Source of the DNA: Bacilli bacterium
Lineage (GTDB): Bacteria > Bacillota_I > Bacilli_A > RF39 > UBA660
Direction of reading: 5' to 3'
Assembly: GCA_017941235.1 (NCBI GenBank)
Contig: JAGAWU010000025.1
Span: forward strand, 29,860-93,859
Length of the DNA: 64,000 nt
Below, one piece after another: positions 1-64,000 of this stretch. Each line of letters begins with the position of its first letter. Position 1 is the first letter of the stretch. The translations under genes and the position numbers were made by a program. The notes under the pieces are model-generated. The model did not search any database. It was not told where the DNA came from and saw nothing but the letters and a program-made list of their open reading frames with translations.

Positions 1-309
1 TAGATAAAATAAATTTTCTTTCATTTCATCAAAACTTATTGATAAAGCACTACTCCTTAATATTATAATATAATCTTTGGAATTTACATAGTGTTTTCTA
101 TATATATCTATAATACTTCTAATTTTTCTTTTGTATTTATTTCTTATTACTGCATTTCCTATCTTTTTTCCTACTGAGATACCAAAGCAATCATATCCTT
201 TTTTGTTTTCTATATTATATATAACAAAATATTTATTCTTTTTACAAAATCCATTTTTTATAATATTATTAAATTCTTCTTTAGTTTTTACAATATTCTT
301 TTTTTTCAT
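1..309 (-). CDS. rnpA: RNase P protein component (3' end runs off left window edge)
   Basis: Minus-strand frame from ATG (rc of cat 307-309) reads MKKKNIVKTKEEFNNIIKNGFCKKNKYFVIYNIENKKGYDCFGISVGKKIGNAVIRNKYKRKIRSII..., the RnpA signature (GISV-KK-GNAV-RN--KR). It sits directly downstream of rpmH, as in most bacteria. It has no stop in the window, so it is absent from the ORF track. Confidence 0.8.
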   Translation of the reverse strand, partial: MKKKNIVKTKEEFNNIIKNGFCKKNKYFVIYNIENKKGYDCFGISVGKKIGNAVIRNKYKRKIRSIIDIYRKHYVNSKDYIIILRSSALSISFDEMKENLFYL

Positions 310-353
310 AAACTCTCCTTATATTTAAAAAAACCACTATTTACACAGTGGAA

Positions 354-476
354 TTATTTACAAAGAGTTTTACGACCTTTGCGACGACGACGATTTAATA
401 TATTTGTTTTTTTACGTGCAAAAAAACCTAATTTCTTCTTTTTATTACGATTATTTGGTTGATAAGTTCTCTTCAT
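354..476 (-). CDS. rpmH: 50S ribosomal protein L34
   Basis: The reverse complement translates to MKRTYQPNNRNKKKKLGFFARKKTNILNRRRRKGRKTLCK*. It has the L34 N-terminal MKRTYQP motif and an arginine-rich tail. An SD (ggaggtgg, rc of 481-488) lies just upstream. It is too short for the ORF track. Confidence 0.9.
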   Translation of the reverse strand: MKRTYQPNNRNKKKKLGFFARKKTNILNRRRRKGRKTLCK

Positions 477-976
477 TTTTTTCCACCTCCAGACATAAAT
501 CTACATTATTATAATAAAAAAAATGATATTTTGTCAACAAAATGCTTAAAATTTTATTGTTTGATAAATTAAATTATTATTTATTCCACATTATTAACAT
601 TGATGTTAAAAACTTTTATAACTATGTTAATTCTATTTTTGTGGAAAATGTGGAAAATATAAAAAGTTGTTATTATTAGGGATTTTTGTATGTGGATTTT
701 TTTGGGGATTTTATGTTAACTCAAAATTTCACGAATAAATTATTTTCTTTATTGTTATAATTTTTGTTAAAAAATAAATATATTTCTTCTGTAATCTTTG
801 ATTATATTTAGTATTTATGGTTTGTTTATTACTATATATTATTTTTATCCTTTATTTATAAGGGTTTTCTTACTTTTTTTTTATAATTTAAATTTTTTTT
901 CATTTTTTTGTTTCTTTTTTTAAATTTTTGAATTAGAATAGTGTTGTAAATTTTACTTTTTGGGGAGGATGGTATA
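477..976. promoter_or_regulatory. oriC upstream half / dnaA promoter region with DnaA boxes
   Basis: This is the rpmH-dnaA spacer. Two abutting TGTGGAAAA 9-mers lie at 640-648 and 649-657 (rc TTTTCCACA, 1 mismatch to TTATCCACA). Weaker boxes are TATTCCACA at 582-590 and TGTGGATTT at 691-699. GGATTTTT occurs three times across 679-713, and extreme A/T tracts span 780-960. Confidence 0.6.
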
Positions 977-2350
977 ATGAATGTAGAAGTATTATGGCAA
1001 AAATTCTTAGATAATATAAAGAATGAGTTATCCTCCTTAGCTTTTGATACTTGGTTTAAATCTTCTAAATTGTATAAGATTGAAAATGGGATAGCAATTA
1101 TAATTGTTCCTATGCAAATTCATAAGAAGCATATGGAAGATAATTATTTAGAGCAAATAAAAGAAATATTTAATAGAATTACTGAGACTAATTTTGAAAT
1201 TGAGTTTTTATTAGAAGAGGAAGTTGAAAAATTAGAAAAGAAAGCACAAGAAATAAAGAGTGAACAAATACCTGCTGGAATTCCAAAAATGAGTAGAGAA
1301 CAAAGCAATTTGAAACCTGAATATACATTTGATAATTTTATAGTTGGAAACAGTAATAAATTTGCTCATGCTGCTGCACTTTCTGTAGCTGAAAATCCTG
1401 GAAAAATGTATAATCCTTTGTTTTTATATGGTAATAGTGGTTTAGGTAAAACTCATTTAATGCATGCTATTGGTAATTATATTTCTCAAAATAGTAATAG
1501 AAGAGTATTATATGTATCAAGTAATGATTTTATTAACGATTTCGTAAAAATACAAAGAAAAAGTCAAAAAGATAATAATATGGATAATATGGATTTTTTC
1601 AAATCAAAATATAGAGATATAGATGTATTAATAATAGATGATATTCAGTATTTAGGTGGTGCAAATGCTACACAACAGGAATTCTTTCATACTTTTAATA
1701 CTTTATATAGTGATTCAAAGCAAATTATTATTTCATCTGATAAATCTCCTGATGATTTACAAAAACTCGAAGATAGGCTTAAAACTAGGTTTTGCTGGGG
1801 TCTTACAGTAAATATTTTTCCACCTGATTATAATTTAAAAGTCGAAATATTGAGAAAGAAGATTATTTCTGGTAATATAGAACAAAAGATTAATGATGAT
1901 GTAATAGAATATATGGCTTCTAATATTGGTAGTGATGTTAGGCATTTAGAAGGGGCTATGACACGATTAGTAGCATACTCAGCTATGATGGGTGGAGCTG
2001 AAATTAATCTAGATCTTGCTATAGAAGCATTAAAAGACTTTATAAGTAATGGTATATGTGAAAAAGATGATATTCATCGTATACAAAAAGTTGTTGCTGA
2101 AGAATTTCAAATTTCTGTAGAAGATATGAGAAGTAAAAAAAGAAATGCTAATATTGCTTATCCAAGGCAAATAGCAATGTATCTATGTAGAAAATTAACC
2201 TCTGAGTCTTTTCCTAAAATTGGTACAGATTTCGGTGGTAAAGATCATTCAACTGTTATGTTTTCAGTAGAGAAAATAGAAAAAGAAATGAAAGAAAATC
2301 CAGATTTAGTTAAGACAATTAATAAGTGTATTGAGCGAATAGAGAAGTAA
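977..2350 (+). CDS. dnaA: chromosomal replication initiator DnaA
   Basis: 457 aa. Walker A is GNSGLGKTHL and the AAA+ box is LIIDDIQYL. The C-terminal DnaA-box-binding domain reads ...IAYPRQIAMYLCRKLT..S.PKIG..FGGKDHSTV. SD ggggagga lies upstream. Confidence 0.97.
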   Translation: MNVEVLWQKFLDNIKNELSSLAFDTWFKSSKLYKIENGIAIIIVPMQIHKKHMEDNYLEQIKEIFNRITETNFEIEFLLEEEVEKLEKKAQEIKSEQIPAGIPKMSREQSNLKPEYTFDNFIVGNSNKFAHAAALSVAENPGKMYNPLFLYGNSGLGKTHLMHAIGNYISQNSNRRVLYVSSNDFINDFVKIQRKSQKDNNMDNMDFFKSKYRDIDVLIIDDIQYLGGANATQQEFFHTFNTLYSDSKQIIISSDKSPDDLQKLEDRLKTRFCWGLTVNIFPPDYNLKVEILRKKIISGNIEQKINDDVIEYMASNIGSDVRHLEGAMTRLVAYSAMMGGAEINLDLAIEALKDFISNGICEKDDIHRIQKVVAEEFQISVEDMRSKKRNANIAYPRQIAMYLCRKLTSESFPKIGTDFGGKDHSTVMFSVEKIEKEMKENPDLVKTINKCIERIEK

Positions 2351-2488
2351 TTGTTAAAAAAAACTAAAAAATGAGTTTTTTTCCACATAGTAAATTTTTA
2401 AAAATAGGTTATAATATAAAGAAAAAGTCAGTTATTAACTTTTTCCACAGTAATAATAACAATAATAATTAAGAAAGAAGGAATTAAT
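2351..2488. promoter_or_regulatory. oriC downstream half (dnaA-dnaN spacer) with DnaA boxes and TAA-triplet run
   Basis: TTTTCCACA occurs at 2379-2387 and 2441-2449. The second box is followed after 1 nt by TAA TAA TAA CAA TAA TAA (2451-2468). The spacer between the boxes is AT-rich. This is the location where B. subtilis unwinds. Confidence 0.55.
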
Positions 2489-3619
2489 ATGAAATTAACA
2501 ATTAAAAAAGAAATTTTACTAGATGCTTTAAATAAGGTATCAAAAGCAATTTCAACTAAGAATCTTATACCTGTTTTAGCAGGTATCAAATTTGAACTTA
2601 CAAAGAAAAGATTAACTTTAACAGCTTCTGATAATGAAATTACAATTCAAACATATATAGATTGTAATAACAATGATGATGTTATTGTTGGTGATGAAGG
2701 TAATATTATTATTCAAGGAAAATATGTTTTAGATATTGTTAGAAAATTACCAGATGAATTTATTAATATAGAAGTTATTGATGAATTAAAAATTTTAATT
2801 TATACAGAAAATAGTGAATTTAATTTAAATGGTATATCAGAAAGTGAATATCCTTCTATTAATTTAGAAGAAAGTAAGAAAAAAATTGATGTAAGTTGTA
2901 GTGTATTTAAGGATATTGTTAATCAAACAGCTTTTGCTGCCTCAAATGAAGAGACGAAACCTGTTCTTACTGGGATTAACTTTAATATAGTTGGTGATAT
3001 TTTAGAATGTAATTGTACAGATAGTTATAGATTAGCAAGAAAAGTAGTAAAATTAAATAAGGCTAGTGAAGAAAATTATAATATAGTTATTCCAAGTCAT
3101 AATATTATTGAGTTTTCAAGATTAATTAATGATTCTGAAGATGATATAGTAGAAGTTCATATTTTCAATAATAAAGTTTTATTTAAATATGGGTCTTTAT
3201 TATTTCAAACTCGTTTAATTAATGGAACTTATCCAAATACAAGTAATTTGTTGCCAACTGAAGTTAATTTAGTTATTACTGCTAATTTAAATGAATTTTA
3301 TAGTGTTATTGATAGAGCAAGTATTCTTACAAGTGATAAAGATAAAAATATAGTTACACTTGAGACTGATGGTGATACTTTATTATTAAAATCTTCTTCA
3401 TTAGAAATTGGAAGAGTTGAGGAAAAAATGAGAATTAGTAAAAGTAATAAAGATGATATTAGAATATCATTTAGTGCTAAGTATATGATGGAAGCATTAA
3501 AATCATTTAATTCAGATACTATTGATATCAATTATGTTGGTGAAGTAAAACCAATTATTGTTAAATCAAGTGAAGACGAAACTTTAACTCAATTAGTCTT
3601 ACCAATTAGGACATATTAA
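2489..3619 (+). CDS. dnaN: DNA polymerase III beta sliding clamp
   Basis: 376 aa. The N-terminus MKLTIKKEILLDALNKVSKAISTKNLIPVLAGIKFEL is typical of the beta clamp. It occupies the conserved position after dnaA. Confidence 0.96.
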   Translation: MKLTIKKEILLDALNKVSKAISTKNLIPVLAGIKFELTKKRLTLTASDNEITIQTYIDCNNNDDVIVGDEGNIIIQGKYVLDIVRKLPDEFINIEVIDELKILIYTENSEFNLNGISESEYPSINLEESKKKIDVSCSVFKDIVNQTAFAASNEETKPVLTGINFNIVGDILECNCTDSYRLARKVVKLNKASEENYNIVIPSHNIIEFSRLINDSEDDIVEVHIFNNKVLFKYGSLLFQTRLINGTYPNTSNLLPTEVNLVITANLNEFYSVIDRASILTSDKDKNIVTLETDGDTLLLKSSSLEIGRVEEKMRISKSNKDDIRISFSAKYMMEALKSFNSDTIDINYVGEVKPIIVKSSEDETLTQLVLPIRTY

Positions 3620-3625
3620 TACTTT

Positions 3626-3653
3626 AATCCACATTCTTTGTGGATTTTTTTTT
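3626..3653 (+). terminator. rho-independent terminator after dnaN
   Basis: Hairpin aatccaca-ttctt-tgtggatt (3626-3646) followed by a T-run. Both arms are DnaA-box-like. Confidence 0.7.
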
Positions 3654-3750
3654 ATTTTTTTATTAGTGACATATTTTGACATTTTTTTCACATTTTTTGT
3701 GGTAAATTCTTTTTGAAAGCAAAAATTATGCTTTCTTAAGGGGGATAAAA

Positions 3751-4206
3751 ATGAAAGAATATGAAATTAATGAAGGAACGCTTGCAATAATTGCAAATGG
3801 TAAAGGAAAAAGTAGAATTATAGAAGATTCTAATAATTATGTTGTTGATCAAAGTCCTTTTGATGTTATGGAACACAGTTGTAAGTATTTTGGTAGTTCT
3901 TATGAAGGAAGAAAGCAGGGTTCAAAGGAAGTAATAGGTGCTAATTATAAATTACCTATTATAGTAGAAGATGGAAGAAATTTAGTGTTTTTCCCGACAA
4001 CTTCAATAGAAGATGAAGAGTGTATGTGGATTGCAGTCAATAAAATTAAAACATATGAACCATTTGATTATAATACTACTAAAATTACATTTTATACTAA
4101 TCAATTTATAATAATTCCATTATCATATAGATCTGTGCAAAATCAAATATTTAGAGCTACCAGATTAAGTTATATAATAAATGAACGAAAGAAAAAATCC
4201 AATTAA
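3751..4206 (+). CDS. comK: ComK-family competence transcription factor homologue
   Basis: 151 aa. It aligns by eye along its whole length with B. subtilis ComK: YEINEGTLAII vs YEVNGATIAVL; SCKYFGSSYEGRKQGSKEV...KLPIIVED...LVFFPTTS vs SCRFFGSSYAGRKAGTYEV...KPPIMVDP...IFLFPTLS; IIPLSYRSVQNQIFRATRL vs ELPISYNSFENQVYRTAWL. Confidence 0.85.
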   Translation: MKEYEINEGTLAIIANGKGKSRIIEDSNNYVVDQSPFDVMEHSCKYFGSSYEGRKQGSKEVIGANYKLPIIVEDGRNLVFFPTTSIEDEECMWIAVNKIKTYEPFDYNTTKITFYTNQFIIIPLSYRSVQNQIFRATRLSYIINERKKKSN

Positions 4207-4225
4207 CTTACTTGGATTTTTTTTT
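4193..4225 (+). terminator. rho-independent terminator overlapping comK stop
   Basis: aaaaatccaa (4193-4202) pairs with ttggattttt (4212-4221), followed by a T-run. Confidence 0.65.
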
Positions 4226-4353
4226 ATGAAAAAAGTTAAAATAATTTATAAAAAAATAGCTTTTTAGCCATTCTTATGATATAATATTAACGTATGTATA
4301 GGAATACCGAATAGGGGAATAGGTGATTTTATTGGTCGGATTTTAGTGTTTAA

Positions 4354-5466
4354 ATGAAATTAACAAAAATTAATCTATTAAATTTTAGAAATTATGGTAG
4401 ATTGAGTATTTCTCTTAATAAAAGTATGAATATTTTTATTGGAGATAATGCTCAAGGAAAAACTAATATATTAGAAGCTATTAGCTTTTTATCATTGACG
4501 AAATCTTTTAGAGTTATCAATGAACCTGATTTAATAAAATTTAGTAAAGAAAGAGCTGTTGTTAAGGGTAAAGTAAAAGATGAAAATAGTATAAAAGAGC
4601 TTGAAATTGATGTGGAAAAAGGCAAGAAGAGTTTATTTATAAATAAAACTCAAATTAGAAGGACATCTGATTATATTTCAAATTTAATTACTATATCATT
4701 TACTCCTGATGATTTAGAGATAATTAAAAGTTCCCCTAGTGTTAGAAGAAATATACTTAACATACAAATAAGTCAATTATCAAAAACGTATCTAATTACT
4801 TATAATGAATACAATAAGATTTTAAAAACTAGAAATGAATATTTGAAGACATTGTTTTCAAATTCATTAGCTGATAAGAACTATTTTGATATTTTGACTG
4901 ATAAATTAATTAGTAAAGCAGTTACCATATATAAAATGAGAAAAGAGTATATTGAGCTAGTTAATCAAAATATCAGTAGTATATATCAAAAAATTGGTTC
5001 TAGTAAAGAAAAATTAGTTTTAAAATATGAACCAAATGTAGAATTTTCAAGTTTTGAAGATGAATTAATAAAAGAAAAACTCATTAAAATTTATAAAAAA
5101 AATTATTTTAAAGAATTAAATAATGGGATGACTTTATTTGGTCCACATAGAGATGATTTTTCGTTTTATTTGGAAGATAAAAATTTAAAACTGTATGGTT
5201 CACAGGGACAACAAAAATTATCTGTTTTATGTTATAAAATCTCTGAAATAAGTATTTTTGAAAAAATACTAAAAACAAAACCCTTATTGTTATTTGATGA
5301 TATATTTAGTGAATTAGATATAAAAAAAAGAAATAAACTTTTAAAATATGTGCAGGAAGATATACAATCAATTATAACAACTACTGATATAAAAAATATT
5401 AATAAAAAATATTTAGATAATGCATATGTTTTTCAAGTAATTGATGGAAATATAATAAGAAAGTAG
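4354..5466 (+). CDS. recF: DNA replication/repair protein RecF
   Basis: 370 aa. N-terminus is LLNFRNY, Walker A is [14 protein letters not shown], and the signature is GSQGQQK...[11 protein letters not shown]. Confidence 0.95.
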
Positions 5467-5474
5467 GCATTAAT

Positions 5475-7412
5475 ATGGATATAGATGAAAAAGTAGAAAA
5501 CGAATATGATTCTTCGGCTATTCAAGTTTTAGAAGGATTAGAAGCTGTTAGAAAAAGACCAGGTATGTATATTGGTACTACTGATGTAAAAGGTTTACAT
5601 CACTTAGTTTGGGAAATAGTGGATAATTCAATTGATGAAGCTTTAGCTGGATTTTGTAATAATATTGAAATAATTATAAATAAAGATAATAGCATTACTG
5701 TAAAAGACGATGGACGTGGTATTCCGGTAGATGTGCATCCAAAAACTGGAAAAAGTACAGTAGAAACAGTTTATACTGTACTTCATGCTGGTGGAAAATT
5801 TGGTGGTGGAGGCTATAAAGTTTCAGGTGGTCTTCATGGAGTAGGAGCAAGTGTTGTTAATGCTTTATCAAAGTGGGTAGAGGTAAAAGTTTTTAAAAAT
5901 GGTAAAGTTCATTATATAAGATTTGAAAATGGTGGTCATACTGTTGAACCATTACGTGTTATAGATACATGCGAAGAAAATAGGACTGGTACATATGTAA
6001 CTTTTAAACCAGATCCTGAAATTTTTGATACTGACATTTATGATTATAATACATTGATGGTTAGAGTAAGAGAACTTGCTTTTTTAAATAAGGGATTACG
6101 TTTAACATTACGAGATGATAGAGATTTAGATGATACTACTGGTGAAACATTCTTATACGAAGGTGGAATTAGTGAATATGTTAAGTTTATAAATCAAGGA
6201 AAAACACCTATTCATGAGGATATTATTCATTTAGAAGGTGAAGAAAATGATGTAATGTTTGAAGTTGCTATGCAATATAATACAGGTTATAACGAGAATA
6301 TTTATTCATTTGTTAATAATATTAATACTCATGATGGAGGTACACATGAAGAAGGAGTTAGACGTGCTTTAACAAGAGTTATTAATAGTTATGCTAGAAA
6401 AGCTAATATATTAAAGGAAAAAGATGAGTCTTTAACTGGTGATGATGTTAAAGAAGGTTTAACAATGATTGTTTCTTGTAAACATCCAAATCCTCAATTT
6501 GAAGGACAGACAAAAGGGAGACTTGGAAATTCAGAGGTAAGAAAACTTGCTGATAATGTTTTCTCACAAGGCTTTGAGAAATTTTTACTTGAAAATCCGG
6601 ATGAAGCTCGTGCAATAGTTGAAAAGGCTATGCTTGCATGTCGTGCTAGAAATGCAGCAAAAAAAGCAAGAGAAATTACTAGAAAAAGTGATTTAGCTGT
6701 AACAAATTTCTTTGGAAAATTATCTGATTGTAAAAGTAAAGATCCAAAAGTATCTGAAATATTTATAGTCGAGGGAGATTCTGCCGGTGGTTCTGCTAAG
6801 AAAGGTAGAGATTCAATGACACAAGCTATTCTTCCTTTAAGAGGTAAAATACTTAATGTTGAAAAAAATAGACTTGATAGAGCATTAGGAAATGAAGAAA
6901 TTAGAACAATTATTACTGCATTTGGTACTGGTATAGGTGATGAATTTAATTTAGATAAATTAAGATATGATAAAATTATAATAATGACCGATGCCGATGT
7001 TGATGGTTCTCATATTAGAGTTCTTCTTCTAACATTATTTTATCGTTTCTTTAGACCTATAGTTGAAGCAGGACATGTATATGCTGCTCAACCTCCTTTA
7101 TTTAGAATTATGCATGGTAAAACAAGAAAATATGTATTAGATGAAGCTGAAAAGGAAGCATATTTAGCAACTCTTCCTGAAAATGTACGTCAAAGAGCTG
7201 AAATTGCACGTATGAAAGGTCTTGGAGAAATGGATGCTGAGGAACTTAATGAAACAACAATGGATATTGAAAAGCGTATTCTAAGAAAAATTACAGTTAA
7301 TGATTGTATGCTTGCAGATTCTATGTTTACTAAATTAATGGGTGAAGAAGTAGAACCAAGAAGAAAATTTATTGAGGAGAATGCTAGATTCGTTAAGAAT
7401 CTTGATATTTAG
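5475..7412 (+). CDS. gyrB: DNA gyrase subunit B
   Basis: 645 aa. Motifs: [65 protein letters not shown]. Confidence 0.98.
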
Positions 7413-7425
7413 GAGGTGAGTGTTG

Positions 7426-10047
7426 ATGAATAATGAAGAATTAAATAATATTGAAGAAAATATTAATAATGAAAAAGAAGTAATTGATAATAAAAAGATA
7501 GAATCTAATTCTGATGAATTTAATGGTACTTTTCATGAAAGAGACACTCATGATGTTAATGATATTGTAAAAGAAATTAGTGATTCATTTCTTGATTATT
7601 CTATGAGTGTAATCACTTCTCGTGCTATTCCTGATTTAAGAGATGGTTTAAAACCTGTTCATAGAAGAATTTTATGGTCTATGTTTGAAGAAGGAAATAC
7701 TCCTGATAAGCCTCATAAAAAGAGTGCTACTACTGTTGGTTATGTTATGGGACATTATCATCCACATGGTGATAGTTCTATATATGAAGCTATGGTTAGA
7801 CTTGCACAAGATTTTAATCAAAGATATATGATGGTAGATGGGCATGGTAACTTTGGTAATATTGAAGGTGATGGCGCAGCTGCATATCGTTATACTGAAG
7901 CTAGACTTTCTAAGATTTCATTGGAAATGCTTAGGGATATTCGTAAAAATACTGTTGATATGATGCCAAACTTTGATGAAACTAGCCCTGAACCTACAGT
8001 TTTACCTTCAAGAATTCCTAATGTTTTAGTAAATGGTTCTATGGGAATTGCTGTTGGTATGGCTACAAATATTCCACCTCATAACTTAAGTGAAGTTATT
8101 GATGGATGTGTTGCTTATATTGATAATCCTGATATTGATACTTTAGGACTTATGAATTATATTAAGGGACCTGATTTTCCTACTGGTGGTATTATTTTGG
8201 GAAATTCTGGTATTAAACAGGCTTATGAAACTGGTAGAGGTAGTATTACTATACGTAGTAGAGCACAAATTGAAGAATCTGGTAATCATCATCAAATTGT
8301 TATTACAGAGGTTCCATATGGTGTTAATACTATGGATTTAAAAAATAAGGTAGCTGAGCTTGTTCATAATAAGACTATTGAGGGTATATCTGATTACCAT
8401 ACTGATTTAAAAGATGGTGTTAAGATTACTATTACATTAAAGAAAGAAGCAAATCCTCAAGTTGTTTTAAATAATTTATATAAGCATACTAATTTTCAGG
8501 TTAATTATGGGATTATATTTTTAGTTATTGATATGGGTACTCCTAAAACTTTAGGTTTAAAGGAAATAATTGCTAAATATATAGATCATCAAAAGGAAGT
8601 TATTATTAGAAGAACTAAATTTGATTTAAATAAGGCTGAAGAACGTGTTCATATCTTAGAAGGTTATAAGAAAGCTTTAGATAATTTAGATGAAGTAATA
8701 TCTATAATTAGAAATGCTGAAACTGATGTTGAAGCTAAAGAAAAATTAATTTCTAAATTCAATTTTACTGAGATTCAAGCTGATAGTATACTTGAATTAA
8801 AATTACGTCGTTTAACAGGCTTAGAGCGCGAAAAGATTGAGAATGAGTTAAAGGACTTACTTGCTCTAATAAGTGATTTAAAAGCCATTTTAGCTGATGA
8901 AAAACGCGTATTAGAGATTATCAAGAATGAATTATTAGAGATTAAGAATAAATATGGTGATGAGAGACGTACTTCAATCGATATGACTGCTATTGATTAT
9001 ATTGAAGATGAATCTTTAATACCTGTTGAAGATATTATAGTCACATTAACTAATAAGGGTTATATAAAACGTCTTAAATCTGATGTTTATAAAACTCAGA
9101 ATCGTGGTGGCGTTGGAATTAAGGGTATGTCGACAAATGAAGAAGATGTTGTTGAACATTTAATTTCGGCTAAGACACATGATTATATGTTATTCTTCTC
9201 AGATAAAGGTAAGGTATATAGAATAAAAGGATATGAAATACCTGAGTTTAGTAGACAATCTAAAGGTTTACCAATTATTAATTTATTACCATTAGAAAAA
9301 GATGAGAACATTAGTTCGATTATTAATATTTCTTCAGAAGATAATGATTATAAATATCTTGTATTTATAACAAAGAATGGTTTAGTTAAGAAGACTGCTA
9401 TTGAAGAATATGATAATATCAGAAATAGTGGTAAGATTGCTATTAATTTACGTGAAAATGATCAATTGATAAGTGTAAGAAAGACTACTGGTAATGATGA
9501 AATTGTTATTGGTGCAAGTAATGGTCGTTTAGTTCGTTTTAACGAGGAAGAAGCTAGACCAATGGGTAGAACTTCATCTGGTGTTAAAGGTATAGAATTA
9601 GATGGGGCATTTGTTGTAGGTGGAGAAGTTATTCACTCTGATGATTTGATATTAATTGTTACTGATAAAGGTTATGGTAAGCAAACTGATATTAATGAAT
9701 ATAGATTAACTCATAGGGGAAGTAAAGGTGTAAAGGCACTTAATTTAACTGATAAAAATGGTTCTATGATTGCACTAAAAAGAATTGCTTCTAACCAAAA
9801 ATTAGATTTGATGATTATTACTGATAGTGGTATGGTAATGAGAATGCCGCTTGAACAAGTTTCTACATTAAAAAGAGCAACTCAAGGTTTGAGATTAATA
9901 AAATTAAGAGATGATCAATTGGTTGCTAATGTTGCATTAGTTGAAAAATTTGAAGAGGAATCGGATAATGAAAATAAAGATAATAATGAGGATAATTCAG
10001 CTAGTGATATTAATAGTAACAATGTTAATGACGATTCAAAAGAATAA
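7426..10047 (+). CDS. gyrA: DNA gyrase subunit A
   Basis: Motifs: YSMSVITSRAIPDLRDGLKPVHRRIL, HPHGDSSIYEAMVRLAQDF, and the active-site AAAYRYTEARL. The ORF track starts at GTG 7420, but SD aggagg (7411-7416) fits ATG 7426 better. It has a long N/E-rich N-terminal extension and an acidic C-tail. Confidence 0.96.
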   Translation: MNNEELNNIEENINNEKEVIDNKKIESNSDEFNGTFHERDTHDVNDIVKEISDSFLDYSMSVITSRAIPDLRDGLKPVHRRILWSMFEEGNTPDKPHKKSATTVGYVMGHYHPHGDSSIYEAMVRLAQDFNQRYMMVDGHGNFGNIEGDGAAAYRYTEARLSKISLEMLRDIRKNTVDMMPNFDETSPEPTVLPSRIPNVLVNGSMGIAVGMATNIPPHNLSEVIDGCVAYIDNPDIDTLGLMNYIKGPDFPTGGIILGNSGIKQAYETGRGSITIRSRAQIEESGNHHQIVITEVPYGVNTMDLKNKVAELVHNKTIEGISDYHTDLKDGVKITITLKKEANPQVVLNNLYKHTNFQVNYGIIFLVIDMGTPKTLGLKEIIAKYIDHQKEVIIRRTKFDLNKAEERVHILEGYKKALDNLDEVISIIRNAETDVEAKEKLISKFNFTEIQADSILELKLRRLTGLEREKIENELKDLLALISDLKAILADEKRVLEIIKNELLEIKNKYGDERRTSIDMTAIDYIEDESLIPVEDIIVTLTNKGYIKRLKSDVYKTQNRGGVGIKGMSTNEEDVVEHLISAKTHDYMLFFSDKGKVYRIKGYEIPEFSRQSKGLPIINLLPLEKDENISSIINISSEDNDYKYLVFITKNGLVKKTAIEEYDNIRNSGKIAINLRENDQLISVRKTTGNDEIVIGASNGRLVRFNEEEARPMGRTSSGVKGIELDGAFVVGGEVIHSDDLILIVTDKGYGKQTDINEYRLTHRGSKGVKALNLTDKNGSMIALKRIASNQKLDLMIITDSGMVMRMPLEQVSTLKRATQGLRLIKLRDDQLVANVALVEKFEEESDNENKDNNEDNSASDINSNNVNDDSKE

Positions 10048-10066
10048 ATTTAATTTTTAAAGAAAA

Positions 10067-10092
10067 AGGGATGTTTTCATACATCTCTTTTT
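10067..10092 (+). terminator. rho-independent terminator after gyrA
   Basis: agggatgt (10067-10074) pairs with acatctct (10081-10088, one G-T pair), then TTTT. The T-run merges into the first parS palindrome. Confidence 0.65.
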
Positions 10093-10093
10093 A

Positions 10094-10109
10094 TGTTCCA
10101 CGTGGAACA
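10094..10109. other. parS: parS (ParB/Spo0J binding site) copy 1
   Basis: TGTTCCACGTGGAACA, lying inside the 20-bp perfect palindrome 10092-10111. It matches the B. subtilis consensus TGTTNCACGTGAAACA except for one position, and that change makes it perfectly symmetric. Confidence 0.85.
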
Positions 10110-10116
10110 TAAAAAA

Positions 10117-10132
10117 TATTTCCCGGGAAATA
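10117..10132. other. Noc-binding-site (NBS)-type palindrome copy 1
   Basis: TATTTCCCGGGAAATA, inside the 26-bp perfect palindrome 10112-10137. It contains the full B. subtilis NBS consensus ATTTCCCGGGAAAT and starts 7 nt after parS copy 1. Confidence 0.75.
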
Positions 10133-10265
10133 TTTTTCAACAGCTATTATCTATATATTATTCTTTATTTGAAATTGTCTTATAATATTATTATTAGTTA
10201 AGTAAATATGGAAGTGTGATTGAATATTTATGGATAATAATTATTTTTTTATAAACAAATCCTAA

Positions 10266-10281
10266 TGTTCCACGTGGAACA
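10266..10281. other. parS: parS copy 2
   Basis: TGTTCCACGTGGAACA, inside the 20-bp palindrome 10264-10283. Confidence 0.85.
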
Positions 10282-10287
10282 TTAAAA

Positions 10288-10296
10288 ATATCCACA
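10288..10296 (+). promoter_or_regulatory. DnaA-box-like 9-mer next to parS copy 2
   Basis: ATATCCACA, 1 mismatch to TTATCCACA, lying 6 nt after parS. Confidence 0.4.
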
Positions 10297-10434
10297 GAAA
10301 TTATTAATAAATTATCTTTTGTTATGATATATTTATATTATTTAGTCTATTATTAAAGAATGTGTATTTTTAGTGATTATATTAACGTAAAAAAATATAT
10401 TATATATATAATTGCTTTGATTAATTATTAAAAA

Positions 10435-10450
10435 TATTTCCCGGGAAATA
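10435..10450. other. NBS-type palindrome copy 2
   Basis: TATTTCCCGGGAAATA, at the centre of the 36-bp perfect palindrome 10425-10460 (ttattaaaaatatttcccgggaaatatttttaataa). Confidence 0.75.
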
Positions 10451-10574
10451 TTTTTAATAACAATTATATTTATTTATAATTATTTTTATTAATTTTGCTT
10501 TATTTTTAGTAAATACAATAGTATGTTTGAATATTTTAAATATTTATTGTTTATTTTTTAATAAAAATTTCTGA

Positions 10575-10590
10575 TGTTCCACGTGGAACA
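10575..10590. other. parS: parS copy 3
   Basis: TGTTCCACGTGGAACA, inside the 18-bp palindrome 10574-10591. Confidence 0.85.
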
Positions 10591-10597
10591 TAAAAAA

Positions 10598-10606
10598 ATA
10601 TCCACA
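10598..10606 (+). promoter_or_regulatory. DnaA-box-like 9-mer next to parS copy 3
   Basis: ATATCCACA, 7 nt after parS. It occupies the same relative position as in the previous repeat unit. Confidence 0.4.
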
Positions 10607-10880
10607 GGTTTTATTAATAAAATATGATTTTTTTAAATTTTATTTGATATTATTTGCTCTATTATTAGAAAATGCGTAATTTTTGCGATTTATATTGATG
10701 AAATATATTGTTTTGTATATGTAATTAGTTTGATTAATTATAGGAAATATTTTACTGGCGTTTACATTTAGTTTATGCTATTTATATTTTTTTATAAATT
10801 AGCTATTATTTTGGTAAATTAGTTCAATAAGTTGATATGAATTGATAATTGTTATTTATTTTATTGTAAATAAATAATAA

Positions 10881-10896
10881 TGTTTCACGTGGAACA
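10881..10896. other. parS: parS copy 4
   Basis: TGTTTCACGTGGAACA. Its reverse complement, TGTTCCACGTGAAACA, is an exact match to the B. subtilis parS consensus. Confidence 0.85.
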
Positions 10897-10966
10897 TAGA
10901 AAATATTTTTGTTATGATTATTATATATAATATTATATATTTTTTTAAATTTTTAATTAATAGTTG

Positions 10967-10995
10967 TTGATAAAATATATTTTTTATATTAAAAT
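10967..10995 (+). promoter_or_regulatory. sigma-A-type promoter for SRP RNA / tadA
   Basis: TTGATA (10967-10972), a 17-nt spacer, then TAAAAT (10990-10995). This places the start about 6-8 nt upstream of the SRP RNA 5' stem. Confidence 0.5.
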
Positions 10996-10999
10996 ATAT

Positions 11000-11083
11000 G
11001 TGATGCAATAAATAGTTATGGAACCAGGTCAGAATCGGAAGATAGCAGCCTTAACATTTATTATTTATGTGCATCTTTTTTTT
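11000..11083 (+). ncRNA. ffs: small bacterial SRP RNA (4.5S/scRNA type)
   Basis: The core aaCCAGGUCAGAAUCGGAAGAUAGCAGCC (11022-11050) matches the universally conserved SRP domain IV (E. coli ACCAGGUCAGGUCCGGAAGGAAGCAGCC) with a GGAA tetraloop closed by AUC/GAU. The flanking arms gatgca.ataaata.gtta (11002-) and ttaac.atttat..tgcatc (-11075) pair to form the long hairpin, followed by a U-tract. Confidence 0.8.
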
Positions 11084-11092
11084 GGAGGAAAT

Positions 11093-11548
11093 ATGGAGAA
11101 AAGATTCATTATGATGGCTATAGAAGAGGCTAAGAAAGCTCTTGCAATGGGTGAAGTTCCAGTTGGTGCAGTAATTGTTAAAAATGGAGAAATTATAGCT
11201 AAAGCTTATAATAAGAAAGAAAAACTTTGTTGTGTTACTCAACATGCTGAGATAATAGCTATTGAAAAAGCTTCTAAGAAAATAGGTAATTGGCGATTAA
11301 ATGATTGTGATATATATATTACTTTAGAACCATGTCCTATGTGTGCAAGTGCAATCAAGCAGGCTAGAATTTCTAATATATATTGTGGGTTAAGTAACTC
11401 TGATAAAAATAATATAAATATTGTAAAATCTATATTAGATAAGGATAAAATTAATAACTCTTGTAATTATTATTGTGGATATTTTCAATTTGAAATAAAA
11501 AATATGATGAAAACTTTTTTTAAAAATGCTAGAAATAGAAATAATTAG
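11093..11548 (+). CDS. tadA: tRNA adenosine(34) deaminase
   Basis: Deaminase motifs HAEIIAIEKA and LEPCPMCASAI. The start is re-set to ATG 11093 (SD ggagga 11084-11089), because the ORF-track start at 11018 reads through the SRP RNA. Confidence 0.92.
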   Translation: MEKRFIMMAIEEAKKALAMGEVPVGAVIVKNGEIIAKAYNKKEKLCCVTQHAEIIAIEKASKKIGNWRLNDCDIYITLEPCPMCASAIKQARISNIYCGLSNSDKNNINIVKSILDKDKINNSCNYYCGYFQFEIKNMMKTFFKNARNRNN

Positions 11549-11584
11549 TATATATATGATATAATATGTTTAGAGGTGGGTTAT

Positions 11585-13306
11585 ATGTATCAAACTTTAT
11601 ATAGAAAGTATAGGCCTAAGGACTTTAATCAAGTCGTTGGTCAAGATGTTATTGTGAAAACTCTTAAAAATTCTATAAAAAATGGGAAAGTTAGTCATGC
11701 TTATATGTTTTTTGGGCCTAGAGGTGTCGGTAAAACTTCTATAGCAAAAATTTTTGCACGCACTATAAACTGTAATAATCAAGATGGTAATATTTGTAAT
11801 AATTGTAATGCTTGTATTTCTTCTTCTAATAAGGAATGTCTTGATATTATAGAGATTGATGCTGCATCTAATAATGGTGTGGATGAAATAAGAGAATTAA
11901 GGGATAAGGTTAGTCTTGTTCCTAGTGAATTGAAGTATAAGATTTATATAATTGATGAAGTACATATGCTTACAATACAAGCATTTAATGCTTTACTTAA
12001 AACTTTAGAGGAGCCACCAAGTCATGTTATTTTTATTTTAGCAACTACGGATCCACAAAAAGTTCCGGAAACTATTGTTTCGCGTTGTCAATGTTTTTCT
12101 TTTAATAGGATTTCTAATAATGATATTGTTTTAAATTTGAAGAAAATATGTGATGCTGAAAATATTGATGTTTCAGATGATGTTTTATTTAAAATATCAG
12201 AATTTTCTAATGGTGGAATGAGAGATTCTATAGGTATGCTTGATAAGTTGTATGCTTATTCTGATGATAAGATAACTATGGAGGATTTTATTAAGTTGAA
12301 TCGTATTGTCTCTAATGAAGATATTTTTAATTTGATTCAGTTTATAGATAATAATCAGATAGATGAAGTTGTAAATTTAATTAATGAGTGGGATAGTAAT
12401 GGAATAAATATTATTCAAATTATGGATAGTATATTAGAATTTTTGAAGAATATAATATTGTCAATTTTAAAGGGGGAGAATTCTAAGTTTTCAAGTGTAG
12501 ATAAGTTAATTGATTTAGCTAATCTAATTAACGAAAAAATGTTCGATTTAAAAAAATCTAATTCTCCAAAAATTTATATACAAATTTTGTTCTTAAATTT
12601 TATGAATAATTATCAAAATATCAGTAGAAATATTTCCCGGGAAATATTTTCTGCATCAAATGATAATAGTGACTTAATAAAACCTAAAGTTTTTGAAAAA
12701 AAATCTGAAAAGGAAACAGTAGTTACTGATGGAGATAATAATCCCAAAATGGAAAAGGTAGTTTCTATATTAGAAAAATCTCAAGATGAAGTTAATAAAG
12801 ATACCAAAGTATTAGGAAATAATTTAGAAAATTCTAATATAATTGATATTATGATGATTAGATTAAATAATACTTTAGCTGAAGCTGATAAAGCTGAATT
12901 ATTGAAAGATAAAAATTGCTTTGAAAAGCTAAATGATTTTGTTTTTGATCAGAATATAGGCTATTTAGTATGTAGTTTAATGGATGGCACGCTTAGAGTT
13001 TCAAGTAAGAAAAATATTATTTTAAGTTATGAGTATGATTCAATAGTTAAAGATAATTTATGCCATTTGGATGAATTTAATAAGATTTTAAATGAAAAGT
13101 TGGGTTTGAATAAGAAAATAGGTATAGTTACTGATTTGGTTTGGGAGAAAGAAAAGGCTAATTATATTTCAAAAATTAAAAATAATGATAAATATACCTA
13201 TGTAGAAGAACCAGATTTAGTGTATAATAAAGATGTTACATCTACTACTGAAAATGTTGATGATAATTCTATTGGCATTTTTGGTGATATTGTAGAGGTT
13301 GAATAG
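11585..13306 (+). CDS. dnaX: DNA polymerase III subunit tau (DnaX)
   Basis: Motifs: LYRKYRPKDFNQVVGQ, Walker A GPRGVGKTS, zinc module C..C..C, IIDEVHML, SRCQ. SD gaggtgg fits ATG 11585 better than GTG 11576. Confidence 0.95.
   Translation: MYQTLYRKYRPKDFNQVVGQDVIVKTLKNSIKNGKVSHAYMFFGPRGVGKTSIAKIFARTINCNNQDGNICNNCNACISSSNKECLDIIEIDAASNNGVDEIRELRDKVSLVPSELKYKIYIIDEVHMLTIQAFNALLKTLEEPPSHVIFILATTDPQKVPETIVSRCQCFSFNRISNNDIVLNLKKICDAENIDVSDDVLFKISEFSNGGMRDSIGMLDKLYAYSDDKITMEDFIKLNRIVSNEDIFNLIQFIDNNQIDEVVNLINEWDSNGINIIQIMDSILEFLKNIILSILKGENSKFSSVDKLIDLANLINEKMFDLKKSNSPKIYIQILFLNFMNNYQNISRNISREIFSASNDNSDLIKPKVFEKKSEKETVVTDGDNNPKMEKVVSILEKSQDEVNKDTKVLGNNLENSNIIDIMMIRLNNTLAEADKAELLKDKNCFEKLNDFVFDQNIGYLVCSLMDGTLRVSSKKNIILSYEYDSIVKDNLCHLDEFNKILNEKLGLNKKIGIVTDLVWEKEKANYISKIKNNDKYTYVEEPDLVYNKDVTSTTENVDDNSIGIFGDIVEVE
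12632..12645. other. NBS-type palindrome copy 3, inside the dnaX coding sequence
   Basis: ATTTCCCGGGAAAT, inside the 22-bp palindrome 12628-12649. It encodes part of ...NISRNISREIF... in the DnaX linker. Confidence 0.6.
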
Positions 13307-13323
13307 ATAGGAGGAATTATAAT

Positions 13324-13617
13324 ATGAATATGCAAGCTATGTTAAAACAGGCTCAAAATATGCAAAAGGAAATGTTGAGGGTTAAAGATGAAATAGATAA
13401 AACAACTTTTGAAGGTGAAAGTTCATTTGTTAGTGTAACTGTAAATGGTAAAAAAGAGATAGTAGATGTTGTTATAAATGCTGATGAAGTTGATAAAGAA
13501 GATTTAGATATGCTTTCTGATTTATTTGTTGTAGCTACTAATAATGCAATGAAAAAAGTAGATGAATATACAGAAAAGAAAATGGCAAAATTTGGTAATA
13601 TTCCAGGATTATTTTAG
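13324..13617 (+). CDS. ybaB: nucleoid-associated protein YbaB/EbfC
   Basis: 97 aa, starting MLKQAQNMQKEM, in the conserved dnaX-ybaB-recR arrangement. Confidence 0.92.
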   Translation: MNMQAMLKQAQNMQKEMLRVKDEIDKTTFEGESSFVSVTVNGKKEIVDVVINADEVDKEDLDMLSDLFVVATNNAMKKVDEYTEKKMAKFGNIPGLF

Positions 13618-13628
13618 GATATAGTATT

Positions 13629-14222
13629 ATGCCGGAGAGTATTAAAAGAGTTATAGAATCTTTTAAAATGTTACCTGGAGTAGGTGAAAAAACTGCTGAG
13701 AGATTAGCTTTTTCTATTTTGGATTTTGATGAGGATCAGATTGAACTGTTTTCTAGTAGTATTACTGAAGTAGGAGAAAAAATTAGAAAATGTAGCATTT
13801 GTAATAGTTTAACGGAAAATGATGTATGTGATATTTGTTTGGATAAAACAAGAAATCAGAATATTCTATGTGTTGTAGATGATGTTAAAAATGTTTTTAT
13901 ATTTGAAAAAATGGCTATGTTTAATGGGTATTATCATGTTTTAGATGGTTTAATTTCTCCTATGGATGGTGTTAATCCTGAGGATATTGGACTAGAAAGA
14001 TTATTGGATAGAATTCATAATGCTAATTTTAAAGAAGTAGTTTTTGCGTTTAATCCTAGTATTGAGGCTGAGACAACTTCTATGTATATAAAAAGAATTT
14101 TATCTGATTCTGGTTTAATATTTACTAGATTGGCAAGTGGTGTTCCTATGGGTGCAAATATGGAGTATATAGATAGTCTTACATTGGAGAGAGCACTTAA
14201 TGATAGAAAAGAAGTAGAATAA
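13629..14222 (+). CDS. recR: recombination protein RecR
   Basis: 197 aa. It has the LPGVGEKTAERLAF helix-hairpin-helix, a C4 zinc finger (C..C...C..C) and a Toprim domain. Confidence 0.95.
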   Translation: MPESIKRVIESFKMLPGVGEKTAERLAFSILDFDEDQIELFSSSITEVGEKIRKCSICNSLTENDVCDICLDKTRNQNILCVVDDVKNVFIFEKMAMFNGYYHVLDGLISPMDGVNPEDIGLERLLDRIHNANFKEVVFAFNPSIEAETTSMYIKRILSDSGLIFTRLASGVPMGANMEYIDSLTLERALNDRKEVE

Positions 14223-14260
14223 TATTATAATTAAATTCATAATTTTTTTTAGGTGATATT

Positions 14261-14446
14261 TTGAAGAAAATTATTGATGGGTTAAAAAGAATTATGTTTA
14301 GTTGTTTTTTATTATATGGTTATAATTTAATTGCTATAAATTTTAATTTGGTTATACCAATAAATATATTTACTATTTTATTTATAACTTTACTAGGTGC
14401 TCCTGGACTTTTTGCACTTGTTTTGTATAATTTATTTACTTTGTGA
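14261..14446 (+). CDS. bofA: BofA-family small membrane protein (pro-sigma-K processing inhibitor homologue)
   Basis: 61 aa with two TM segments. VIPINIFTILFITLLGAPGLFALV resembles B. subtilis BofA HIPINLVTTAISGILGIPGIAALV. It lies downstream of recR as in B. subtilis. It uses a TTG start after SD aggtga. Confidence 0.55.
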   Translation: MKKIIDGLKRIMFSCFLLYGYNLIAINFNLVIPINIFTILFITLLGAPGLFALVLYNLFTL

Positions 14447-14453
14447 GGTTATT

Positions 14454-15260
14454 ATGGAAGATGTATTTAAAGAACAACAAATTTTTTTTGATTTTATTAT
14501 TAATGAATTAAAAAATAAAAAAATTTCTCATGCTTATTTAATAGAAACATATGATTATGATAATATTGATAATTTAGTTACTGAATTACTAAAATTTTTG
14601 TTGTGTTCTGATAAATTAAATGATTATAGTCATGAGTGTAAAATTTGCCATTTAATAGATAAAAAAGAATATCCTGATATTAAGTATATAAGGCCTGATG
14701 GTTCTTCAATAAAAAAGGAACAACTTTTAAGTTTGATGGATGAATTTAAGAATAAATCTATGTATAATAACAAGCAAATATATGTTATTGAAGATGCTAC
14801 TAAGTTAAACCAAAGTTCTGCTAATACAATGTTAAAGTTTTTAGAAGAACCGGAAGAAAATATAATTGCAATACTTATTGCTAATAATAGATATAAAGTT
14901 ATTGATACTATTTTATCTAGATGTCAGGTCATTTCTTTACAAAAAAATGATAAATGCGAAGAATCTGAGGAGATAAATGAACTTTTAAATATTATTTGCG
15001 ATAATAATAAAAACTTCTTAGATTTAGATAAATTAATGGAAATAATACCTGATAGATTAAATGCATTAGATAAATTAAAACAAGCTGAAAAACTGTTATT
15101 TAATAGAATTAATAATAAATATTTGAATTTAACTTCAGCACAGATTATTTCAATAATTTCTATTATTGAAACAGTTATTGAAAGGCTAGAATTTAATGTT
15201 AATTATAAATTAATGATTGATTATATGCTTATTAGTGTTTTGGAGGTGACTAAACAGTGA
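14454..15260 (+). CDS. holB: DNA polymerase III delta' subunit
   Basis: Motifs: ISHAYL, a C..C..C.H-type zinc module, NTMLKFLEEP, SRCQ. ATG 14454 follows SD gaggt. The ORF-track start at 14397 overlaps bofA. Confidence 0.88.
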   Translation: MEDVFKEQQIFFDFIINELKNKKISHAYLIETYDYDNIDNLVTELLKFLLCSDKLNDYSHECKICHLIDKKEYPDIKYIRPDGSSIKKEQLLSLMDEFKNKSMYNNKQIYVIEDATKLNQSSANTMLKFLEEPEENIIAILIANNRYKVIDTILSRCQVISLQKNDKCEESEEINELLNIICDNNKNFLDLDKLMEIIPDRLNALDKLKQAEKLLFNRINNKYLNLTSAQIISIISIIETVIERLEFNVNYKLMIDYMLISVLEVTKQ

Positions 15261-16042
15261 AAACAGTTTTATATTCAAATGACTTTGTTGGTAAATTGTG
15301 TTCTTGCTCAGAATTTGAATTGAAAAGAGGTGATTTGATTGTTTTTGAGTCACCAAGTGGTATTTTTTTAGGAAATATATGTAGTGTAGTACATAATGAA
15401 AATAAAATTAGTAATGAATGTAGTATTCTTAGAATTGCAACAAAGAAGGATATTGAAAATAATAAATTAAATTCTGAAGAATGTATTGATGTATTGCAGG
15501 AAGCAAAAAAAGCTGCTCATAAGTTAGGACTTGATATGATTTTTGTTGAAGCTGTATATACTTTAGATAAGAAAAGGTTGTATATTTCATTTGTTGCTGA
15601 TAATAGAGTTGATTTTAGAGAATTGGCTAAGAGAATTGCGCAAAAGTATCATTCAAGAATTGAATTTAGACAAATTGGTGTAAGGGATAAAGCTAAAAAA
15701 ATAGGTGGAATTGGTCCTTGTGGATTAATGTTATGTTGTAATACTTTCTTATCTGATTTTGAAAGTGTATCAATAAATATGGCCAAAAATCAATTGCTTG
15801 CATTAAACCCAAATAAAATTAATGGTGTTTGTGGTAGATTAAAATGTTGTTTAAAATATGAAAATGATGTCTATAAGGAGAAAAGAAAAGACTTACCTAA
15901 AATAGGTAGTATATATGAGAATGAGAATGGAAAATTTAAAGTTATAGATATTGATATATTACAGGGAAAAATTAAATTAGAATCTGATAATAGAACTGTA
16001 ATTAACTATACATTAGAGGAATTCAATGAAACAATTAGATGA
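15257..16042 (+). CDS. ricT: PSP1-domain protein RicT/YaaT (stage 0 sporulation protein)
   Basis: 261 aa. PSP1 core reads RIEFRQIGVRDKAKKIGGIGPCGLMLCC..F and LNPNKINGVCGRLKCCLKYE. It follows holB as in B. subtilis. Confidence 0.88.
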   Translation: MKTVLYSNDFVGKLCSCSEFELKRGDLIVFESPSGIFLGNICSVVHNENKISNECSILRIATKKDIENNKLNSEECIDVLQEAKKAAHKLGLDMIFVEAVYTLDKKRLYISFVADNRVDFRELAKRIAQKYHSRIEFRQIGVRDKAKKIGGIGPCGLMLCCNTFLSDFESVSINMAKNQLLALNPNKINGVCGRLKCCLKYENDVYKEKRKDLPKIGSIYENENGKFKVIDIDILQGKIKLESDNRTVINYTLEEFNETIR

Positions 16043-16754
16043 TGTTTTAGGATATCCATTAAAAATTTATCAAGAGAGAAAATGGTTTTGTTTTTCTTTA
16101 GATAGTGTTTTACTTGCAAATTTTGTACCTATTAAAATGACGACAAAGAAAATAATGGATTTAGGAACGGGTAATGGAATTATTCCATTGATATTATCTC
16201 TTAGAACTAAATCTAGTATATATGGTATTGATATTCAAGAAGATTTGGTTAATCTTGCTAATGAATCAGTTATATATAACAAGTTGGGTTCTCAAGTTTT
16301 CATAAGTAATATGGATATAAAACAAATTAAAAATCATATAGAATTATTTAATTCTTTTGATTTAGTCGTTTCCAATCCTCCTTATTTTTATGATTATGAA
16401 ACTAGTTCAAAAAATCAAGAGATTCATAAAACTATAGCTAGACATGAAATTAAAATTAAATTAGATGATATTTTGTATTCTGCAAGTCTTATTCTTAAAG
16501 ATGGTGCAACATTTTCTATGATTAATAGGACTGATAGACTTATAGAAATATTGGAAACATTTAGAAAGTATAAAATTGAGCCTAAAAAAATTAAATTTAT
16601 ATATAAAAACTATAATTCTGAATCTAATATGGTGTATATAGAGGGAATTAAAAATGGTCATTGTGGTCTTAAAATATTATCACCATTTATTATTTATAAT
16701 TTAGACGGATCAAGTTCATTAGAGTATTTGAAAATATGTAAGAAGGTGTTATAA
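16026..16754 (+). CDS. tRNA (adenine-N6)-methyltransferase, TrmN6/YabB family
   Basis: 242 aa. It has the SAM motif DLGTGNGIIPL and the catalytic NPPYF, and sits in the YabB position. Confidence 0.8.
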   Translation: MKQLDDVLGYPLKIYQERKWFCFSLDSVLLANFVPIKMTTKKIMDLGTGNGIIPLILSLRTKSSIYGIDIQEDLVNLANESVIYNKLGSQVFISNMDIKQIKNHIELFNSFDLVVSNPPYFYDYETSSKNQEIHKTIARHEIKIKLDDILYSASLILKDGATFSMINRTDRLIEILETFRKYKIEPKKIKFIYKNYNSESNMVYIEGIKNGHCGLKILSPFIIYNLDGSSSLEYLKICKKVL

Positions 16755-17596
16755 TGAGTCAAAAAAGTTATAATGGGAGTCCAACTCTTTATTTTATTCC
16801 AACTCCAATAGGTAATTTAGAAGATATTACAATAAGGGCAATAAATACATTGAAGATGGTTGATTTTATATTATGTGAAGATACTAGGGTAACTAGTATT
16901 TTACTTAATAAATATGAAATTAAAAAGTCTTTAGTTAGATGTGATGAATATTCTCAAAATAAACTTAAAGAACAAATTATTCAATCTTTATCTGATGGGA
17001 AGAATATTGGATTTGTAAGCGATGCAGGTAGTCCGATAGTAAGTGATCCTGGTTACATAGTAGCAAAATATGTTATAGATGCAGGATATAATGTTGTAGC
17101 TTTGCCTGGTTCTACTGCTTTTGTTCCTGCTTTATCGGTTTCTGGAATTAATCCTTCTCCTTTTATTTTCTATGGTTTTTTAAGTGATAAAGTTTCTAAA
17201 CAAAAAAAAGAGCTTGAATTATTAAAAAGTAAAACAGAAACTCTTATTTTTTATGTATCAGTGCATGATGTTAAATCAACTTTGAATTCATTTTATGAAA
17301 TCTTAGGTGATAGAAAAATTGCTATTTGTAGAGAACTAACAAAAATTCATGAGGAAATTATAAGAGGAACAATTAGGGAATGTCTTAATGATTTATCTAG
17401 CTTGAAAGGTGAATTTGTTATTATTGTTGAGGGAAATACTGAAATAACAGATTTTAGTAATATTACTATTGAAGAGCATGTTAATATTTTTATTGAGGAT
17501 GGTATGTCTAAGATGGATGCAATAAAGAAAGTTGCTAAAGAGCGAGGAGTGTCAAAATCAATAGTTTATAATGAATATAATAAAATTAATAAGTAA
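16754..17596 (+). CDS. rsmI: 16S rRNA (cytidine1402-2'-O)-methyltransferase
   Basis: 280 aa. TLYFIPTPIGNLEDIT.RA...L......CEDTR and SDAG.P..SDPG are typical of RsmI. Confidence 0.92.
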   Translation: MSQKSYNGSPTLYFIPTPIGNLEDITIRAINTLKMVDFILCEDTRVTSILLNKYEIKKSLVRCDEYSQNKLKEQIIQSLSDGKNIGFVSDAGSPIVSDPGYIVAKYVIDAGYNVVALPGSTAFVPALSVSGINPSPFIFYGFLSDKVSKQKKELELLKSKTETLIFYVSVHDVKSTLNSFYEILGDRKIAICRELTKIHEEIIRGTIRECLNDLSSLKGEFVIIVEGNTEITDFSNITIEEHVNIFIEDGMSKMDAIKKVAKERGVSKSIVYNEYNKINK

Positions 17597-17611
17597 TGGA
17601 TGTGATATTTT

Positions 17612-18169
17612 ATGAAATTAATTGTTGGACTTGGTAATCCAGGTAAGGAATATGAAAATACTAGGCATAATATAGGGTTTTATATGCTTGATTCATATTT
17701 AGGTAGTAATATTGATTGGAAAAGTAAATTTGATGGTTTATATCATCAAACTGTTATTAATGGAGAAAAGGTTTTGTTTTTGAAGCCATATAAGTTTATT
17801 AATTTATCAGGTGAAGTAGTCAGAAAATATGTAGATTTTTTTAAAGTGGATATTGCTGATATTTTGATTATTCATGATGATTTAGATTTACAAGTTGGTA
17901 CTTATAGATTACGTCAATCTGGTAGAAGTGCTGGCCATAATGGACTTAAGAATATTGAATGTCATTTGGGTACACAAAATTATAAGAGATTAAAAATAGG
18001 GATATCTAATAATAAATCAATAGATACTAAAGATTATGTGTTAGGTAGAATTAATAGTGAAGATATCAATGTTTTTAATAGTGTTAGTAAAATAGTAAAT
18101 AATATAATTGAAGATTTTCTTTGCTATGATTTTTCTTTATTAATGAATAGATATAATCATAAAAATTAG
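17612..18169 (+). CDS. pth: peptidyl-tRNA hydrolase
   Basis: 185 aa. Motifs: MKLIVGLGNPG.EYENTRHNIGF, HDDLDL..G, GHNGLK. Confidence 0.95.
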   Translation: MKLIVGLGNPGKEYENTRHNIGFYMLDSYLGSNIDWKSKFDGLYHQTVINGEKVLFLKPYKFINLSGEVVRKYVDFFKVDIADILIIHDDLDLQVGTYRLRQSGRSAGHNGLKNIECHLGTQNYKRLKIGISNNKSIDTKDYVLGRINSEDINVFNSVSKIVNNIIEDFLCYDFSLLMNRYNHKN

Positions 18170-18177
18170 GAGATTTT

Positions 18178-21100
18178 ATGAATATTTTAAATGAATTAGT
18201 TAAAATTGAAAAAATTAATGATGTTAAGATAACTGGTTTTAATAACGAGTCTTTTTCTGTTTATTTAAATAATTTATTTCATCAATATAATAGAAATATA
18301 GTTGTTGTAACTAATTCATTATATGAAGCTAATAAAATATATTCAAGTTTGATTAATTATAATTCTTCAGTTTATTTATTTCCCATGGATGATTTTTTAA
18401 CAAGTGAGGCAATTGCAATTAGTCCAGATCTACTTATTAATCGAATGGAAACTTTAAAAGAATGTTCAAATAGTGGTAATAAAATTATTATTACAAATTT
18501 AATGGGATATTTACGCTTTTTACCTTCAAAAGAAAAGTATTTTGAAAGTATTTTAAATATACATGTTGGTATGAGTATTGAACCATTTGAACTATATAGT
18601 AGACTTGTTAAAATAGGATATAAACCAGAGACTTTTGTAACAAAAACTGGAGAAGTTGGTTTAAGAGGATTTGTAATAGATTTTTTTGCACTTGGTGAAG
18701 AAAATCCTTGTAGGATAGAGTTTTTTGGAGATGAAGTTGAATCAATACGATATTTTGATTCTTATACACAAAAATCCACAAAAAAAGTGGATAAAATTAC
18801 AGTGTACCCTTTTTCAGAGTTTTTAGTGGATAAAAATTTTGAAGAAGAAGTAAGTACTAAACAAAAATATTTACCATTATACTCTGATAGTATTTCTTCT
18901 GTTTCAAAGTATTTAGATAACTGTATTGGCATTTATTGTAATTATAATCAATTGAAGCTTTCATACGAGAAAATTATTGAAGAAGCTTTATACTATAATA
19001 AGACTAAAGATGGTGCTTTTAATGGACATTATATGAATGATTTTAATGATATTTGTTTTAATGATACTATATATTATTCTGATGTTGATAATTTAACTTC
19101 TAATGAAAAAGTTACTTGTGTTGATTACAATTTCAGACAATTGGATTCATTTAATGAAAATGTTGATTTAATTAATTCATATATTAATAGTTCTTTACAG
19201 GATGGTAAAACTGTAATTTTAGCGCTTAAAGAGAGATTGATTGCTAATTTAAAGAAAAAAATATCCACAAAATTTGTGGAAAGTTCTATTTCTGATATAA
19301 AAATTGGATGTTTAAATTTGGTTAATTTTGATGCAAATGAGGGATTTATATATAAAGATATTATATTTATTACTGCTAGGGAGTTATTTAAAGAAAAAAT
19401 TAATAAGAAAAAGTATAAAACAAAATTCAAATATGCATCTAAAATTAATGATATTAATAAACTTAATATAGGTGATTATGTAGTACATAATATACATGGT
19501 ATTGGTATATATAATGGTATTAAGAAAATTACTTTTGATAATGTTGAAAAGGATTATGTGGAGGTTTTATATCAAGGAAAAGATAAAGTTTTTATACCCG
19601 TTGAGAAAATAGATAATTTAAATAAGTTTTCTGGTAAAGAAGGTATTGTTCCTAAAATAAATAAGTTGGGAGGAACTGAGTGGCAGAAAACAAAAAATAG
19701 AGTTAATAAGAGAATTTGTGATATGGCAGAAGAGTTGATTAAACTTTATTCTGAACGTGAAAGCAGATTAGGGTTTTCATTTTCAAAAGATAATGAATTA
19801 CAACGAGATTTTGAAAGTGATTTTCCTTATCAATTAACTATTGATCAAAAAAAGGCAATAGACCAAATTAAAATGGATATGGAATCAAGACAACCTATGG
19901 ATAGATTATTATGTGGTGATGTGGGGTTTGGTAAGACTGAAGTTGCTTTCGTAGCTGCATTTAAGGCAATAAATGATTCTAAGCAAGTATTATTATTATG
20001 CCCTACTACTATTTTATCTAATCAACATTATACTAGTGCTAAGGAGAGATTCAAGAATTATCCTGTTTCAATAGCACTTCTTAATAGATTTACTACTATT
20101 TCAGAGAAAAATAGAATTATTAAAGGTTTAAGTGATGGTACCATTGATATGGTGATTGGTACACATAGATTACTTAGCGATGATATAAAGCCTTATGACT
20201 TAGGTCTTTTAATAATTGATGAGGAACAAAGATTTGGAGTTAAGCATAAAGAAAAAATTAAACAGTATAAAACTAATGTTGATGTTTTAACATTAACTGC
20301 CACGCCTATACCTAGAACACTTCAAATGTCAATGACAGGAATTAGAAGTCTTTCATTAATAGAAACACCACCAAGTGATAGATATCCTGTTCAGACTTAT
20401 GTTATAGAAGAAAATGATCAAATTATTAAGGATGCTGTATATAAAGAATTATCTAGAGGTGGTCAAGTTTTTATTCTTTATAATAGGGTTGAAGACATTG
20501 AATTGAAAATGCTAAATATAGGTAGATTGGTTCCTGATGCTAAAATAGATTTTGCTCATGGACAAATGAATAAGAATGATTTAGAAGATAAAATGCTTAG
20601 TTTTATAAATCATGAGTTTGATGTTCTTGTTTGTACAACTATTATTGAAACAGGTATAGATATTCCTAATGTTAATACATTAATTATATTAGATGCTGAT
20701 AGATTTGGACTTAGTCAATTATACCAAATTAGAGGTAGGGTTGGTAGAAGTAATAAATTTGCATATGCTTATTTAATGTACTCTCCTTCTAAGGTTTTAA
20801 CAGAAACAGCAGTAAAAAGGCTTAATGTTATAAAAGAGTTTACTGAGTTAGGTAGTGGTTTTTCTATAGCGACACGTGATCTTTCAATAAGGGGAGCTGG
20901 AGATATATTAGGAAGTGAGCAGGCTGGATTTATAGATACTGTTGGTATAGATTTATATTTAAAAATGCTCAATGATGAGGTTGCTAGGAGAAAAGGTGAA
21001 GTTGTAAAAGAAGAAGAAGAAATTGAAAGCAAGCCATATATAAATGTTACAACACATATAAAAGATTCATATGTAAAGGACGAGCATTTAAAGATAGAAA

Positions 21101-21480
21101 TACATAGACTTATTAATACTATTGATTCTTATCAAAAATATCAAGAAATTAAAAATGAACTTGAGGATAGATTTGGTTCTATTGATGAAGATATGATTAT
21201 ATATATGCATGAGGAATGGTTTGAAAAATTGACTAAGAGACTTCAAGTAAAAAATATTAGACAAACTAGAAATTCAATTGAAATATTATTTGATAAGAGT
21301 ATACTTGAATATATTAGTATAGATGATTTATTTGTTAAATCCTTTTCCATTACAAAGATGTTTAGATTCCAACAGAGAGGAGAAAATCTGTTAATCATTT
21401 TGGATATTATAAAACTTGAAAAGCATCCTATTTATTATTTAGTTGATTTATTTGAAATGATATTAAAAAATAAATCTTGA
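18178..21480 (+). CDS. mfd: transcription-repair coupling factor
   Basis: 1100 aa. It has a CarD-like domain (GDYVVHNIHGIG.Y), helicase motifs GDVGFGKTEVA, DEEQRFGV and QLYQIRGRVGRS, and a TRG motif. Confidence 0.96.
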   Translation: MNILNELVKIEKINDVKITGFNNESFSVYLNNLFHQYNRNIVVVTNSLYEANKIYSSLINYNSSVYLFPMDDFLTSEAIAISPDLLINRMETLKECSNSGNKIIITNLMGYLRFLPSKEKYFESILNIHVGMSIEPFELYSRLVKIGYKPETFVTKTGEVGLRGFVIDFFALGEENPCRIEFFGDEVESIRYFDSYTQKSTKKVDKITVYPFSEFLVDKNFEEEVSTKQKYLPLYSDSISSVSKYLDNCIGIYCNYNQLKLSYEKIIEEALYYNKTKDGAFNGHYMNDFNDICFNDTIYYSDVDNLTSNEKVTCVDYNFRQLDSFNENVDLINSYINSSLQDGKTVILALKERLIANLKKKISTKFVESSISDIKIGCLNLVNFDANEGFIYKDIIFITARELFKEKINKKKYKTKFKYASKINDINKLNIGDYVVHNIHGIGIYNGIKKITFDNVEKDYVEVLYQGKDKVFIPVEKIDNLNKFSGKEGIVPKINKLGGTEWQKTKNRVNKRICDMAEELIKLYSERESRLGFSFSKDNELQRDFESDFPYQLTIDQKKAIDQIKMDMESRQPMDRLLCGDVGFGKTEVAFVAAFKAINDSKQVLLLCPTTILSNQHYTSAKERFKNYPVSIALLNRFTTISEKNRIIKGLSDGTIDMVIGTHRLLSDDIKPYDLGLLIIDEEQRFGVKHKEKIKQYKTNVDVLTLTATPIPRTLQMSMTGIRSLSLIETPPSDRYPVQTYVIEENDQIIKDAVYKELSRGGQVFILYNRVEDIELKMLNIGRLVPDAKIDFAHGQMNKNDLEDKMLSFINHEFDVLVCTTIIETGIDIPNVNTLIILDADRFGLSQLYQIRGRVGRSNKFAYAYLMYSPSKVLTETAVKRLNVIKEFTELGSGFSIATRDLSIRGAGDILGSEQAGFIDTVGIDLYLKMLNDEVARRKGEVVKEEEEIESKPYINVTTHIKDSYVKDEHLKIEIHRLINTIDSYQKYQEIKNELEDRFGSIDEDMIIYMHEEWFEKLTKRLQVKNIRQTRNSIEILFDKSILEYISIDDLFVKSFSITKMFRFQQRGENLLIILDIIKLEKHPIYYLVDLFEMILKNKS

Positions 21481-21530
21481 CTTTAAATAATAAATTAAGT
21501 ATTCTTTTAATGATAGATAGGAGGTAAGTT

Positions 21531-22178
21531 ATGAATGAATTAGAATTATTACAAAAGCAACATTATGAAAATTATGTTAATGCAATAAAAGAAATAGTTA
21601 TTAATAACACTAATTCTTTGGTAGATAGTGATATTAATTCACTTCTAAGTAAACCACCTTTAGATTCTATGGATCAGATTAAGACAAAAATATTAGGACT
21701 TGCTAAGAAAGAGAAGATTGTTTTAGATACAGAGTTACTTAATAAAATTTTAGATAATTATAGAAAAAATGTTTTAAAAACAATGAATGAAATAAAAAAA
21801 ATGAGAAGTGATTATATTTTAAAGATAGTAGATTCAAGTCTATCATATTCATCATCTAATATAATTAAAGTTACTAAGAAAGATATGATTCAACTTCAAA
21901 AATTGGAAAAAAAATATATCAAGCAGCAAGTAGATGATTGTGTTAATAGGTATTTATTAAAAAAAATGGAGAAACTCTTTTCAATATCTGAAGATTTTTT
22001 TCAAAGAAATGAGAAAGAGATTAATAAGTTTTTTTCAATTAAGGGTATATATCAAAAACAATTATTAGAGAGTATTGATTTTAAAATATTAGTTAAAGAT
22101 ACTATCTTAATTAATGGTATAAAGGAACAGGGCGAAAGATATTTATTTACTATAAATAATTCTCGATTATTTAATTAA
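21531..22178 (+). CDS. hypothetical protein
   Basis: 215-aa ORF with SD taggaggt. It is helical and K/E/L-rich, and I recognise no family. Confidence 0.5.
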   Translation: MNELELLQKQHYENYVNAIKEIVINNTNSLVDSDINSLLSKPPLDSMDQIKTKILGLAKKEKIVLDTELLNKILDNYRKNVLKTMNEIKKMRSDYILKIVDSSLSYSSSNIIKVTKKDMIQLQKLEKKYIKQQVDDCVNRYLLKKMEKLFSISEDFFQRNEKEINKFFSIKGIYQKQLLESIDFKILVKDTILINGIKEQGERYLFTINNSRLFN

Positions 22179-22329
22179 AGTATCTTTGCTCTTTTTTTTT
22201 GCAAGAAAGTTTACTATATGGAAATATTTACCAAGGAAATTATTGGAAATTAACATTATAATATTATTGAGAATTAAATGTATAAAAAAAAATTAAATGT
22301 TAAAAATAAGTTTAAAGGAGAGAATATGT

Positions 22330-22857
22330 ATGAAATCAACTGGTGTAGTAAGAAGAATCGATGATTTAGGTAGGATTGTTATTCCTAAAGAAATACGTAG
22401 AAGTTTAAGAATACATGATGGTGAATCAATGGAAATTTTTGTTGATAATGAGTTAATAGCTTTAAAAAAATATTCATCTCTAGATGAACTAGTTAATTTA
22501 TCTATTTTATTAGTTGATGTTATTTATAATGATATAAAAAAAGAGGTATTAATAACTGATATGGATAAAGTTATTGCCTATTCTGGTAAAGATAAGAAGA
22601 AGTATCTTTCAAGTTGTATTTCTCAAAATTTAGTGCAAATGATAAATGAAAGAATGAGTATAAAGATATCAAAAAAGGATGTAGAATTGATAGATGGAAT
22701 ATCATATAATTCAGGATTTATAATATATCCAATTATTGCTAATGGTGATGCATGTGGGTCTGTTGTTGTATTATGTGGTGATACTGAAATAAATGAAGAA
22801 GATGAGAGATTAGTAAAATTTGTAGCTGATTTTTTAGGAAAACATATTGAACAATAA
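22330..22857 (+). CDS. spoVT: stage V sporulation transcription regulator SpoVT (AbrB-type N-domain plus C-terminal sensor domain)
   Basis: MKSTGVVRRIDDLGRIVIPKEIRRSLRI.DGE..EIF is the AbrB/SpoVT swapped-hairpin domain. At 175 aa it fits SpoVT rather than the ~95-aa AbrB. ATG 22330 follows SD aggaga. Confidence 0.85.
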   Translation: MKSTGVVRRIDDLGRIVIPKEIRRSLRIHDGESMEIFVDNELIALKKYSSLDELVNLSILLVDVIYNDIKKEVLITDMDKVIAYSGKDKKKYLSSCISQNLVQMINERMSIKISKKDVELIDGISYNSGFIIYPIIANGDACGSVVVLCGDTEINEEDERLVKFVADFLGKHIEQ

Positions 22858-22879
22858 TAATTTTTGTGTTATACTCTAG

Positions 22880-23102
22880 CTGTTTAAAGGCATTGATGAA
22901 GAGTTTTTATTAATTTTGATTTAGAGAGATTCCGGTTGGTGAAAGGAATTGAGAGTTATTAAAAATATGGCTTCTGAGCTAATTTATCGATATGTAGGTA
23001 TTTTCGTTTAATAGGCGTTAACTATTTGAGTGTATAATAATAACTATTATAAAATAAGGTGGTACCGCGATTTTTCGTCCTTATGCTATAATAGTTTTTT
23101 TG
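22880..23102 (+). promoter_or_regulatory. T-box leader riboswitch (Met specifier) controlling metG
   Basis: It has an AGAGAG box (22923-22928) and the distal-loop-like CCGGTTGGTGAAAGG. A candidate specifier AUG at 22967-22969 is followed by a purine. The T-box motif AAGGTGGTACCGCG lies at 23056-23069. The terminator pairs aactattat (23042-23050) with ataatagtt (23088-23096), then a T-run. Confidence 0.8.
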
Positions 23103-23116
23103 TTAGGAGGGATTTT

Positions 23117-24628
23117 ATGAATAAATATTATATAACTACACCAATTTATTATCCAAGTGCAAATTTTCATATCGGACATTGCTACTGTACTATTGTTGCT
23201 GATGCAATTGCTAGGTATAAAAGAATGAAAGGATTTGATGTCTTTTTTCAAACAGGTACTGATGAACATGGACAAAAAATTCAAAAGAAAGCTGAAGAGG
23301 TTGGGAAGACACCAAAGCAATATGTTGATGAAATTGTTGCTGATGCACAAGATTTATGGAAAACTTTAAATATTAGTTATGATAATTTTATTAGAACTAC
23401 TGATAAAAAACATATTGAATGTGTGCAAAAAATATTTAAAAAATTATATGATCAAGGTGATATTTATAAGGGAGAGTACAAAGGATTATATTGTACACCA
23501 TGTGAATCATTTTGGACTGAAAGTCAATTAGTTGATGGGAAATGCCCTGATTGTGGAAGAGATGTATATGAAGTTAGTGAAGAAGCATATTTCTTTAAAT
23601 TGTCTAAATATCAAGATAGACTTGTAAAATACTATGATGAACATCCAGAGTTTATTGAGCCTATTTCAAGAAAAAATGAAATGTTAAATAATTTTATTAA
23701 ACCTGGTCTTGAAGATTTATGTGTTTCTAGAACTAGTTTTGATTGGGGAATTCCTGTAACTTTTGATGAAAATCATGTTGTTTATGTATGGCTTGATGCA
23801 TTAACTAATTATATAAGTAGCCTTGGTTATTTATCTGATGATGATTCATTAATGAAAAAGTATTGGCCTGCAGATATTCATATTGTAGGAAAAGAAATTG
23901 TTAGATTCCATACTATTATTTGGCCAATTATCTTAATGGCTTTAGATTTAGAATTGCCTACTAAAGTATTTGGACATGGTTGGTTGATAGTTAATGGTGG
24001 TAAAATTTCAAAATCTTTGGGAAATTATAAAGATCCTAGAGAATATATAGATTCATATGGTGTTGATGCTGTTAGATATTTTGCTTTAAGGGAAGTTCCT
24101 TTTGGAAGTGATGGTAATTTCTCTGAAGAATCTTTAATTGCTAGAATTAATGGTGATTTGGCTAATATTTTAGGTAATTTAGTTCAAAGAACTATTTCAA
24201 TGGGACATAAGTATTTTGATGGAAAAATTGAAAATAGAAATATAGAAGATGAATTATCTGGTAATTTTATAGATGAAATTAATAAACTAGATTCTTTAGT
24301 TTCTGAAAAAATGGAAAAATTGGAGATTAATTTAGCTCTTGAAGAAATATTCAATTTATTAAGAGCAAGTAATAAGTATATTGATGAAACTACTCCTTGG
24401 ATTTTGGCTAAGAATGAAGATAATAGGGATAAGTTGGAGACTGTTTTATATAATTTATTAGAATCTATTAGAGTTAGTGCTTTATTATTAAGACCATTCT
24501 TACCTGATACAAGTAAAGCAATAATTAGTCAATTGAATACTCAAAGTGAAGAATTAAGCTATATTGGAACTAATTCTTATAATTTGAATAATCCTGAAAT
24601 TTTATTTAAAAGAATTGATGTAAAATAG
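23117..24628 (+). CDS. metG: methionine--tRNA ligase (short form, no C-terminal tRNA-binding domain)
   Basis: HIGH motif is [12 protein letters not shown], with a zinc knuckle CPDCG and KISKS. ATG 23117 follows SD aggagg (23105-23110). The ORF-track start at 23030 lies inside the T-box. Confidence 0.96.
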
Positions 24629-24645
24629 TTTGTAAAGTTTTAATA

Positions 24646-24675
24646 AAACTAAGAATTTTTATTTCTTAGTTTTTT
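24646..24675 (+). terminator. rho-independent terminator after metG
   Basis: aaactaagaa (24646-24655) pairs with ttcttagttt (24663-24672), then a T-run. Confidence 0.7.
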
Positions 24676-24733
24676 ACTTTTATGTTATATTTGGTAGGTA
24701 GTGAGTTTATAAAATAATTATTAAGGAGAATTT

Positions 24734-24889
24734 ATGTCAAAAAAAATTAAAATGTTAGTTTTTAATCAAATGGCAGTATATTTGTTTTTAGTGTTATTTT
24801 TATTTATACTTATTTTTATGGAGTTTAGTGTTTTAAATATTATTTATTTAGTTTTATTATTTTTTTATTTAGGAAGTTTTATTAAGTAG
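24734..24889 (+). CDS. possible 51-aa hydrophobic membrane peptide
   Basis: SD aaggag lies 6 nt before the ATG. It translates to MSKKIKMLVFNQMAVYLFLVLFLFILIFMEFSVLNIIYLVLLFFYLGSFIK*. It is below the ORF-track size cutoff, and AT-rich DNA readily yields such frames by chance. Confidence 0.3.
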   Translation: MSKKIKMLVFNQMAVYLFLVLFLFILIFMEFSVLNIIYLVLLFFYLGSFIK

Positions 24890-24900
24890 TGGGGGATTAT

Positions 24901-25656
24901 ATGTTTATAGATACACATTGTCATTTAGAAAAAGAGTTTTATGATGATATAGATGAGGTTGTTTCTAATAATAAAAAGGTTGGTATGTCTAAAATGATAG
25001 TTTCTGGGTGTACTAAAGATGAAATTAACGAGGTAATAGAGTATTCACAAAAATATGAAGAAGTTTTTTTAACGATTGGATTTCATCCTGAGGTTGCTAA
25101 TAATGTTACGGATTTAGATTTAAAATGGCTTGAAAATCTTATTATTACTAATAAGAAAATTGTTGGTATAGGTGAGATTGGTTTAGATTATCATTATGAT
25201 GGTTATGATAAGAATATTCAAATTAAAGTTTTTGAAGAACAATTAAAAATAGCTGAAAGGCTTAAATTACCTGTAGTTATTCATTCTAGGGATGCAACTA
25301 TGGATACAATAAACACATTAAAAAAGTATTCAGTTAAAGGCGATATACATTGTTTTTCTGGAAGTTTAGAAACAGCAAAAATATATATAAATATGGGGTT
25401 TTATTTAGGTATAGGTGGAGTAGTTACGTTTAAAAATAGTAAACTTGGGGATGTAGTTAGCAAAATACCGCTTTCTAGTATCTTACTTGAGACGGATAGC
25501 CCTTATTTAACACCAACACCTTTTAGAGGTGAACTTAATAGTTCAAAATACATTCCATTAATAGCTGAAAAAATTGCTATGAATTTAAATGTTTCTATTA
25601 ATACTGTGTATGAGCAAACTACAAAAAACGCATTAGAATTATTTAACATTAAATAG
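24901..25656 (+). CDS. tatD: TatD-family metal-dependent DNase/hydrolase
   Basis: Motifs: MFIDTHCHL, GEIGLDY, VVIHSRDA, ETDSPYL. ATG 24901 is preferred over GTG 24889. Confidence 0.93.
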   Translation: MFIDTHCHLEKEFYDDIDEVVSNNKKVGMSKMIVSGCTKDEINEVIEYSQKYEEVFLTIGFHPEVANNVTDLDLKWLENLIITNKKIVGIGEIGLDYHYDGYDKNIQIKVFEEQLKIAERLKLPVVIHSRDATMDTINTLKKYSVKGDIHCFSGSLETAKIYINMGFYLGIGGVVTFKNSKLGDVVSKIPLSSILLETDSPYLTPTPFRGELNSSKYIPLIAEKIAMNLNVSINTVYEQTTKNALELFNIK

Positions 25657-25734
25657 TTTAATTTTTAGTATTATCATGATATACTATTATTAGATATTTT
25701 ATAAGGAGGATAATAGTTTTACTATTTTATAAAT

Positions 25735-26331
25735 ATGGATAATAAAGTTAAAGATAAAAAACAATTAGTTCTTACTTTTTTTGGAATAATAATTTTTATT
25801 GTTGTTGGTCTAGTTGTTTATTTTTCTTCTAAGTCTTATATTTCTGAGCAAAGTAAGAAAGATAGGAAAATAACTAATACACTTACGTTAAATTATGTAT
25901 CTAAATCTAATAATGTTATTGTATATTCAAAAAAAGTTTTCAATGATCAAGATGGTATGAAATTAAGCGATGAAGAACATGTATTTGATTTTTCTGTATC
26001 ATCCTCTGTTAAGAAAAAAACTGTTTGTAATTATGAAATTATTATTAGTAAGGATTTAAGTTCTACAATACCAGATGATAAAATTAGAATTTATTTACAA
26101 AAATCAAATGATGGTGTTTATTCAAAAACTATTGATTTGTTAGAACCAACATTTTATAAGTTATCTGATAATATAAAATTAACAAATGTAAGAGGTATGC
26201 TTTTGGATAAAGGTAAATTTAAGAAATCAGAAACTATATATTATAGACTTAAGGTTTGGGTTGATTCAACTTATCCTTTAAGTGAAACAGATTTTTATAA
26301 ATTAAAAGTTAATATATATGGTGATGTGTAA
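25735..26331 (+). CDS. hypothetical N-terminally membrane-anchored or secreted protein
   Basis: 198 aa with one N-terminal hydrophobic segment (LVLTFFGIIIFIVVGLVVYF), then a beta-rich-looking domain. I recognise no family. Confidence 0.55.
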   Translation: MDNKVKDKKQLVLTFFGIIIFIVVGLVVYFSSKSYISEQSKKDRKITNTLTLNYVSKSNNVIVYSKKVFNDQDGMKLSDEEHVFDFSVSSSVKKKTVCNYEIIISKDLSSTIPDDKIRIYLQKSNDGVYSKTIDLLEPTFYKLSDNIKLTNVRGMLLDKGKFKKSETIYYRLKVWVDSTYPLSETDFYKLKVNIYGDV

Positions 26332-26352
26332 ATTTTTATAAATAAAATATGT

Positions 26353-26383
26353 AAAGAAGTTGTGTAAAATGACTTCTTTTTTT
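26353..26383 (+). terminator. rho-independent terminator
   Basis: aaagaagt (26353-26360) pairs with acttcttt (26372-26379), then a T-run. Confidence 0.65.
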
Positions 26384-26446
26384 ATGCTAGGTATTTTATT
26401 TTTATAAAAAGCGTATTATGATATATTTAAATAAGGAGGTGGCTAT

Positions 26447-27157
26447 ATGGAAAATACTATTTTGTCAAATAAAGTAGAAAATTTAGAAGAAACACGTAGT
26501 ACTGTTTTGTCAAGTATTGTATATTGTGTAAAGTTTCTGTTAAAAATTGTTATAAATTTTGCTTTGATATGTTTATTTATAGTAACACTTTTAGTCACTT
26601 TGGTCTTTATTGATGATGAAGTTAATAAGCTTAGGGGTATTGATGTTCCTCCTATTTTAAGTACTTATGTAATAGTTAGTCCTAGTATGACTCCTACTAT
26701 TAAGGTTCAAGATGCTGTTTTAGTAATTAGAAGTAATAAATTTAAAAAAGGTGATATTGTAACTTTTAAAACTACAGATCCTAGATATTCTGGCTATACA
26801 ATAACACATAGAATTAATGATGTTATAACTGCTAATAATGGAAAGACAATGTATATAACTAAGGGTGATAATAATTCAATAGTTGATGCTGCTCCTGTAT
26901 TTAAAGATAATATTTATGGTAAGGTTATTTTAAAAATTCCTTATTTAGGTTCAATTAAAAATATTTTCTTTCAACCATTTATTCTATTTATGATTTTATT
27001 AATACCTTCATTAATTTTTGTTATTTATAATATGTTTCTTTATTTAAAAACTTTAAGAAAAGATAGTACTAATAATGAAATTAGTGAGAATTTACTTGAT
27101 AATAATGCCAATTTAAATATAATAGAGAAGAAGGAGGAAGAAATAGAAATCCTTTAA
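26447..27157 (+). CDS. sipW: signal peptidase I, SipW / archaeal-eukaryotic (S26B) type
   Basis: N-terminal TM, then VSPSMTPTI (Ser nucleophile), ITHRI (His) and TKGDNN. It has an extra C-terminal TM, as in SipW. Confidence 0.8.
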   Translation: MENTILSNKVENLEETRSTVLSSIVYCVKFLLKIVINFALICLFIVTLLVTLVFIDDEVNKLRGIDVPPILSTYVIVSPSMTPTIKVQDAVLVIRSNKFKKGDIVTFKTTDPRYSGYTITHRINDVITANNGKTMYITKGDNNSIVDAAPVFKDNIYGKVILKIPYLGSIKNIFFQPFILFMILLIPSLIFVIYNMFLYLKTLRKDSTNNEISENLLDNNANLNIIEKKEEEIEIL

Positions 27158-27181
27158 TACTATTACTTGGTTGGTGATTAT

Positions 27182-27973
27182 ATGAAAGAATTTAATTATA
27201 AAAAGAAATTTGGACAGAATTTTTTGAAAGATGATAGAATAGTTAATAAGATTGTCTCAGAAACAAAGATTCCTTCAAATACTTTAGTTGTAGAAGTAGG
27301 ACCGGGTAAAGGAATCTTAACTAGAGAACTTTCTAAGGTCGCTAAAAATGTTATTTGTTATGAAATAGATGAGGAATTAGAGGGATATTTAATAGAACTT
27401 CAGAGTAAACTAGGTAATGTTAAAGTAATATTTTCAGATTTTTTAACTCGCGATATTTCAACTGATTTAAATGATTATACATATGATAATTTATATTTTG
27501 TAAGTAATGTTCCATATTATATAACTACATCTATTCTTATGAAAATAATGTCTTCTGAAAACAAATTTGATAAGATAACTATGATGATACAGAAAGAAGT
27601 TGGCGAAAGATTTAGTGCTAAACCTTGTACAAAAGCATATTCTTCTATTACTGTTTTCTTAAATTATTATTATGATATAAAGAAACTATTTAATGTTAGT
27701 AGAAATGAATTTGTGCCTGTTCCAAATGTTGATAGTGTTGTTATTTCTTTAATTTCAAAAAATGATAGGCTTAGTTTAAAAAATGAGAAGCATTTTTTTG
27801 AACTTGTTAGAGAGAGTTTTAAATTTAAGAGGAAAACTATAAGGAATAATTTAAAAAAATATGATCTTGATACTATAGAATCCGTTTTATTATTAAATGG
27901 TTTTAGTTTATCTAGTAGGGCAGAGGAACTTCCTTTAGAAGTGTTTGTAGAAATTAGTAATGCACTTAATTAA
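27182..27973 (+). CDS. rsmA: 16S rRNA (adenine1518/1519-N6)-dimethyltransferase
   Basis: Motifs: KKKFGQNFL.D, VVEVGPGKGILT, SNVPYYITT. ATG 27182 is preferred over TTG 27167. Confidence 0.95.
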   Translation: MKEFNYKKKFGQNFLKDDRIVNKIVSETKIPSNTLVVEVGPGKGILTRELSKVAKNVICYEIDEELEGYLIELQSKLGNVKVIFSDFLTRDISTDLNDYTYDNLYFVSNVPYYITTSILMKIMSSENKFDKITMMIQKEVGERFSAKPCTKAYSSITVFLNYYYDIKKLFNVSRNEFVPVPNVDSVVISLISKNDRLSLKNEKHFFELVRESFKFKRKTIRNNLKKYDLDTIESVLLLNGFSLSSRAEELPLEVFVEISNALN

Positions 27974-27976
27974 TGG

Positions 27977-28006
27977 CAATATCTATAATAGATATTGTTT
28001 TTTTTG
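27977..28006 (+). terminator. rho-independent terminator after rsmA
   Basis: caatatcta pairs with tagatattg, followed by a T8 run. Confidence 0.6.
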
Positions 28007-28051
28007 TTCTTTTTTTATTTTGACTTCATATAATTATTTGGAGGATAATTT

Positions 28052-28840
28052 ATGAATTTTAGAAAAGGTGATTATGTAACAAGGATGTCTCATGGAAATG
28101 ATATAATTTTTCAAATCGTGGATATTAGTAATAATACTGCGCTTTTGAAAGGAATAGAGGTTAGACTTATTGCAGATAGTGTTGTTTCTGATTTAGTTAA
28201 GGTTATAGATAATGTTGATTTATATAAAGAAGACAGAGAGCTAACTAATAATGCTTTACATACACTTAATTTAGATAGAGATGAGTATTTTTATTTGCCA
28301 GGTAAAATTCTTCATATAGATTCTGATAATGATTATTTGGAAAGGTGTATCAAATTTTATACTAATTTGAGAGTTGAGGCTTATGGTATTAATATAAAAG
28401 AAAATGATATAGAAAAGAATATTGTTAGTAAGATTATCGAATATAAACCTGATATCTTGGTGATTACGGGACATGATGCTTATTTTAAAAATAAGGGGGA
28501 TTCGTTGGATTTAAGTAATTATCAAAATAGCCTAAATTTTGTTAATGCCGTTAAAAAGGCTAGAGAATATGAGCCGAGTCATGAAAAGTTAATAATTATT
28601 GCAGGCGCTTGTCAATCAAATTATGAGGAATTAATAAAGGCTGGCGCAAATTTTGCTTCTAGCCCTAAAAGAATTAATATTCATGCATTAGATCCAGCCA
28701 TTATTGCTTCTAGTATATCTTTGTCTGAAAAAAATAAAAACATTAATTTAATAGAAATTCTTGATAAAACAAAATATAAGACAGATGGGATGGGAGGAAT
28801 AATAACTAATGGAACAATGTATGTGGGGTTTCCTAGATGA
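28052..28840 (+). CDS. yabG: sporulation-specific peptidase YabG (U57)
   Basis: 262 aa. N-terminus is F.KGD.V.R.S...DI.F.I. It also has PG.ILH.D.D..YL..C and PDILV.TGHDA. It occupies the conserved ksgA-yabG-veg position. Confidence 0.85.
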   Translation: MNFRKGDYVTRMSHGNDIIFQIVDISNNTALLKGIEVRLIADSVVSDLVKVIDNVDLYKEDRELTNNALHTLNLDRDEYFYLPGKILHIDSDNDYLERCIKFYTNLRVEAYGINIKENDIEKNIVSKIIEYKPDILVITGHDAYFKNKGDSLDLSNYQNSLNFVNAVKKAREYEPSHEKLIIIAGACQSNYEELIKAGANFASSPKRINIHALDPAIIASSISLSEKNKNINLIEILDKTKYKTDGMGGIITNGTMYVGFPR

Positions 28841-29058
28841 ATAGAACTTTATTAAGAAAAAAAATTCAAGAGAAAAAGGGTAATATTTATAATTTTACTT
28901 TCAATGGTTCTAGGAATCAGTGTGAAAAGTTTTCAGGACAAATAATAGATACTTATCCTTCTGTTTTTTTAATACGTACATATGATAATAATCCTAGAAT
29001 TCGTTCTTTTTCCTATAATGATATTATTACATCTAGTTTAGAAATTCATGATAAATAA
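28837..29058 (+). CDS. veg: Veg (biofilm/sporulation-associated small DNA-binding protein)
   Basis: 73 aa. TYPSVFLIRT......RSFSYNDIITSSLEI matches B. subtilis Veg ETYPSVFVIQL......VSYSYADILTETVEL. Confidence 0.85.
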   Translation: MNRTLLRKKIQEKKGNIYNFTFNGSRNQCEKFSGQIIDTYPSVFLIRTYDNNPRIRSFSYNDIITSSLEIHDK

Positions 29059-29141
29059 ATAAAAGTGTAAAACCTATTGCAATTTAGTTTTATATATTAT
29101 AAAATTAAATTAGAATATATACTGAATAGGAGGATTACAAA

Positions 29142-29423
29142 GTGAAAATTACATCAGTTAAAGTTCATAAAATTGAGAAAGAAGATTCTCGTATGAAAGG
29201 AAAGGCTTCCGTTCTTTTGGATGATTGCTTTGTTATAAAAGATATTAGAATCATTCAAGGCGATGATAAAATGATAGTTGCAATGCCTAATAAGGTTTAT
29301 CCAGATGGACAACATCATGATGTTGCTCATCCAATTAATCAAGAAACAAGAAAAATGTTTGAAGATGCTATATTAGAAGAATATAATAAAGCTGATTCTG
29401 AAGAAGCAGATACTGAAGAATAA
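29142..29423 (+). CDS. spoVG: septation/sporulation regulator SpoVG
   Basis: 93 aa. MKITSVKVHKI......MKGKASVLLDDCFVIKDIRIIQG.....VAMP......G...DVAHPIN.ETR. GTG start after SD aggagg. Confidence 0.93.
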   Translation: MKITSVKVHKIEKEDSRMKGKASVLLDDCFVIKDIRIIQGDDKMIVAMPNKVYPDGQHHDVAHPINQETRKMFEDAILEEYNKADSEEADTEE

Positions 29424-29431
29424 TAATTAAT

Positions 29432-29463
29432 AAACTGTATAAATTTATTTATACAGTTTTTTT
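29432..29463 (+). terminator. rho-independent terminator after spoVG
   Basis: aaactgtataaa (29432-29443) pairs with tttatacagttt (29448-29459), then a T-run. Confidence 0.75.
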
Positions 29464-29508
29464 GTTCTATATATGTAAAGAAAAGCATATTATTTATTGG
29501 TGATATAT

Positions 29509-29802
29509 ATGGAAAAGCTAGAAAGTAATTTTAGTAGTTATAATCATACAATAACTATGGTAGAAAGAAAATCATTTGTTACTAGTGGTGTAAAAAAGAT
29601 AGAAAATTTTGATGATAGTCAATTTTTAATTGAGACTGTAATGGGCTTTTTACTTGTTAAAGGAGAAAACTTAGAGCTTGTAAAACTTGATACGTTACAA
29701 GGAACTATAACTATTAAAGGATTAATAAATAGCTTAACTTATTTAGATGATGGTGATAAGAAAGAAAAGGAAAGTAGTATATTTTATAGATTATTTAAAT
29801 GA
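29509..29802 (+). CDS. yabP: sporulation protein YabP
   Basis: About 97 aa. H.I.MVERK...TSGV.KIENFDD..F...T..G.L.VKGENLE is YabP-like. It is coupled to yabQ by an ATGA overlap. Confidence 0.8.
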   Translation: MEKLESNFSSYNHTITMVERKSFVTSGVKKIENFDDSQFLIETVMGFLLVKGENLELVKLDTLQGTITIKGLINSLTYLDDGDKKEKESSIFYRLFK

Positions 29803-30092
29803 TAAACTTATATTTTCAATTAAAAGCTATTATTTTTTCTTTTTTTTATGGTATTATTTTTTCTTTCTTTTTTAATTTAAATTATAGATATTTGTTTCAT
29901 AAGAAGAAATTGGTGAAGGTTATTTTTGATTTTATTTTTATTGTTGATAGTGGTCTTTTATATTTTTTTATCTTAGAAAAACTGGATTATGGATATATAC
30001 ATTTCTATTTTTTCTTTAGTTTTTTATTAGGAATATTTTTGAGTTTTTCTTTTTTTAAAAAGCATATTCGTAAAATACGTGTCAAAAAGTGA
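29799..30092 (+). CDS. yabQ: spore cortex biosynthesis membrane protein YabQ
   Basis: 97 aa, polytopic and hydrophobic, immediately after yabP as in spore formers. Confidence 0.7.
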   Translation: MINLYFQLKAIIFSFFYGIIFSFFFNLNYRYLFHKKKLVKVIFDFIFIVDSGLLYFFILEKLDYGYIHFYFFFSFLLGIFLSFSFFKKHIRKIRVKK

Positions 30093-30155
30093 AATCTTTT
30101 GTATTATTTGTTGTTTAAATTTTATATAGGATTTATAATTATGTTAGAAGGGTAG

Positions 30156-30467
30156 GTGGATATTGTGGCTACTAGTAAAAAAGTAAAATCTACTAGAAAA
30201 AAACGTCGTAGGTTGCTAATTTTAGGTACTTTTTCACTTGTTACTATTGCATTTACCACCTATACTATGGGAAAGTATTGGGTTCAAATTTATGAAAAGA
30301 AGAATGAAAAGAATGAACTTACTGTACAATTAAAGAAACTGAAGAAAAAAGAGTCTTCTTTAAGGGCAGATGCTAATAAGATGCAAGACAAGGAATATAT
30401 AGCGAGATATGCTCGCGAAAAGTATTTATATAGTAAAGATGGAGAATTTATTTTGAGGATTCCTTAA
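30156..30467 (+). CDS. divIC: septum formation initiator DivIC/FtsB family
   Basis: It has a basic N-terminus, a single TM, a coiled coil, and then the YIARYAREKY motif typical of DivIC/FtsB. An alternative GTG start is at 30165. Confidence 0.82.
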   Translation: MDIVATSKKVKSTRKKRRRLLILGTFSLVTIAFTTYTMGKYWVQIYEKKNEKNELTVQLKKLKKKESSLRADANKMQDKEYIARYAREKYLYSKDGEFILRIP

Positions 30468-30548
30468 AATAAATTTTTTCTCTTTATTGAAAAAAAATGT
30501 AAATTTGGTTAAAATTAGTGTGTTATGTAATTTTTTGGAAGTGATATT

Positions 30549-31868
30549 ATGAATAAGTTTTTAATTGATGAAAATTTTAAATTTAATAAAGGTGATACAA
30601 TTGTTGTAGGATGCTCGACTGGTCCTGATTCAATGGCACTAATGGATATGCTGATTAAAATTAGGGATAAATATAATCTTTTCTTAATTTGTGCACATGT
30701 AAATCATAATGTTAGAAAAGAGAGTTATGCAGAAGCTACTTTTATGCAGGAATATTGTAAAGATAATAATGTTATTTTTGAAAGTATGATTATAGAGAAT
30801 TATGGTGATGATAATTTCCATAATGAGGCTCGAAATATACGATATAATTTTTTTGAGAAAGTAGTTAATAAGTATTCAGCTAATTATCTTATGACTGCTC
30901 ATCATGGTGATGATTTAATAGAAACTATAATGATGAGAATAGTTAGAGGATCTAATTTAAATGGATATTCTGGATTTAAAAGGGTAGTCGATATGGGGAA
31001 TTATCTTTTAGTGAGACCTCTTATTGATTTTACTAAAGATGAATTATTAAAGTATGATGAAGAGAATAATATTCAATTTTTTGTTGATAGTTCTAATTCT
31101 AAACCTAAATATACTAGAAATAGGTATAGGAAGGTAGTTTTACCTTTTTTAAAGGAAGAGGAACCTAATGTTCATAAAAAATTCTTGAAGTTCAGTGAGA
31201 ATTTAATGCAGGCAAATGAGTTTATAGAAAAAGAAAGAAATAAAGCTTTGAATAAAGTTTTAAATAACGGTAAAATAGATATTCCGAAGTTTTTAGAACT
31301 TGATTCATTTATACAAAAAGAAATTCTTTATTTTTTAATGGAAGTATATTATCAAGATGATCTTATTTTGCTTAATGATAGACATATCTCTTTATTATTT
31401 AGTGTAATAAATGGTAAAAGAAAAAATGTAGTGGTTAATTTACCAAATGAAGTTTTAGCAATTCGAGAATATGATAAATTCTTTTTAAGAAAAGAGATGG
31501 ATGAACTTACTTCATATGAAATAGAATTCTCAGATAGTGTAGACTTACCTAATCATCATTCGATAAAGAGACTGTTATCTTGTGATGAGAATAGTAATAA
31601 TATATGCAGAATATCTAGTCAAGAAGTTCAACTTCCTTTGATTGTTAGAACAAGAAAATTAGGTGATAAGATATATTTAAAGGGCATGACTGGTTCTAAG
31701 AAGATTAAAGATATATTTATCGATAGCAAAATAACTAAATCTAATAGAGATTTATGGCCGATAGTTGTGGATAGTTTGGATAGAGTTGTTTGGATACCGG
31801 GATTAAAAAAATCTAAGTTTGACAAAAAGAAAGAAGAAAGTTATGATATAATATTGAAATATTATTAA
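30549..31868 (+). CDS. tilS: tRNA(Ile)-lysidine synthase
   Basis: 439 aa. The PP-loop is VGCSTGPDSMAL, followed by HVNH..R and TAHH.DD..ET. The C-terminal TilS domain reads G.KK.KD.F.D.K. Confidence 0.93.
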   Translation: MNKFLIDENFKFNKGDTIVVGCSTGPDSMALMDMLIKIRDKYNLFLICAHVNHNVRKESYAEATFMQEYCKDNNVIFESMIIENYGDDNFHNEARNIRYNFFEKVVNKYSANYLMTAHHGDDLIETIMMRIVRGSNLNGYSGFKRVVDMGNYLLVRPLIDFTKDELLKYDEENNIQFFVDSSNSKPKYTRNRYRKVVLPFLKEEEPNVHKKFLKFSENLMQANEFIEKERNKALNKVLNNGKIDIPKFLELDSFIQKEILYFLMEVYYQDDLILLNDRHISLLFSVINGKRKNVVVNLPNEVLAIREYDKFFLRKEMDELTSYEIEFSDSVDLPNHHSIKRLLSCDENSNNICRISSQEVQLPLIVRTRKLGDKIYLKGMTGSKKIKDIFIDSKITKSNRDLWPIVVDSLDRVVWIPGLKKSKFDKKKEESYDIILKYY

Positions 31869-31877
31869 GGAGGCAAT

Positions 31878-33857
31878 ATGAATAAAAAAGTTAATAAGAA
31901 AACTATTAAGAGAGGACTTTTACCATATTTATTTATTGTAATTGTTGGTGTTGGAATACTATATGTATTTAATTTTTTAAATCATACTACTAATGTTTTA
32001 ACATATGATGAATTTATTGGTAATCTAAGTAAGGGAAAGGTTAAAACAATTGAGATTACTCCTAGAGATAGAGCACAAACATATGAGGTTACAGGTAAAC
32101 TATCTGGATATGGAGAGAATGAAAGTTATTATGTTATACTACCTAAATCAGATAGTGTTATTAATAAAGTGGTTTCTATAACTGAAGAACAGAAGGTAAA
32201 AATTACTACTAAAGAGGATCCCTCATCAAGTGCTATTTGGTTAGTGTTTGCTGATTTATTTCCATTATTATTACTTTTAGGAATTATGTTCTTTTTCTTG
32301 AGTAGACAAATGGCAGGTAATAAGAGTTCAATGGATTTTGGAAAGAGTAAAGCAAAACTTTCTGATGAAAAAAATAAAGTTACATTTAAGGATGTTGCTG
32401 GACTAAAGGAAGAAAAAGAAGAGGTAAAAGAACTTATTGATTTCTTAAAGAATCCTAAGAAGTTTCAACGTTTGGGTGCTAGAATTCCTAAAGGTGTATT
32501 ATTAATGGGGCCTCCAGGAACTGGTAAAACATTACTTGCAAGAGCTGTAGCAGGTGAAGCTAATGTTCCATTCTATTTTATAAGTGGTTCTGATTTTGTT
32601 GAATTATTTGTAGGTGTTGGAGCAAGTCGTGTTAGAGATATGTTTCAACAAGCAAAAAGAAATGCTCCTTGTCTTATATTTATAGATGAGATTGATGCTG
32701 TAGGTAGACAAAGAGGAACTGGTCTTGGTGGAGGACATGATGAACGTGAACAAACACTTAATCAATTACTTACTGAAATGGATGGTTTTGGTGAGAATAC
32801 AGGAATAATTATTATGGCTGCTACAAATAGGCCTGATGTACTTGATCCTGCTTTATTAAGGCCAGGAAGATTTGATAGACAAGTTACAGTTAGTTTGCCA
32901 GATATTAGAGGTCGTGAGGAGATACTTGCTGTTCACGCTAAAAATAAAAAATTGGCTCCTGATGTAACATTAAAAAATTTAGCTAAGAGAACACCTGGAT
33001 TTAGTGGTGCTGATCTTGAAAATTTATTAAATGAGGCAGCGTTACTTGCTGTAAGACGTGATAAAAATGCTATTACTATGCATGAAGTAGATGAAGCTAC
33101 AGATAGGGTTCTTATGGGTCCTGCTAAAGTTAGTCATAAATATAGCGAAAAAGATAGAAGGTTAGTTGCTTATCATGAAGCAGGTCATGCGGTTATTGGT
33201 TTAAAACTTGCTAGTGCTTCTGACGTTCAAAAAGTAACAATTATTCCACGTGGTTCTGCTGGTGGATATAATATGATGGTTCCAAGTGAAGAAAAACTAT
33301 GTTCAACTAAGACAGACTTATTAGAACAAATAACTGGACTTTTAGGAGGACGTGTTGCTGAAGAAATCGTATTTAAGGAAGTAACTACAGGTGCTGAAAA
33401 CGATTTTTCTAAGGCTACTAAAATTGTTAGAGCTATGGTTACTGAATATGGTATGAGTGATTTAGGTCCACTTCAATTAGAACATCAAGAGGGTGCTGCT
33501 TTCTTAGGAAGAGATTATAATAAGTCTCGTAATTTTTCTGAAACTGTTGCACATGAAATAGATATAGAAATGAGAAAAATAATCGATAAGTGCTATGTTG
33601 ATGCTAAAAAGATTATTAAGGATAATAGAGAACTTCTTAATTTAATAGCTGAGACTTTATTAGAATATGAGACATTAACTAAAGAGCAAATTGATTATTT
33701 AGTGGAAAATGGTAAAATGCCAGAAGAAGATAATGAAAATTTAGAATCTATGTCTTTAACTAGTCTAAGACAATTAGCAAAGGAAAAAGGTATTAAAAAT
33801 TCATCTAAAATGAATAAGGCAGAAATTATAGATGAATTAGATAAAATTAAGGAATAG
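31878..33857 (+). CDS. ftsH: ATP-dependent zinc metalloprotease FtsH
   Basis: 659 aa with two TM segments. Motifs: Walker [15 protein letters not shown], and the zinc site HEAGHA. Confidence 0.98.
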
Positions 33858-33861
33858 TATT

Positions 33862-33888
33862 AACATGTGATTAATATCACATGTTTTT
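33862..33888 (+). terminator. rho-independent terminator after ftsH
   Basis: aacatgtgat (33862-33871) pairs with atcacatgtt (33876-33885), then a T-run. Confidence 0.75.
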
Positions 33889-33957
33889 CTTTATCTAAAT
33901 ATTGTGATTTTTATTATTTAATGTTATAATACAGTATCGAGTGAGTGGTGGTAAAAT

Positions 33958-34746
33958 ATGAAAAAGAAGTTTTTGTTTTTACTGATAATTGTTTTTATTG
34001 GATTATTGGTATTTGGGTTGGTAACACAGTTTAAGCAAGAAACGCAAAATAAAAATTTATCAATAGAAAAAAAATCTTCTACTAATAAGAGTAATATTAA
34101 TGGTAAAGATGATGAGTTAGAAGTCAAGGAAAATGAAAGTTATGAAACAAGTAAGAATTCTGAGCAGGATAGTGATAATTACTTTTATGAAAATAATAGT
34201 GATGGTGATAAATCAGATTCAAGTTCTTTAGTTGTCTCTTATGTTGAAGATACTGTTGATACTGCTATAAAAGAGGAAGAAATTAGTAGTAAAAATGAGT
34301 CTAAACTTAAGAATACTTTTATATTGTTAACTGATTTTATATTTTATAATGGAAGAATAAAGGGGTATACTTTTAGTGAATTAAGAAATGAGGAAAAAGA
34401 GAAAATCGTTAATAGTTGGGAAAAGTTAGATAATTATATAGAAAAAAAATATCCTAATTATAAACAAAAAATTAAAGATACTTCTTCTAAAAATTATTCT
34501 AAAATAAAAGAAAAATTGTCTGAATTAAAAGAAAATATTAATAATACTTTTAGAGAAAAAGTTGGTGAAGAGACTTATTCAAATACAGTAAATCAGTTTA
34601 ATGAGGATAAAGAAAATTTTAATAATACTATTGATCCATATAAAAATGTAGGTAAGAGTGCAATAGAAAAGGCTAAAGAAAAAGCAATAAAGGCAAAAGA
34701 AAAAATTAAGGATTGGTATCAGAACTATAAGGAATCAAATAGGTGA
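33958..34746 (+). CDS. hypothetical membrane-anchored K/E/N-rich protein
   Basis: 262 aa. It has an N-terminal signal/anchor (FLFLLIIVFIGLLVFGLV), then a low-complexity acidic and lysine-rich sequence. I recognise no family. Confidence 0.55.
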   Translation: MKKKFLFLLIIVFIGLLVFGLVTQFKQETQNKNLSIEKKSSTNKSNINGKDDELEVKENESYETSKNSEQDSDNYFYENNSDGDKSDSSSLVVSYVEDTVDTAIKEEEISSKNESKLKNTFILLTDFIFYNGRIKGYTFSELRNEEKEKIVNSWEKLDNYIEKKYPNYKQKIKDTSSKNYSKIKEKLSELKENINNTFREKVGEETYSNTVNQFNEDKENFNNTIDPYKNVGKSAIEKAKEKAIKAKEKIKDWYQNYKESNR

Positions 34747-34750
34747 GCAT

Positions 34751-35728
34751 ATGTGGAAAATAGGAAATGTATCTATAAAGAATAAAATTATTCTTGCGCC
34801 TATGGCTGGTATCTCTAATTCTGCCTATAGGAGAATATGTAAGGAAATGGGTTGTGGTCTTGTATATGCTGAAATGGTTAGTGATAAGGCTATTTCTTTT
34901 GGAAATAAAAAGACTATTGATATGTTATATATGACTGATTTTGAAAGACCTATTGCACAACAAATATTTGGTACTGATGTTGATAGTTTTGTTAAGGCAG
35001 CCAAATTTATAGAAGAAACAATGAAACCTGATATTATAGATATTAATATGGGATGTCCAGTTCCAAAGGTTGCCCTAAGAGCACAGGCGGGTTCAGCTTT
35101 GCTTAAAAATCCGGAGAAGATTAAAAGTATTGTTAGTGAAGTAGTTAAAAATGTAAGTGTTCCAGTAACAGTTAAAATTAGAAGTGGTTGGGATTTTAAT
35201 AGTATTAATGCAGTAGAGGTTGCTAAAATATGTGAGGAAGCTGGTGCTTCTGCTATTACAGTTCATCCTAGAACAAGAAGTCAAGGATATAGTGGTGTTG
35301 CTGATTGGAATATTATTAAGAAGGTAAAAGAAGCAGTTAATATTCCTGTTATTGGTAATGGGGATATAAAAACACCGGAAGATGTAGTTAAAATGATAAA
35401 TCAAACGGGTTGTGATGCTGTTATGATTGGTAGAGGACTTTTAGGTAATCCTTGGTTAATCAAAAATTCATTATTATATTTAGATAGTAAAGAATATGAA
35501 TTACCAACGGTTAAAGAAAAAATTGAAATGTGTATCAAACATTTAAATTATTTAAAAGATACTAAGCCGGAAAAACTTGTTATATTGGAAATAAGAAGTC
35601 ATTTGGCCTGGTATTTAAAAGGTATTCCAGGCGCTAATAATATTAAAAATAAGGTATATCAATGTAAACATATTCATGATATAATGCAAGTGTTAAATGA
35701 ATTTTTAGGAGGTATTGAAGATGAGTAA
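34751..35728 (+). CDS. dusB: tRNA-dihydrouridine synthase
   Basis: 325 aa. Motifs: LAPMAG.SN.A.R, DINMGCP..KV, VTVK.R.GW, ITVH.RTR.Q.Y.G.ADW. Confidence 0.93.
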   Translation: MWKIGNVSIKNKIILAPMAGISNSAYRRICKEMGCGLVYAEMVSDKAISFGNKKTIDMLYMTDFERPIAQQIFGTDVDSFVKAAKFIEETMKPDIIDINMGCPVPKVALRAQAGSALLKNPEKIKSIVSEVVKNVSVPVTVKIRSGWDFNSINAVEVAKICEEAGASAITVHPRTRSQGYSGVADWNIIKKVKEAVNIPVIGNGDIKTPEDVVKMINQTGCDAVMIGRGLLGNPWLIKNSLLYLDSKEYELPTVKEKIEMCIKHLNYLKDTKPEKLVILEIRSHLAWYLKGIPGANNIKNKVYQCKHIHDIMQVLNEFLGGIEDE

Positions 35729-36335
35729 TAAAATGGAAGAAAAAGAAAAACCATATTTTGTCCAGAGATTAGGTGCATTTTTGATAGATTTAATAATTGT
35801 TGCTTTTGTTTCATCATTATTAACTATGCCATTTCAAACTAATTCTGTCCAAAAACTTAATAATCAAATAATTGATACTAGTACTAAGTATGTAAGTCAG
35901 GAGATAAGTCCTGCTATATATATTAATAAAATGATTGATTTAAATTATCAGTTAGGAAAACAAACTGGGCTTTCTAGTGTAATAACTATTTTAATTTATG
36001 TTATTTATTATGTTGTTATTCAAATGAAATTGGGTGGTCAAACATTAGGTAAACGTGTACTAAAAATAAAAGTGGTTAAAAATGATGATAGTGATTTGAC
36101 TATGAATGATATGGTTTTAAGAGGATTAATAAATAATTCAATTTTATGTGATATTTTAGTTGTTATATTTGCACTTGTTAATAAATATGTTTATTTTTAT
36201 GGTTCAACTGGATTTCAGTGGTTACAAGGGTTAATAATTATTGTAAGTGTATTTATGATTACTATTAGAAAAGATGGTAGAAGTATTGCTGATATGATAG
36301 TAAAAACAAGAGTTGTTAGTTTAAAGGAGGATTAA
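35715..36335 (+). CDS. RDD-family membrane protein
   Basis: 206 aa. It has RLGAFLIDLII..., GQTLGKRV.KIKVV and R.DGRSIADMIVKTRVV, which together form the RDD domain pattern. Confidence 0.75.
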   Translation: MKMSNKMEEKEKPYFVQRLGAFLIDLIIVAFVSSLLTMPFQTNSVQKLNNQIIDTSTKYVSQEISPAIYINKMIDLNYQLGKQTGLSSVITILIYVIYYVVIQMKLGGQTLGKRVLKIKVVKNDDSDLTMNDMVLRGLINNSILCDILVVIFALVNKYVYFYGSTGFQWLQGLIIIVSVFMITIRKDGRSIADMIVKTRVVSLKED

Positions 36336-36337
36336 TT

Positions 36338-37807
36338 ATGAGAGAATTTACTGAACAAGAACTAGTAAGAAGAGAAAAATTAAAAAATATAGAGCATGCA
36401 TATCCAGAAAGATTTGAAACAAACTATGAAATAGCTGAAGCTAGTAAATTAGAGGATGGAACTTTAGGTGTTAGAGTTGCCGGTAGAATTGTTTTGATGA
36501 GAAAAATGGGAAAGATGAGTTTTTTAACTATTGGTGATATTTTAGGAAAAATTCAGATTTCTGTTAAGTTAGATATGGTTGGTGAAGAAGAATATGCAAA
36601 CTTTAAAGCTAACTATGATTTAGGTGATTTTATTGGAGTAGAGGGAGAAGTATTTACTACACATACTGGTGAAAAGACTATTAGAGCTAGTAAAATAGAA
36701 TTTTTAGGTAAAGCTTTAAAACCACTTCCAGAAAAATTTCATGGTGTTGAAGATATCGAAACTATTTATAGAAGACGTTATCTAGATTTAATTACAAATG
36801 ATGAAAGTAAACAAAAATTTTTGTTTAGAACTAGGTTTATTAAAGAATTACGTAATTATTTAGATACTAAGGGATATATTGAGATAGAAACACCAATTTT
36901 AAATAATAAAGCTAGTGGTGCTACTGCTAAACCTTTTATTACTCATCATAATGCATTAGATATCGATTTGTATTTAAGAATTGCACCAGAAACTTATTTA
37001 AAGAGAGCTATAGTTGGTGGATTTACTAAAGTATTCGAAATAGCTAGATGTTTTAGAAATGAAGGAATGGATCTTACTCATTTACAAGATTTTACTATGA
37101 TAGAAGGTTATGGTGCTTATTTAAATTATAAAGATAATATGAAGTTTTTAAGAGAGATGCTTCAAACAATTATTATGAATTTATTTGGTACTTTAGAAAT
37201 AAATGTTGGTAGTGAAAAAGTTGATTTAAGTGGAGAATGGGAAGAAGTTAGTTTTAGGGATTTAATTTTGAGATATTCTGATATTGATATCAAAGAATAT
37301 AATACTAAAGAAAAACTTTTAGAAAAAATAAGAAAAGATAAAATTGAAATAGATAGTGAGACTCCACTTGAAGATTTGGGATATGGTAATTTAGTTGATC
37401 AATTATATAAAAAGGTTGCCCGTCCACATGTTATTAATCCAATTTTCTTAACTGAACATCCAATTAGTTTATCTCCGCTTGCTCGTGCAAATGATGATGA
37501 TCCTACTATTACTGATCGTTTCCAACTTGTAATAAATGGAGCTGAAATTATTAATGCTTATTCTGAACTTGTTGATCCTCAGGAACAAGAAAAAAGATTA
37601 TTAGAACAAGCTAAACTTAAGGCAAATGGTGATGATGAAGCTATGCCTATGGATTATGATTATATTGAAGCTATGGAATATGGTATGCCTCCAATTAGTG
37701 GTTGGGGTATGGGAATTGATAGAATGGTACAACTTCTTACAAATTCTGATAACATTAAAGATGTAGTACTATTCCCATTGATGAGAAATAAAGAAGAAAA
37801 TAATTAA
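36338..37807 (+). CDS. lysS: lysine--tRNA ligase (class II)
   Basis: 489 aa. It has an OB anticodon-binding domain, then class II motifs YLRIAPE.YLKR, FEI.RCFRNEG and GMGIDR. Confidence 0.97.
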   Translation: MREFTEQELVRREKLKNIEHAYPERFETNYEIAEASKLEDGTLGVRVAGRIVLMRKMGKMSFLTIGDILGKIQISVKLDMVGEEEYANFKANYDLGDFIGVEGEVFTTHTGEKTIRASKIEFLGKALKPLPEKFHGVEDIETIYRRRYLDLITNDESKQKFLFRTRFIKELRNYLDTKGYIEIETPILNNKASGATAKPFITHHNALDIDLYLRIAPETYLKRAIVGGFTKVFEIARCFRNEGMDLTHLQDFTMIEGYGAYLNYKDNMKFLREMLQTIIMNLFGTLEINVGSEKVDLSGEWEEVSFRDLILRYSDIDIKEYNTKEKLLEKIRKDKIEIDSETPLEDLGYGNLVDQLYKKVARPHVINPIFLTEHPISLSPLARANDDDPTITDRFQLVINGAEIINAYSELVDPQEQEKRLLEQAKLKANGDDEAMPMDYDYIEAMEYGMPPISGWGMGIDRMVQLLTNSDNIKDVVLFPLMRNKEENN

Positions 37808-37808
37808 T

Positions 37809-37837
37809 AAACTAAGAGTTATGCTCTTAGTTTTTTT
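37809..37837 (+). terminator. rho-independent terminator after lysS
   Basis: aaactaagag (37809-37818) pairs with ctcttagttt (37824-37833), then a T-run. Confidence 0.75.
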
Positions 37838-37906
37838 GTTTAAAAATGGCTAAAACTATTGTAAAAACGTTTATTTATGATAAAATTAAAGTGGGAGGAG
37901 ATTTTT

Positions 37907-39505
37907 ATGAAGAAACATAATACATTAAAAGTTGTTCTTATTACATTATGTGCCTTTTTAGTATGTAGTTGGATTTTTACTTCTGCTTATTATTCTGGTG
38001 GATATGTAGATCAAGGACGTGTTCAGATGGGACTATTTGATATATTCTCATATCCTACAACAGCTTTATCATATTTTGGATATATTTCACTTTATGTTTT
38101 AGCTATTGGTATGTTTTATGGAGTACTTAACAAAATTAGTGCTTATAGAGTATTAATTGATAAGCTTGCTAAATCTTTCAAAGGTAAAGAAAAAATAGCA
38201 ATAGCAGTTATTATGTCTATTCTTGCAATAATTACATCATTTGCAGGATTAAATATAGCATTATTATTAGTATTTCCATTTATTATATCTTTAGTATTAG
38301 TTATGGGATATGATAAAATAGTTGCAGCTTTAACTACTGTAGGTGGTGTTATTGTTGGTTATATGGGTACAACATTTGCTTATAATAATACTAATATTTT
38401 AGTTCAGACACTTGGAGTTAAAGTAACTACAGGAATCGCTTATAAGATTATTATTTTATTATTAGGCCTTGCAGTACTTATTTTCAATACTATTATGTAT
38501 ATTAATAAGAAAATGCCTAAGAAGACTAAAGATAATTCTAGTGATTTAGATATTTATGTTCCAACTGCAGTTAATGCTAAAGATAGTAAAAGTACTAAAA
38601 TATGGCCTTTAGTTGTAGTTTTAGATTTAGTTCTAATAATTGCAATATTAGGTTTTATACCTTGGGCTTCAGTATTTAATGTTACTGCTTTTGATGATGC
38701 AACTACAGCTATTACAGGATTTAATATTCCTTCATATGTAGGATTATTAATTCTATTATTAATAGTTAATATTGTATTATTTGCTAAAAAACAAAATAAG
38801 CATGCTTATATTGTTGATGCAGCAGCTGTAATTGTAACTTTAGTAATAGTAATTGGAAGATTTGTAGTTAAAGCAGCTAAGTTTAAAGTATTAACTAAGG
38901 CTTTAAATTCAGATTTTGCTATATTTGGAAAAGTTTTAGGAAATGTTAATTCATTTGGAAATTGGTCTTTGACTGAAATTTCTTTATTAGCAATTATTTC
39001 TGCTTTAGTACTTGCTTTAATTTATAAGGTTAAACTTGATGATGTGTTAGATGGTATTGTGGAAGGAATAAAGAAAGCAATAATGCCTGCAGTATTTGTT
39101 TTATTAGTATACTTAGGTTTAGTTATAGTTACTTATCATCCATTCCAATTACCAATTTATAAATCAATATTTGGTTTAACTAAAGGATTTAATGTATTTA
39201 CTTCAACTATTGTTGCTATACTTGCTACAGTGTTTAATAGTGATCCATTATATGTATTCAATAGTGTAATATTATATTTAACTAGTCTAGTAACAGATAC
39301 TAGTGTATATCCAGTTATTTGGATTTTATATCAATCTGTTTCAGGATTGACTATGTTAGTTGCTCCAACTAGTTTATTATTAGTTGTAACATTATACTAT
39401 TTAGATATTCCTTATGGAAAATGGTTAAAGACTGTTTGGAAGTTAGTTGTAGAAATTTTAGTAATATTATTAATTGTTTGTACAATTGCATTACTAGCAG
39501 CATAG
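37907..39505 (+). CDS. polytopic membrane protein, possibly a YfcC/DcuC-like transporter
   Basis: 532 aa from ATG 37907 (SD gggaggag 37892-37899), with more than 10 predicted hydrophobic segments. The family assignment is only a weak impression. Confidence 0.6.
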   Translation: MKKHNTLKVVLITLCAFLVCSWIFTSAYYSGGYVDQGRVQMGLFDIFSYPTTALSYFGYISLYVLAIGMFYGVLNKISAYRVLIDKLAKSFKGKEKIAIAVIMSILAIITSFAGLNIALLLVFPFIISLVLVMGYDKIVAALTTVGGVIVGYMGTTFAYNNTNILVQTLGVKVTTGIAYKIIILLLGLAVLIFNTIMYINKKMPKKTKDNSSDLDIYVPTAVNAKDSKSTKIWPLVVVLDLVLIIAILGFIPWASVFNVTAFDDATTAITGFNIPSYVGLLILLLIVNIVLFAKKQNKHAYIVDAAAVIVTLVIVIGRFVVKAAKFKVLTKALNSDFAIFGKVLGNVNSFGNWSLTEISLLAIISALVLALIYKVKLDDVLDGIVEGIKKAIMPAVFVLLVYLGLVIVTYHPFQLPIYKSIFGLTKGFNVFTSTIVAILATVFNSDPLYVFNSVILYLTSLVTDTSVYPVIWILYQSVSGLTMLVAPTSLLLVVTLYYLDIPYGKWLKTVWKLVVEILVILLIVCTIALLAA

Positions 39506-39513
39506 TTTATTAA

Positions 39514-39538
39514 GGCCAACATTGTTGGTCTTTTTTTT
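39514..39538 (+). terminator. rho-independent terminator
   Basis: ggccaac (39514-39520) pairs with gttggtc (39524-39530), followed by a T8 run. Confidence 0.65.
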
Positions 39539-39615
39539 GTCGATTTTTTGTGTACATAAATTCTTGTCATACTACCTAAAATATTCATAAAATAAAATAG
39601 AAAGGGTGATGAAAT

Positions 39616-41892
39616 ATATTTTCAAAATTTAGTGAAGATGCTCAAAAATGTTTGCTTTTAGCAAAAGATGAAATGATGAAATTAAATCATCCTTATGTTG
39701 GAAGTGAGCATTTATTACTTGCAATCTTATCATATAAAAATGCTGTTTCAACTAAACTTTATAAGTATGATATAACTTATGAACGTTTTAGGGACGAAGT
39801 TGTTGATGTAATTGGTAAAGGTAGTATTTCTTCAAAATGGTTTTTGTTTACTCCTCTTTTAAAAAGAGTTATTCAAAATGCAATTTTTGATTCTAAAGAA
39901 AACAATGAAAAAGTAGTTAGTATTGAAAGGATTTTTTCTTCTTTATTATCTGAAGGAGAGGGAGTGGCTATTAGACTACTCATAGGTATGAATATAGATA
40001 TTGATTTAATATATAGGAATTTTTCTTCACAACTGTTTATTCAAAAAACGAGGAAAAACAAAAAATTGTTAATAACTGATTTTTCTGTAGATTTTAATAA
40101 AAAAGTAAAAAATAATGAAATTGATCCTGTTGTTGGTAGAGATAATGAAGTAAATAGAGTTATAGAAATTCTTTGTAGACGTACAAAAAACAATCCCTTA
40201 CTTATAGGTGAAGCTGGTGTAGGTAAAACTGCAATAGTAGAAGAACTAAGTAGAAGAATAGTGGAAGGAAATGTACCAAAAAAACTGCATGGTAAAGTTA
40301 TTCTTTCAATATCTGTTGCTTCGCTAATATCTGGTACAAAATATAGAGGGGAATTTGAAGAAAGAATTAATAAGATAATTCAGGAGGTTGAAGAAAATGA
40401 TGAAATAATTCTTTTTATAGATGAAGTTCATACTATTGTAGGGGCTGGTGGAGCAGAAGGCGCTATAGATGCTTCCAATATATTAAAACCAAGTTTGGCT
40501 AGAGGAAAAATTAAAATAATAGGTGCTACTACAAATGATGAATATATGAAGTACATAGAAAAAGATAAAGCTCTAGATAGGAGATTTCAAAAAATATATA
40601 TTAATGAACCTTGTGATGAAGATACAGTTAAGATGCTTTTGTCACTAAAAGGATTGTATGAAAGTTTTCATCATGTAATTATTAGTGACGAAATAATTAA
40701 ATATATAATTTATTTATCTGGTATATATATTAAGAACAGAAAGAATCCAGATAAATCTATTGATATTCTGGATGAAGTATGTGCTAAGGCATCTATTAAT
40801 GGTTATAATGAATATAATTATTATAAGAATAATATAAAATTAAAAAAAATTATTTCTGATAAAAATAATGCAATCAAGAATCAAGATTTTACAGAGGCTA
40901 CAAAGTTAAAGAATATTCAGAATAGGCTTGAGACAAAAATAAATAATGAAATTTATAGTTTTAATAAATTTAATAATCCTATTATTATAGATAAACATAT
41001 GGTTAATAAAGTAGTAGAGGATAAGACCAAAATACCTATCTATAGTATTAATACTCAAAATAAGAAAATTTTGAGTAATCTAAATAGAGAGTTAAAAAAT
41101 AGAATTATTGGGCAAAATCACATTTTGAAAGATGTAATGTGGTTGACTAGAATGATTTTATTTGGTTTTAGAAAAAATAAACCTTATTCTTTTTTATTTT
41201 TGGGCCCTACTGGTGTTGGGAAAACATTACTTGTTAAAACTTATGCGGAATTATTATTTGGCAAAGATAGTTTTATTAGAATTGATATGAGTGAATTTAA
41301 GGAGGAGTCTTCTATAAGTAAATTATTGGGCTCAGCACCTGGTTATGTTGGTTATGATGATAATAATTTGGTCTTTGATAAAGTTAGAAATCATCCTCAT
41401 TCTGTTATTTTGTTAGATGAAATAGAGAAGGCATCAAAATCTGTTGTTAGATTATTTTTACAAATACTTGATGAAGGATTTATACATGATTCCTTAGGTA
41501 GGGAGATAGATTTTAATAATTCTATTATATTTATGACTTCAAATTTGGGTATGACCTCTAATTCTTTGGGATTTAATTCTAGTGATAGTTATAAACAGAA
41601 TTTAAGAGATTTTTTTTCTGTTGAATTTTTAAATAGGGTTGATAAGATTTGTGTTTTTAATTCTATTAATGATAGAGATATTAGAAAGATTATACGCAGT
41701 GAGTTAGAAATAATTAAGTCTAAATATAGGGATATTAATATATCTTTTTCTGATAAAAAAATATCTGAATTAGTTGAAAAAACTAATTATTTGGAATATG
41801 GGGCAAGAAGAGTGAAAAAGGTAATTGAGGAGGAGATTGAAAATCAATTGATTAATTGTATTATTGAAGGTAAAACTTTGGTTATAATGTAG
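39616..41892 (+). CDS. clpC: ATP-dependent Clp protease ATPase subunit ClpC (start codon uncertain)
   Basis: It has Clp_N repeats, Walker A motifs GEAGVGKTA and GPTGVGKT, and a UVR-like linker ([11 protein letters not shown]). Homology ([19 protein letters not shown]) extends upstream of the first canonical in-frame start (TTG 39652) back to the in-frame stop at 39610-39612. See the findings for detail. Confidence 0.9.
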
Positions 41893-41939
41893 ATTTATGG
41901 CCTTTATTGTGATATAATTACGACATTGAGGTGGTACTT

Positions 41940-43331
41940 TTGAAAATATATAATACTTTAACTAGAAATGTGGATGAGTTTATTCCTTTAGAAGAAGGAA
42001 AAGTTAAACTTTATACTTGTGGTCCAACTGTTTATCATTATGCACATATCGGTAATATTCGTAATTATATAGGACATGATATTTTACATAGAACCCTTAA
42101 ATATTTAGGTTATGATGTTAAAAGAGTCATGAACATTACTGATGTTGGTCATTTAACTAGTGATTCTGATTCTGGAGAGGACAAAATGGAAGTAGCTAGA
42201 AAAAGGGAACATAAAACGGCAATGGAAATAGCTAAGTTTTATACTGATAGATTTTTTGAGGATTTTTATTTAGTTAATTGTTTAAAACCTGATGTTATTT
42301 CACCTGCTACTGATAATATTGATATGTATATAAAAATAATAAATAAATTAATAGAAAAAGAATATGCTTATGTTTCTGGTGGAAATGTTTATTTTGATAT
42401 TACTAGATTAGATGATTATTATGTTTTAACCAATCATAAAGAAGATGATTTAGTAGTAGGTGTTCGTGAAGGCGTGGAGTCAGATAGTAACAAAAGAAAT
42501 CAAGCTGATTTCGCATTGTGGTTTACAACTAGTAAGTTTGAGAATCATGAACAAGTTTGGGATTCTCCATGGGGTAAGGGTTATCCTGGTTGGCATATTG
42601 AATGTACTGGTATTTCTATAAAATACTTGGGTGAATATTTGGATATACATGGTGGTGGAGTAGATAATATATTTCCACATCATACTAATGAAATTGCACA
42701 GAGTGAAGCTTATTTGGGACATAAGTGGTGTAATTATTGGTTTCATAATGAATATTTACTTGATGAAACAGGTAAAATGTCTAAATCTAAAGGTGCTGTT
42801 TTAACAGTAACTGCTTTAAAGGAAAAAGGATATGATCCTTTAGCTTATCGTTTTATGTGTCTTAATTCTCATTATAGAAAACAATTAGTATTTTCGTATG
42901 ATGCATTGAAACAAGCTGAACTTACTTTGAATAAATTAAAAAATAGAATTTCAGATATTAGTGTTGTTGGTAATTTACAAGATGATGTTTTTGACAAATA
43001 TAATGGTTTGTTTAACGATGCAATAAGTAATGATTTAAATACTGCTAATGCTTTAACTGTATTATATGATGTATTAAAGGATAAAGATGTTAATGGGTAT
43101 ACTAAATTAGAGTTGATTAAGAAATTTGATACTGTTTTTGGATTAGAATTAATAAAAGTAATTAATATTGATAGTGATTTGGAAAATTACATTAATGAGA
43201 AAATTGAGGAACGAAATCAAGCTAAAAAAAATAAAGATTTTGCTTTAGCTGATTCAATTCGTGATGAATTACTTAAGAAGAATGTAAAATTAATTGATGG
43301 TAGAGAAGGAACAAAATACGAAGTATTGTAG
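41940..43331 (+). CDS. cysS: cysteine--tRNA ligase
   Basis: N-terminus is KIYNTLTR, with HIGN as the HIGH motif and KMSKS. TTG 41940 follows SD gaggtgg and is preferred over GTG 41931. Confidence 0.95.
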   Translation: MKIYNTLTRNVDEFIPLEEGKVKLYTCGPTVYHYAHIGNIRNYIGHDILHRTLKYLGYDVKRVMNITDVGHLTSDSDSGEDKMEVARKREHKTAMEIAKFYTDRFFEDFYLVNCLKPDVISPATDNIDMYIKIINKLIEKEYAYVSGGNVYFDITRLDDYYVLTNHKEDDLVVGVREGVESDSNKRNQADFALWFTTSKFENHEQVWDSPWGKGYPGWHIECTGISIKYLGEYLDIHGGGVDNIFPHHTNEIAQSEAYLGHKWCNYWFHNEYLLDETGKMSKSKGAVLTVTALKEKGYDPLAYRFMCLNSHYRKQLVFSYDALKQAELTLNKLKNRISDISVVGNLQDDVFDKYNGLFNDAISNDLNTANALTVLYDVLKDKDVNGYTKLELIKKFDTVFGLELIKVINIDSDLENYINEKIEERNQAKKNKDFALADSIRDELLKKNVKLIDGREGTKYEVL

Positions 43332-43339
43332 GTGCTGTT

Positions 43340-43717
43340 ATGGATTTAAATACAATTAATGTTTTAGTCTTTGCATATTTAGGTGATACTATATATGAAG
43401 ATTATATTAGAAAATATTTAATATTGGATAAAAAGATTCCTAATGTAAGTGATTTGCAAAAAGAATCTATTAATTATGTTTCTGCAAAGAGTCAGGCTCG
43501 ATATTTAAATATGCTTATAGAGAAGGATTTTTTTACTGAAGAAGAATTATCTATAATAAGAAGAGCTAGAAATTATAAGAGTAAGTCACATCCAAAAAAT
43601 TGTGATATTGTTACTTATAAACATGCTACTGCATTAGAGGCTGTAATAGGGTTTATGGAATTATCCAATAATCATAGTAGAATAAATGAATTAATGAAAC
43701 ATATTTTGGAGGTTTAA
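43340..43717 (+). CDS. mrnC: mini-ribonuclease III
   Basis: 125 aa. It has the FAYLGDTIYE motif and sits in the conserved cysS-mrnC-rlmB context. Confidence 0.88.
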   Translation: MDLNTINVLVFAYLGDTIYEDYIRKYLILDKKIPNVSDLQKESINYVSAKSQARYLNMLIEKDFFTEEELSIIRRARNYKSKSHPKNCDIVTYKHATALEAVIGFMELSNNHSRINELMKHILEV

Positions 43718-43719
43718 AA

Positions 43720-44418
43720 ATGTTGGTGTATGGCAGAAATGTTGCAACTGAATATTTAAATTTTAATAAAACGAATGTAAGAAAAATAATAATTCAGGAA
43801 GGTTTTACTGATAAAAATTTAATTTCTCTAGTGGAAAAAGTAAAAATACCTGTTATTTACAAAAATAGAAGAGAAATGGATTTGCTTGTAAATGGGGTAC
43901 ACCAGGGTATAATATTAGACGTTACGGATTTTAAGTATTTTTCGCTTGATGAAGTGTTAAATTCTGATTCTGATTTTGTTTTAATAATTGATCATTTGGA
44001 GGATCCACATAATTTGGGTGCAATAATTAGAACTGCTGAATCAGCAGGTGTTGATGCGATTATCCTTCCTCAAAATAGGGAAGTTCAGATTAATTCTACT
44101 GTTATGAAAACTAGTGCAGGGACTCTTTCTAAAGTTAAAATAATTAAAGTAACTAATTTAGTTCAAGCAATTAACAAATTAAAACAAAATAACTTTTGGA
44201 TTGTTGGTACTGCTATGGATGGTAATGATTATAAAAGTATCGATTATAATGGTAAAATTGGTTTAGTAATAGGTAATGAAGGACATGGTATGAGTAGACT
44301 TGTTAGGGAATCTTGTGATTTTATTGCTTCTATTCCTATGAGAGGAACGGTTAATAGTTTAAACGCTTCTGTTGCTGCTGGAATAATGATATATGAGGTT
44401 GTCCGTAATAGAAAGTAG
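43720..44418 (+). CDS. rlmB: 23S rRNA (guanosine2251-2'-O)-methyltransferase, SpoU/TrmH family
   Basis: 232 aa. Motifs: DPHNLGAIIRTAE..G, GNEG.G.S, IPM.G...SLN.S. Confidence 0.9.
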   Translation: MLVYGRNVATEYLNFNKTNVRKIIIQEGFTDKNLISLVEKVKIPVIYKNRREMDLLVNGVHQGIILDVTDFKYFSLDEVLNSDSDFVLIIDHLEDPHNLGAIIRTAESAGVDAIILPQNREVQINSTVMKTSAGTLSKVKIIKVTNLVQAINKLKQNNFWIVGTAMDGNDYKSIDYNGKIGLVIGNEGHGMSRLVRESCDFIASIPMRGTVNSLNASVAAGIMIYEVVRNRK

Positions 44419-44423
44419 GAAAT

Positions 44424-45011
44424 ATGAAATATAAAGATGTAAATGATTTTGAAGTTTTATATCTTGTTGAAGAAAATCAGTCTGAATATAAAAATGTAAT
44501 ATTTGAAAAATATAAACCTATATTAAAAAAAATAGCTTATTTCTATTATTTAAAATTGAAAAATTATGGATTTGATTATGATGATTGTTTTCAAGAAGCC
44601 TTAATTGGACTTAATCATGCTATAGATAGTTTTGATTTTAATAAAGATGCATTATTTTATACATTTGCTCTTGTTTGTATAAGAAGTAGGCTTAATTCTT
44701 TTGTATCAAAATCTCTTGGGAATAAGAATAAAATATTGAACGAAAGTATGTTTTTTAATAAAGATGATTTATATGAAATAGAAAATATTGTTCCTGTGTA
44801 TTTTGATGATTTGCATCTATCATTTTATGAAAAGGTTTTAAAATTTAAGAATTCATTAAATGATACACAGTCTCAAATTTTTGAACTTAAATATAATGGT
44901 TTTACTAATAAGGAAATAGGTGAACTTTTGGAAATAAATCCTAGAATTGTATATAATAATGTTTGTTATATTAGGGATAGAATGTTAATGAGTAATTTTA
45001 AGTTATCTTGA
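44424..45011 (+). CDS. sigH: RNA polymerase sigma factor SigH type
   Basis: 195 aa. DYDDCFQEALIGLNHAIDSFD...ALFYTFALVCIRSRL parallels B. subtilis SigH DREDIVQEGMIGLYKSIRDFK...SFKAFAELCITRQI. It lies in the conserved rlmB-sigH-secE position. Confidence 0.85.
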   Translation: MKYKDVNDFEVLYLVEENQSEYKNVIFEKYKPILKKIAYFYYLKLKNYGFDYDDCFQEALIGLNHAIDSFDFNKDALFYTFALVCIRSRLNSFVSKSLGNKNKILNESMFFNKDDLYEIENIVPVYFDDLHLSFYEKVLKFKNSLNDTQSQIFELKYNGFTNKEIGELLEINPRIVYNNVCYIRDRMLMSNFKLS

Positions 45012-45020
45012 TGTAAATAT

Positions 45021-45057
45021 AAGTAAATTCTAATTATTTAGATTTACTTTTTTTTTA
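45021..45057 (+). terminator. rho-independent terminator after sigH
   Basis: aagtaaat (45021-45028) pairs with atttactt (45042-45049), followed by a T-run. Confidence 0.6.
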
Positions 45058-45092
45058 GGATGTACTAAACTTATAGTAAGATAGGTGATAAT

Positions 45093-45785
45093 ATGGGCGT
45101 TGATAATTATAAAACTATGACACTTAATCAGTTTATTAATACATATAGTTCTAGTTCGGAGAAGGATGTACCAATAATAAATGATATGCTTCTTGCGTTG
45201 GATAAGAAGATGAAAATGTATCATGATTTTAATTATGTTATAACTAGTTTTGATATTAATAAAACTTATATATATGAGGCAAAAGATTCAAATGGTAATT
45301 TAATTTTTGATGCTGATTATTCTGAATATGCGCCTATAGGTAAAAGTAGTTTTGCGCCTAAAGATAATGTTTTTTATTTGGCTTGTTTGGCGGTTGGTAT
45401 ATATAATAATTGTCTTAGTTATATTGATCCATCTAAACCTAAGTTTTTAAAAGAAAACTTTAATTTGTTTGCAGAAAATATGCCTCAAGAAGTTGTTCCT
45501 TATTATAGAGGAATTATAGAAAGGGGTTTTTCTGTCTATTTAAATGAGTTTATAGATTCTAGAAATGAACAAGAAATCGCGAAGATGCAAGAAGAAGCAA
45601 AGAGAATGGCAGATGAAGAAGCAGAAAGAAAGAAAAAAGAAAATAAGAATTCAGTGCCAAAGGTTAAACCAAATTCTGCTTGGGGTATTAATAGTGATGC
45701 TGCTTTCTCTTCAATATCATTTTTTCCACTTATATTTTTGCTTCTTGGGGTTATCATTCCAATTATATTTCTTATATTGTCTTGA
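45093..45785 (+). CDS. hypothetical tail-anchored membrane protein
   Basis: 230 aa. It has a soluble N-domain, a charged KE-rich linker (EEAKRMADEEAERKKKENK) and a single C-terminal TM (FFPLIFLLLGVIIPIIFLIL). I recognise no family. Confidence 0.55.
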   Translation: MGVDNYKTMTLNQFINTYSSSSEKDVPIINDMLLALDKKMKMYHDFNYVITSFDINKTYIYEAKDSNGNLIFDADYSEYAPIGKSSFAPKDNVFYLACLAVGIYNNCLSYIDPSKPKFLKENFNLFAENMPQEVVPYYRGIIERGFSVYLNEFIDSRNEQEIAKMQEEAKRMADEEAERKKKENKNSVPKVKPNSAWGINSDAAFSSISFFPLIFLLLGVIIPIIFLILS

Positions 45786-45869
45786 CATTTTCTTTTGTTT
45801 GTGTTAATTTATACATGAACACGAGGGAGTGTTTTTATTTTACAAAAATTTTTTTGAAAAGGTGAAATT

Positions 45870-46100
45870 ATGGCTAATAAAGAAAAACAAGAAACAAAAG
45901 TTAAGAATAAGAAGAGTTTATGGGGCAGATTTATGACTTATTGTCATGGTGTCAAGACAGAATTTAAGAGAGTTCATTGGACTACAAAAAGTGATTTAGG
46001 AAAGTATTCAGTTGCTACTTTGCTTTTTGTAATTGTTTTTTCATTATTCTTCTATGGTATTAATGCTCTATATGCTTTAATTCGCTCGCTAATAGGATAG
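45870..46100 (+). CDS. secE: preprotein translocase subunit SecE
   Basis: 76 aa. V.TEFKRVHW....DL......LLFVIV, with a single C-terminal TM. It lies directly upstream of nusG. Confidence 0.9.
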   Translation: MANKEKQETKVKNKKSLWGRFMTYCHGVKTEFKRVHWTTKSDLGKYSVATLLFVIVFSLFFYGINALYALIRSLIG

Positions 46101-46110
46101 GAGGTGCTGT

Positions 46111-46644
46111 ATGGATAAACAATGGTATGTTGTTAACACTTATTCTGGACATGAAAATAAGGTTAAAGAAAAGCTTGAGATGAGAGCAGAATCTATGGGA
46201 ATGCAGGACTATATATATAGAGTTGTTGTTCCTATGGAAAAGGTTATTGAAACTAAGAATGGTGTTGAAAAAGAACGTGAAAAGAAAATGTTTCCTGGAT
46301 ATATTTTAGTTGAAATGGTCATGAGTGATGAAGCTTGGTATATCGTTCGTAATACTCCAGGAGTAACAGGATTTATAGGATCAAGTGGAAAGGGTGCAAA
46401 ACCAACTCCTCTTCAACCATATGAAGTAGATAAAATTCTAAATAGTATGGGTATTTCTAGAATAGATATAGATAAAGAATTAGTAGAAGGTACTAAGGTT
46501 AGCATTATTGATGGTCCATTTAAAGGTATGTTTGGTAAAGTTGATTTTATCGAGCCTGGTAGTAGTAAAGTTAACTTGCTTGTTGATTTATTTGGACAAG
46601 AAACTAGTGTTGAAGTTGAACTTAGTCAAATTCAAAAAATATAA
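46111..46644 (+). CDS. nusG: transcription termination/antitermination factor NusG
   Basis: 177 aa. It has WYVV.TYSGHENKV, PGY.LVEM and a KOW motif (G.FKG..G.V). Confidence 0.96.
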   Translation: MDKQWYVVNTYSGHENKVKEKLEMRAESMGMQDYIYRVVVPMEKVIETKNGVEKEREKKMFPGYILVEMVMSDEAWYIVRNTPGVTGFIGSSGKGAKPTPLQPYEVDKILNSMGISRIDIDKELVEGTKVSIIDGPFKGMFGKVDFIEPGSSKVNLLVDLFGQETSVEVELSQIQKI

Positions 46645-46646
46645 TC

Positions 46647-46675
46647 TTGCATTATTTTAAATTATGTGTTATTAT
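46647..46675 (+). promoter_or_regulatory. sigma-A-type promoter for rplKA
   Basis: TTGCAT (46647-46652), a 17-nt spacer, then TATTAT (46670-46675) with an upstream TGt extended -10. Confidence 0.45.
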
Positions 46676-46799
46676 TTAAACGCTATATTTATTTTGATAT
46701 AGATTTAGTGGGAGGCAGTTAATACTAAAATTTAGTATGCGGATTTACGCTATTTGAACCACTCGCGAAAACGAAATAATTTTATAGGAGGTGTTTTTC

Positions 46800-47246
46800 G
46801 TGGCAAAAGAAGCTATTAAAAAGATTAAATTACAAATACCTGCAGGAAAAGCTACACCAGCTCCACCAGTTGGAACTGTTTTAGGACCAGCAGGAATTAA
46901 CTTACAAGAGTTTTGTACTAAATATAATGATGCTACTCGTGATAAAATGGGTGACATTTTACCAGTAGAAATTTCAATTTATGATGATAGAAGTTTTGAT
47001 TTTATAATTAAAACTCCACCTACAGGATTCTTATTAAAGAAGATTGCTAAAATTAATAAAGGCTCTGTTAAAGGTGCTAATGAAACAGTTGCTACTATTT
47101 CAGTAGATCAACTTCGTGAAGTTGCAGAAATTAAGTTACCAGATTTAAACTGTGATGATATTGAAGCTGCAATGAAAACAGTTGCCGGAACTGCTCGTAA
47201 TATGGGTATTAAAGTTGACGGTTATAACACTGATTCAGAAAAATAA
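46800..47246 (+). CDS. rplK: 50S ribosomal protein L11
   Basis: KLQIPAGKATPAPPVG..LG..G.N...FC. GTG 46800 lies 8 nt after SD aggagg. The ORF-track GTG at 46791 is inside the SD. Confidence 0.96.
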   Translation: MAKEAIKKIKLQIPAGKATPAPPVGTVLGPAGINLQEFCTKYNDATRDKMGDILPVEISIYDDRSFDFIIKTPPTGFLLKKIAKINKGSVKGANETVATISVDQLREVAEIKLPDLNCDDIEAAMKTVAGTARNMGIKVDGYNTDSEK

Positions 47247-47322
47247 TTAAAATAAGAATAATCCGCAAGTAAAATTTTATAAGAACGTTCCGCTTGTACT
47301 TATTAAATAGGGAGGAAAAAAT

Positions 47323-48021
47323 ATGAAGAAGAGAAGTAAGAAATATACTGAAGCTATTTCTAAAGTTGAAAAAGGTAAAGTATATACAGTAGAAGAAGCA
47401 GTTAAATTAGTTAAAGAAACTTCTATTACTAAATTTGATGGAACTGTAGAAGTTGCTATGAGACTTAATCTTGATACTAAAAAAGCAGATCAACAATTAA
47501 GAGGAGCTATTGTATTACCTAAGGGAACTGGTAAAACAAATAGAGTTTTAGTAATTGCTAAAGGTGATGCTGCTGCTAAGGCAAAAGAAGCTGGAGCTGA
47601 TTTTGTTGGAGATGTTGATTTATTAGAAAAGATAGAAAAAGAAAACTGGTTTGAATTTGATACAATGATTGCTACACCTGATATGATGCCACTTCTTGGT
47701 AAATTAGGTAGAGTTTTAGGGCCAAAAGGTTTAATGCCAAATCCTAAAACTGGTACAGTTACTATGGATCCAGCTAAAGCTGTTAGTGAATCAAAAGCTG
47801 GACGTGTAGAATATAGAACAGATAGTTTTGGAAATGTACATGCAGTTGTTGGAAAGGTTTCATTTAGTGAAGCAGACTTAATTGAAAATATTAGTGCATT
47901 TGTTGCTAATATAATGAAAATTCGTCCTACTTCAGTAAAAGGGGATTATATTAAGAATATATCTATTACTTCAACTATGGGTCCTGGAATTAAAATTGCT
48001 TTAAATAGTTTTGACAAATAG
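47323..48021 (+). CDS. rplA: 50S ribosomal protein L1
   Basis: 232 aa. Motifs: [44 protein letters not shown]. Confidence 0.97.
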
Positions 48022-48039
48022 TTAAGTATAGTGTATTAT
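48011..48039 (+). promoter_or_regulatory. sigma-A-type promoter for rplJL
   Basis: TTGACA (48011-48016), a 17-nt spacer, then TATTAT (48034-48039). It overlaps the end of rplA. Confidence 0.55.
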
Positions 48040-48045
48040 ATATAT

Positions 48046-48150
48046 GAATTTGTTGGTGCCATAGACAGTAGGTTGTTTGTAAATCCTACCGAGGACTACG
48101 TTAATTATGTAAGTTAAGGTTCTCGTGTCTATTACGAGAACCTTTTTTAT
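48046..48150 (+). promoter_or_regulatory. ribosomal protein L10 leader (autoregulatory attenuator)
   Basis: Stem agacagtagg...cctaccgagg (48063-48093), then the terminator-like hairpin aaggttctcgt/acgagaacctt (48116-48144) plus a T-run, just before the rplJ SD. This architecture and position match the Firmicute L10 leader. Confidence 0.65.
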
Positions 48151-48179
48151 GGCAACTCTTCAAGAAGGAGGTGTAGATA

Positions 48180-48677
48180 ATGGCAAGTGATAAAATCTTA
48201 AAACAAAAGCAACAAGTTATTAATGAGATTAAAGAAAAAGTTGAAGCTGCTAATACAATAGTTTTATTTGACTATCGTGGATTAACAGATGCTGAAACTA
48301 AAGAGCTTCGTTCAAAATTAAAAGAATCAGGTTCTACATACAAAGTTTTTAAGAATACATTAATGACTCGTGCATTTAATGATTTAAGTATTGATTTAGG
48401 TGATGCTTTATCAGGACCAAGTGCTTTACTTTGTGGTACTGATCAAGTTGCTCCAATCAAGACTTTAACTGAATTTGCTAAAGATCATCCAGCTCTTGAA
48501 TTAAAAGTAGGTATCGTAGATGGTGAGATTGCTGATAAGGCTAAACTTTCAGAATATGCTTCATTACCATCAAGAGATCAACTACTTACAATGCTTGCTG
48601 GTGGTATGATTGGTCTTGTAAAAGATTTATCAATTTGTTTAGATTTATATTCTAAACAATTAGAAGAAAATGAATAA
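48180..48677 (+). CDS. rplJ: 50S ribosomal protein L10
   Basis: 165 aa. The F.YRGL....ELR..L and VFKNTL motifs are present, and it lies upstream of rplL. Confidence 0.96.
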   Translation: MASDKILKQKQQVINEIKEKVEAANTIVLFDYRGLTDAETKELRSKLKESGSTYKVFKNTLMTRAFNDLSIDLGDALSGPSALLCGTDQVAPIKTLTEFAKDHPALELKVGIVDGEIADKAKLSEYASLPSRDQLLTMLAGGMIGLVKDLSICLDLYSKQLEENE

Positions 48678-48716
48678 TAATTGAAAATAAATTAAAAAAT
48701 AGGGAGGAAAAGTAAA

Positions 48717-49085
48717 ATGGCAAAATTAACAAAAGATGAATTTATTAGTTCATTAAAAGAAATGAATTTATTAGAAATTAAAGAATTAGTTGACGCAATG
48801 AAAGAAGAATTTGGAGTTGATCCATCTGCTGTAGCTGTAGCTGCACCAGTTGCTGGTGCTGCTGGAGATGCTGCACCTTCTACAGTTACTGTATCAATTG
48901 CTGATGCTGGAGCTGGAAAAGTTGGAGTTATCAAAGTAGTTCGTGAAATTACTGGATTAGGATTAAAAGAATCTAAAGATATCGTTGATCAAAATGGTGT
49001 TGTTAAAGAAAACATTTCTGTTGATGAAGCTAATGATATTAAAGCTAAGCTTGAAGAAGCTGGAGCTACTGTTGAAGTTAAATAA
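48717..49085 (+). CDS. rplL: 50S ribosomal protein L7/L12
   Basis: 122 aa. It has an Ala-rich hinge, then [18 protein letters not shown] and the EA...K.KLEEAGA.VE.K tail. Confidence 0.97.
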
Positions 49086-49103
49086 TAAATTCAATTGCTG
49101 TTT

Positions 49104-49128
49104 AGGAATAGATTTATCTATTCCTTTT
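49104..49128 (+). terminator. rho-independent terminator after rplL
   Basis: aggaataga (49104-49112) pairs with tctattcct (49117-49125), then a T-run. Confidence 0.75.
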
Positions 49129-49169
49129 ATTTTGGTTTACGTAAATTAAAAATAAGTTAAAAAAAACAA

Positions 49170-49198
49170 TTGACTTTAAGACGAAATTGGTGTATTAT
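49170..49198 (+). promoter_or_regulatory. sigma-A-type promoter upstream of the ybxB-like methyltransferase
   Basis: TTGACT (49170-49175), a 17-nt spacer, then TATTAT (49193-49198). Confidence 0.5.
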
Positions 49199-49213
49199 AC
49201 TTTTTACGAAAGG

Positions 49214-49257
49214 AGATAACTATTTAATTTTATTAAGTAGTTATCTTTTTCTGTTTT
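49214..49257 (+). terminator. promoter-proximal intrinsic terminator / possible attenuator
   Basis: A 14-bp stem, agataactatttaa (49214-49227) with ttaagtagttatct (49233-49246, one G-T pair), followed by TTTTCTGTTTT. It begins about 15 nt after the -10 and ends 12 nt before the CDS start. Confidence 0.5.
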
Positions 49258-49268
49258 AGAGGTTTGTT

Positions 49269-49856
49269 ATGAGTCAATATTTTGTAAACGATGAAAATCT
49301 TGTTAGTAATACGGTAAAGAGATATGCAAATATACTAGATACTAATTTTATTTTTCTTACGGATAATGGTGTTTTTTCTAAGTCTGGTGTTGATTTTGGT
49401 TCTAGATTGCTTCTTGAAAGTCTTCCTTTAAGTGATTTGGGCAATTCAGTACTTGATGTAGGATGCGGGTATGGAGTTTTTGGTATAGTGTTGTCTAAGA
49501 TTTTAGATATAAAAGTTACTATGTGTGATGTTAATAAGAGAGCTATTCATTTAACTTCAAGAAATATAAAATTAAATTCATGCAATAATTGTACTGTAGT
49601 TGAAAGCAATTGCTACGAAAATATTACAGGTAGATATTCTACTATTATTTCAAATCCACCTATAAGAGCAGGGAAAAAGGTTGTTTATGAAATTTTGACT
49701 AAAGCAAAAGATTATTTGCTTCCAGGCGGTATGTTAGTTTTTGTTGTTAGAAAAGAGCAAGGTGCTAAATCGATTATTTCTGACATGGAAAAATTGTATA
49801 ATGTAGAAGTGCTGGAACGAAAAAAAGGATTTTTTATAATTAAATGTACTTTTTGA
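49269..49856 (+). CDS. class I SAM-dependent rRNA methyltransferase, RsmC/YbxB-like
   Basis: 195 aa. Motifs: GVFSK..VD.GS.LL, DVGCGYG..G, SNPPIRAGK. It sits between rplL and rpoB like B. subtilis ybxB. Confidence 0.82.
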   Translation: MSQYFVNDENLVSNTVKRYANILDTNFIFLTDNGVFSKSGVDFGSRLLLESLPLSDLGNSVLDVGCGYGVFGIVLSKILDIKVTMCDVNKRAIHLTSRNIKLNSCNNCTVVESNCYENITGRYSTIISNPPIRAGKKVVYEILTKAKDYLLPGGMLVFVVRKEQGAKSIISDMEKLYNVEVLERKKGFFIIKCTF

Positions 49857-49885
49857 TTGACTAATTGTTAGTTTTATGTTATTAA
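49857..49885 (+). promoter_or_regulatory. candidate sigma-A promoter for rpoBC
   Basis: TTGACT (49857-49862), a 17-nt spacer, then TATTAA (49880-49885) with an upstream TGt. Confidence 0.4.
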
Positions 49886-49957
49886 TATAAATTGGCAACG
49901 TATTATTTTTTTATAAATATGTTCTTTGAATTTATTATGTGTATTGGGGTGAAATAT

Positions 49958-52900
49958 GTGTCTTATAAAATAGTAAACTGTGGTGGCCACCGCAAAAGAA
50001 GAAATTATTCTCAAATTCGTGATATTTACGAATTAAAAGACTTACTTGAGATTCAAAAGAAGTCTTACCAAAGATTCATAGAAAAGGGTATACAGGAAGT
50101 TTTTGAAGATTTATTTCCTGTAGAAGATTTTTCTGGAACTTATAGGTTAGAATTTGGAAATTATCATTTTGAGGAACCTAGATTCTCTATTAAGGAAAGT
50201 AAAGATAGAGAGATTACTTATTCTGCACCTTTAAAGGTTGAAGTTAGATTGTTTAACTGTGAAACTGGAGAAGTAAAAGAACAAGAAATTTTTATGGGTG
50301 ATATGCCTATAATGACTAATTCTGGTACTTTTGTAATTAATGGGGCAGAAAGAGTTGTTGTATCTCAATTAGTACGTTCTCCTAGTGTTTATTTTAACCG
50401 TGAAATAGACAAGAATGGACGTGAATTAATTACATCTCAAATTATTCCTACTCGTGGAACTTGGTTGGAGTTTGAAACTGATGCAAGAGATATTTTGTAT
50501 GTTAGAATTGATCGTACTAGAAAAGTTACTTTAACTACATTACTTCGTGCTTTTGGATTATCTAGTGATGATGATATTTTTGCTATGTTTGGAAAAGATG
50601 AATATCTTGAAAACACTATCTCTAAAGATTCTACTAAGAATACAGATGAAGCATTAATTGAAATTTATGAAAAATTAAGACCTGGTGAACCAGCTACTCT
50701 TGATTCGTCTAAGAATAATATTATTACTCGTTTCTTTGATGAGTTTAGATATGATTTAGCTAAAGTTGGTCGTTATAAATTTAATCGTAAATTAAGTGTT
50801 GCTGATAGAATTTTAAATCAAAAACTTGGTGAAGATATCATTGTTGATGGAAAAGTTGTGTTTGAAAAAGGTACTGAAATAACAAAAGCTAATATTGAGG
50901 AATTTAAGGCAGCATTAGCTACAGGATTCGGAGTAAAAGAAGTTAAAATTAATGAAGACTTAGATAGCTATAACAAGGTTCAAATAGTTAAGATTATGGA
51001 TCCAAGTGATAATAGAAAAACAATGTCTATTATTGGTAATGATCAAACAATTGAAGTTAAGCGATTAACTATTTCTGATGTTTATGCTTCAATTTCATAT
51101 TATTTAAATTTATTACATGGTGTTGGTAATTATGATGAAATCGATCATTTAGGTAATCGTCGTGTAAGACAAGTTGGAGAGTTATTACAAAATCAATTTA
51201 GAATTGGTGTGTCTCGTATGGAAAGAGTTATTCGTGAAAGAATGACTACTCAAGAGATGGAAGAAGTAACTCCTAAAACTTTAATTAATATTAGACCAGT
51301 TACAGCTGCTATGAAAGAGTTCTTTGGTTCATCACAATTATCACAATTTATGGATCAAACTAATCCAATTGCTGAACTTACTAATAAGAGACGTTTAAGT
51401 GCTTTAGGACCAGGTGGACTTTCTCGTGATCGTGCTGGTGTTGAAGTTCGTGACGTTAATACTTCACATTATGGTCGAATTTGTCCAATTGAGTCTCCAG
51501 AAGGACCTAATATCGGATTAATTACAAGTTTGGCAAGTTATGCTAGAATAGACGAATATGGTTTTATTATGACTCCATATAGAAAAGTAGTTGATTCTAA
51601 AATAACTGATGAAGTTGTTTATTTAACTGCTGATGAAGAAGAAGATTATATTATTAGTCAATCAACTGTTGGTACTAATGAAGACAATGTTATGATAGAT
51701 GAACAGGTTAATGCTCGTTTCCATGGTGAAAACATTTTAGCAAAACCTAGTCAAGTTGATTTTATTGATGTTAGTCCTCAACAAGTTGTTTCGGTTACAA
51801 CAAGTTGTATTCCATTCCTAGAACATGATGATGCTACTCGTGCACTAATGGGTGCTAACATGCAACGTCAAGCTATGCCTTTATTAAAGACAGAAGCACC
51901 ATTTATAGGAACAGGTGTTGAACACATTGCTGCTAAGGATTCTGGTGTTTGTATAGTTGCTGATCATGATGGTGTAGTTGAGTATGCAGATGCTAGAAAA
52001 GTAGTTGTAAGAACAAAAGATGGAAAAGAAACTTATCGCTTAGCTAATTTTGAACTTGCTAACTCAAGTATTTGTAGTCATCAAAGACCTATTGTAAAAC
52101 CTGGCGATAAAGTTAAAGCAGGTACTACAATTCTTGCAGATGGTAATAGTACAGATAAAGGTGAACTTGCTTTAGGAAAGAATATGACAGTAGCATTTAT
52201 GACATTTAATGGTTATAACTATGAAGATGCTGTTATCCTTAATGAAAATTTAGTAAAGGCAGATGCTTATACTTCTCTTCATCTTGAAGATTATGAAATG
52301 CAATGTCGTGAAACTAAGTTAGGACCTGAAGAAATTACACGTGATATTCCTAATGTTAGTGAAGAGGCACGTAGAAACTTAGATGAAAATGGTATTATTA
52401 CTATTGGTACTGAAGTTAAAGAAGGAGATATCTTAGTTGGTAAAGTTACACCTAAAGGTATGGCTGAACTTACTTCAGAAGAAAAGTTACTTCATGCAAT
52501 TTTTGGAGAAAAAACTCGTGAAGTTCGTGATACTTCTCTTCGTGTTCCACATGGTGGAGATGGTATTGTTCATGATATAAAGATTTATTCACGTAAAGAT
52601 AATGATGAACTTCCTGCTGGAGTTTCAAAAGTTATTCGTGTTTATATAATTCAAAAACGTAAGATTCAAGTAGGAGATAAAATGTCTGGACGTCATGGTA
52701 ATAAAGGTGTTATCTCACTAATTCTTCCACAAGAAGATATGCCATACTTGCCAGATGGTACTCCAGTTGATATTATGCTTAATCCACAAGGTGTTCCTTC
52801 TCGTATGAATTTTGGACAAGTTCTAGAATTACATATGGGTATGGCTGCTAAGAAATTAGGAGTACATATTGCTACACCAGTATTTGATGGTGCACATGTT

Positions 52901-53560
52901 GATGATATTCAAGCTATTATGAAAGAAGCTGGAATGGATCCTGATGGAAAGACTGTTTTATATGATGGTCGTACAGGTGAGCCATTTGATAATAGAATTT
53001 CTGTTGGTGTTATGTATATGATTAAACTACATCACATGGTTGATGATAAGTTACATGCACGTAGTACTGGACCTTATTCATTAGTTACACAACAGCCACT
53101 TGGTGGTAAAGCACAATTTGGTGGACAACGTTTCGGTGAAATGGAAGTTTGGGCACTTTATGCATATGGTGCTGCTCATACATTACAAGAGATGATGACT
53201 GTTAAATCTGATGACGTTATTGGTCGTGTTAAAGTATATGAATCTATTGTTAAAGGTAATCAAGTTGATGATGCTGGTGTTCCTGAATCATTCAGAGTAT
53301 TAATGAAAGAATTCCAAGCTTTAGGATTAGATATTTCAATAATTGATGACGAAGGAAAAGCGTTACAACTTAAAGATATAGAAGAACAAGAAGATAAGGA
53401 AGAATTAAAATTCTCAATTGATGAAGTGGATGGAAATCCTGCTCAGAGTATTAGTGCTACTACTATTGAAGATGATGGTGGTGCAGAAGAAGATATTGAT
53501 GAGGATATTGAGGATGAATTTGATAGTTTAGATTATCTAGAGGAAGGAGAAGAAATGTAA
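49958..53560 (+). CDS. rpoB: DNA-directed RNA polymerase subunit beta
   Basis: From GTG 49958 (SD ggggtga), [40 protein letters not shown] aligns with the B. subtilis RpoB N-terminus (..[35 protein letters not shown]). All conserved beta regions are present and there is an acidic C-tail. The ORF-track start at 49892 is over-extended. Confidence 0.97.
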
Positions 53561-56500
53561 TGATAGAAGTAAATAAAATTAAGGCTTTAAAAATTGGAAT
53601 AGCTTCTCCTGAAAAAATTAGAGAATGGTCATATGGTGAGGTAAAGAAACCTGAAACTATAAATTATAGAACATTAAGACCTGAAAGAGATGGTTTGTTC
53701 TGTGAAAAAATATTTGGACCAACTAAAGATTTTGAATGTGCTTGTGGAAAGTACAAAAAAGTAAGATATAAAGATATTATTTGTGATAGATGTGGAGTTG
53801 AAGTTACACGTTCTAAAGTACGTCGTGAACGTATGGGACATATAGAACTTGCTTCTCCTGTCTCACATATTTGGTTCTTTAAGGGTGTTCCTTCAAGAAT
53901 GGGACTTGTTCTTGATATGAGTCCAAGAGATTTAGAGGAAGTATTATATTTCGTTAGTTACGTTGTAATTGATAAAGGTAATGCACCACTTGAAAATAAA
54001 CAAACTCTTTCTGAAAAAGAATATAGAGCATATTATGAAAAATATGGTAATGGATTTAGAGTAGGAATGGGTGCTGAGGCAATTAAGGAATTACTTAAGA
54101 GTGTAGATTTAGAAAAAGAAATTGCTAAAATAGAAAAAGAATTAGAAACAGCTCAAGGTCAAAAGAGGGTTAGACTTGTTAAGAGATTAGATGTTCTTGA
54201 TGCTTTCTATAAATCTGAACAAAAGCCTGAATGGATGATTCTTGATTGTATTCCTGTAATCCCACCAGATTTAAGACCTATGATTCAACTTGATGGTGGT
54301 AGATTTGCAACTTCAGATTTAAATGATTTATATCGTCGAGTAATTAATCGCAATAATCGTTTAAAGAAATTAATTGATCTAGGTGCTCCTGGAATCATTA
54401 TTCAAAATGAAAAACGTATGTTACAAGAAGCTGTAGATGCATTATTTGATAATGGACGTCGTGGTAGAAGTGTTACTGGTGCAGGTAATAGACCATTAAA
54501 ATCTCTTTCTAGTATGTTAAAAGGTAAACAGGGTCGTTTCCGTCAAAACTTATTAGGTAAGCGTGTTGATTATTCTGGACGTAGTGTTATCGTTGTTGGA
54601 CCATCACTTAAGATGTATCAATGTGGTATTCCTAAAGAAATGGCTTTAGAATTATTTAAGCCACATGTTATTAATGGTTTAGTAGATAGAGATATTGCAC
54701 ATAATATTAAAGCTGCTAAGAGATTAATAGATAATAGAGATCCACTTGTTTGGGATGTAGTAGAAGATGTTATTAAAGAGCATCCAGTATTATTAAACCG
54801 TGCGCCTACTTTACATAGATTAGGTATTCAAGCATTTGAGCCAATTTTAGTAGGTGGTAAAGCTATTAGACTTCATCCACTTGTTTGTCCAGCATTTAAT
54901 GCAGACTTTGATGGTGACCAGATGGCAGTTCACGTTCCTTTATCAGAAGAAGCAAAAGCTGAAGCTAGACTTTTAATGTTAGGTTCAGGTAACATCTTAA
55001 AACCATCTGATGGAAAACCTATTGTTACTCCAGCTCAAGATATGGTTTTAGGTAACTATTATATAACTATGGAAAAACCTGGAGAAAAAGGTGAAGGTAG
55101 ATTATTTAGAAATCCAAATGAAGCATTAATGGCTTATGAAAGAAGAGAAATAACTCTTCATACAAGAATTGCTATACCAGTTAATTCGTTTAAACATAAA
55201 TTATTTACTGATGATAAAAAGGATAAATATTTAATTACTACTCCTGGTAAAATTAAATTTAATGAGATTTTACCTGATTCATTCCCTTATGTTAATGAAC
55301 CAACTGATGAAAATATTCAACAAATTACTCCTAACAGATATTTTATTGATCGTGGTATGAATGTTCCTGAGGAAATAGCTAAGAAAGATATAGTTAAGCC
55401 TTTTGCTAAAGGTGCATTAGAAAAAATAATCGCTCAAGTATTTAAACGTTATAAAACTACAGAAACATCTACAATGCTTGATAAATTAAAAGATTTAGGA
55501 TTTAAGTATTCAACAATTGCTGGTATTACTGTTAGTATGGCTGATGTTGAAACAAGTCAACAAAAGCATGAAATAGTTGCTAAAGCACAAAAAGTTGTTG
55601 ATAGTATTAATAAACAATATAAACGTGGTTTAATTACTGAAGAAGAAAGATTTGATAAAGTAATTGAAGTATGGAATAATGCAACAGATGAAGTAAAAGC
55701 AGAACTTGAAGGTATTTCACAAACTGATATTGATAATCCAATCTTTATCATGATGAACTCTAAAGCTCGTGGTAATATCTCTAACTTTACTCAAGTTGCT
55801 GGTATGCGTGGTATTATGGCTAAGCCAGATGGTACTCCAGTTGAAATTCCAATTCTTTCAAACTTTATTGAGGGACTTTCAGTTGCTGAATTCTTCTTGT
55901 CTACACATGGTGCTCGTAAAGGTTCAGCAGATACTGCCTTAAAGACTGCGGATTCAGGATATTTAACTCGTCGTTTAGTTGATGTTTCACAAGATATGAT
56001 TGTTAGAGAAGTTGATTGTGGTACTGATCAAGGTGTTGTTGTAAAAGACTTCATTAATGAAAAAACTGGTTCTGTAATCGAAGGATTAAAAGACCGTATT
56101 GTTGGAAGATTTGCTAATAAGAAAGTTATTAATCCTGAGACTAAAGAGGTTATAGTTGAAAAACTTGAATTAATTACTGAAAACAAGGCTGATAAGATTG
56201 TTGAAGCTGGAATTAAAGAAGTTGAAATTAGGACAATTTTAACATGTAATACAGCTAATGGTGTTTGTCAAAAATGTTATGGTAGAAATCTTGCTACAGG
56301 TAACTTAGTTGAAATAGGTGAGGCCGTAGGTGTTATGGCTGCTCAATCAATTGGTGAACCTGGTACTCAGCTTACAATGCGTACATTCCATTCTGGTGGA
56401 GTTGCTCATGGTGGTGATGCTGATATCACTCAAGGTCTTCCTCGTGTACAAGAATTATTTGAAGCACGTAATCCAAAAGCTAAGGCTACAATAGCTGAAA

Positions 56501-57198
56501 TTGATGGTGAAGTATCTAAAGTTAAGGAAGATCATGGTAAATATAAAATTAGTATTACTAACTCACTTGAAACAAAGGAACACACTACGAATTATGCTGC
56601 TAAGTTAATTGTTAAAAAAGGTGATAAGGTTAAGTGTGGTGATAAGTTAACTGAGGGTGCTATTAGTCCTAAGGAATTACTTGATGTAACTGATCCTATT
56701 ACTACACAAGAATATATATTAAAAGAAGTACAAAATACATATCGTTCTCAAGGTGTTGATATTTCAGATAAACATATTGAAATTATTGCACGTAGAATGA
56801 TTTCTCGTATGAGAATTGTTGATTCTGGTGATACTAAATTCTTACCTGGATCACTTGTTAATTTCCATGATTTCACTGCAGGTAATACAGAAGCTGTTAT
56901 TAATGGTAAGAGACCTGCTACTGGTAAACCAGTATTACTTGGTATTACTAAGGCATCTCTTGAAACTGATTCATTCTTATCTGCTGCATCATTCCAGGAA
57001 ACTACAAGAATTTTAACCGATGCTGCAATTAAAGGTAAAGTTGATGTTCTAGAAGGTTTAAAAGAAAATGTAATTATTGGTAAAACTATACCAGCTGGTA
57101 CTGGTATTAAGGATTATCAAGATGTTGATTATACATTAGCTCAAGAATTTATTGATGAAGAGCCACTTGATAAATTAGAAGATCAATTTATGGAATAG
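53560..57198 (+). CDS. rpoC: DNA-directed RNA polymerase subunit beta'
   Basis: 1212 aa. It has the zinc finger CACGKYKK.....C..CGVEV, the active site NADFDGDQM, and the trigger loop and bridge helix. Its start overlaps the rpoB stop by 1 nt. Confidence 0.98.
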
Positions 57199-57218
57199 GA
57201 AACTATTCCTTTTTTTTT
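57192..57218 (+). terminator. rho-independent terminator after rpoC
   Basis: ggaatag (57192-57198) pairs with ctattcc (57203-57209), followed by a T9 run. Confidence 0.65.
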
Positions 57219-57267
57219 GTTTATTTGATACAATAGTTTTTGTTAATGTTTAATTAGAGGTGATAAA

Positions 57268-57660
57268 ATGGCTGATTCATTTTTAAACTTAGTAAAAAGA
57301 CTAGTATCTATTCTTCCTTCTGATTGGAATAAGGTTACTTTTTCTTTATTCGTTAGAGAATGTTCTATAAATGGTAAAATTGCTTTTAGTAAAGAATTTA
57401 AGTGTTATTGTTTATCTGATAGTTGTGATACTCCAATTAATTTGGTAAAGGTTTATGAAGAAAATTTTGATATAGAGGATTTGTTTTTCGATTTGTTAGA
57501 TTTTTTTTATAAAAACTATTTTAATAAAGATAGTAATTTTATTACATTGAAAGTACATAAAGCTGGTAATTATGAAATAAATAGGATATCATTAAATAAT
57601 AATATTTCAAATGATGAAATTGTTGATATTATTAATGAGTATATTAAAAAGGATTTATAA
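57268..57660 (+). CDS. hypothetical protein (faint resemblance to DUF600/YezG-type immunity proteins)
   Basis: 130-aa ORF with SD agaggtga. The N-terminal ...LPSDWNKVTFSLFV... and the later acidic/aromatic stretch recall the YezG pattern (IP..W.K.......), but this is an impression only. Confidence 0.5.
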   Translation: MADSFLNLVKRLVSILPSDWNKVTFSLFVRECSINGKIAFSKEFKCYCLSDSCDTPINLVKVYEENFDIEDLFFDLLDFFYKNYFNKDSNFITLKVHKAGNYEINRISLNNNISNDEIVDIINEYIKKDL

Positions 57661-57684
57661 ATTTATAAAAATAGTTAAAAGTTG

Positions 57685-57713
57685 TTGACTATTTTTTTTT
57701 ATAGTGATATATT
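57685..57713 (+). promoter_or_regulatory. sigma-A-type promoter for the str operon
   Basis: TTGACT (57685-57690), a 17-nt spacer, then TATATT (57708-57713) with a TGa extended -10. Confidence 0.5.
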
Positions 57714-57813
57714 ATATTTGCTATTAAATTAATTTTGCTTTTTTGTGCAAAATTTTATTTAAAAGAAAAAATGATACACCTGGGTATGTGTCAAGAAAGG
57801 AGATATATAATAT

Positions 57814-58227
57814 ATGCCTACAATTAACCAATTAATAAAGAAAAAACGTAAAGATAAAGTTCGTAAAAGTAAATCACCTGTTTTGGGAGTTGGATTAAAT
57901 ACAATTAAGAAAAAAGCTACTGATACTAATGCTCCTCAAAAACGTGGAGTTTGTACTCGTGTTGGTACTAAAACACCTAAAAAACCAAACTCAGCTTTAA
58001 GAAAATATGCTCGTGTACGTTTAAGCAATGGTAAAGAAGTAGATACTTATATTCCAGGAATTGGACATAACTTACAAGAGCATAGTGTTGTACTAGTTCG
58101 TGGTGGACGTGTTAAAGACTTAATCGGTGTACGTTATCATATAATTCGTGGAACATTAGATACTGCTGGTGTTCAAAACCGTATGCAAGGTCGTAGTAAA
58201 TACGGTGCTAAAAAACCAAAAAAATAA
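57814..58227 (+). CDS. rpsL: 30S ribosomal protein S12
   Basis: 137 aa. Motifs: [35 protein letters not shown]. Confidence 0.98.
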
Positions 58228-58262
58228 AAAATAAATAAAATAATTGAAGGGAGGAAATTATA

Positions 58263-58730
58263 ATGCGTAAGAGACAAGCAGTTAAAAGAGATGTTCTTGC
58301 TGATCCTATATATAATTCAAAATTTGTTACTAAGTTAATAAATTCAATTATGTTAGATGGTAAAAAAGGAATAGCTCAAAGTATTGTTTATGATGCATTT
58401 GAACAAGTTAAGACTAAAACTGGTAGTGATCCACTTGAAGTATTTAATAAAGCAATGGAAAACATTATACCAGAAGTTGAAGTTAAATCTCGCCGTGTTG
58501 GTGGATCTAACTATCAAGTACCAATTGAAGTTTCGCCTGCAAGAGGTCGTGCTTTAGGTCTTCGTTGGTTAACAGGTAATGCTCGTTCTCGTGGTGGAAA
58601 GAGTATGGCTGAAAAGTTAGCTAATGAGATAATGGATGCTGCTAATGGTACTGGTGGAGCAGTTAAAAAACGTGAGGATACTCACAGAATGGCTGAAGCT
58701 AATAAAGCTTTCGCACATTATAAATGGTAG
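58263..58730 (+). CDS. rpsG: 30S ribosomal protein S7
   Basis: 155 aa. Motifs: DP.YNS....[26 protein letters not shown]. Confidence 0.98.
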
Positions 58731-58742
58731 GAGGAAATTAAT

Positions 58743-60812
58743 ATGGCAAGAGATACTTCACTTGAAAAAACTAGAAATCTTGGTATAATGGCTCACATTG
58801 ATGCTGGTAAAACAACAACAACTGAGCGTGTTTTATATCATACTGGTAAAATTCATAAAATTGGTGAAACTCATGACGGTGAAAGTCAAATGGACTGGAT
58901 GGTACAAGAGCAAGAACGTGGTATAACTATCACTTCTGCAGCTACTACAGCTTATTGGAAAGGATACCGTTTTAATATTATTGATACTCCTGGTCACGTA
59001 GATTTCACTATCGAAGTTAGTCGTAGTTTACGTGTATTAGATGGAGCTGTTGCATTAATAGATGCACAAGCTGGTGTTGAACCTCAAACTGAAACAGTTT
59101 GGAGACAAGCTTCTGAATTTAAAGTTCCACGTATTATTTTTGCTAATAAGATGGATAAAATGGGAGCTGATTTCCAATATAGTTTAAATACTATTGAACA
59201 AAGATTAGGAGTTAATTATGCTCCTATTGAATGGCCTATTGGTTCTGAAGATAATTTTAGTGGTGTAGTTGATTTAGTATCAATGAAAGCTTATGAATAT
59301 GATGGAAAACCTGAAGAAGAGGCTAAAGAAATAGAAATCCCTGCTGATTTAAAAGATATAGCAGAAGAAAAGAGAAATGCATTAATTGAAGCTGTTGCTG
59401 AATTTGATGATGACATGATGGAAAAATACCTTGAAGGAGAAGAAATCCCTGCAGAATTACTTAAAAAAGCAATCCGTACAGGAGTTCTTAAAGCTGAATT
59501 CTTCCCTGTTATGTGTGGAACAGCTTTAGGAAATAAAGGTATTAAATTATTACTTGATGCTGTTATTGATTATTTACCAAGTCCTATTGATATTGAGTCA
59601 ATTAAGGGAACAGATTTAGATGGTAATGATGCAGTAAGACATCCAAGTGATAATGAACCATTCAGTGCATTAGCATTCAAAGTTATGACTGATCCTTTTG
59701 TTGGACGTTTAACTTTCTTTAGAGTTTATTCTGGACACTTAAGTAGTGGTAGTTATGTATTAAATTCTACTAAAGATGAAAAAGAACGTATTGGTCGTAT
59801 ATTATTAATGCATGCTAATACTCGTAAGGAAATTACAGATGTATATACTGGTGATATAGCTGCTGCTGTTGGTTTAAAAGCAACAACTACTGGTGATACA
59901 TTATGTGATGAAAAGAAACCTGTTATTCTTGAAAGTTTAGTGGTTCCAGATCCAGTTATTGAACTTGCTGTTGAACCTAAATCAAAAGCAGATCAAGATA
60001 AAATGGCTTTAGCTTTACAAAAGCTTGCAGAAGAAGATCCTACATTTAAGGTTCATACAGATCATGAAACAGGTCAAACTGTTATTGCTGGTATGGGTGA
60101 ATTACACTTAGATGTATTAGTAGATCGTATGAAACGTGAATTCAATGTAGAAGCTAATGTTGGTCGTCCACAAGTTGCTTATCGTGAGACAATCAAAGCT
60201 ACAGGTGAATGTGAAGGTAAATATATTAAACAATCTGGTGGACGTGGACAATATGGACATGTTTGGGTTAAGTTTGAGCCAAATCCAGATAAAGGTTATG
60301 AATTTGTTGATGAAATCGTTGGTGGTGTTGTTCCTCGTGAATACATTCCTGTTGTTGACAAAGGATTACAAGAAGCTATGCAAACAGGTATTCTTGCTGG
60401 ATACCCTATGATAGATGTTAAGGCTACATTATTTGATGGTTCTTACCATGATGTAGACTCTAATGAAATGGCATTTAAGATTGCTGCTAGTATGGCTTTA
60501 AAAGAAGCTAAAAAGAATTGTCAACCAGTACTTCTTGAACCAATTATGAAGGTTGATGTTACTACTCCAGAAGAATATTTTGGTAATGTAATGGGTGATT
60601 TAACTGGTAGACGTGGTAAACCATTAGGACAAGAAACTCAATTAGGAGCTGTTAAACTTAGTGCTATGGTACCACTTTCAGAAATGTTTGGTTATGCTAC
60701 TGCACTTCGTAGTAATACACAAGGTAGAGCTAACTTTGTAATGTTCTTTGATCATTATGAAGAAGTACCAAAGAGTATTTCTGAAGAAATTATTAAGAAA
60801 AGTGGAAATTAA
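58743..60812 (+). CDS. fusA: elongation factor G
   Basis: 689 aa. G-motifs [17 protein letters not shown] and NKMD, plus domain IV/V motifs. Confidence 0.98.
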
Positions 60813-60897
60813 TTAAAAACTTTTCTAAAATAGTTGAAAAAAAATTAATAGTTAGATAAAATATATGTTGTAATATAAATTATGGGAGGAAAAAATT

Positions 60898-62082
60898 ATG
60901 GCAAAAGAAAAATTTGATCGTTCAAAACCACATGTTAACATTGGTACAATTGGACACGTAGATCATGGTAAAACTACTACAACTGCTGCTATTACTGCTA
61001 GATTAGCTGGTAAGAACGGTAACCAAGCTGTTGCTTTCGAAAATATCGATAAAGCACCAGAAGAAAGAGAACGTGGTATTACTATCAATACTGCACACGT
61101 TGAGTATAGTACTGATAAGAGACATTATGCACACGTTGACTGTCCAGGACATGCTGATTATGTTAAAAACATGATTACAGGTGCTGCACAAATGGATGGA
61201 GCAATTTTAGTAATTGCTGCTACAGATGGACCTATGGCACAAACTCGTGAACATATCTTACTTGCTCGTCAAGTTGGTGTACCAAAAATGGTTGTATTCA
61301 TGAATAAGTGTGATATGGTTGATGATCCTGAATTATTAGACTTAGTTGAAATGGAAATTCGTGATCTATTAAATGAATATGATTATGATGGAGATAATAC
61401 TCCAATCATTCGTGGATCTGCTCTTAAAGCTCTTGAAGGTGATGAAGAGTGGGGTAAAAAAATCGACGAACTTATGGATGCTGTTGATGAATGGATTCCA
61501 ACTCCAGAAAGAGATACTGAAAAACCATTCTTAATGAGTATTGAAGATGTATTCACTATCACTGGTCGTGGTACAGTTGTTACTGGACGTGTTGAACGTG
61601 GACAATTAAAACTTAATGATGAAGTTGAAATCGTTGGTATTAAAGATACTCAAAAAACAGTTGCTACAGGAATTGAAATGTTCCGTAAACAATTAGATTA
61701 TGCTGAAGCTGGAGATAACGCTGGTGTTCTTCTACGTGGTATTTCTCGTGAACAAGTTGAACGTGGACAAGTTCTTGCTAAACCAGGAACAGTTACACCT
61801 CATACTCAATTCAAAGCTGCAGTATATGTATTAACTAAAGAAGAAGGTGGACGTCATACTCCATTCTTCACAAAATATCGTCCTCAATTCTATTTTAGAA
61901 CTACAGACGTAACTGGTGAAATTGAATTACCAGAAGGAACTGAAATGGTTATGCCTGGTGATAATGTTAACATTACTGTTGAATTAATTCACCCAATCGC
62001 TATTGAACAAGGTACTAAATTCTCTATCCGTGAAGGTGGACGTACTGTTGGTGCTGGTAACGTTAGTGAAATTATTAAATAA
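60898..62082 (+). CDS. tuf: elongation factor Tu
   Basis: 394 aa. Motifs: [35 protein letters not shown]. Confidence 0.99.
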
Positions 62083-62098
62083 TTAAGTTTATATAATT

Positions 62099-62128
62099 AA
62101 AACTGATACTTAACGTATCAGTTTTTTT
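62099..62128. terminator. bidirectional rho-independent terminator between tuf and the convergent fem gene
   Basis: aaaactgatac (62099-62109) pairs with gtatcagtttt (62115-62125). There is a T-run on the + strand, and an A-run upstream gives a U-run for the minus strand. Confidence 0.75.
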
Positions 62129-62155
62129 GTATATAAAAAATAAGATATTCATATC

Positions 62156-63418
62156 TTATTTAATATTATCTTTGAATTTAAAGTCTTTTTCTTTGCTAAA
62201 ATTTTGATATAGTCTGTAATTAAATTGATCTAATACTAAATCAAATTCACCTATATATTCAGTTGGTATACTGCCAAAACCTAGTTTGTTTTCGTTTAAA
62301 GTACTATATGGGTTTTTGTTTTTGAAATCTCCAACAATATTATTTAAATTTAAATATTTATATCCTTTTTGTATGGCTTCGTTTATAATAAACCATCTTG
62401 TTAAGTAATTACTATTAAGACTTTTATATCTTTTATCATATCCTTCTGCAATTAAATATATTGCTTCATTGTATTCAAGTGTGATTGCTCCACCTATAAG
62501 TACACTTTTTGGATATTTTTCCAATATATTAGTTGCAAATACAAGTTGATCTTTGTATACGCTTAATAATTTGTCTGATTCCATTTTTGAGTTTAATATT
62601 CTTTGATTAGTTGTACCTATATTATCTTGTATTTTATTAGTTAATTTTTCGTTTAGTTCCATTTCATGCTCATATGCTTTTTTTATAGATGTTACATATG
62701 CATTAGTATCAAGTACTGCATAATATATTTTTGCTTTATTACCAAATGCTTTCATAAAATCATCATAATATTCTTTACTTCTTTTATTTGTTGATATTAT
62801 ATCTTGAAGAAATTCTGCTTTTTTGTTAGTATCTTCAACTATTAAAACGCCAGAATTAGATGCTTTATTTATTTTATGTCTTGTTCTTTTATTGAATCCT
62901 AAGTAAACATCTTTTATTGTTTTTTCGCTTAATAGTACTATGCTTTCAAAACGACCTCTTTCATTTTCAAAAAAGTTATTTTGTCCTTTATATTTAAAAC
63001 CTGCATATTTTATATTTTTTAAAATATTATTTACATCACTATTAATATTGCTAATTAATCCTCTTTTATTTCTAATAGTTGCAGGTATATAAGGATCCAT
63101 CCTTAATAGTATAAAATCTTGTTTTCCAAGAACATTTCTTAATTTTTTTACTAATTCCACAATATTTTCTGCGATATTATAATCAAATAGTATTCCACCT
63201 GGAGCATAAGCTATTTTTTTGTTCATAAAAACAGTAGTATATAAAAGAAGTGATGCTCCAACTAGGTGATTTGTACTATCTATAATACCAATATAGTGTA
63301 CTTTATAACCGTGTTTTGACATTAGATTACCATAGGAAGATGTTTGATAATAATTTTTATATTTATGAGCGCTTGCAAATTTATCAAATTCTTGTTGACT
63401 TAGTGTAATTATTTTCAT
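62156..63418 (-). CDS. FemAB/FemX/MurM-family peptidoglycan interpeptide-bridge aminoacyltransferase
   Basis: From ATG 63418 (SD ggagga, rc of 63425-63430), MKIITLSQQEFDKFASAH...YQTSSYGNLM.KHGY is the typical Fem N-terminus. It has a two-lobed GNAT-like fold with a central coiled-coil insert (KKAYEHEMELNEKLTNKIQD...), and GA...EY..A.YL..G....Y. Only the first 18 codons of the ORF-track model are trimmed. Confidence 0.85.
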   Translation of the reverse strand: MKIITLSQQEFDKFASAHKYKNYYQTSSYGNLMSKHGYKVHYIGIIDSTNHLVGASLLLYTTVFMNKKIAYAPGGILFDYNIAENIVELVKKLRNVLGKQDFILLRMDPYIPATIRNKRGLISNINSDVNNILKNIKYAGFKYKGQNNFFENERGRFESIVLLSEKTIKDVYLGFNKRTRHKINKASNSGVLIVEDTNKKAEFLQDIISTNKRSKEYYDDFMKAFGNKAKIYYAVLDTNAYVTSIKKAYEHEMELNEKLTNKIQDNIGTTNQRILNSKMESDKLLSVYKDQLVFATNILEKYPKSVLIGGAITLEYNEAIYLIAEGYDKRYKSLNSNYLTRWFIINEAIQKGYKYLNLNNIVGDFKNKNPYSTLNENKLGFGSIPTEYIGEFDLVLDQFNYRLYQNFSKEKDFKFKDNIK

Positions 63419-63553
63419 TATTAATCCTCCTTTTCTCTTTAAATTATAACATATTTTTTTTAATAATATCAATAATAGTATATATCTTTACATTAAAATA
63501 ATTTATTGTTTTAAAAAATATTAATTTATAGTAAAATTATATTGGTGATATAA

Positions 63554-64000
63554 ATGTTTAAAAATAAGAAAGTATTTATTTTAGGAATGGCAAGAAGTGG
63601 TTACGAGGCTGCCAAAATTTTAATTTCTCGTGGCAATGAAGTTTTTTTAAATGATATGAAGGAAGAAGAAAAGCAAAATAAAGAGCAGGTGGAGGAACTT
63701 AGAAATTTGGGTGTTCATTTATTCTTTGGTTCTCATCCTGATGATTTGTTTGATGAAAGCTTTGATTATCTAATAAAGAATCCAGGAATCCCTATTAATC
63801 ATAAGTATGTTTTAAAAGCTAGAGAATTGAATATTGAGGTAATTAATGAAGTAGAGATGTGTTTTAGACTTTTACCTGAAAATGTTAAATTAGTTGCAAT
63901 TACTGGTACTAATGGTAAAACTACAACTACAACACTTACTTATAATATTTTAAAGGAGGCTTACCCTGATAAAACTATATTAGCTGGTAATATTGGTTAT
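63554..64000 (+). CDS. murD: UDP-N-acetylmuramoylalanine--D-glutamate ligase (5' part, runs off right edge)
   Basis: MFKNKKVFILGMARSGYEAAKIL..G..V..ND is the MurD Rossmann N-domain, and AITGTNGKTTTT is the Mur ligase P-loop. The frame is open to the window end. Confidence 0.9.
   Translation, partial: MFKNKKVFILGMARSGYEAAKILISRGNEVFLNDMKEEEKQNKEQVEELRNLGVHLFFGSHPDDLFDESFDYLIKNPGIPINHKYVLKARELNIEVINEVEMCFRLLPENVKLVAITGTNGKTTTTTLTYNILKEAYPDKTILAGNIGY

Follow-up and report, generated by a model that had tools for sequence, protein, structure and literature searches.

Interleaved parS and Noc-binding palindromes in a decayed tandem repeat after gyrA: a probable origin-proximal centromere in uncultured gut Bacilli

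The DNA considered here belongs to an uncultured gut bacterium of low GC content in the class Bacilli, and was analysed as a single window, meaning the whole stretch of 64,000 nucleotides. Here gyrA is followed by a noncoding spacer of 949 bp, which ends at ffs, the gene of the small SRP RNA; dnaX lies beyond ffs, and dnaA lies on the far side of gyrA (Table 1). Copies of the box TTTTCCACA flank dnaA and the sign of the GC skew turns near position 500; together these place oriC some 9 kb away from the array of palindromes in the spacer. The array is 9.1 kb from the start of dnaA, in agreement with the original prediction, made from the letters alone, that near-origin sites lay some 9 kb from dnaA. 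Its description of the spacer as about 0.95 kb long and free of open reading frames also agrees with what was found, the longest frame being 50 aa. Two other contents were considered and rejected, namely a small protein gene (the longest frame is of low complexity) and a structured RNA (the only Rfam hit above the gathering thresholds is ffs). A scan for a terminator array flags nothing but a parS palindrome.

Table 1. Coordinates of the features in and around the gyrA-ffs spacer (positions in the window)
Feature	Position	Strand	Remark
dnaA	977..2350	+	flanking TTTTCCACA boxes at 640, 649, 2379, 2441
gyrA	7420..10047	+	left border of spacer
Decayed tandem repeat	10094..10880	+	spacers ~71% identical; gapped alignment, repeat search
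Unit A	10094-10265		172 bp; internally deleted
parS 1 (TGTTCCACGTGGAACA)	10094..10109	.	first element of truncated unit A
NBS 1 (TATTTCCCGGGAAATA)	10117..10132	.	Noc-binding-site palindrome, 7 bp past parS 1
Unit B	10266-10574		309 bp
parS 2 (TGTTCCACGTGGAACA)	10266..10281	.	first element of unit B
DnaA-box-like ATATCCACA	10288..10296	+	6 nt past parS 2, inside 14-nt block AAAAATATCCACAG (family D5)
NBS 2 (TATTTCCCGGGAAATA)	10435..10450	.	mid unit B; conserved block family D6
Unit C	10575-10880		306 bp
parS 3 (TGTTCCACGTGGAACA)	10575..10590	.	first element of unit C
DnaA-box-like ATATCCACA	10598..10606	+	past parS 3
NBS remnant of unit C (GAAATATTTTACTGGCGTT)	10744..10762	.	decayed
parS 4 (TGTTTCACGTGGAACA)	10881..10896	.	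minus strand = exact consensus; closing element of array
Promoter-like TTGATA-17-TAAAAT	10967..10995	+	immediately upstream of ffs
ffs (small SRP RNA)	10997..11083	+	right border of spacer; Rfam
dnaX	11576..13306	+	carries intragenic NBS
NBS 3	12631..12646	.	within dnaX, read I-S-R-E-I just past DnaX domain III

Four 16-bp palindromes in the spacer match the parS consensus TGTTNCACGTGAAACA, and the sole position at which they vary is the degenerate N of that consensus. A search of the 64-kb window with up to 2 mismatches returned nine strand-hits, which represent these four palindromes and a weak 2-mismatch site at 33545. At 0-1 mismatch, no site lies outside the spacer within the window. The chance expectation from shuffles is 0.04, against the four sites found at 0-1 mismatch. 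The coordinates, sequences and spacings (172, 309 and 306 bp) previously given for the 16-mers are all correct on re-checking.

The palindromes are carried by 3.5 units of a tandem repeat with a period of about 310 bp. Units B and C are 71% identical outside the 16-mer (gapped alignment; z = 10 against shuffles), and a repeat search yields six families of co-linear blocks, spaced 306-318 bp apart, which include the three blocks first noticed by the earlier reader. The decaying repeat that had been proposed is thus real but old. In the window, Tandem Repeats Finder at a minimum score of 30 misses the ~310-bp period, since the likeness of the units is only ~71%. Unit A is a full unit minus an internal deletion of ~150 bp, located between two AAAAATAT stretches. 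Through all of this the 16-mers have stayed intact while the DNA between them is ~71% identical, so that the proposed contrast of conserved sites and drifting spacers is borne out within the array.

The original prediction took the spacer for a pure array of four parS sites. The four sites stand and the purity does not, as the array is composite and also contains two exact Noc-binding sites (NBS) and two DnaA-box-like motifs. A third exact copy of the TATTTCCCGGGAAATA palindrome lies 1.7 kb further along, within dnaX. The zone that had been called "dedicated" thus reaches past the ORF-free spacer into a gene. Three exact NBS in 64 kb compare with 0.15 expected even at 2 mismatches, and in the ~90 kb around oriC examined for this species all three fall within one stretch of 2.5 kb. 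In other lineages the position of the dnaX site is occupied by parS ([ND]V[SP]RET); the site is parS (VSRET) in some lineages and NBS (ISREI) in others, in the same reading frame. These sites are apparently orthologous, the site having switched. Copy number also varies by strain: L001 has 5 parS and 3 NBS, against 4 and 2 in both L002 and the window, although short-read metagenome assemblies may give wrong copy numbers for near-identical repeats. The extra unit retained in L001 has an intact NBS.

The proteins to which both kinds of site would answer are encoded in the same species, in an operon rsmG-noc-parA-parB left of oriC and ~28 kb from the array. The Spo0J homologue that the prediction presupposed is thus present, as a Spo0J-type ParB with the residues R-T-K-G and the motif GERRxxA. 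This ParB (L087) is 298 aa long, with the sequence GERRVKAS at the CTP-binding GERRxRA-type motif, R173 and G201 among its specificity residues and an N-terminal LGKGL motif. Its best match among solved structures is B. subtilis Spo0J, PDB 6sdk, at 213 bits versus 162 bits for Noc. Directly upstream of parB is the partner ATPase ParA, of 261 aa, with KGGVGKTT and the Pfam domains ParA/CbiA/AAA_31; its NCBIfam matches are below equivalog cutoffs.

The second ParB-family protein is a Noc paralogue, which scores 213 bits against Noc structures and 167-177 bits against Spo0J. Jalal 2020 (PMC7383237) established that R173/G201 specify parS, and that Q173/R201 with one lysine at 179 or 184 specify NBS. 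The paralogue has Q-K-A-R at these columns, which were confirmed against Noc structures, and Q-K-x-R is found in 30/30 clade members seen. A single dual-specificity protein for both sites was rejected, since the two paralogues are clearly set apart by their specificity residues, and the sites likewise fall into discrete classes (437 pure parS, 164 pure NBS and 8 hybrids). An N-terminal amphipathic membrane-targeting helix (alpha-1, alpha-2 and a loop) is specific to the Noc family (PMC8429893). This helix is absent from the paralogue by upstream sequence, structure alignment and clade members: the ATG is preceded by a stop codon at a distance of 6 codons, the alignment pairs residue 3 with residue 24 of Geobacillus Noc, and every Noc of the clade has at most 14-24 aa ahead of PNRFQPR. 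Additionally, a low-complexity linker of ~270 aa is inserted. Against NCBIfam TIGR04285 (nucleoid_noc) the paralogue reaches 281.4 bits and fails the cutoff of 315, ParB scoring 227; its match spans model positions 1-204 of 255 and stops there because the long linker displaces the C-terminal domain. Lacking the membrane helix and bearing this linker, the paralogue probably has an output other than classical membrane tethering, to judge from its sequence.

Arrays of this type are widespread among the relatives. At least two parS lie directly after gyrA in 49 of 64 related species, and NBS are also there in 25 of the 64. Over 93 loci, 318 exact parS occur in the spacers (2.74 per kb) versus 4 in 1.59 Mb elsewhere, an enrichment of about 1000-fold. 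The number of parS per array is 4 in the window and up to 12 in relatives. BLAST comparisons between species align at the palindromes, and elsewhere yield only weak matches of AT-rich flanks. Across ~100 related loci the palindromes alone are conserved and the flanks drift, so the contrast seen within the array extends to relatives. The palindromes could in principle be targets of a restriction-modification system, a transcription factor or some further factor, remnants of selfish repeats, or artefacts of assembly. Their cores, CACGTG and CCCGGG, are 6-bp palindromes of restriction type, the CpG bias of NBS variants described below could mean cytosine methylation, and the source data are metagenome assemblies. 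Against this, all 16-18 bp are conserved and agree position by position with parS and NBS as published; the sites keep to a single syntenic locus and, apart from the few counted above, are absent from the other 1.6 Mb examined; over 100 independent assemblies, produced by different projects, contain the palindromes; and Rfam gives no RNA family in the spacer besides ffs. We therefore regard these explanations as scarcely credible.

The NBS are less uniform than parS, and the question is whether they belong to the function of the array. Among sites with at most 1 mismatch, 77% of NBS are exact versus 89% of parS, and one of the three full units of the window (unit C) has lost its NBS. From this decay and loss it follows that the interleaving could partly be co-amplification of neighbours. 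CpG transitions make up 32 of 42 NBS variants; such decay could reflect cytosine methylation. The spacer could accordingly be a plain parS centromere in which parS alone is under selection and NBS and DnaA-box-like motifs are amplified passengers, with Noc acting elsewhere on the chromosome. The commoner decay of NBS, the lack of an intact copy in unit C, the parS-only arrays of many lineages and isolated NBS elsewhere near the origin (roughly 1 per 70 kb) all suit such a view. However, over the 93 loci 92 NBS are found in spacers, at 0.79 per kb versus 0.014 per kb elsewhere, which is a ~55-fold enrichment. NBS-bearing arrays occur in many species with unit lengths of 61, 70, 73, 82, 118 and ~310 bp, so that passengers would need repeated independent co-amplification or retention across unrelated units. 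In relatives with repeats of 61-118 bp, parS and NBS often alternate strictly, and they share one period in L011 (118 bp x 7.3 copies), L150 (61 bp x 9.3 copies), L008 and L012. NBS and parS lie preferentially 20-29 bp apart, measured between their centres (47 of 133 NBS, in 21 loci), and two of the three NBS of the window's units are exact though the spacers are only 71% identical.

The sites also vanish together with the part of Noc that would bind them, a link examined on DnaA-centred loci, as the GyrA-centred loci end before noc. All lineages with NBS have Noc. In the five parS-only loci with a visible noc position (L170-L174), no NBS is found even at 2 mismatches, and the gene after rsmG keeps the C-terminal ~45 aa of Noc alone (E = 8e-7), with neither a ParB_N nor an HTH domain found. 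Two related loci, L168 and L169, end before the noc position and were left out of this set. In the sub-clade without NBS, then, noc has lost its DNA-binding domains and kept the linker and C-terminal domain; the NBS-free condition goes with a truncated noc and not with its absence. No ParB gene is seen in the 21 kb available for the parS-only clade. In view of this co-loss and of the distribution of NBS, we consider it unlikely that NBS are mere passengers.

The DnaA-box-like motifs allow a further reading, in which the spacer is chiefly a DnaA-binding locus, either a DnaA titration cluster or a second part of oriC, and the palindromes are secondary. In the window ATATCCACA follows both parS 2 and parS 3, as part of a 14-nt block, AAAAATATCCACAG, which is preserved from unit to unit. 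In several lineages the 11-13 bp separating NBS from parS are taken up by a perfect TT[AT]TCCACA box. The spacers are enriched 4-fold in DnaA boxes, and of the 39 on the plus strand 21 lie directly beside a parS. The binding of DnaA to the Caulobacter centromere, as given where PMC6399470 cites Mera 2014, offers a precedent. But the density of boxes is only 0.61 per kb in spacers versus 4.8 per kb at oriC, the two motifs of the window have one mismatch each, the arrays are mostly without any DnaA box, and the sole universal element is parS. A locus devoted primarily to DnaA is thus very improbable.

Taken with the exact parS, the ParB and ParA of the same species and the position near the origin, the proposal of a chromosomal centromere is upheld as far as sequence can tell, with the correction that it is not made of parS only. 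We consider it likely, on comparative sequence grounds, that the gyrA-ffs spacer is an origin-proximal centromere descended from an ancestral unit of ~310 bp with one parS and one NBS. At each parS, ParB dimers would nucleate and then, closed into CTP clamps, slide outwards; a dense partition complex would form over gyrA-dnaX, acting together with ParA and presumably also with SMC. At the interleaved NBS the Noc paralogue would nucleate likewise, placing two paralogous types of clamp on the same kilobase. Unequal crossing-over or slippage would maintain the array, with units gained, lost and re-homogenised, while purifying selection would act on the palindromes only. It is a stronger proposal that the array is an origin-organising hub, which deliberately co-loads ParB and a helix-less Noc derivative on the same DNA, and DnaA too in some lineages; this we hold to be evenly balanced between true and false.

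If the hub proposal were true, the clade would be a natural experiment in the evolution of ParB and Noc, because the dnaX site has switched, hybrids are almost absent and the loss of NBS goes with loss of the DNA-binding half of Noc. Jalal 2020 (PMC7383237) used mutagenesis to approach the way in which DNA-binding specificity evolves. The in-frame switch between parS and NBS, the near-absence of hybrids and the co-loss of sites and DNA-binding domain offer natural material on the same subject. A review (PMC7333895) counts the reason for parS clustering, and the way in which clusters come about, among the open questions of the field, and the present arrays point to one concrete route, by tandem amplification, gain and loss of units and re-homogenisation at a fixed locus, with selection limited to the palindromes. 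The alternation of parS and NBS raises the question of whether the clamps of ParB and Noc obstruct, pass or assist one another, and the lack of the membrane helix raises a second, on the role of such a Noc at the centromere. In practice, the array is a simple sequence marker of the origin region in metagenome-assembled genomes of these widespread uncultured gut Bacilli.

Among known systems, a close counterpart is the Spo0J/parS system of B. subtilis, with its Soj partner and SMC loading, with which the present one shares the consensus TGTTNCACGTGAAACA, origin-proximal sites and the gene order gidB-noc-soj-spo0J beside oriC. The parS sites of B. subtilis are single, spread over hundreds of kb and mostly intragenic. 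Here, by contrast, 4 sites (up to 12 in relatives) are gathered in one noncoding tandem repeat at the fixed gyrA-ffs locus, and no parS lies inside parB. The clusters of Caulobacter, Pseudomonas aeruginosa, Myxococcus, Streptomyces and Corynebacterium are not known to be tandem repeats of a common unit, nor to be accompanied by a Noc/NBS system. These clusters lie within kilobases of oriC (PMC7333895, PMC4368675, PMC5815017, PMC3778016). The array had been called unusual, which holds for its tandem-repeat build and its mixed ParB/Noc content; a multi-site array after gyrA is, on the other hand, the rule of the clade, and origin-proximal clusters are well known elsewhere (PMC7333895). The Caulobacter centromere also has initiator motifs beside parS (Mera 2014, as cited in PMC6399470), whereas DnaA boxes here occur in a subset of lineages only and are imperfect in the window.

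Plasmids provide another point of comparison. The sopC centromere of F consists of 12 tandem 43-bp repeats, each with one SopB-binding inverted repeat. Like such iterated centromeres, the array is made of direct tandem repeats with one ParB-family palindrome each (3.5 units in the window) and a variable copy number. It differs in being chromosomal, in its old and ~71% identical units, in serving sites for two ParB-family proteins and in its distance from parAB, which lies beyond rsmG-noc, ~28 kb off across oriC, and does not adjoin it. With the Noc of B. subtilis and Geobacillus, the protein of nucleoid occlusion, the paralogue shares an identical NBS (TATTTCCCGGGAAATA), a gene beside rsmG, the residues Q173, K179 and R201, a C-terminal domain resembling that of Noc and best matches to Noc structures; it differs in lacking the N-terminal amphipathic helix and helix alpha-2, in its ~270-aa linker and in falling below the NCBIfam cutoff. 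We found no earlier description of a multi-site mixed ParB/Noc array in the literature searched. The NBS of Bacillus are scattered around the chromosome (PMC8429893), and such sites are typically depleted towards the terminus, whereas those described here are concentrated in the centromere array, alternating with parS.

The intergenic spacer between gyrA and the small SRP RNA gene (ffs) holds four parS palindromes, and all four 16-mers and their positions in the original prediction were borne out on re-reading the region. Only the degenerate N position of the fourth sets it apart from the other three, which are identical. At up to two mismatches to TGTTNCACGTGAAACA, the 64-kb window yields these four palindromes and one weak two-mismatch site at 33545, versus 0.04 in shuffles. 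The interval encodes no ORF longer than 50 aa. The dnaA start, a GC-skew sign change near 500 and the TTTTCCACA boxes flanking dnaA put oriC about 9 kb to the left of the array. The prediction had overlooked two further sites lying among the parS copies, exact matches to TATTTCCCGGGAAATA, the 16-bp Noc-binding site (NBS) of Bacillus subtilis, of which 0.15 matches would be expected by chance even at two mismatches. A 14-nt block, AAAAATATCCACAG, follows parS 2 and parS 3 and includes a DnaA box with one mismatch. Titration of DnaA by the spacer is a minor alternative: of 39 plus-strand boxes, 21 lie directly against a parS, and DnaA binding at the centromere has a precedent in Caulobacter (Mera 2014, as cited in PMC6399470), but spacer boxes are only 4-fold enriched, with 0.61 per kb versus 4.8 per kb at oriC.

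Coordinates of the array, its surroundings and related sites (positions of the window, or of fetched genome loci, L numbers)
Feature	Position	Sequence or remark
dnaA start	977	
gyrA 3' end, left border of spacer	10047	
parS 1, 2, 3	starts 10094, 10266, 10575	TGTTCCACGTGGAACA
parS 4	start 10881	TGTTTCACGTGGAACA
NBS 1 and NBS 2 in array	10117-10132, 10435-10450	exact TATTTCCCGGGAAATA
DnaA-box-like motif	10288-10296 (after parS 2), 10598-10606 (after parS 3)	ATATCCACA
Small SRP RNA gene (ffs)	10997-11083	
NBS 3, within dnaX	12631-12646	exact copy of TATTTCCCGGGAAATA
dnaX intragenic site	window 12631-12646; L017:14293, L023:14629, L030:14434 and others	
TP_methylase NBS	L062:19178, L070:19430, L072:19215, L024:18945 and others	
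NBS-DnaA box-parS triads	L033:12900-12950, L039:3375, L109:18907	
Alternating array, L011		118 bp x 7.3 copies, 87% matches
Alternating array, L150		61 bp x 9.3 copies, 92% matches
Alternating array, L008		73 bp period
Alternating array, L012		70 bp period
Alternating array, L101	18973-19300	82 bp period; symmetric variant parS AGTTTCACGTGAAACT with NBS
Noc paralogue P0001	L087:4437-6023	528 aa
noc-position genes, NBS-free clade	L171:279-1511 (minus), L172:1361-2536, L173:1417-2391, L174:1-1038	L174 gene cut by locus end

The decayed tandem repeat of ~310 bp proposed for this spacer is real, as unit alignment and co-linear block families indicate; Tandem Repeats Finder, run on the window, did not report the 310-bp period. 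Outside the 16-mer, the second and third units (B, 10266-10574, and C, 10575-10880) are 71% identical (z = 10 versus shuffles), and a repeat search recovered six families of co-linear blocks at intervals of 306-318 bp. The first unit (A, 172 bp) is a full unit minus an internal stretch deleted between two AAAAATAT stretches, and the NBS of unit C survives only as a decayed remnant. The chance of a given 16-mer remaining unchanged between two units at 71% identity is ~0.004. A strain of the same species carries five parS and three NBS, with an extra unit 72-75% identical to its neighbours, in metagenome assemblies whose repeat copy numbers are uncertain. Gain and loss within the array would proceed through unequal crossing-over or slippage, which fits both the copy-number polymorphism and the range of unit identity, from 92% (L150) to 71% (window).

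The arrangement gyrA-spacer-ffs-(tadA)-dnaX-ybaB-recR is kept throughout the relatives. Across the 93 loci with a complete interval, spacers contain 318 exact parS, a density of 2.74 per kb; dnaX has 31, and all other sequence (1.59 Mb) has 4. NBS number 92 in spacers (0.79 per kb), 25 in dnaX and 23 elsewhere. Among 64 species representatives, the spacer contains at least two parS in 49, at least four in 30, and NBS in 25. The anticipated contrast between conserved sites and drifting spacers also appeared, in that cross-species BLAST of the window's spacer anchored on the palindromes, with weak ~70% matches in the AT-rich flanks. The extended consensus is A-TGTT[TC]CACGTG[AG]AACA-T for parS and T-ATTTCCCGGGAAAT-A for NBS, and sites from all loci fall into 437 pure parS, 164 pure NBS and 8 hybrids. 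Binding by other factors, or arrays produced by faulty assembly, are unlikely explanations given the full-length match to published sites and the more than 100 independent assemblies. In many species parS and NBS alternate with one shared period. Variant sites are rare: in L013 (~11600, 13600) and L016 (10411) canonical parS is missing and the hybrid TATTTCACGTGAAATA is present, L013 having a TATTTCACGCGAAATA variant as well. Several relatives have NBS-DnaA box-parS triads, in which the 11-13 bp separating NBS from parS are taken up by a perfect TT[AT]TCCACA box.

The window's DnaA matches gut-metagenome contigs. Its GyrA is 97% identical to that of the metagenome-assembled genome 'Bacillales bacterium UBA7476' and 70-80% identical to those of dozens of uncultured Bacilli genomes of 23-31% GC, including Clostridium sp. 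CAG:417, CAG:302, Ca. Aphodocola and Ca. Scybalousia. For this species, about 90 kb around oriC were covered (the window with loci L001 and L087). To the left of oriC, rsmG is followed by a 528-aa ParB-family protein, ParA and a 298-aa ParB. The ParB/Spo0J homologue that the original prediction presupposed is present: the 298-aa ParB, with GERRVKAS, an N-terminal LGKGL motif and the specificity residues R-T-K-G, has B. subtilis Spo0J as its best match among solved structures (213 bits; Noc 162 bits). The 528-aa protein has a Noc-like C-terminus and the residues Q-K-A-R, and matches Noc best (213 and 190 bits, versus 167-177 bits for ParB/Spo0J). R173 and G201 direct binding to parS, and Q173 and R201 to NBS given one lysine at 179 or 184 (Jalal et al. 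2020, PMC7383237). Because the residues obey this rule, the two proteins are predicted to match the two site types, the R-T-K-G ParB with parS and the Q-K-A-R paralogue with NBS.

An N-terminal amphipathic helix and helix alpha-2 are defining traits of the Noc family (PMC8429893), and both are absent from this paralogue. Six codons ahead of its ATG there is a stop codon, its residue 3 aligns with residue 24 of Geobacillus Noc, and in all 30 clade paralogues at most 14-24 residues stand ahead of PNRFQPR. The score against NCBIfam TIGR04285 is 281 bits, under the cutoff of 315. As there is no membrane helix, classical nucleoid occlusion via membrane tethering is unlikely for this protein. In P0001, the copy from the window's species, a ~270-aa low-complexity linker precedes the Noc-like C-terminal domain; short conserved motifs occur in the linker (NYGE[IV]DEDE, KISxDLDSLLNI, YFQxxDLxxVxLP and KSLGMALIE).

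Just past DnaX domain III, an intragenic site is NBS in 25 loci, read as (I)ISREI(I), and consists of 1-3 parS in 15 loci, read as [ND]V[SP]RET; no locus has both within dnaX. The palindromes of either kind share one reading frame, and their four differing bases amount to V to I, T to I and two synonymous changes. The pattern is what a single orthologous site would give if its specificity had changed between lineages. Many lineages have a further intragenic NBS at the motif GNNRKIS-ISREI-TKKYEE of a TP_methylase protein, probably RsmI, whose gene lies ~7 kb downstream from gyrA; the window's own copy (16754-17596) has AICRELTKIHEE there and no NBS.

The 15 species with 1-3 parS within dnaX have zero NBS across their ~22-kb loci. 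Seven DnaA-centred loci from this clade (L168-L174) hold 3-12 parS each and no NBS with two mismatches allowed. The noc position is reached in five of them, L170-L174 (L168 and L169 end before it), where rsmG is followed by a gene for an N/Q-rich protein of 324-471 aa. Pfam has no record for any of these five proteins, and tblastn found no ParB-family domain anywhere across the five loci. In L171, Pfam and NCBIfam scans of this protein detected neither ParB_N nor HTH_ParB, and the Noc C-terminal ~45 residues are kept (E = 8e-7 versus P0001); by-eye inspection gave a matching C-terminal motif in L172 and L173. Next come rpiB, DUF1146 and spoIID, with no parA/parB following in the three loci extending past the gene (L171-L173). 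Every lineage with NBS and a locus reaching rsmG has a Q-K-x-R protein there. Since the NBS lineages all have this protein and the NBS-free loci only the C-terminal remnant, the NBS and the DNA-binding half of the paralogue appear to have been lost together, perhaps in a single event. Taken without phylogenetic correction, this joint loss is the strongest in-silico argument for NBS binding by the paralogue. Since the linker and C-terminal domain survive in lineages whose DNA-binding half has gone, they must serve some function by themselves.

The main alternative is that the NBS are co-amplified passengers. They are kept less strictly than parS: of the sites with zero or one mismatch, 77% of NBS and 89% of parS are exact. 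Their decay is mostly CpG transitions, with 32 of 42 one-mismatch variants reading CCTGGG or CCCAGG, C-to-T at the central CpG, a pattern suggestive of cytosine methylation at CCCGGG or CCGG in this group's genomes. However, NBS recur in arrays of unrelated units, keep a preferred spacing (47 of 133 NBS, in 21 loci, lie 20-29 bp centre-to-centre from the nearest parS) and disappear along with the Noc DNA-binding domain. The evidence comes from sequence throughout; for an array bound by both proteins, established ParB and Noc biochemistry (PMC7333895, PMC8429893) suggests that ParB-CTP clamps would load at the four parS, spread over gyrA-dnaX and form a partition complex, while the Noc paralogue would load at the interleaved NBS.

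Other genes near the origin were also recorded. A ComK-family gene (3751-4206, Pfam E = 2.5e-43) lies between dnaN and recF in the window and is present in all related loci examined. In B. subtilis this place is taken by yaaA, a small S4-domain gene. In the window's species a 653-aa DUF87 (HerA-like ATPase) gene (L001:5442-7403) is inserted in opposite orientation between jag and mnmE, a spot with different unannotated genes in other lineages. Rfam matches in the window include a T-box leader (22884-23085) and an L10 leader (48041-48157). No tRNA or rRNA genes occur anywhere in the origin-side 64 kb, whereas the origin region of B. subtilis is rRNA-rich.

A literature search found no description of such mixed arrays. 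Origin-proximal parS clusters are already well known (PMC7333895); in the claim that a four-site array is unusual, the clustering near the origin is therefore textbook knowledge, and what stands is the tandem-repeat architecture at one fixed intergenic locus, clade-wide, which appears to be new. The same appears true of ParB sites alternating with Noc sites, of a Noc without a membrane helix, and of a natural parS/NBS switch together with the joint loss of sites and DNA-binding domain.

Follow-up and report, generated by a model that had tools for sequence, protein, structure and literature searches.

Predicted ParB and Noc binding sites alternate close to the origin of replication in an uncultured bacterium from the gut

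The spacer between gyrA and the SRP RNA gene

The DNA analyzed here, a 64-kb stretch from an uncultured gut bacterium that we refer to as the window, starts ~1 kb to the left of dnaA and contains, near the replication origin, predicted binding sites for ParB (parS) that alternate with predicted Noc-type sites (NBS). The sites lie in the spacer between gyrA and the SRP RNA gene (ffs), with dnaA-dnaN-(ComK-like)-recF-gyrB to the left of the spacer and tadA and dnaX to its right, after ffs. Four perfect parS, two perfect 16-bp NBS, and the relic of an NBS of which half has been deleted make up the content of the spacer (Table 1). The four parS are found 7.7 to 8.5 kb to the right of dnaA, and oriC is ~8 kb to the left of the array. 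DnaA-box-like motifs adjoin parS-2 and parS-3.

Table 1. Sites of the array and its flanking genes, with positions in the window
Feature	Position	Strand	Sequence	Basis or remark
gyrA, conserved left boundary of the array	7420..10047	+		ORF list; identical gene in L001 matches Pfam DNA_topoisoIV and DNA_gyraseA_C; tblastn synteny in at least ~117 genomes
parS-1, perfect palindrome	10094..10109		TGTTCCACGTGGAACA	parS scan
NBS-1, in a 26-bp perfect palindrome	10112..10137		TATTTCCCGGGAAATA at 10117-10132	7 nt after parS-1
parS-2	10266..10281		TGTTCCACGTGGAACA	parS scan
DnaA-box-like motif	10288..10296	+	ATATCCACA, 1 mismatch to TTATCCACA	6 nt after parS-2
NBS-2, in a 36-bp perfect palindrome	10425..10460		TATTTCCCGGGAAATA at 10435-10450	Sequence read, NBS scan, repeat search
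parS-3	10575..10590		TGTTCCACGTGGAACA	parS scan
DnaA-box-like motif	10598..10606	+	ATATCCACA	7 nt after parS-3
NBS relic, right half only after a 14-bp deletion	10743..10753		GGAAATATTTT	Repeat-unit alignment; site intact in the extra unit of L001
parS-4	10881..10896		TGTTTCACGTGGAACA	parS scan
ffs (small SRP RNA gene), bounding the array on the right in this species	10997..11083	+		Rfam RF00169, 54.8 bits (gathering score, 40)
NBS-3, inside dnaX (ORF 11576-13306)	12631..12646		TATTTCCCGGGAAATA	NBS scan

An earlier note on this DNA had read two palindromes in the spacer as Noc-binding sites interleaved with parS. Its coordinates for both 16-mers and for the 26-bp and 36-bp palindromes around them proved correct, as did the gap of 7 nt between the end of the first parS at 10109 and the start of the first 16-bp NBS at 10117, and the half-site that it had recorded is present. 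The two arms of the palindrome around NBS-1 (10112-10124 and 10125-10137) are 100% complementary, and the 36-bp palindrome around NBS-2 consists of TTATTAAAAATATTTCCC and GGGAAATATTTTTAATAA on either side of its center. The matches to the B. subtilis/S. aureus NBS extend over the full 16 bp and, in agreement with the earlier note, are interleaved with genuine parS, and we regard the identity of the sites, as judged from their sequence, as well supported. The earlier note did not record the NBS inside dnaX, the DnaA-box-like motifs, the absence of a helix from the Noc protein, or the conservation across the clade, all of which are described here.

Exact matches to ATTTCCCGGGAAAT occur at 10118-10131, 10436-10449, and 12632-12645 in the 64-kb window. 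These three NBS compare with 0.15 expected by chance, and none of 100 shuffles reached three. The hexamer CCCGGG is found only three times in the window (27.6% GC), each time within an NBS. When up to two mismatches were allowed, the parS scan returned five matches (four exact and one with two mismatches at 33545) against 0.10 expected, a number that no shuffle reached. In the ~84 kb of genome examined, all three NBS fall within a single segment of 2.5 kb, and neither the other ~51 kb of the window nor the ~19 kb covered on its left side contained a further NBS. A promoter scan of the array returned 21 promoter-like sites against 15.5 ± 4.3 expected, which is no excess, and a terminator scan returned a parS hairpin only and no NBS, with both scans being uninformative in AT-rich DNA.

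A repeat search and MAFFT alignment showed that degenerate units of ~310 bp are arrayed in tandem in the spacer. Each unit consists of a parS, ATATCCACA 6 to 7 nt later, an AT-rich stretch of ~140 bp, an NBS, and ~125 bp more. The parS-1 site is only 7 nt from NBS-1 because unit 1 carries an internal deletion of ~150 bp, and in unit 3 the unit alignment identifies the half-site as what is left of an NBS after the 14-bp deletion had removed its left half. Tandem Repeats Finder did not report the ~310-bp units when run on the window, given that the units are too diverged. Column identity from unit to unit is 72% overall, and parS is invariant together with the single base that flanks it on either side. 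Of two further strains of this species, L001 has an additional complete unit, and with it five parS and three NBS, and L002 has the same array as the window. Given these differences between strains, the array changes by the gain and loss of units while both types of site stay perfect, and the comparison of the sequences indicates that selection acts on the sites and not on the sequence of the array.

The mixed array in related genomes

We scanned one genome per GTDB species for a composite of TGTTNCACGTGNAACA, a gap of 0 to 30 nt, and TTTCCCGGGAAA, with 8 to 20 kb examined per relative. The scan returned at least 119 stretches in species-representative genomes, at least ~117 of which lie between gyrA and dnaX, next to a GyrA that is 42 to 79% identical to the protein of the window; these and the other cross-species counts given here are not phylogenetically independent. 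The composite-bearing genomes listed are gut MAGs with a GC content of 23 to 32%, except for two high-GC Clostridia outliers and one member at 37% GC. The two outliers (L039 and L101) were rejected as examples of the same arrangement, given that they carry only a 12-mer core next to a parS and no 16-bp NBS.

Among the matches listed, the complete spacers (n = 74) have a median length of 1.2 kb and contain one to nine parS and one to seven NBS each, the largest array holds nine NBS, and the commonest order is parS-NBS-parS within ~60 bp. When sites in the relatives were anchored on TTCCCGGGAA alone, all 224 of the 224 sites among the matches listed were found to be the full TATTTCCCGGGAAATA with AAA/TTT flanks. 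The parS in the relatives extends to A-TGTTyCACGTGrAACA-T, and some parS and NBS are separated by only 0 to 7 nt. Several species have clean tandem units of 75 to 82 bp with one parS and one NBS per unit. The linker sequences of these units are unrelated between species, and the amplifications are therefore independent of one another.

A fixed helical phasing of parS and NBS was considered and rejected, given that the center-to-center distance ranges from 16 to >50 bp. Its distribution has broad humps around 25 and 36 but no convincing single phase, and both tandem copies and the relatedness of species inflate the counts. We also rejected a DnaA box as an obligatory third element, which was present in only 30 of 113 arrays among the matches listed. 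DnaA boxes are enriched in the arrays as a group, with 68 matches compared to 10 ± 3 in shuffles (among the matches listed). In an analysis of k-mer enrichment over the whole spacer, the SRP RNA gene dominates, and the only other recurring motif is TTTCCTGGGAAA, a variant of the NBS with one mismatch.

Since the sample from the composite scan was selected on the feature itself, a second sample was drawn by anchoring on the clade-specific ComK-like gene beside dnaN, which yielded 80 loci, 24 with a complete gyrA-dnaX spacer, from roughly 16 distinct lineages. At least two parS and at least one NBS were present in all 24 complete spacers when one mismatch was allowed. The spacers of this sample, 35 kb in total, contain 81 parS and 54 NBS, and another 11 NBS lie in dnaX. 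Neither parS nor NBS was found in the flanking DNA, of which 339 kb upstream and 26 kb downstream were covered. The contigs that reach far enough carry a noc gene encoding a short N-terminus beside rsmG. The labels attached to the relatives are inconsistent (Bacilli, Erysipelotrichaceae, Tenericutes, 'Muribaculaceae', 'Mycoplasma', and Clostridium sp. CAG:xxx), and the sole firm taxonomic link is CAG-1000, which belongs to the GTDB order RF39. Conservation of the mixed parS/NBS cluster at one locus across a large clade of low-GC gut Bacilli is well supported by these sequence comparisons.

The NBS inside dnaX is also found in relatives. In the window, NBS-3 codes for N-I-S-R-E-I and uses codons that are rare (TCC accounts for 8 of 294 Ser codons and CGG for 1 of 183 Arg codons). 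An NBS lies ~1.03 to 1.19 kb into dnaX in 36 of 113 relatives (among the matches listed), where it is read mostly as ISREI but as YFPGN in five species and as LFPGK in one. Given that three reading frames are used, it is the DNA motif and not the peptide that is conserved.

We considered that the palindrome could be unrelated to the ParB family and represent a dispersed repeat of a generic kind, a target of restriction-modification (CCCGGG), or a hairpin or terminator in RNA. Even though CCCGGG is the recognition site of SmaI/XmaI and the extended A-run/T-run palindromes superficially resemble bidirectional terminators, all three CCCGGG in the 64 kb carry the full 16-bp NBS, the 16-mer is invariant across species in the 224 sites among the matches listed, one site lies in a coding region that is read in three frames, and the terminator scan picked up only a hairpin at a parS and none of the NBS. 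This explanation, to which we give next to no credence, is effectively refuted by the restriction of the sites to a single locus in the sequence examined and by the conservation of the 16-mer in full.

Two ParB-family proteins with distinct predicted specificities

Given that the window starts ~1 kb to the left of dnaA, upstream DNA was taken from metagenome contigs encoding an identical DnaA and then from the DNA around the ParB-like gene located there (locus L007). The gene order at this locus is mnmE, mnmG, rsmG, noc-like (528 aa), soj/ParA (261 aa), parB (298 aa), and DUF951. Such an order corresponds to the noc-soj-spo0J arrangement that is classical for Firmicutes, with the noc-like gene between rsmG (gidB) and soj, a position that it also occupies in ~25 relatives. 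The earlier note had predicted ParB-family paralogues near rsmG/soj to the left of the window, and two are indeed encoded there, one of them Noc-like; no further ParB, Noc, or Soj paralogue was found in the 64-kb window. The best PDB match of the 298-aa ParB is B. subtilis Spo0J (6SDK), and its N-terminus carries the ParA-binding motif ..ALGKGLEELF.. (LGKGL). The 261-aa protein matches Pfam ParA/CbiA/AAA_31, and its best NCBIfam hits are ParA-superfamily models, all below their cut-offs. The 528-aa protein has its best PDB matches in the Noc structures 7NFU, 7NG0, and 7OL9 (E = 2e-61).

Inspection of the specificity-determining residues, which had been proposed earlier as a check, separates the two paralogues. 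The residues at positions 173, 179, 184, and 201 are R-T-K-G in the 298-aa ParB and Q-K-A-R in the 528-aa protein, with the Q, K, and R aligning to Noc Q173, K179, and R201. Across the clade, the Noc-like protein reads Q-K-A/S-R, identical at three of four positions to Noc Q173, K179, K184, and R201, and carries Ala or Ser in place of the near-invariant Lys184. R173 and G201 (RxxG) are invariant in ParB, Noc Q173 reads adenine 1 and R201 reads cytosine 6 of the NBS, and Q173 and R201 together with one Lys at either 179 or 184 are sufficient for NBS specificity (Jalal et al. 2020, PMC7383237). The residue signatures therefore predict that ParB binds parS only and that the Noc-like protein binds NBS only.

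These findings bear on a suggestion of the earlier note that was not supported, namely that a single ParB-family protein recognizes both parS and NBS. Variants with dual specificity have been made in the laboratory (82 among those screened), but they mostly carry Thr or Ser at position 201 (Jalal 2020, PMC7383237), and neither protein described here has these residues. Two paralogues are encoded, each with residues that mark it as a specific binder (R..G for ParB, Q-K-x-R for Noc), and the window contains no additional ParB, Noc, or Soj paralogue. Given two paralogues with separate predicted specificities, a dual-specificity protein is not needed, and we consider it very unlikely.

By its sequence, the 528-aa protein is classified as a Noc orthologue, yet several of its features are atypical. 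Its score against the NCBIfam model for Noc (TIGR04285) is 281.4 bits, below the curated cut-off of 315, compared to 227 bits for the ParB of the same genome. Only positions 1 to 204 of the 255 in the profile are matched because a long insertion separates off the C-terminal domain. The last 60 residues are 35% identical to the C-terminus of B. subtilis Noc. The motif IIAGERRYKA (a GERRxRA-type motif for predicted CTP binding) is invariant among homologues, and Pfam ParB_N and HTH_ParB both match. The protein starts with MQSGQEV..., directly at the ParB N-domain, and an in-frame TAG lies 21 nt upstream of the start. Residue 3 aligns to residue 24 of the Noc protein of G. thermoleovorans, with approximately the first 22 residues of Geobacillus/Bacillus Noc being absent. 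This short N-terminus is invariant in 25 homologues and was also found at the loci of relatives. In the alignment, the protein lacks the N-terminal amphipathic membrane-targeting helix, which is required for membrane binding and nucleoid occlusion (Adams 2015; Jalal 2021), and the function of Noc in B. subtilis therefore cannot simply be transferred to this protein.

Between the DNA-binding and C-terminal domains, the Noc-like protein contains ~260 low-complexity residues. This linker is predicted with low confidence to be disordered with a few short helices (AlphaFold2, mean pLDDT of 53, alignment of 25 sequences). Short motifs within it are conserved across the 25 homologues (NYGE.DEDEI, KISNDLDSLLNI, DYFQ.PDL, and K[ST]LGMALIEETY). 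Homologues of 500 to 540 aa are abundant in MAGs labeled 'Bacilli bacterium' on contigs of up to 1.3 Mb. Given the absence of a membrane helix together with the long disordered linker and its conserved motifs, the output of this Noc-like protein probably differs from the DNA-to-membrane tethering of B. subtilis.

Relation to known systems and possible function of the array

Multi-parS ParABS clusters are found in Caulobacter, Corynebacterium, Myxococcus, and Streptomyces. As at the present locus, they comprise several near-perfect parS within a few kilobases of oriC, together with ParB and ParA, and vary in copy number. The known clusters hold, to our knowledge, sites for one protein, whereas here the sites of a second paralogous clamp are woven in, often in strict 1:1 tandem units. 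The RacA-ram elements of sporulating B. subtilis, reportedly described by Ben-Yehuda in 2005, are said to be GC-rich palindromic sites around the origin that act alongside Spo0J-parS in origin positioning, and they are similar to the present case in that a second DNA-binding protein has origin-concentrated palindromic sites beside a parS system. However, RacA is unrelated to ParB and specific to sporulation, and the ram sites are spread over hundreds of kilobases and are not known to be interleaved with parS.

The 16-bp NBS of B. subtilis and S. aureus, TATTTCCCGGGAAATA, is identical to that of the array, and the protein that binds it is likewise a ParB paralogue encoded between rsmG and soj that shares with the Noc-like protein the GERR CTP motif, Q173/K179/R201, and a Noc-type C-terminal domain (Wu 2009; Adams 2015; Pang 2017; Jalal 2020, 2021). 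NBS typically occur at many places on the chromosome and are lacking near the terminus. Those of B. subtilis and S. aureus number in the tens, lie dispersed over the origin-proximal chromosome (for S. aureus, 41 ChIP peaks; Pang 2017, PMC5540599), and are not described as interleaved with parS, whereas here two to nine NBS are found together with parS in a spacer of 1 to 2 kb. The Noc-like protein also differs from known Noc in lacking both the 10-residue membrane-targeting helix and helix alpha2, which are needed for nucleoid occlusion, in having Ala/Ser at position 184, and in its disordered insertion of ~260 residues.

The activities of Spo0J and Noc overlap in B. subtilis, where there is genetic evidence for their joint action on the timing of division (Hajduk 2019, PMC6852036), and in S. 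aureus, where NBS are origin biased, Noc controls replication initiation near oriC (Pang 2017, PMC5540599). In these organisms the cooperation is genetic and there is no shared cluster of sites, whereas here co-location is built into the DNA. The earlier note had considered this layout to be undescribed, and we likewise found no account of interleaved or adjacent parS and NBS, nor of such a Noc variant, in full-text searches of the literature or in the key Noc/ParB papers, among them a 2025 survey of the ParB fold. The components are all of known kinds; what is new is their composite arrangement, its conservation across the clade, and its association with a Noc that lacks the membrane helix.

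We consider it rather probable that the gyrA-ffs spacer serves as a composite centromere close to the origin, onto which two paralogous DNA clamps are loaded, both of them CTP dependent. By analogy with the published biochemistry of ParB and Noc, ParB would nucleate only on parS and Noc only on NBS, and each paralogue would then close into a CTP clamp and slide off its loading site. Both would coat the same few kilobases, oriC included, and Noc activity would be concentrated at the centromere and origin and not spread over the chromosome arms. The functional coupling of ParB and Noc at the array is something that we infer from this analogy. More speculatively, origin segregation (through ParB, Soj, and SMC loading) could be coupled in this clade to the role of Noc, which might be to block division over unsegregated origins and/or to restrain initiation, as in S. 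aureus. The variable spacing between parS and NBS argues against an obligate rigid contact between ParB and Noc at the loading sites and is compatible with either a shared loading zone or mutual roadblocks that confine each protein.

The serious rival to a composite centromere is co-location without coupling. Under this explanation, NBS arise from copies of parS and persist in a 'landing pad' that is the sole noncoding DNA tolerated near oriC, while ParB and Noc act independently and Noc has many sites elsewhere, as in B. subtilis. That parS and NBS differ at only two positions per half-site (Jalal 2020, PMC7383237) is in keeping with such an origin, as are the growth and shrinkage of the arrays by duplication and deletion of units, the variable spacing of sites with no fixed phase, and the presence of NBS away from parS, inside dnaX and near ybaB/recR. 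However, both types of site are kept in 24 of 24 ComK-anchored spacers even though the surrounding sequence turns over completely, and the units that were amplified independently in different species each contain one parS and one NBS. That parS-NBS-parS within ~60 bp is the commonest pattern also speaks against mere co-location, and many sites elsewhere are not in evidence, with no NBS in the remaining ~51 kb of the window, in ~19 kb to its left, or in the 339-kb upstream flank of the relatives. We therefore regard co-location without coupling as somewhat unlikely.

A further possibility is that the NBS serve mainly as operators, with the Noc-like clamp acting as a KorB-like long-range silencer or regulator of ffs-tadA-dnaX-ybaB-recR or of read-through from gyrA; the protein would then have no part in segregation or division. 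Regulation of transcription is known for clamps of the ParB family, KorB being one example (cited in PMC12704722), and the loss of the membrane helix from the Noc of this clade and the location of sites directly upstream of and within the dnaX operon would fit such a role. The number of NBS (one to seven per complete spacer and nine in the largest array) and their variable position are unlike those of an operator, the NBS are interleaved with parS and not placed relative to a promoter, and promoter-like sites are not in excess (21 compared to 15.5 ± 4.3 expected). A mainly regulatory function is thus improbable in our view.

Returning to the composite centromere, we tentatively suggest, as a possibility that we hold with less than even confidence, that the Noc of this clade is a second, centromere-resident CTP clamp that works beside ParB on a shared array and is not a chromosome-wide, membrane-tethering occlusion factor. 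The shared array could represent the ancestral state after the duplication of ParB, with NBS derived from copies of parS in the same tandem array. In this scenario, the membrane helix and the genome-wide scatter of NBS in Bacillus/Staphylococcus could have come later. Alternatively, the array could be a derived state in which bacteria with small genomes have refocused Noc on the origin.

Among CTP-switch DNA clamps, ParB and Noc are the best-studied pair, and they are treated as a textbook case of duplication followed by a clean split of sites and functions. A strongly conserved array in which their sites alternate offers a natural system for testing whether such a clamp obstructs, confines, or assists its paralogue on DNA. 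The absence of the membrane helix points to a function of Noc at the origin or centromere that is independent of this helix, and the array provides a concrete scenario for the evolution of NBS/Noc from parS/ParB. The array also defines the centromere of a large group of uncultured gut Bacilli, at least some members of which belong to the GTDB order RF39.

NBS variants and the dnaX copy

The NBS motif within dnaX is read in three different frames among species, giving ISREI, YFPGN or LFPGK in the encoded protein. We also observed that a one-mismatch variant, ATTTCCTGGGAAAT, recurs at three loci (L142 at 16350, L143 at 16123 and L146 at 11426) and at 18 genome loci. It occupies positions where a perfect NBS stands in other species, and its central C is replaced by T, so the palindrome of the NBS is broken. 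The sequence cTTTCCCGGGAAAa, the 12-mer core of the NBS without its TA flanks, adjoins parS in two high-GC Clostridia MAGs (L039, 62% GC; L101, 53% GC), and in L039 the pair lies next to soj-parB. This placement of cTTTCCCGGGAAAa may reflect chance or a different site.

Features and their coordinates
Feature	Source	Position	Strand	Remark
TTTTCCACA DnaA-box pairs around dnaA	Window	640-657; 2379-2449
ComK-domain protein gene	Window	3751-4206	+	151 aa; between dnaN and recF
DnaA-box-like motifs	Window	10288-10296; 10598-10606		6-7 nt past parS
NBS within dnaX	Window	12631-12646		Variable linker of DnaX; rare codons
T-box leader	Window	22884-23085		Rfam
Ribosomal protein L10 leader	Window	48041-48157		Rfam
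Noc orthologue gene	L007 (contig locus)	4437-6023	+	Directly left of window
DUF87 gene	L001 (second strain)	5442-7403	+	653 aa; left of window
parS adjoining cTTTCCCGGGAAAa	L039; L101	7478-7524; 7593-7621		Clostridia MAGs

The Noc orthologue and neighboring genes

Sequence comparison showed that the Noc orthologue of the clade lacks the N-terminal membrane-targeting helix. Its linker of about 260 residues is predicted to be disordered and contains the short conserved motifs NYGE.DEDEI, KISNDLDSLLNI, DYFQ.PDL..I.LP and K[ST]LGMALIEETY, with KISNDLDSLLNI predicted to form a short helix. Position 184, one of the four ParB/Noc specificity positions, is Ala or Ser in place of Lys in this orthologue.

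The ComK-domain gene, which we used as a clade marker, keeps its position across the clade with 37-52% protein identity (alignment A2); in B. subtilis, yaaA/rlbA occupies this position. In the window's species, the DUF87 gene (HerA/FtsK-like ATPase) is inserted between mnmE and jag, with its neighbors on the opposite strand. The T-box (101.9 bits) and L10 (53.9 bits) leaders are ordinary features unrelated to the parS/NBS finding.

DnaA boxes and the origin

DnaA-box-like motifs also occur in the arrays of L014, L099 and other loci, and perfect boxes were found in arrays across species (TTATCCACA, 23 copies; TTTTCCACA, 19 copies). Matches were enriched in the arrays, with 68 observed versus 10 ± 3 in shuffles; they were confined to 30 of the 113 arrays and often lay 12-25 bp from a parS center. 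Two TTTTCCACA boxes lie upstream of dnaA on the minus strand and another two in the 139-bp dnaA-dnaN gap. These pairs on either side of dnaA would fit an oriC of bipartite form, lying some 8 kb to the left of the array.
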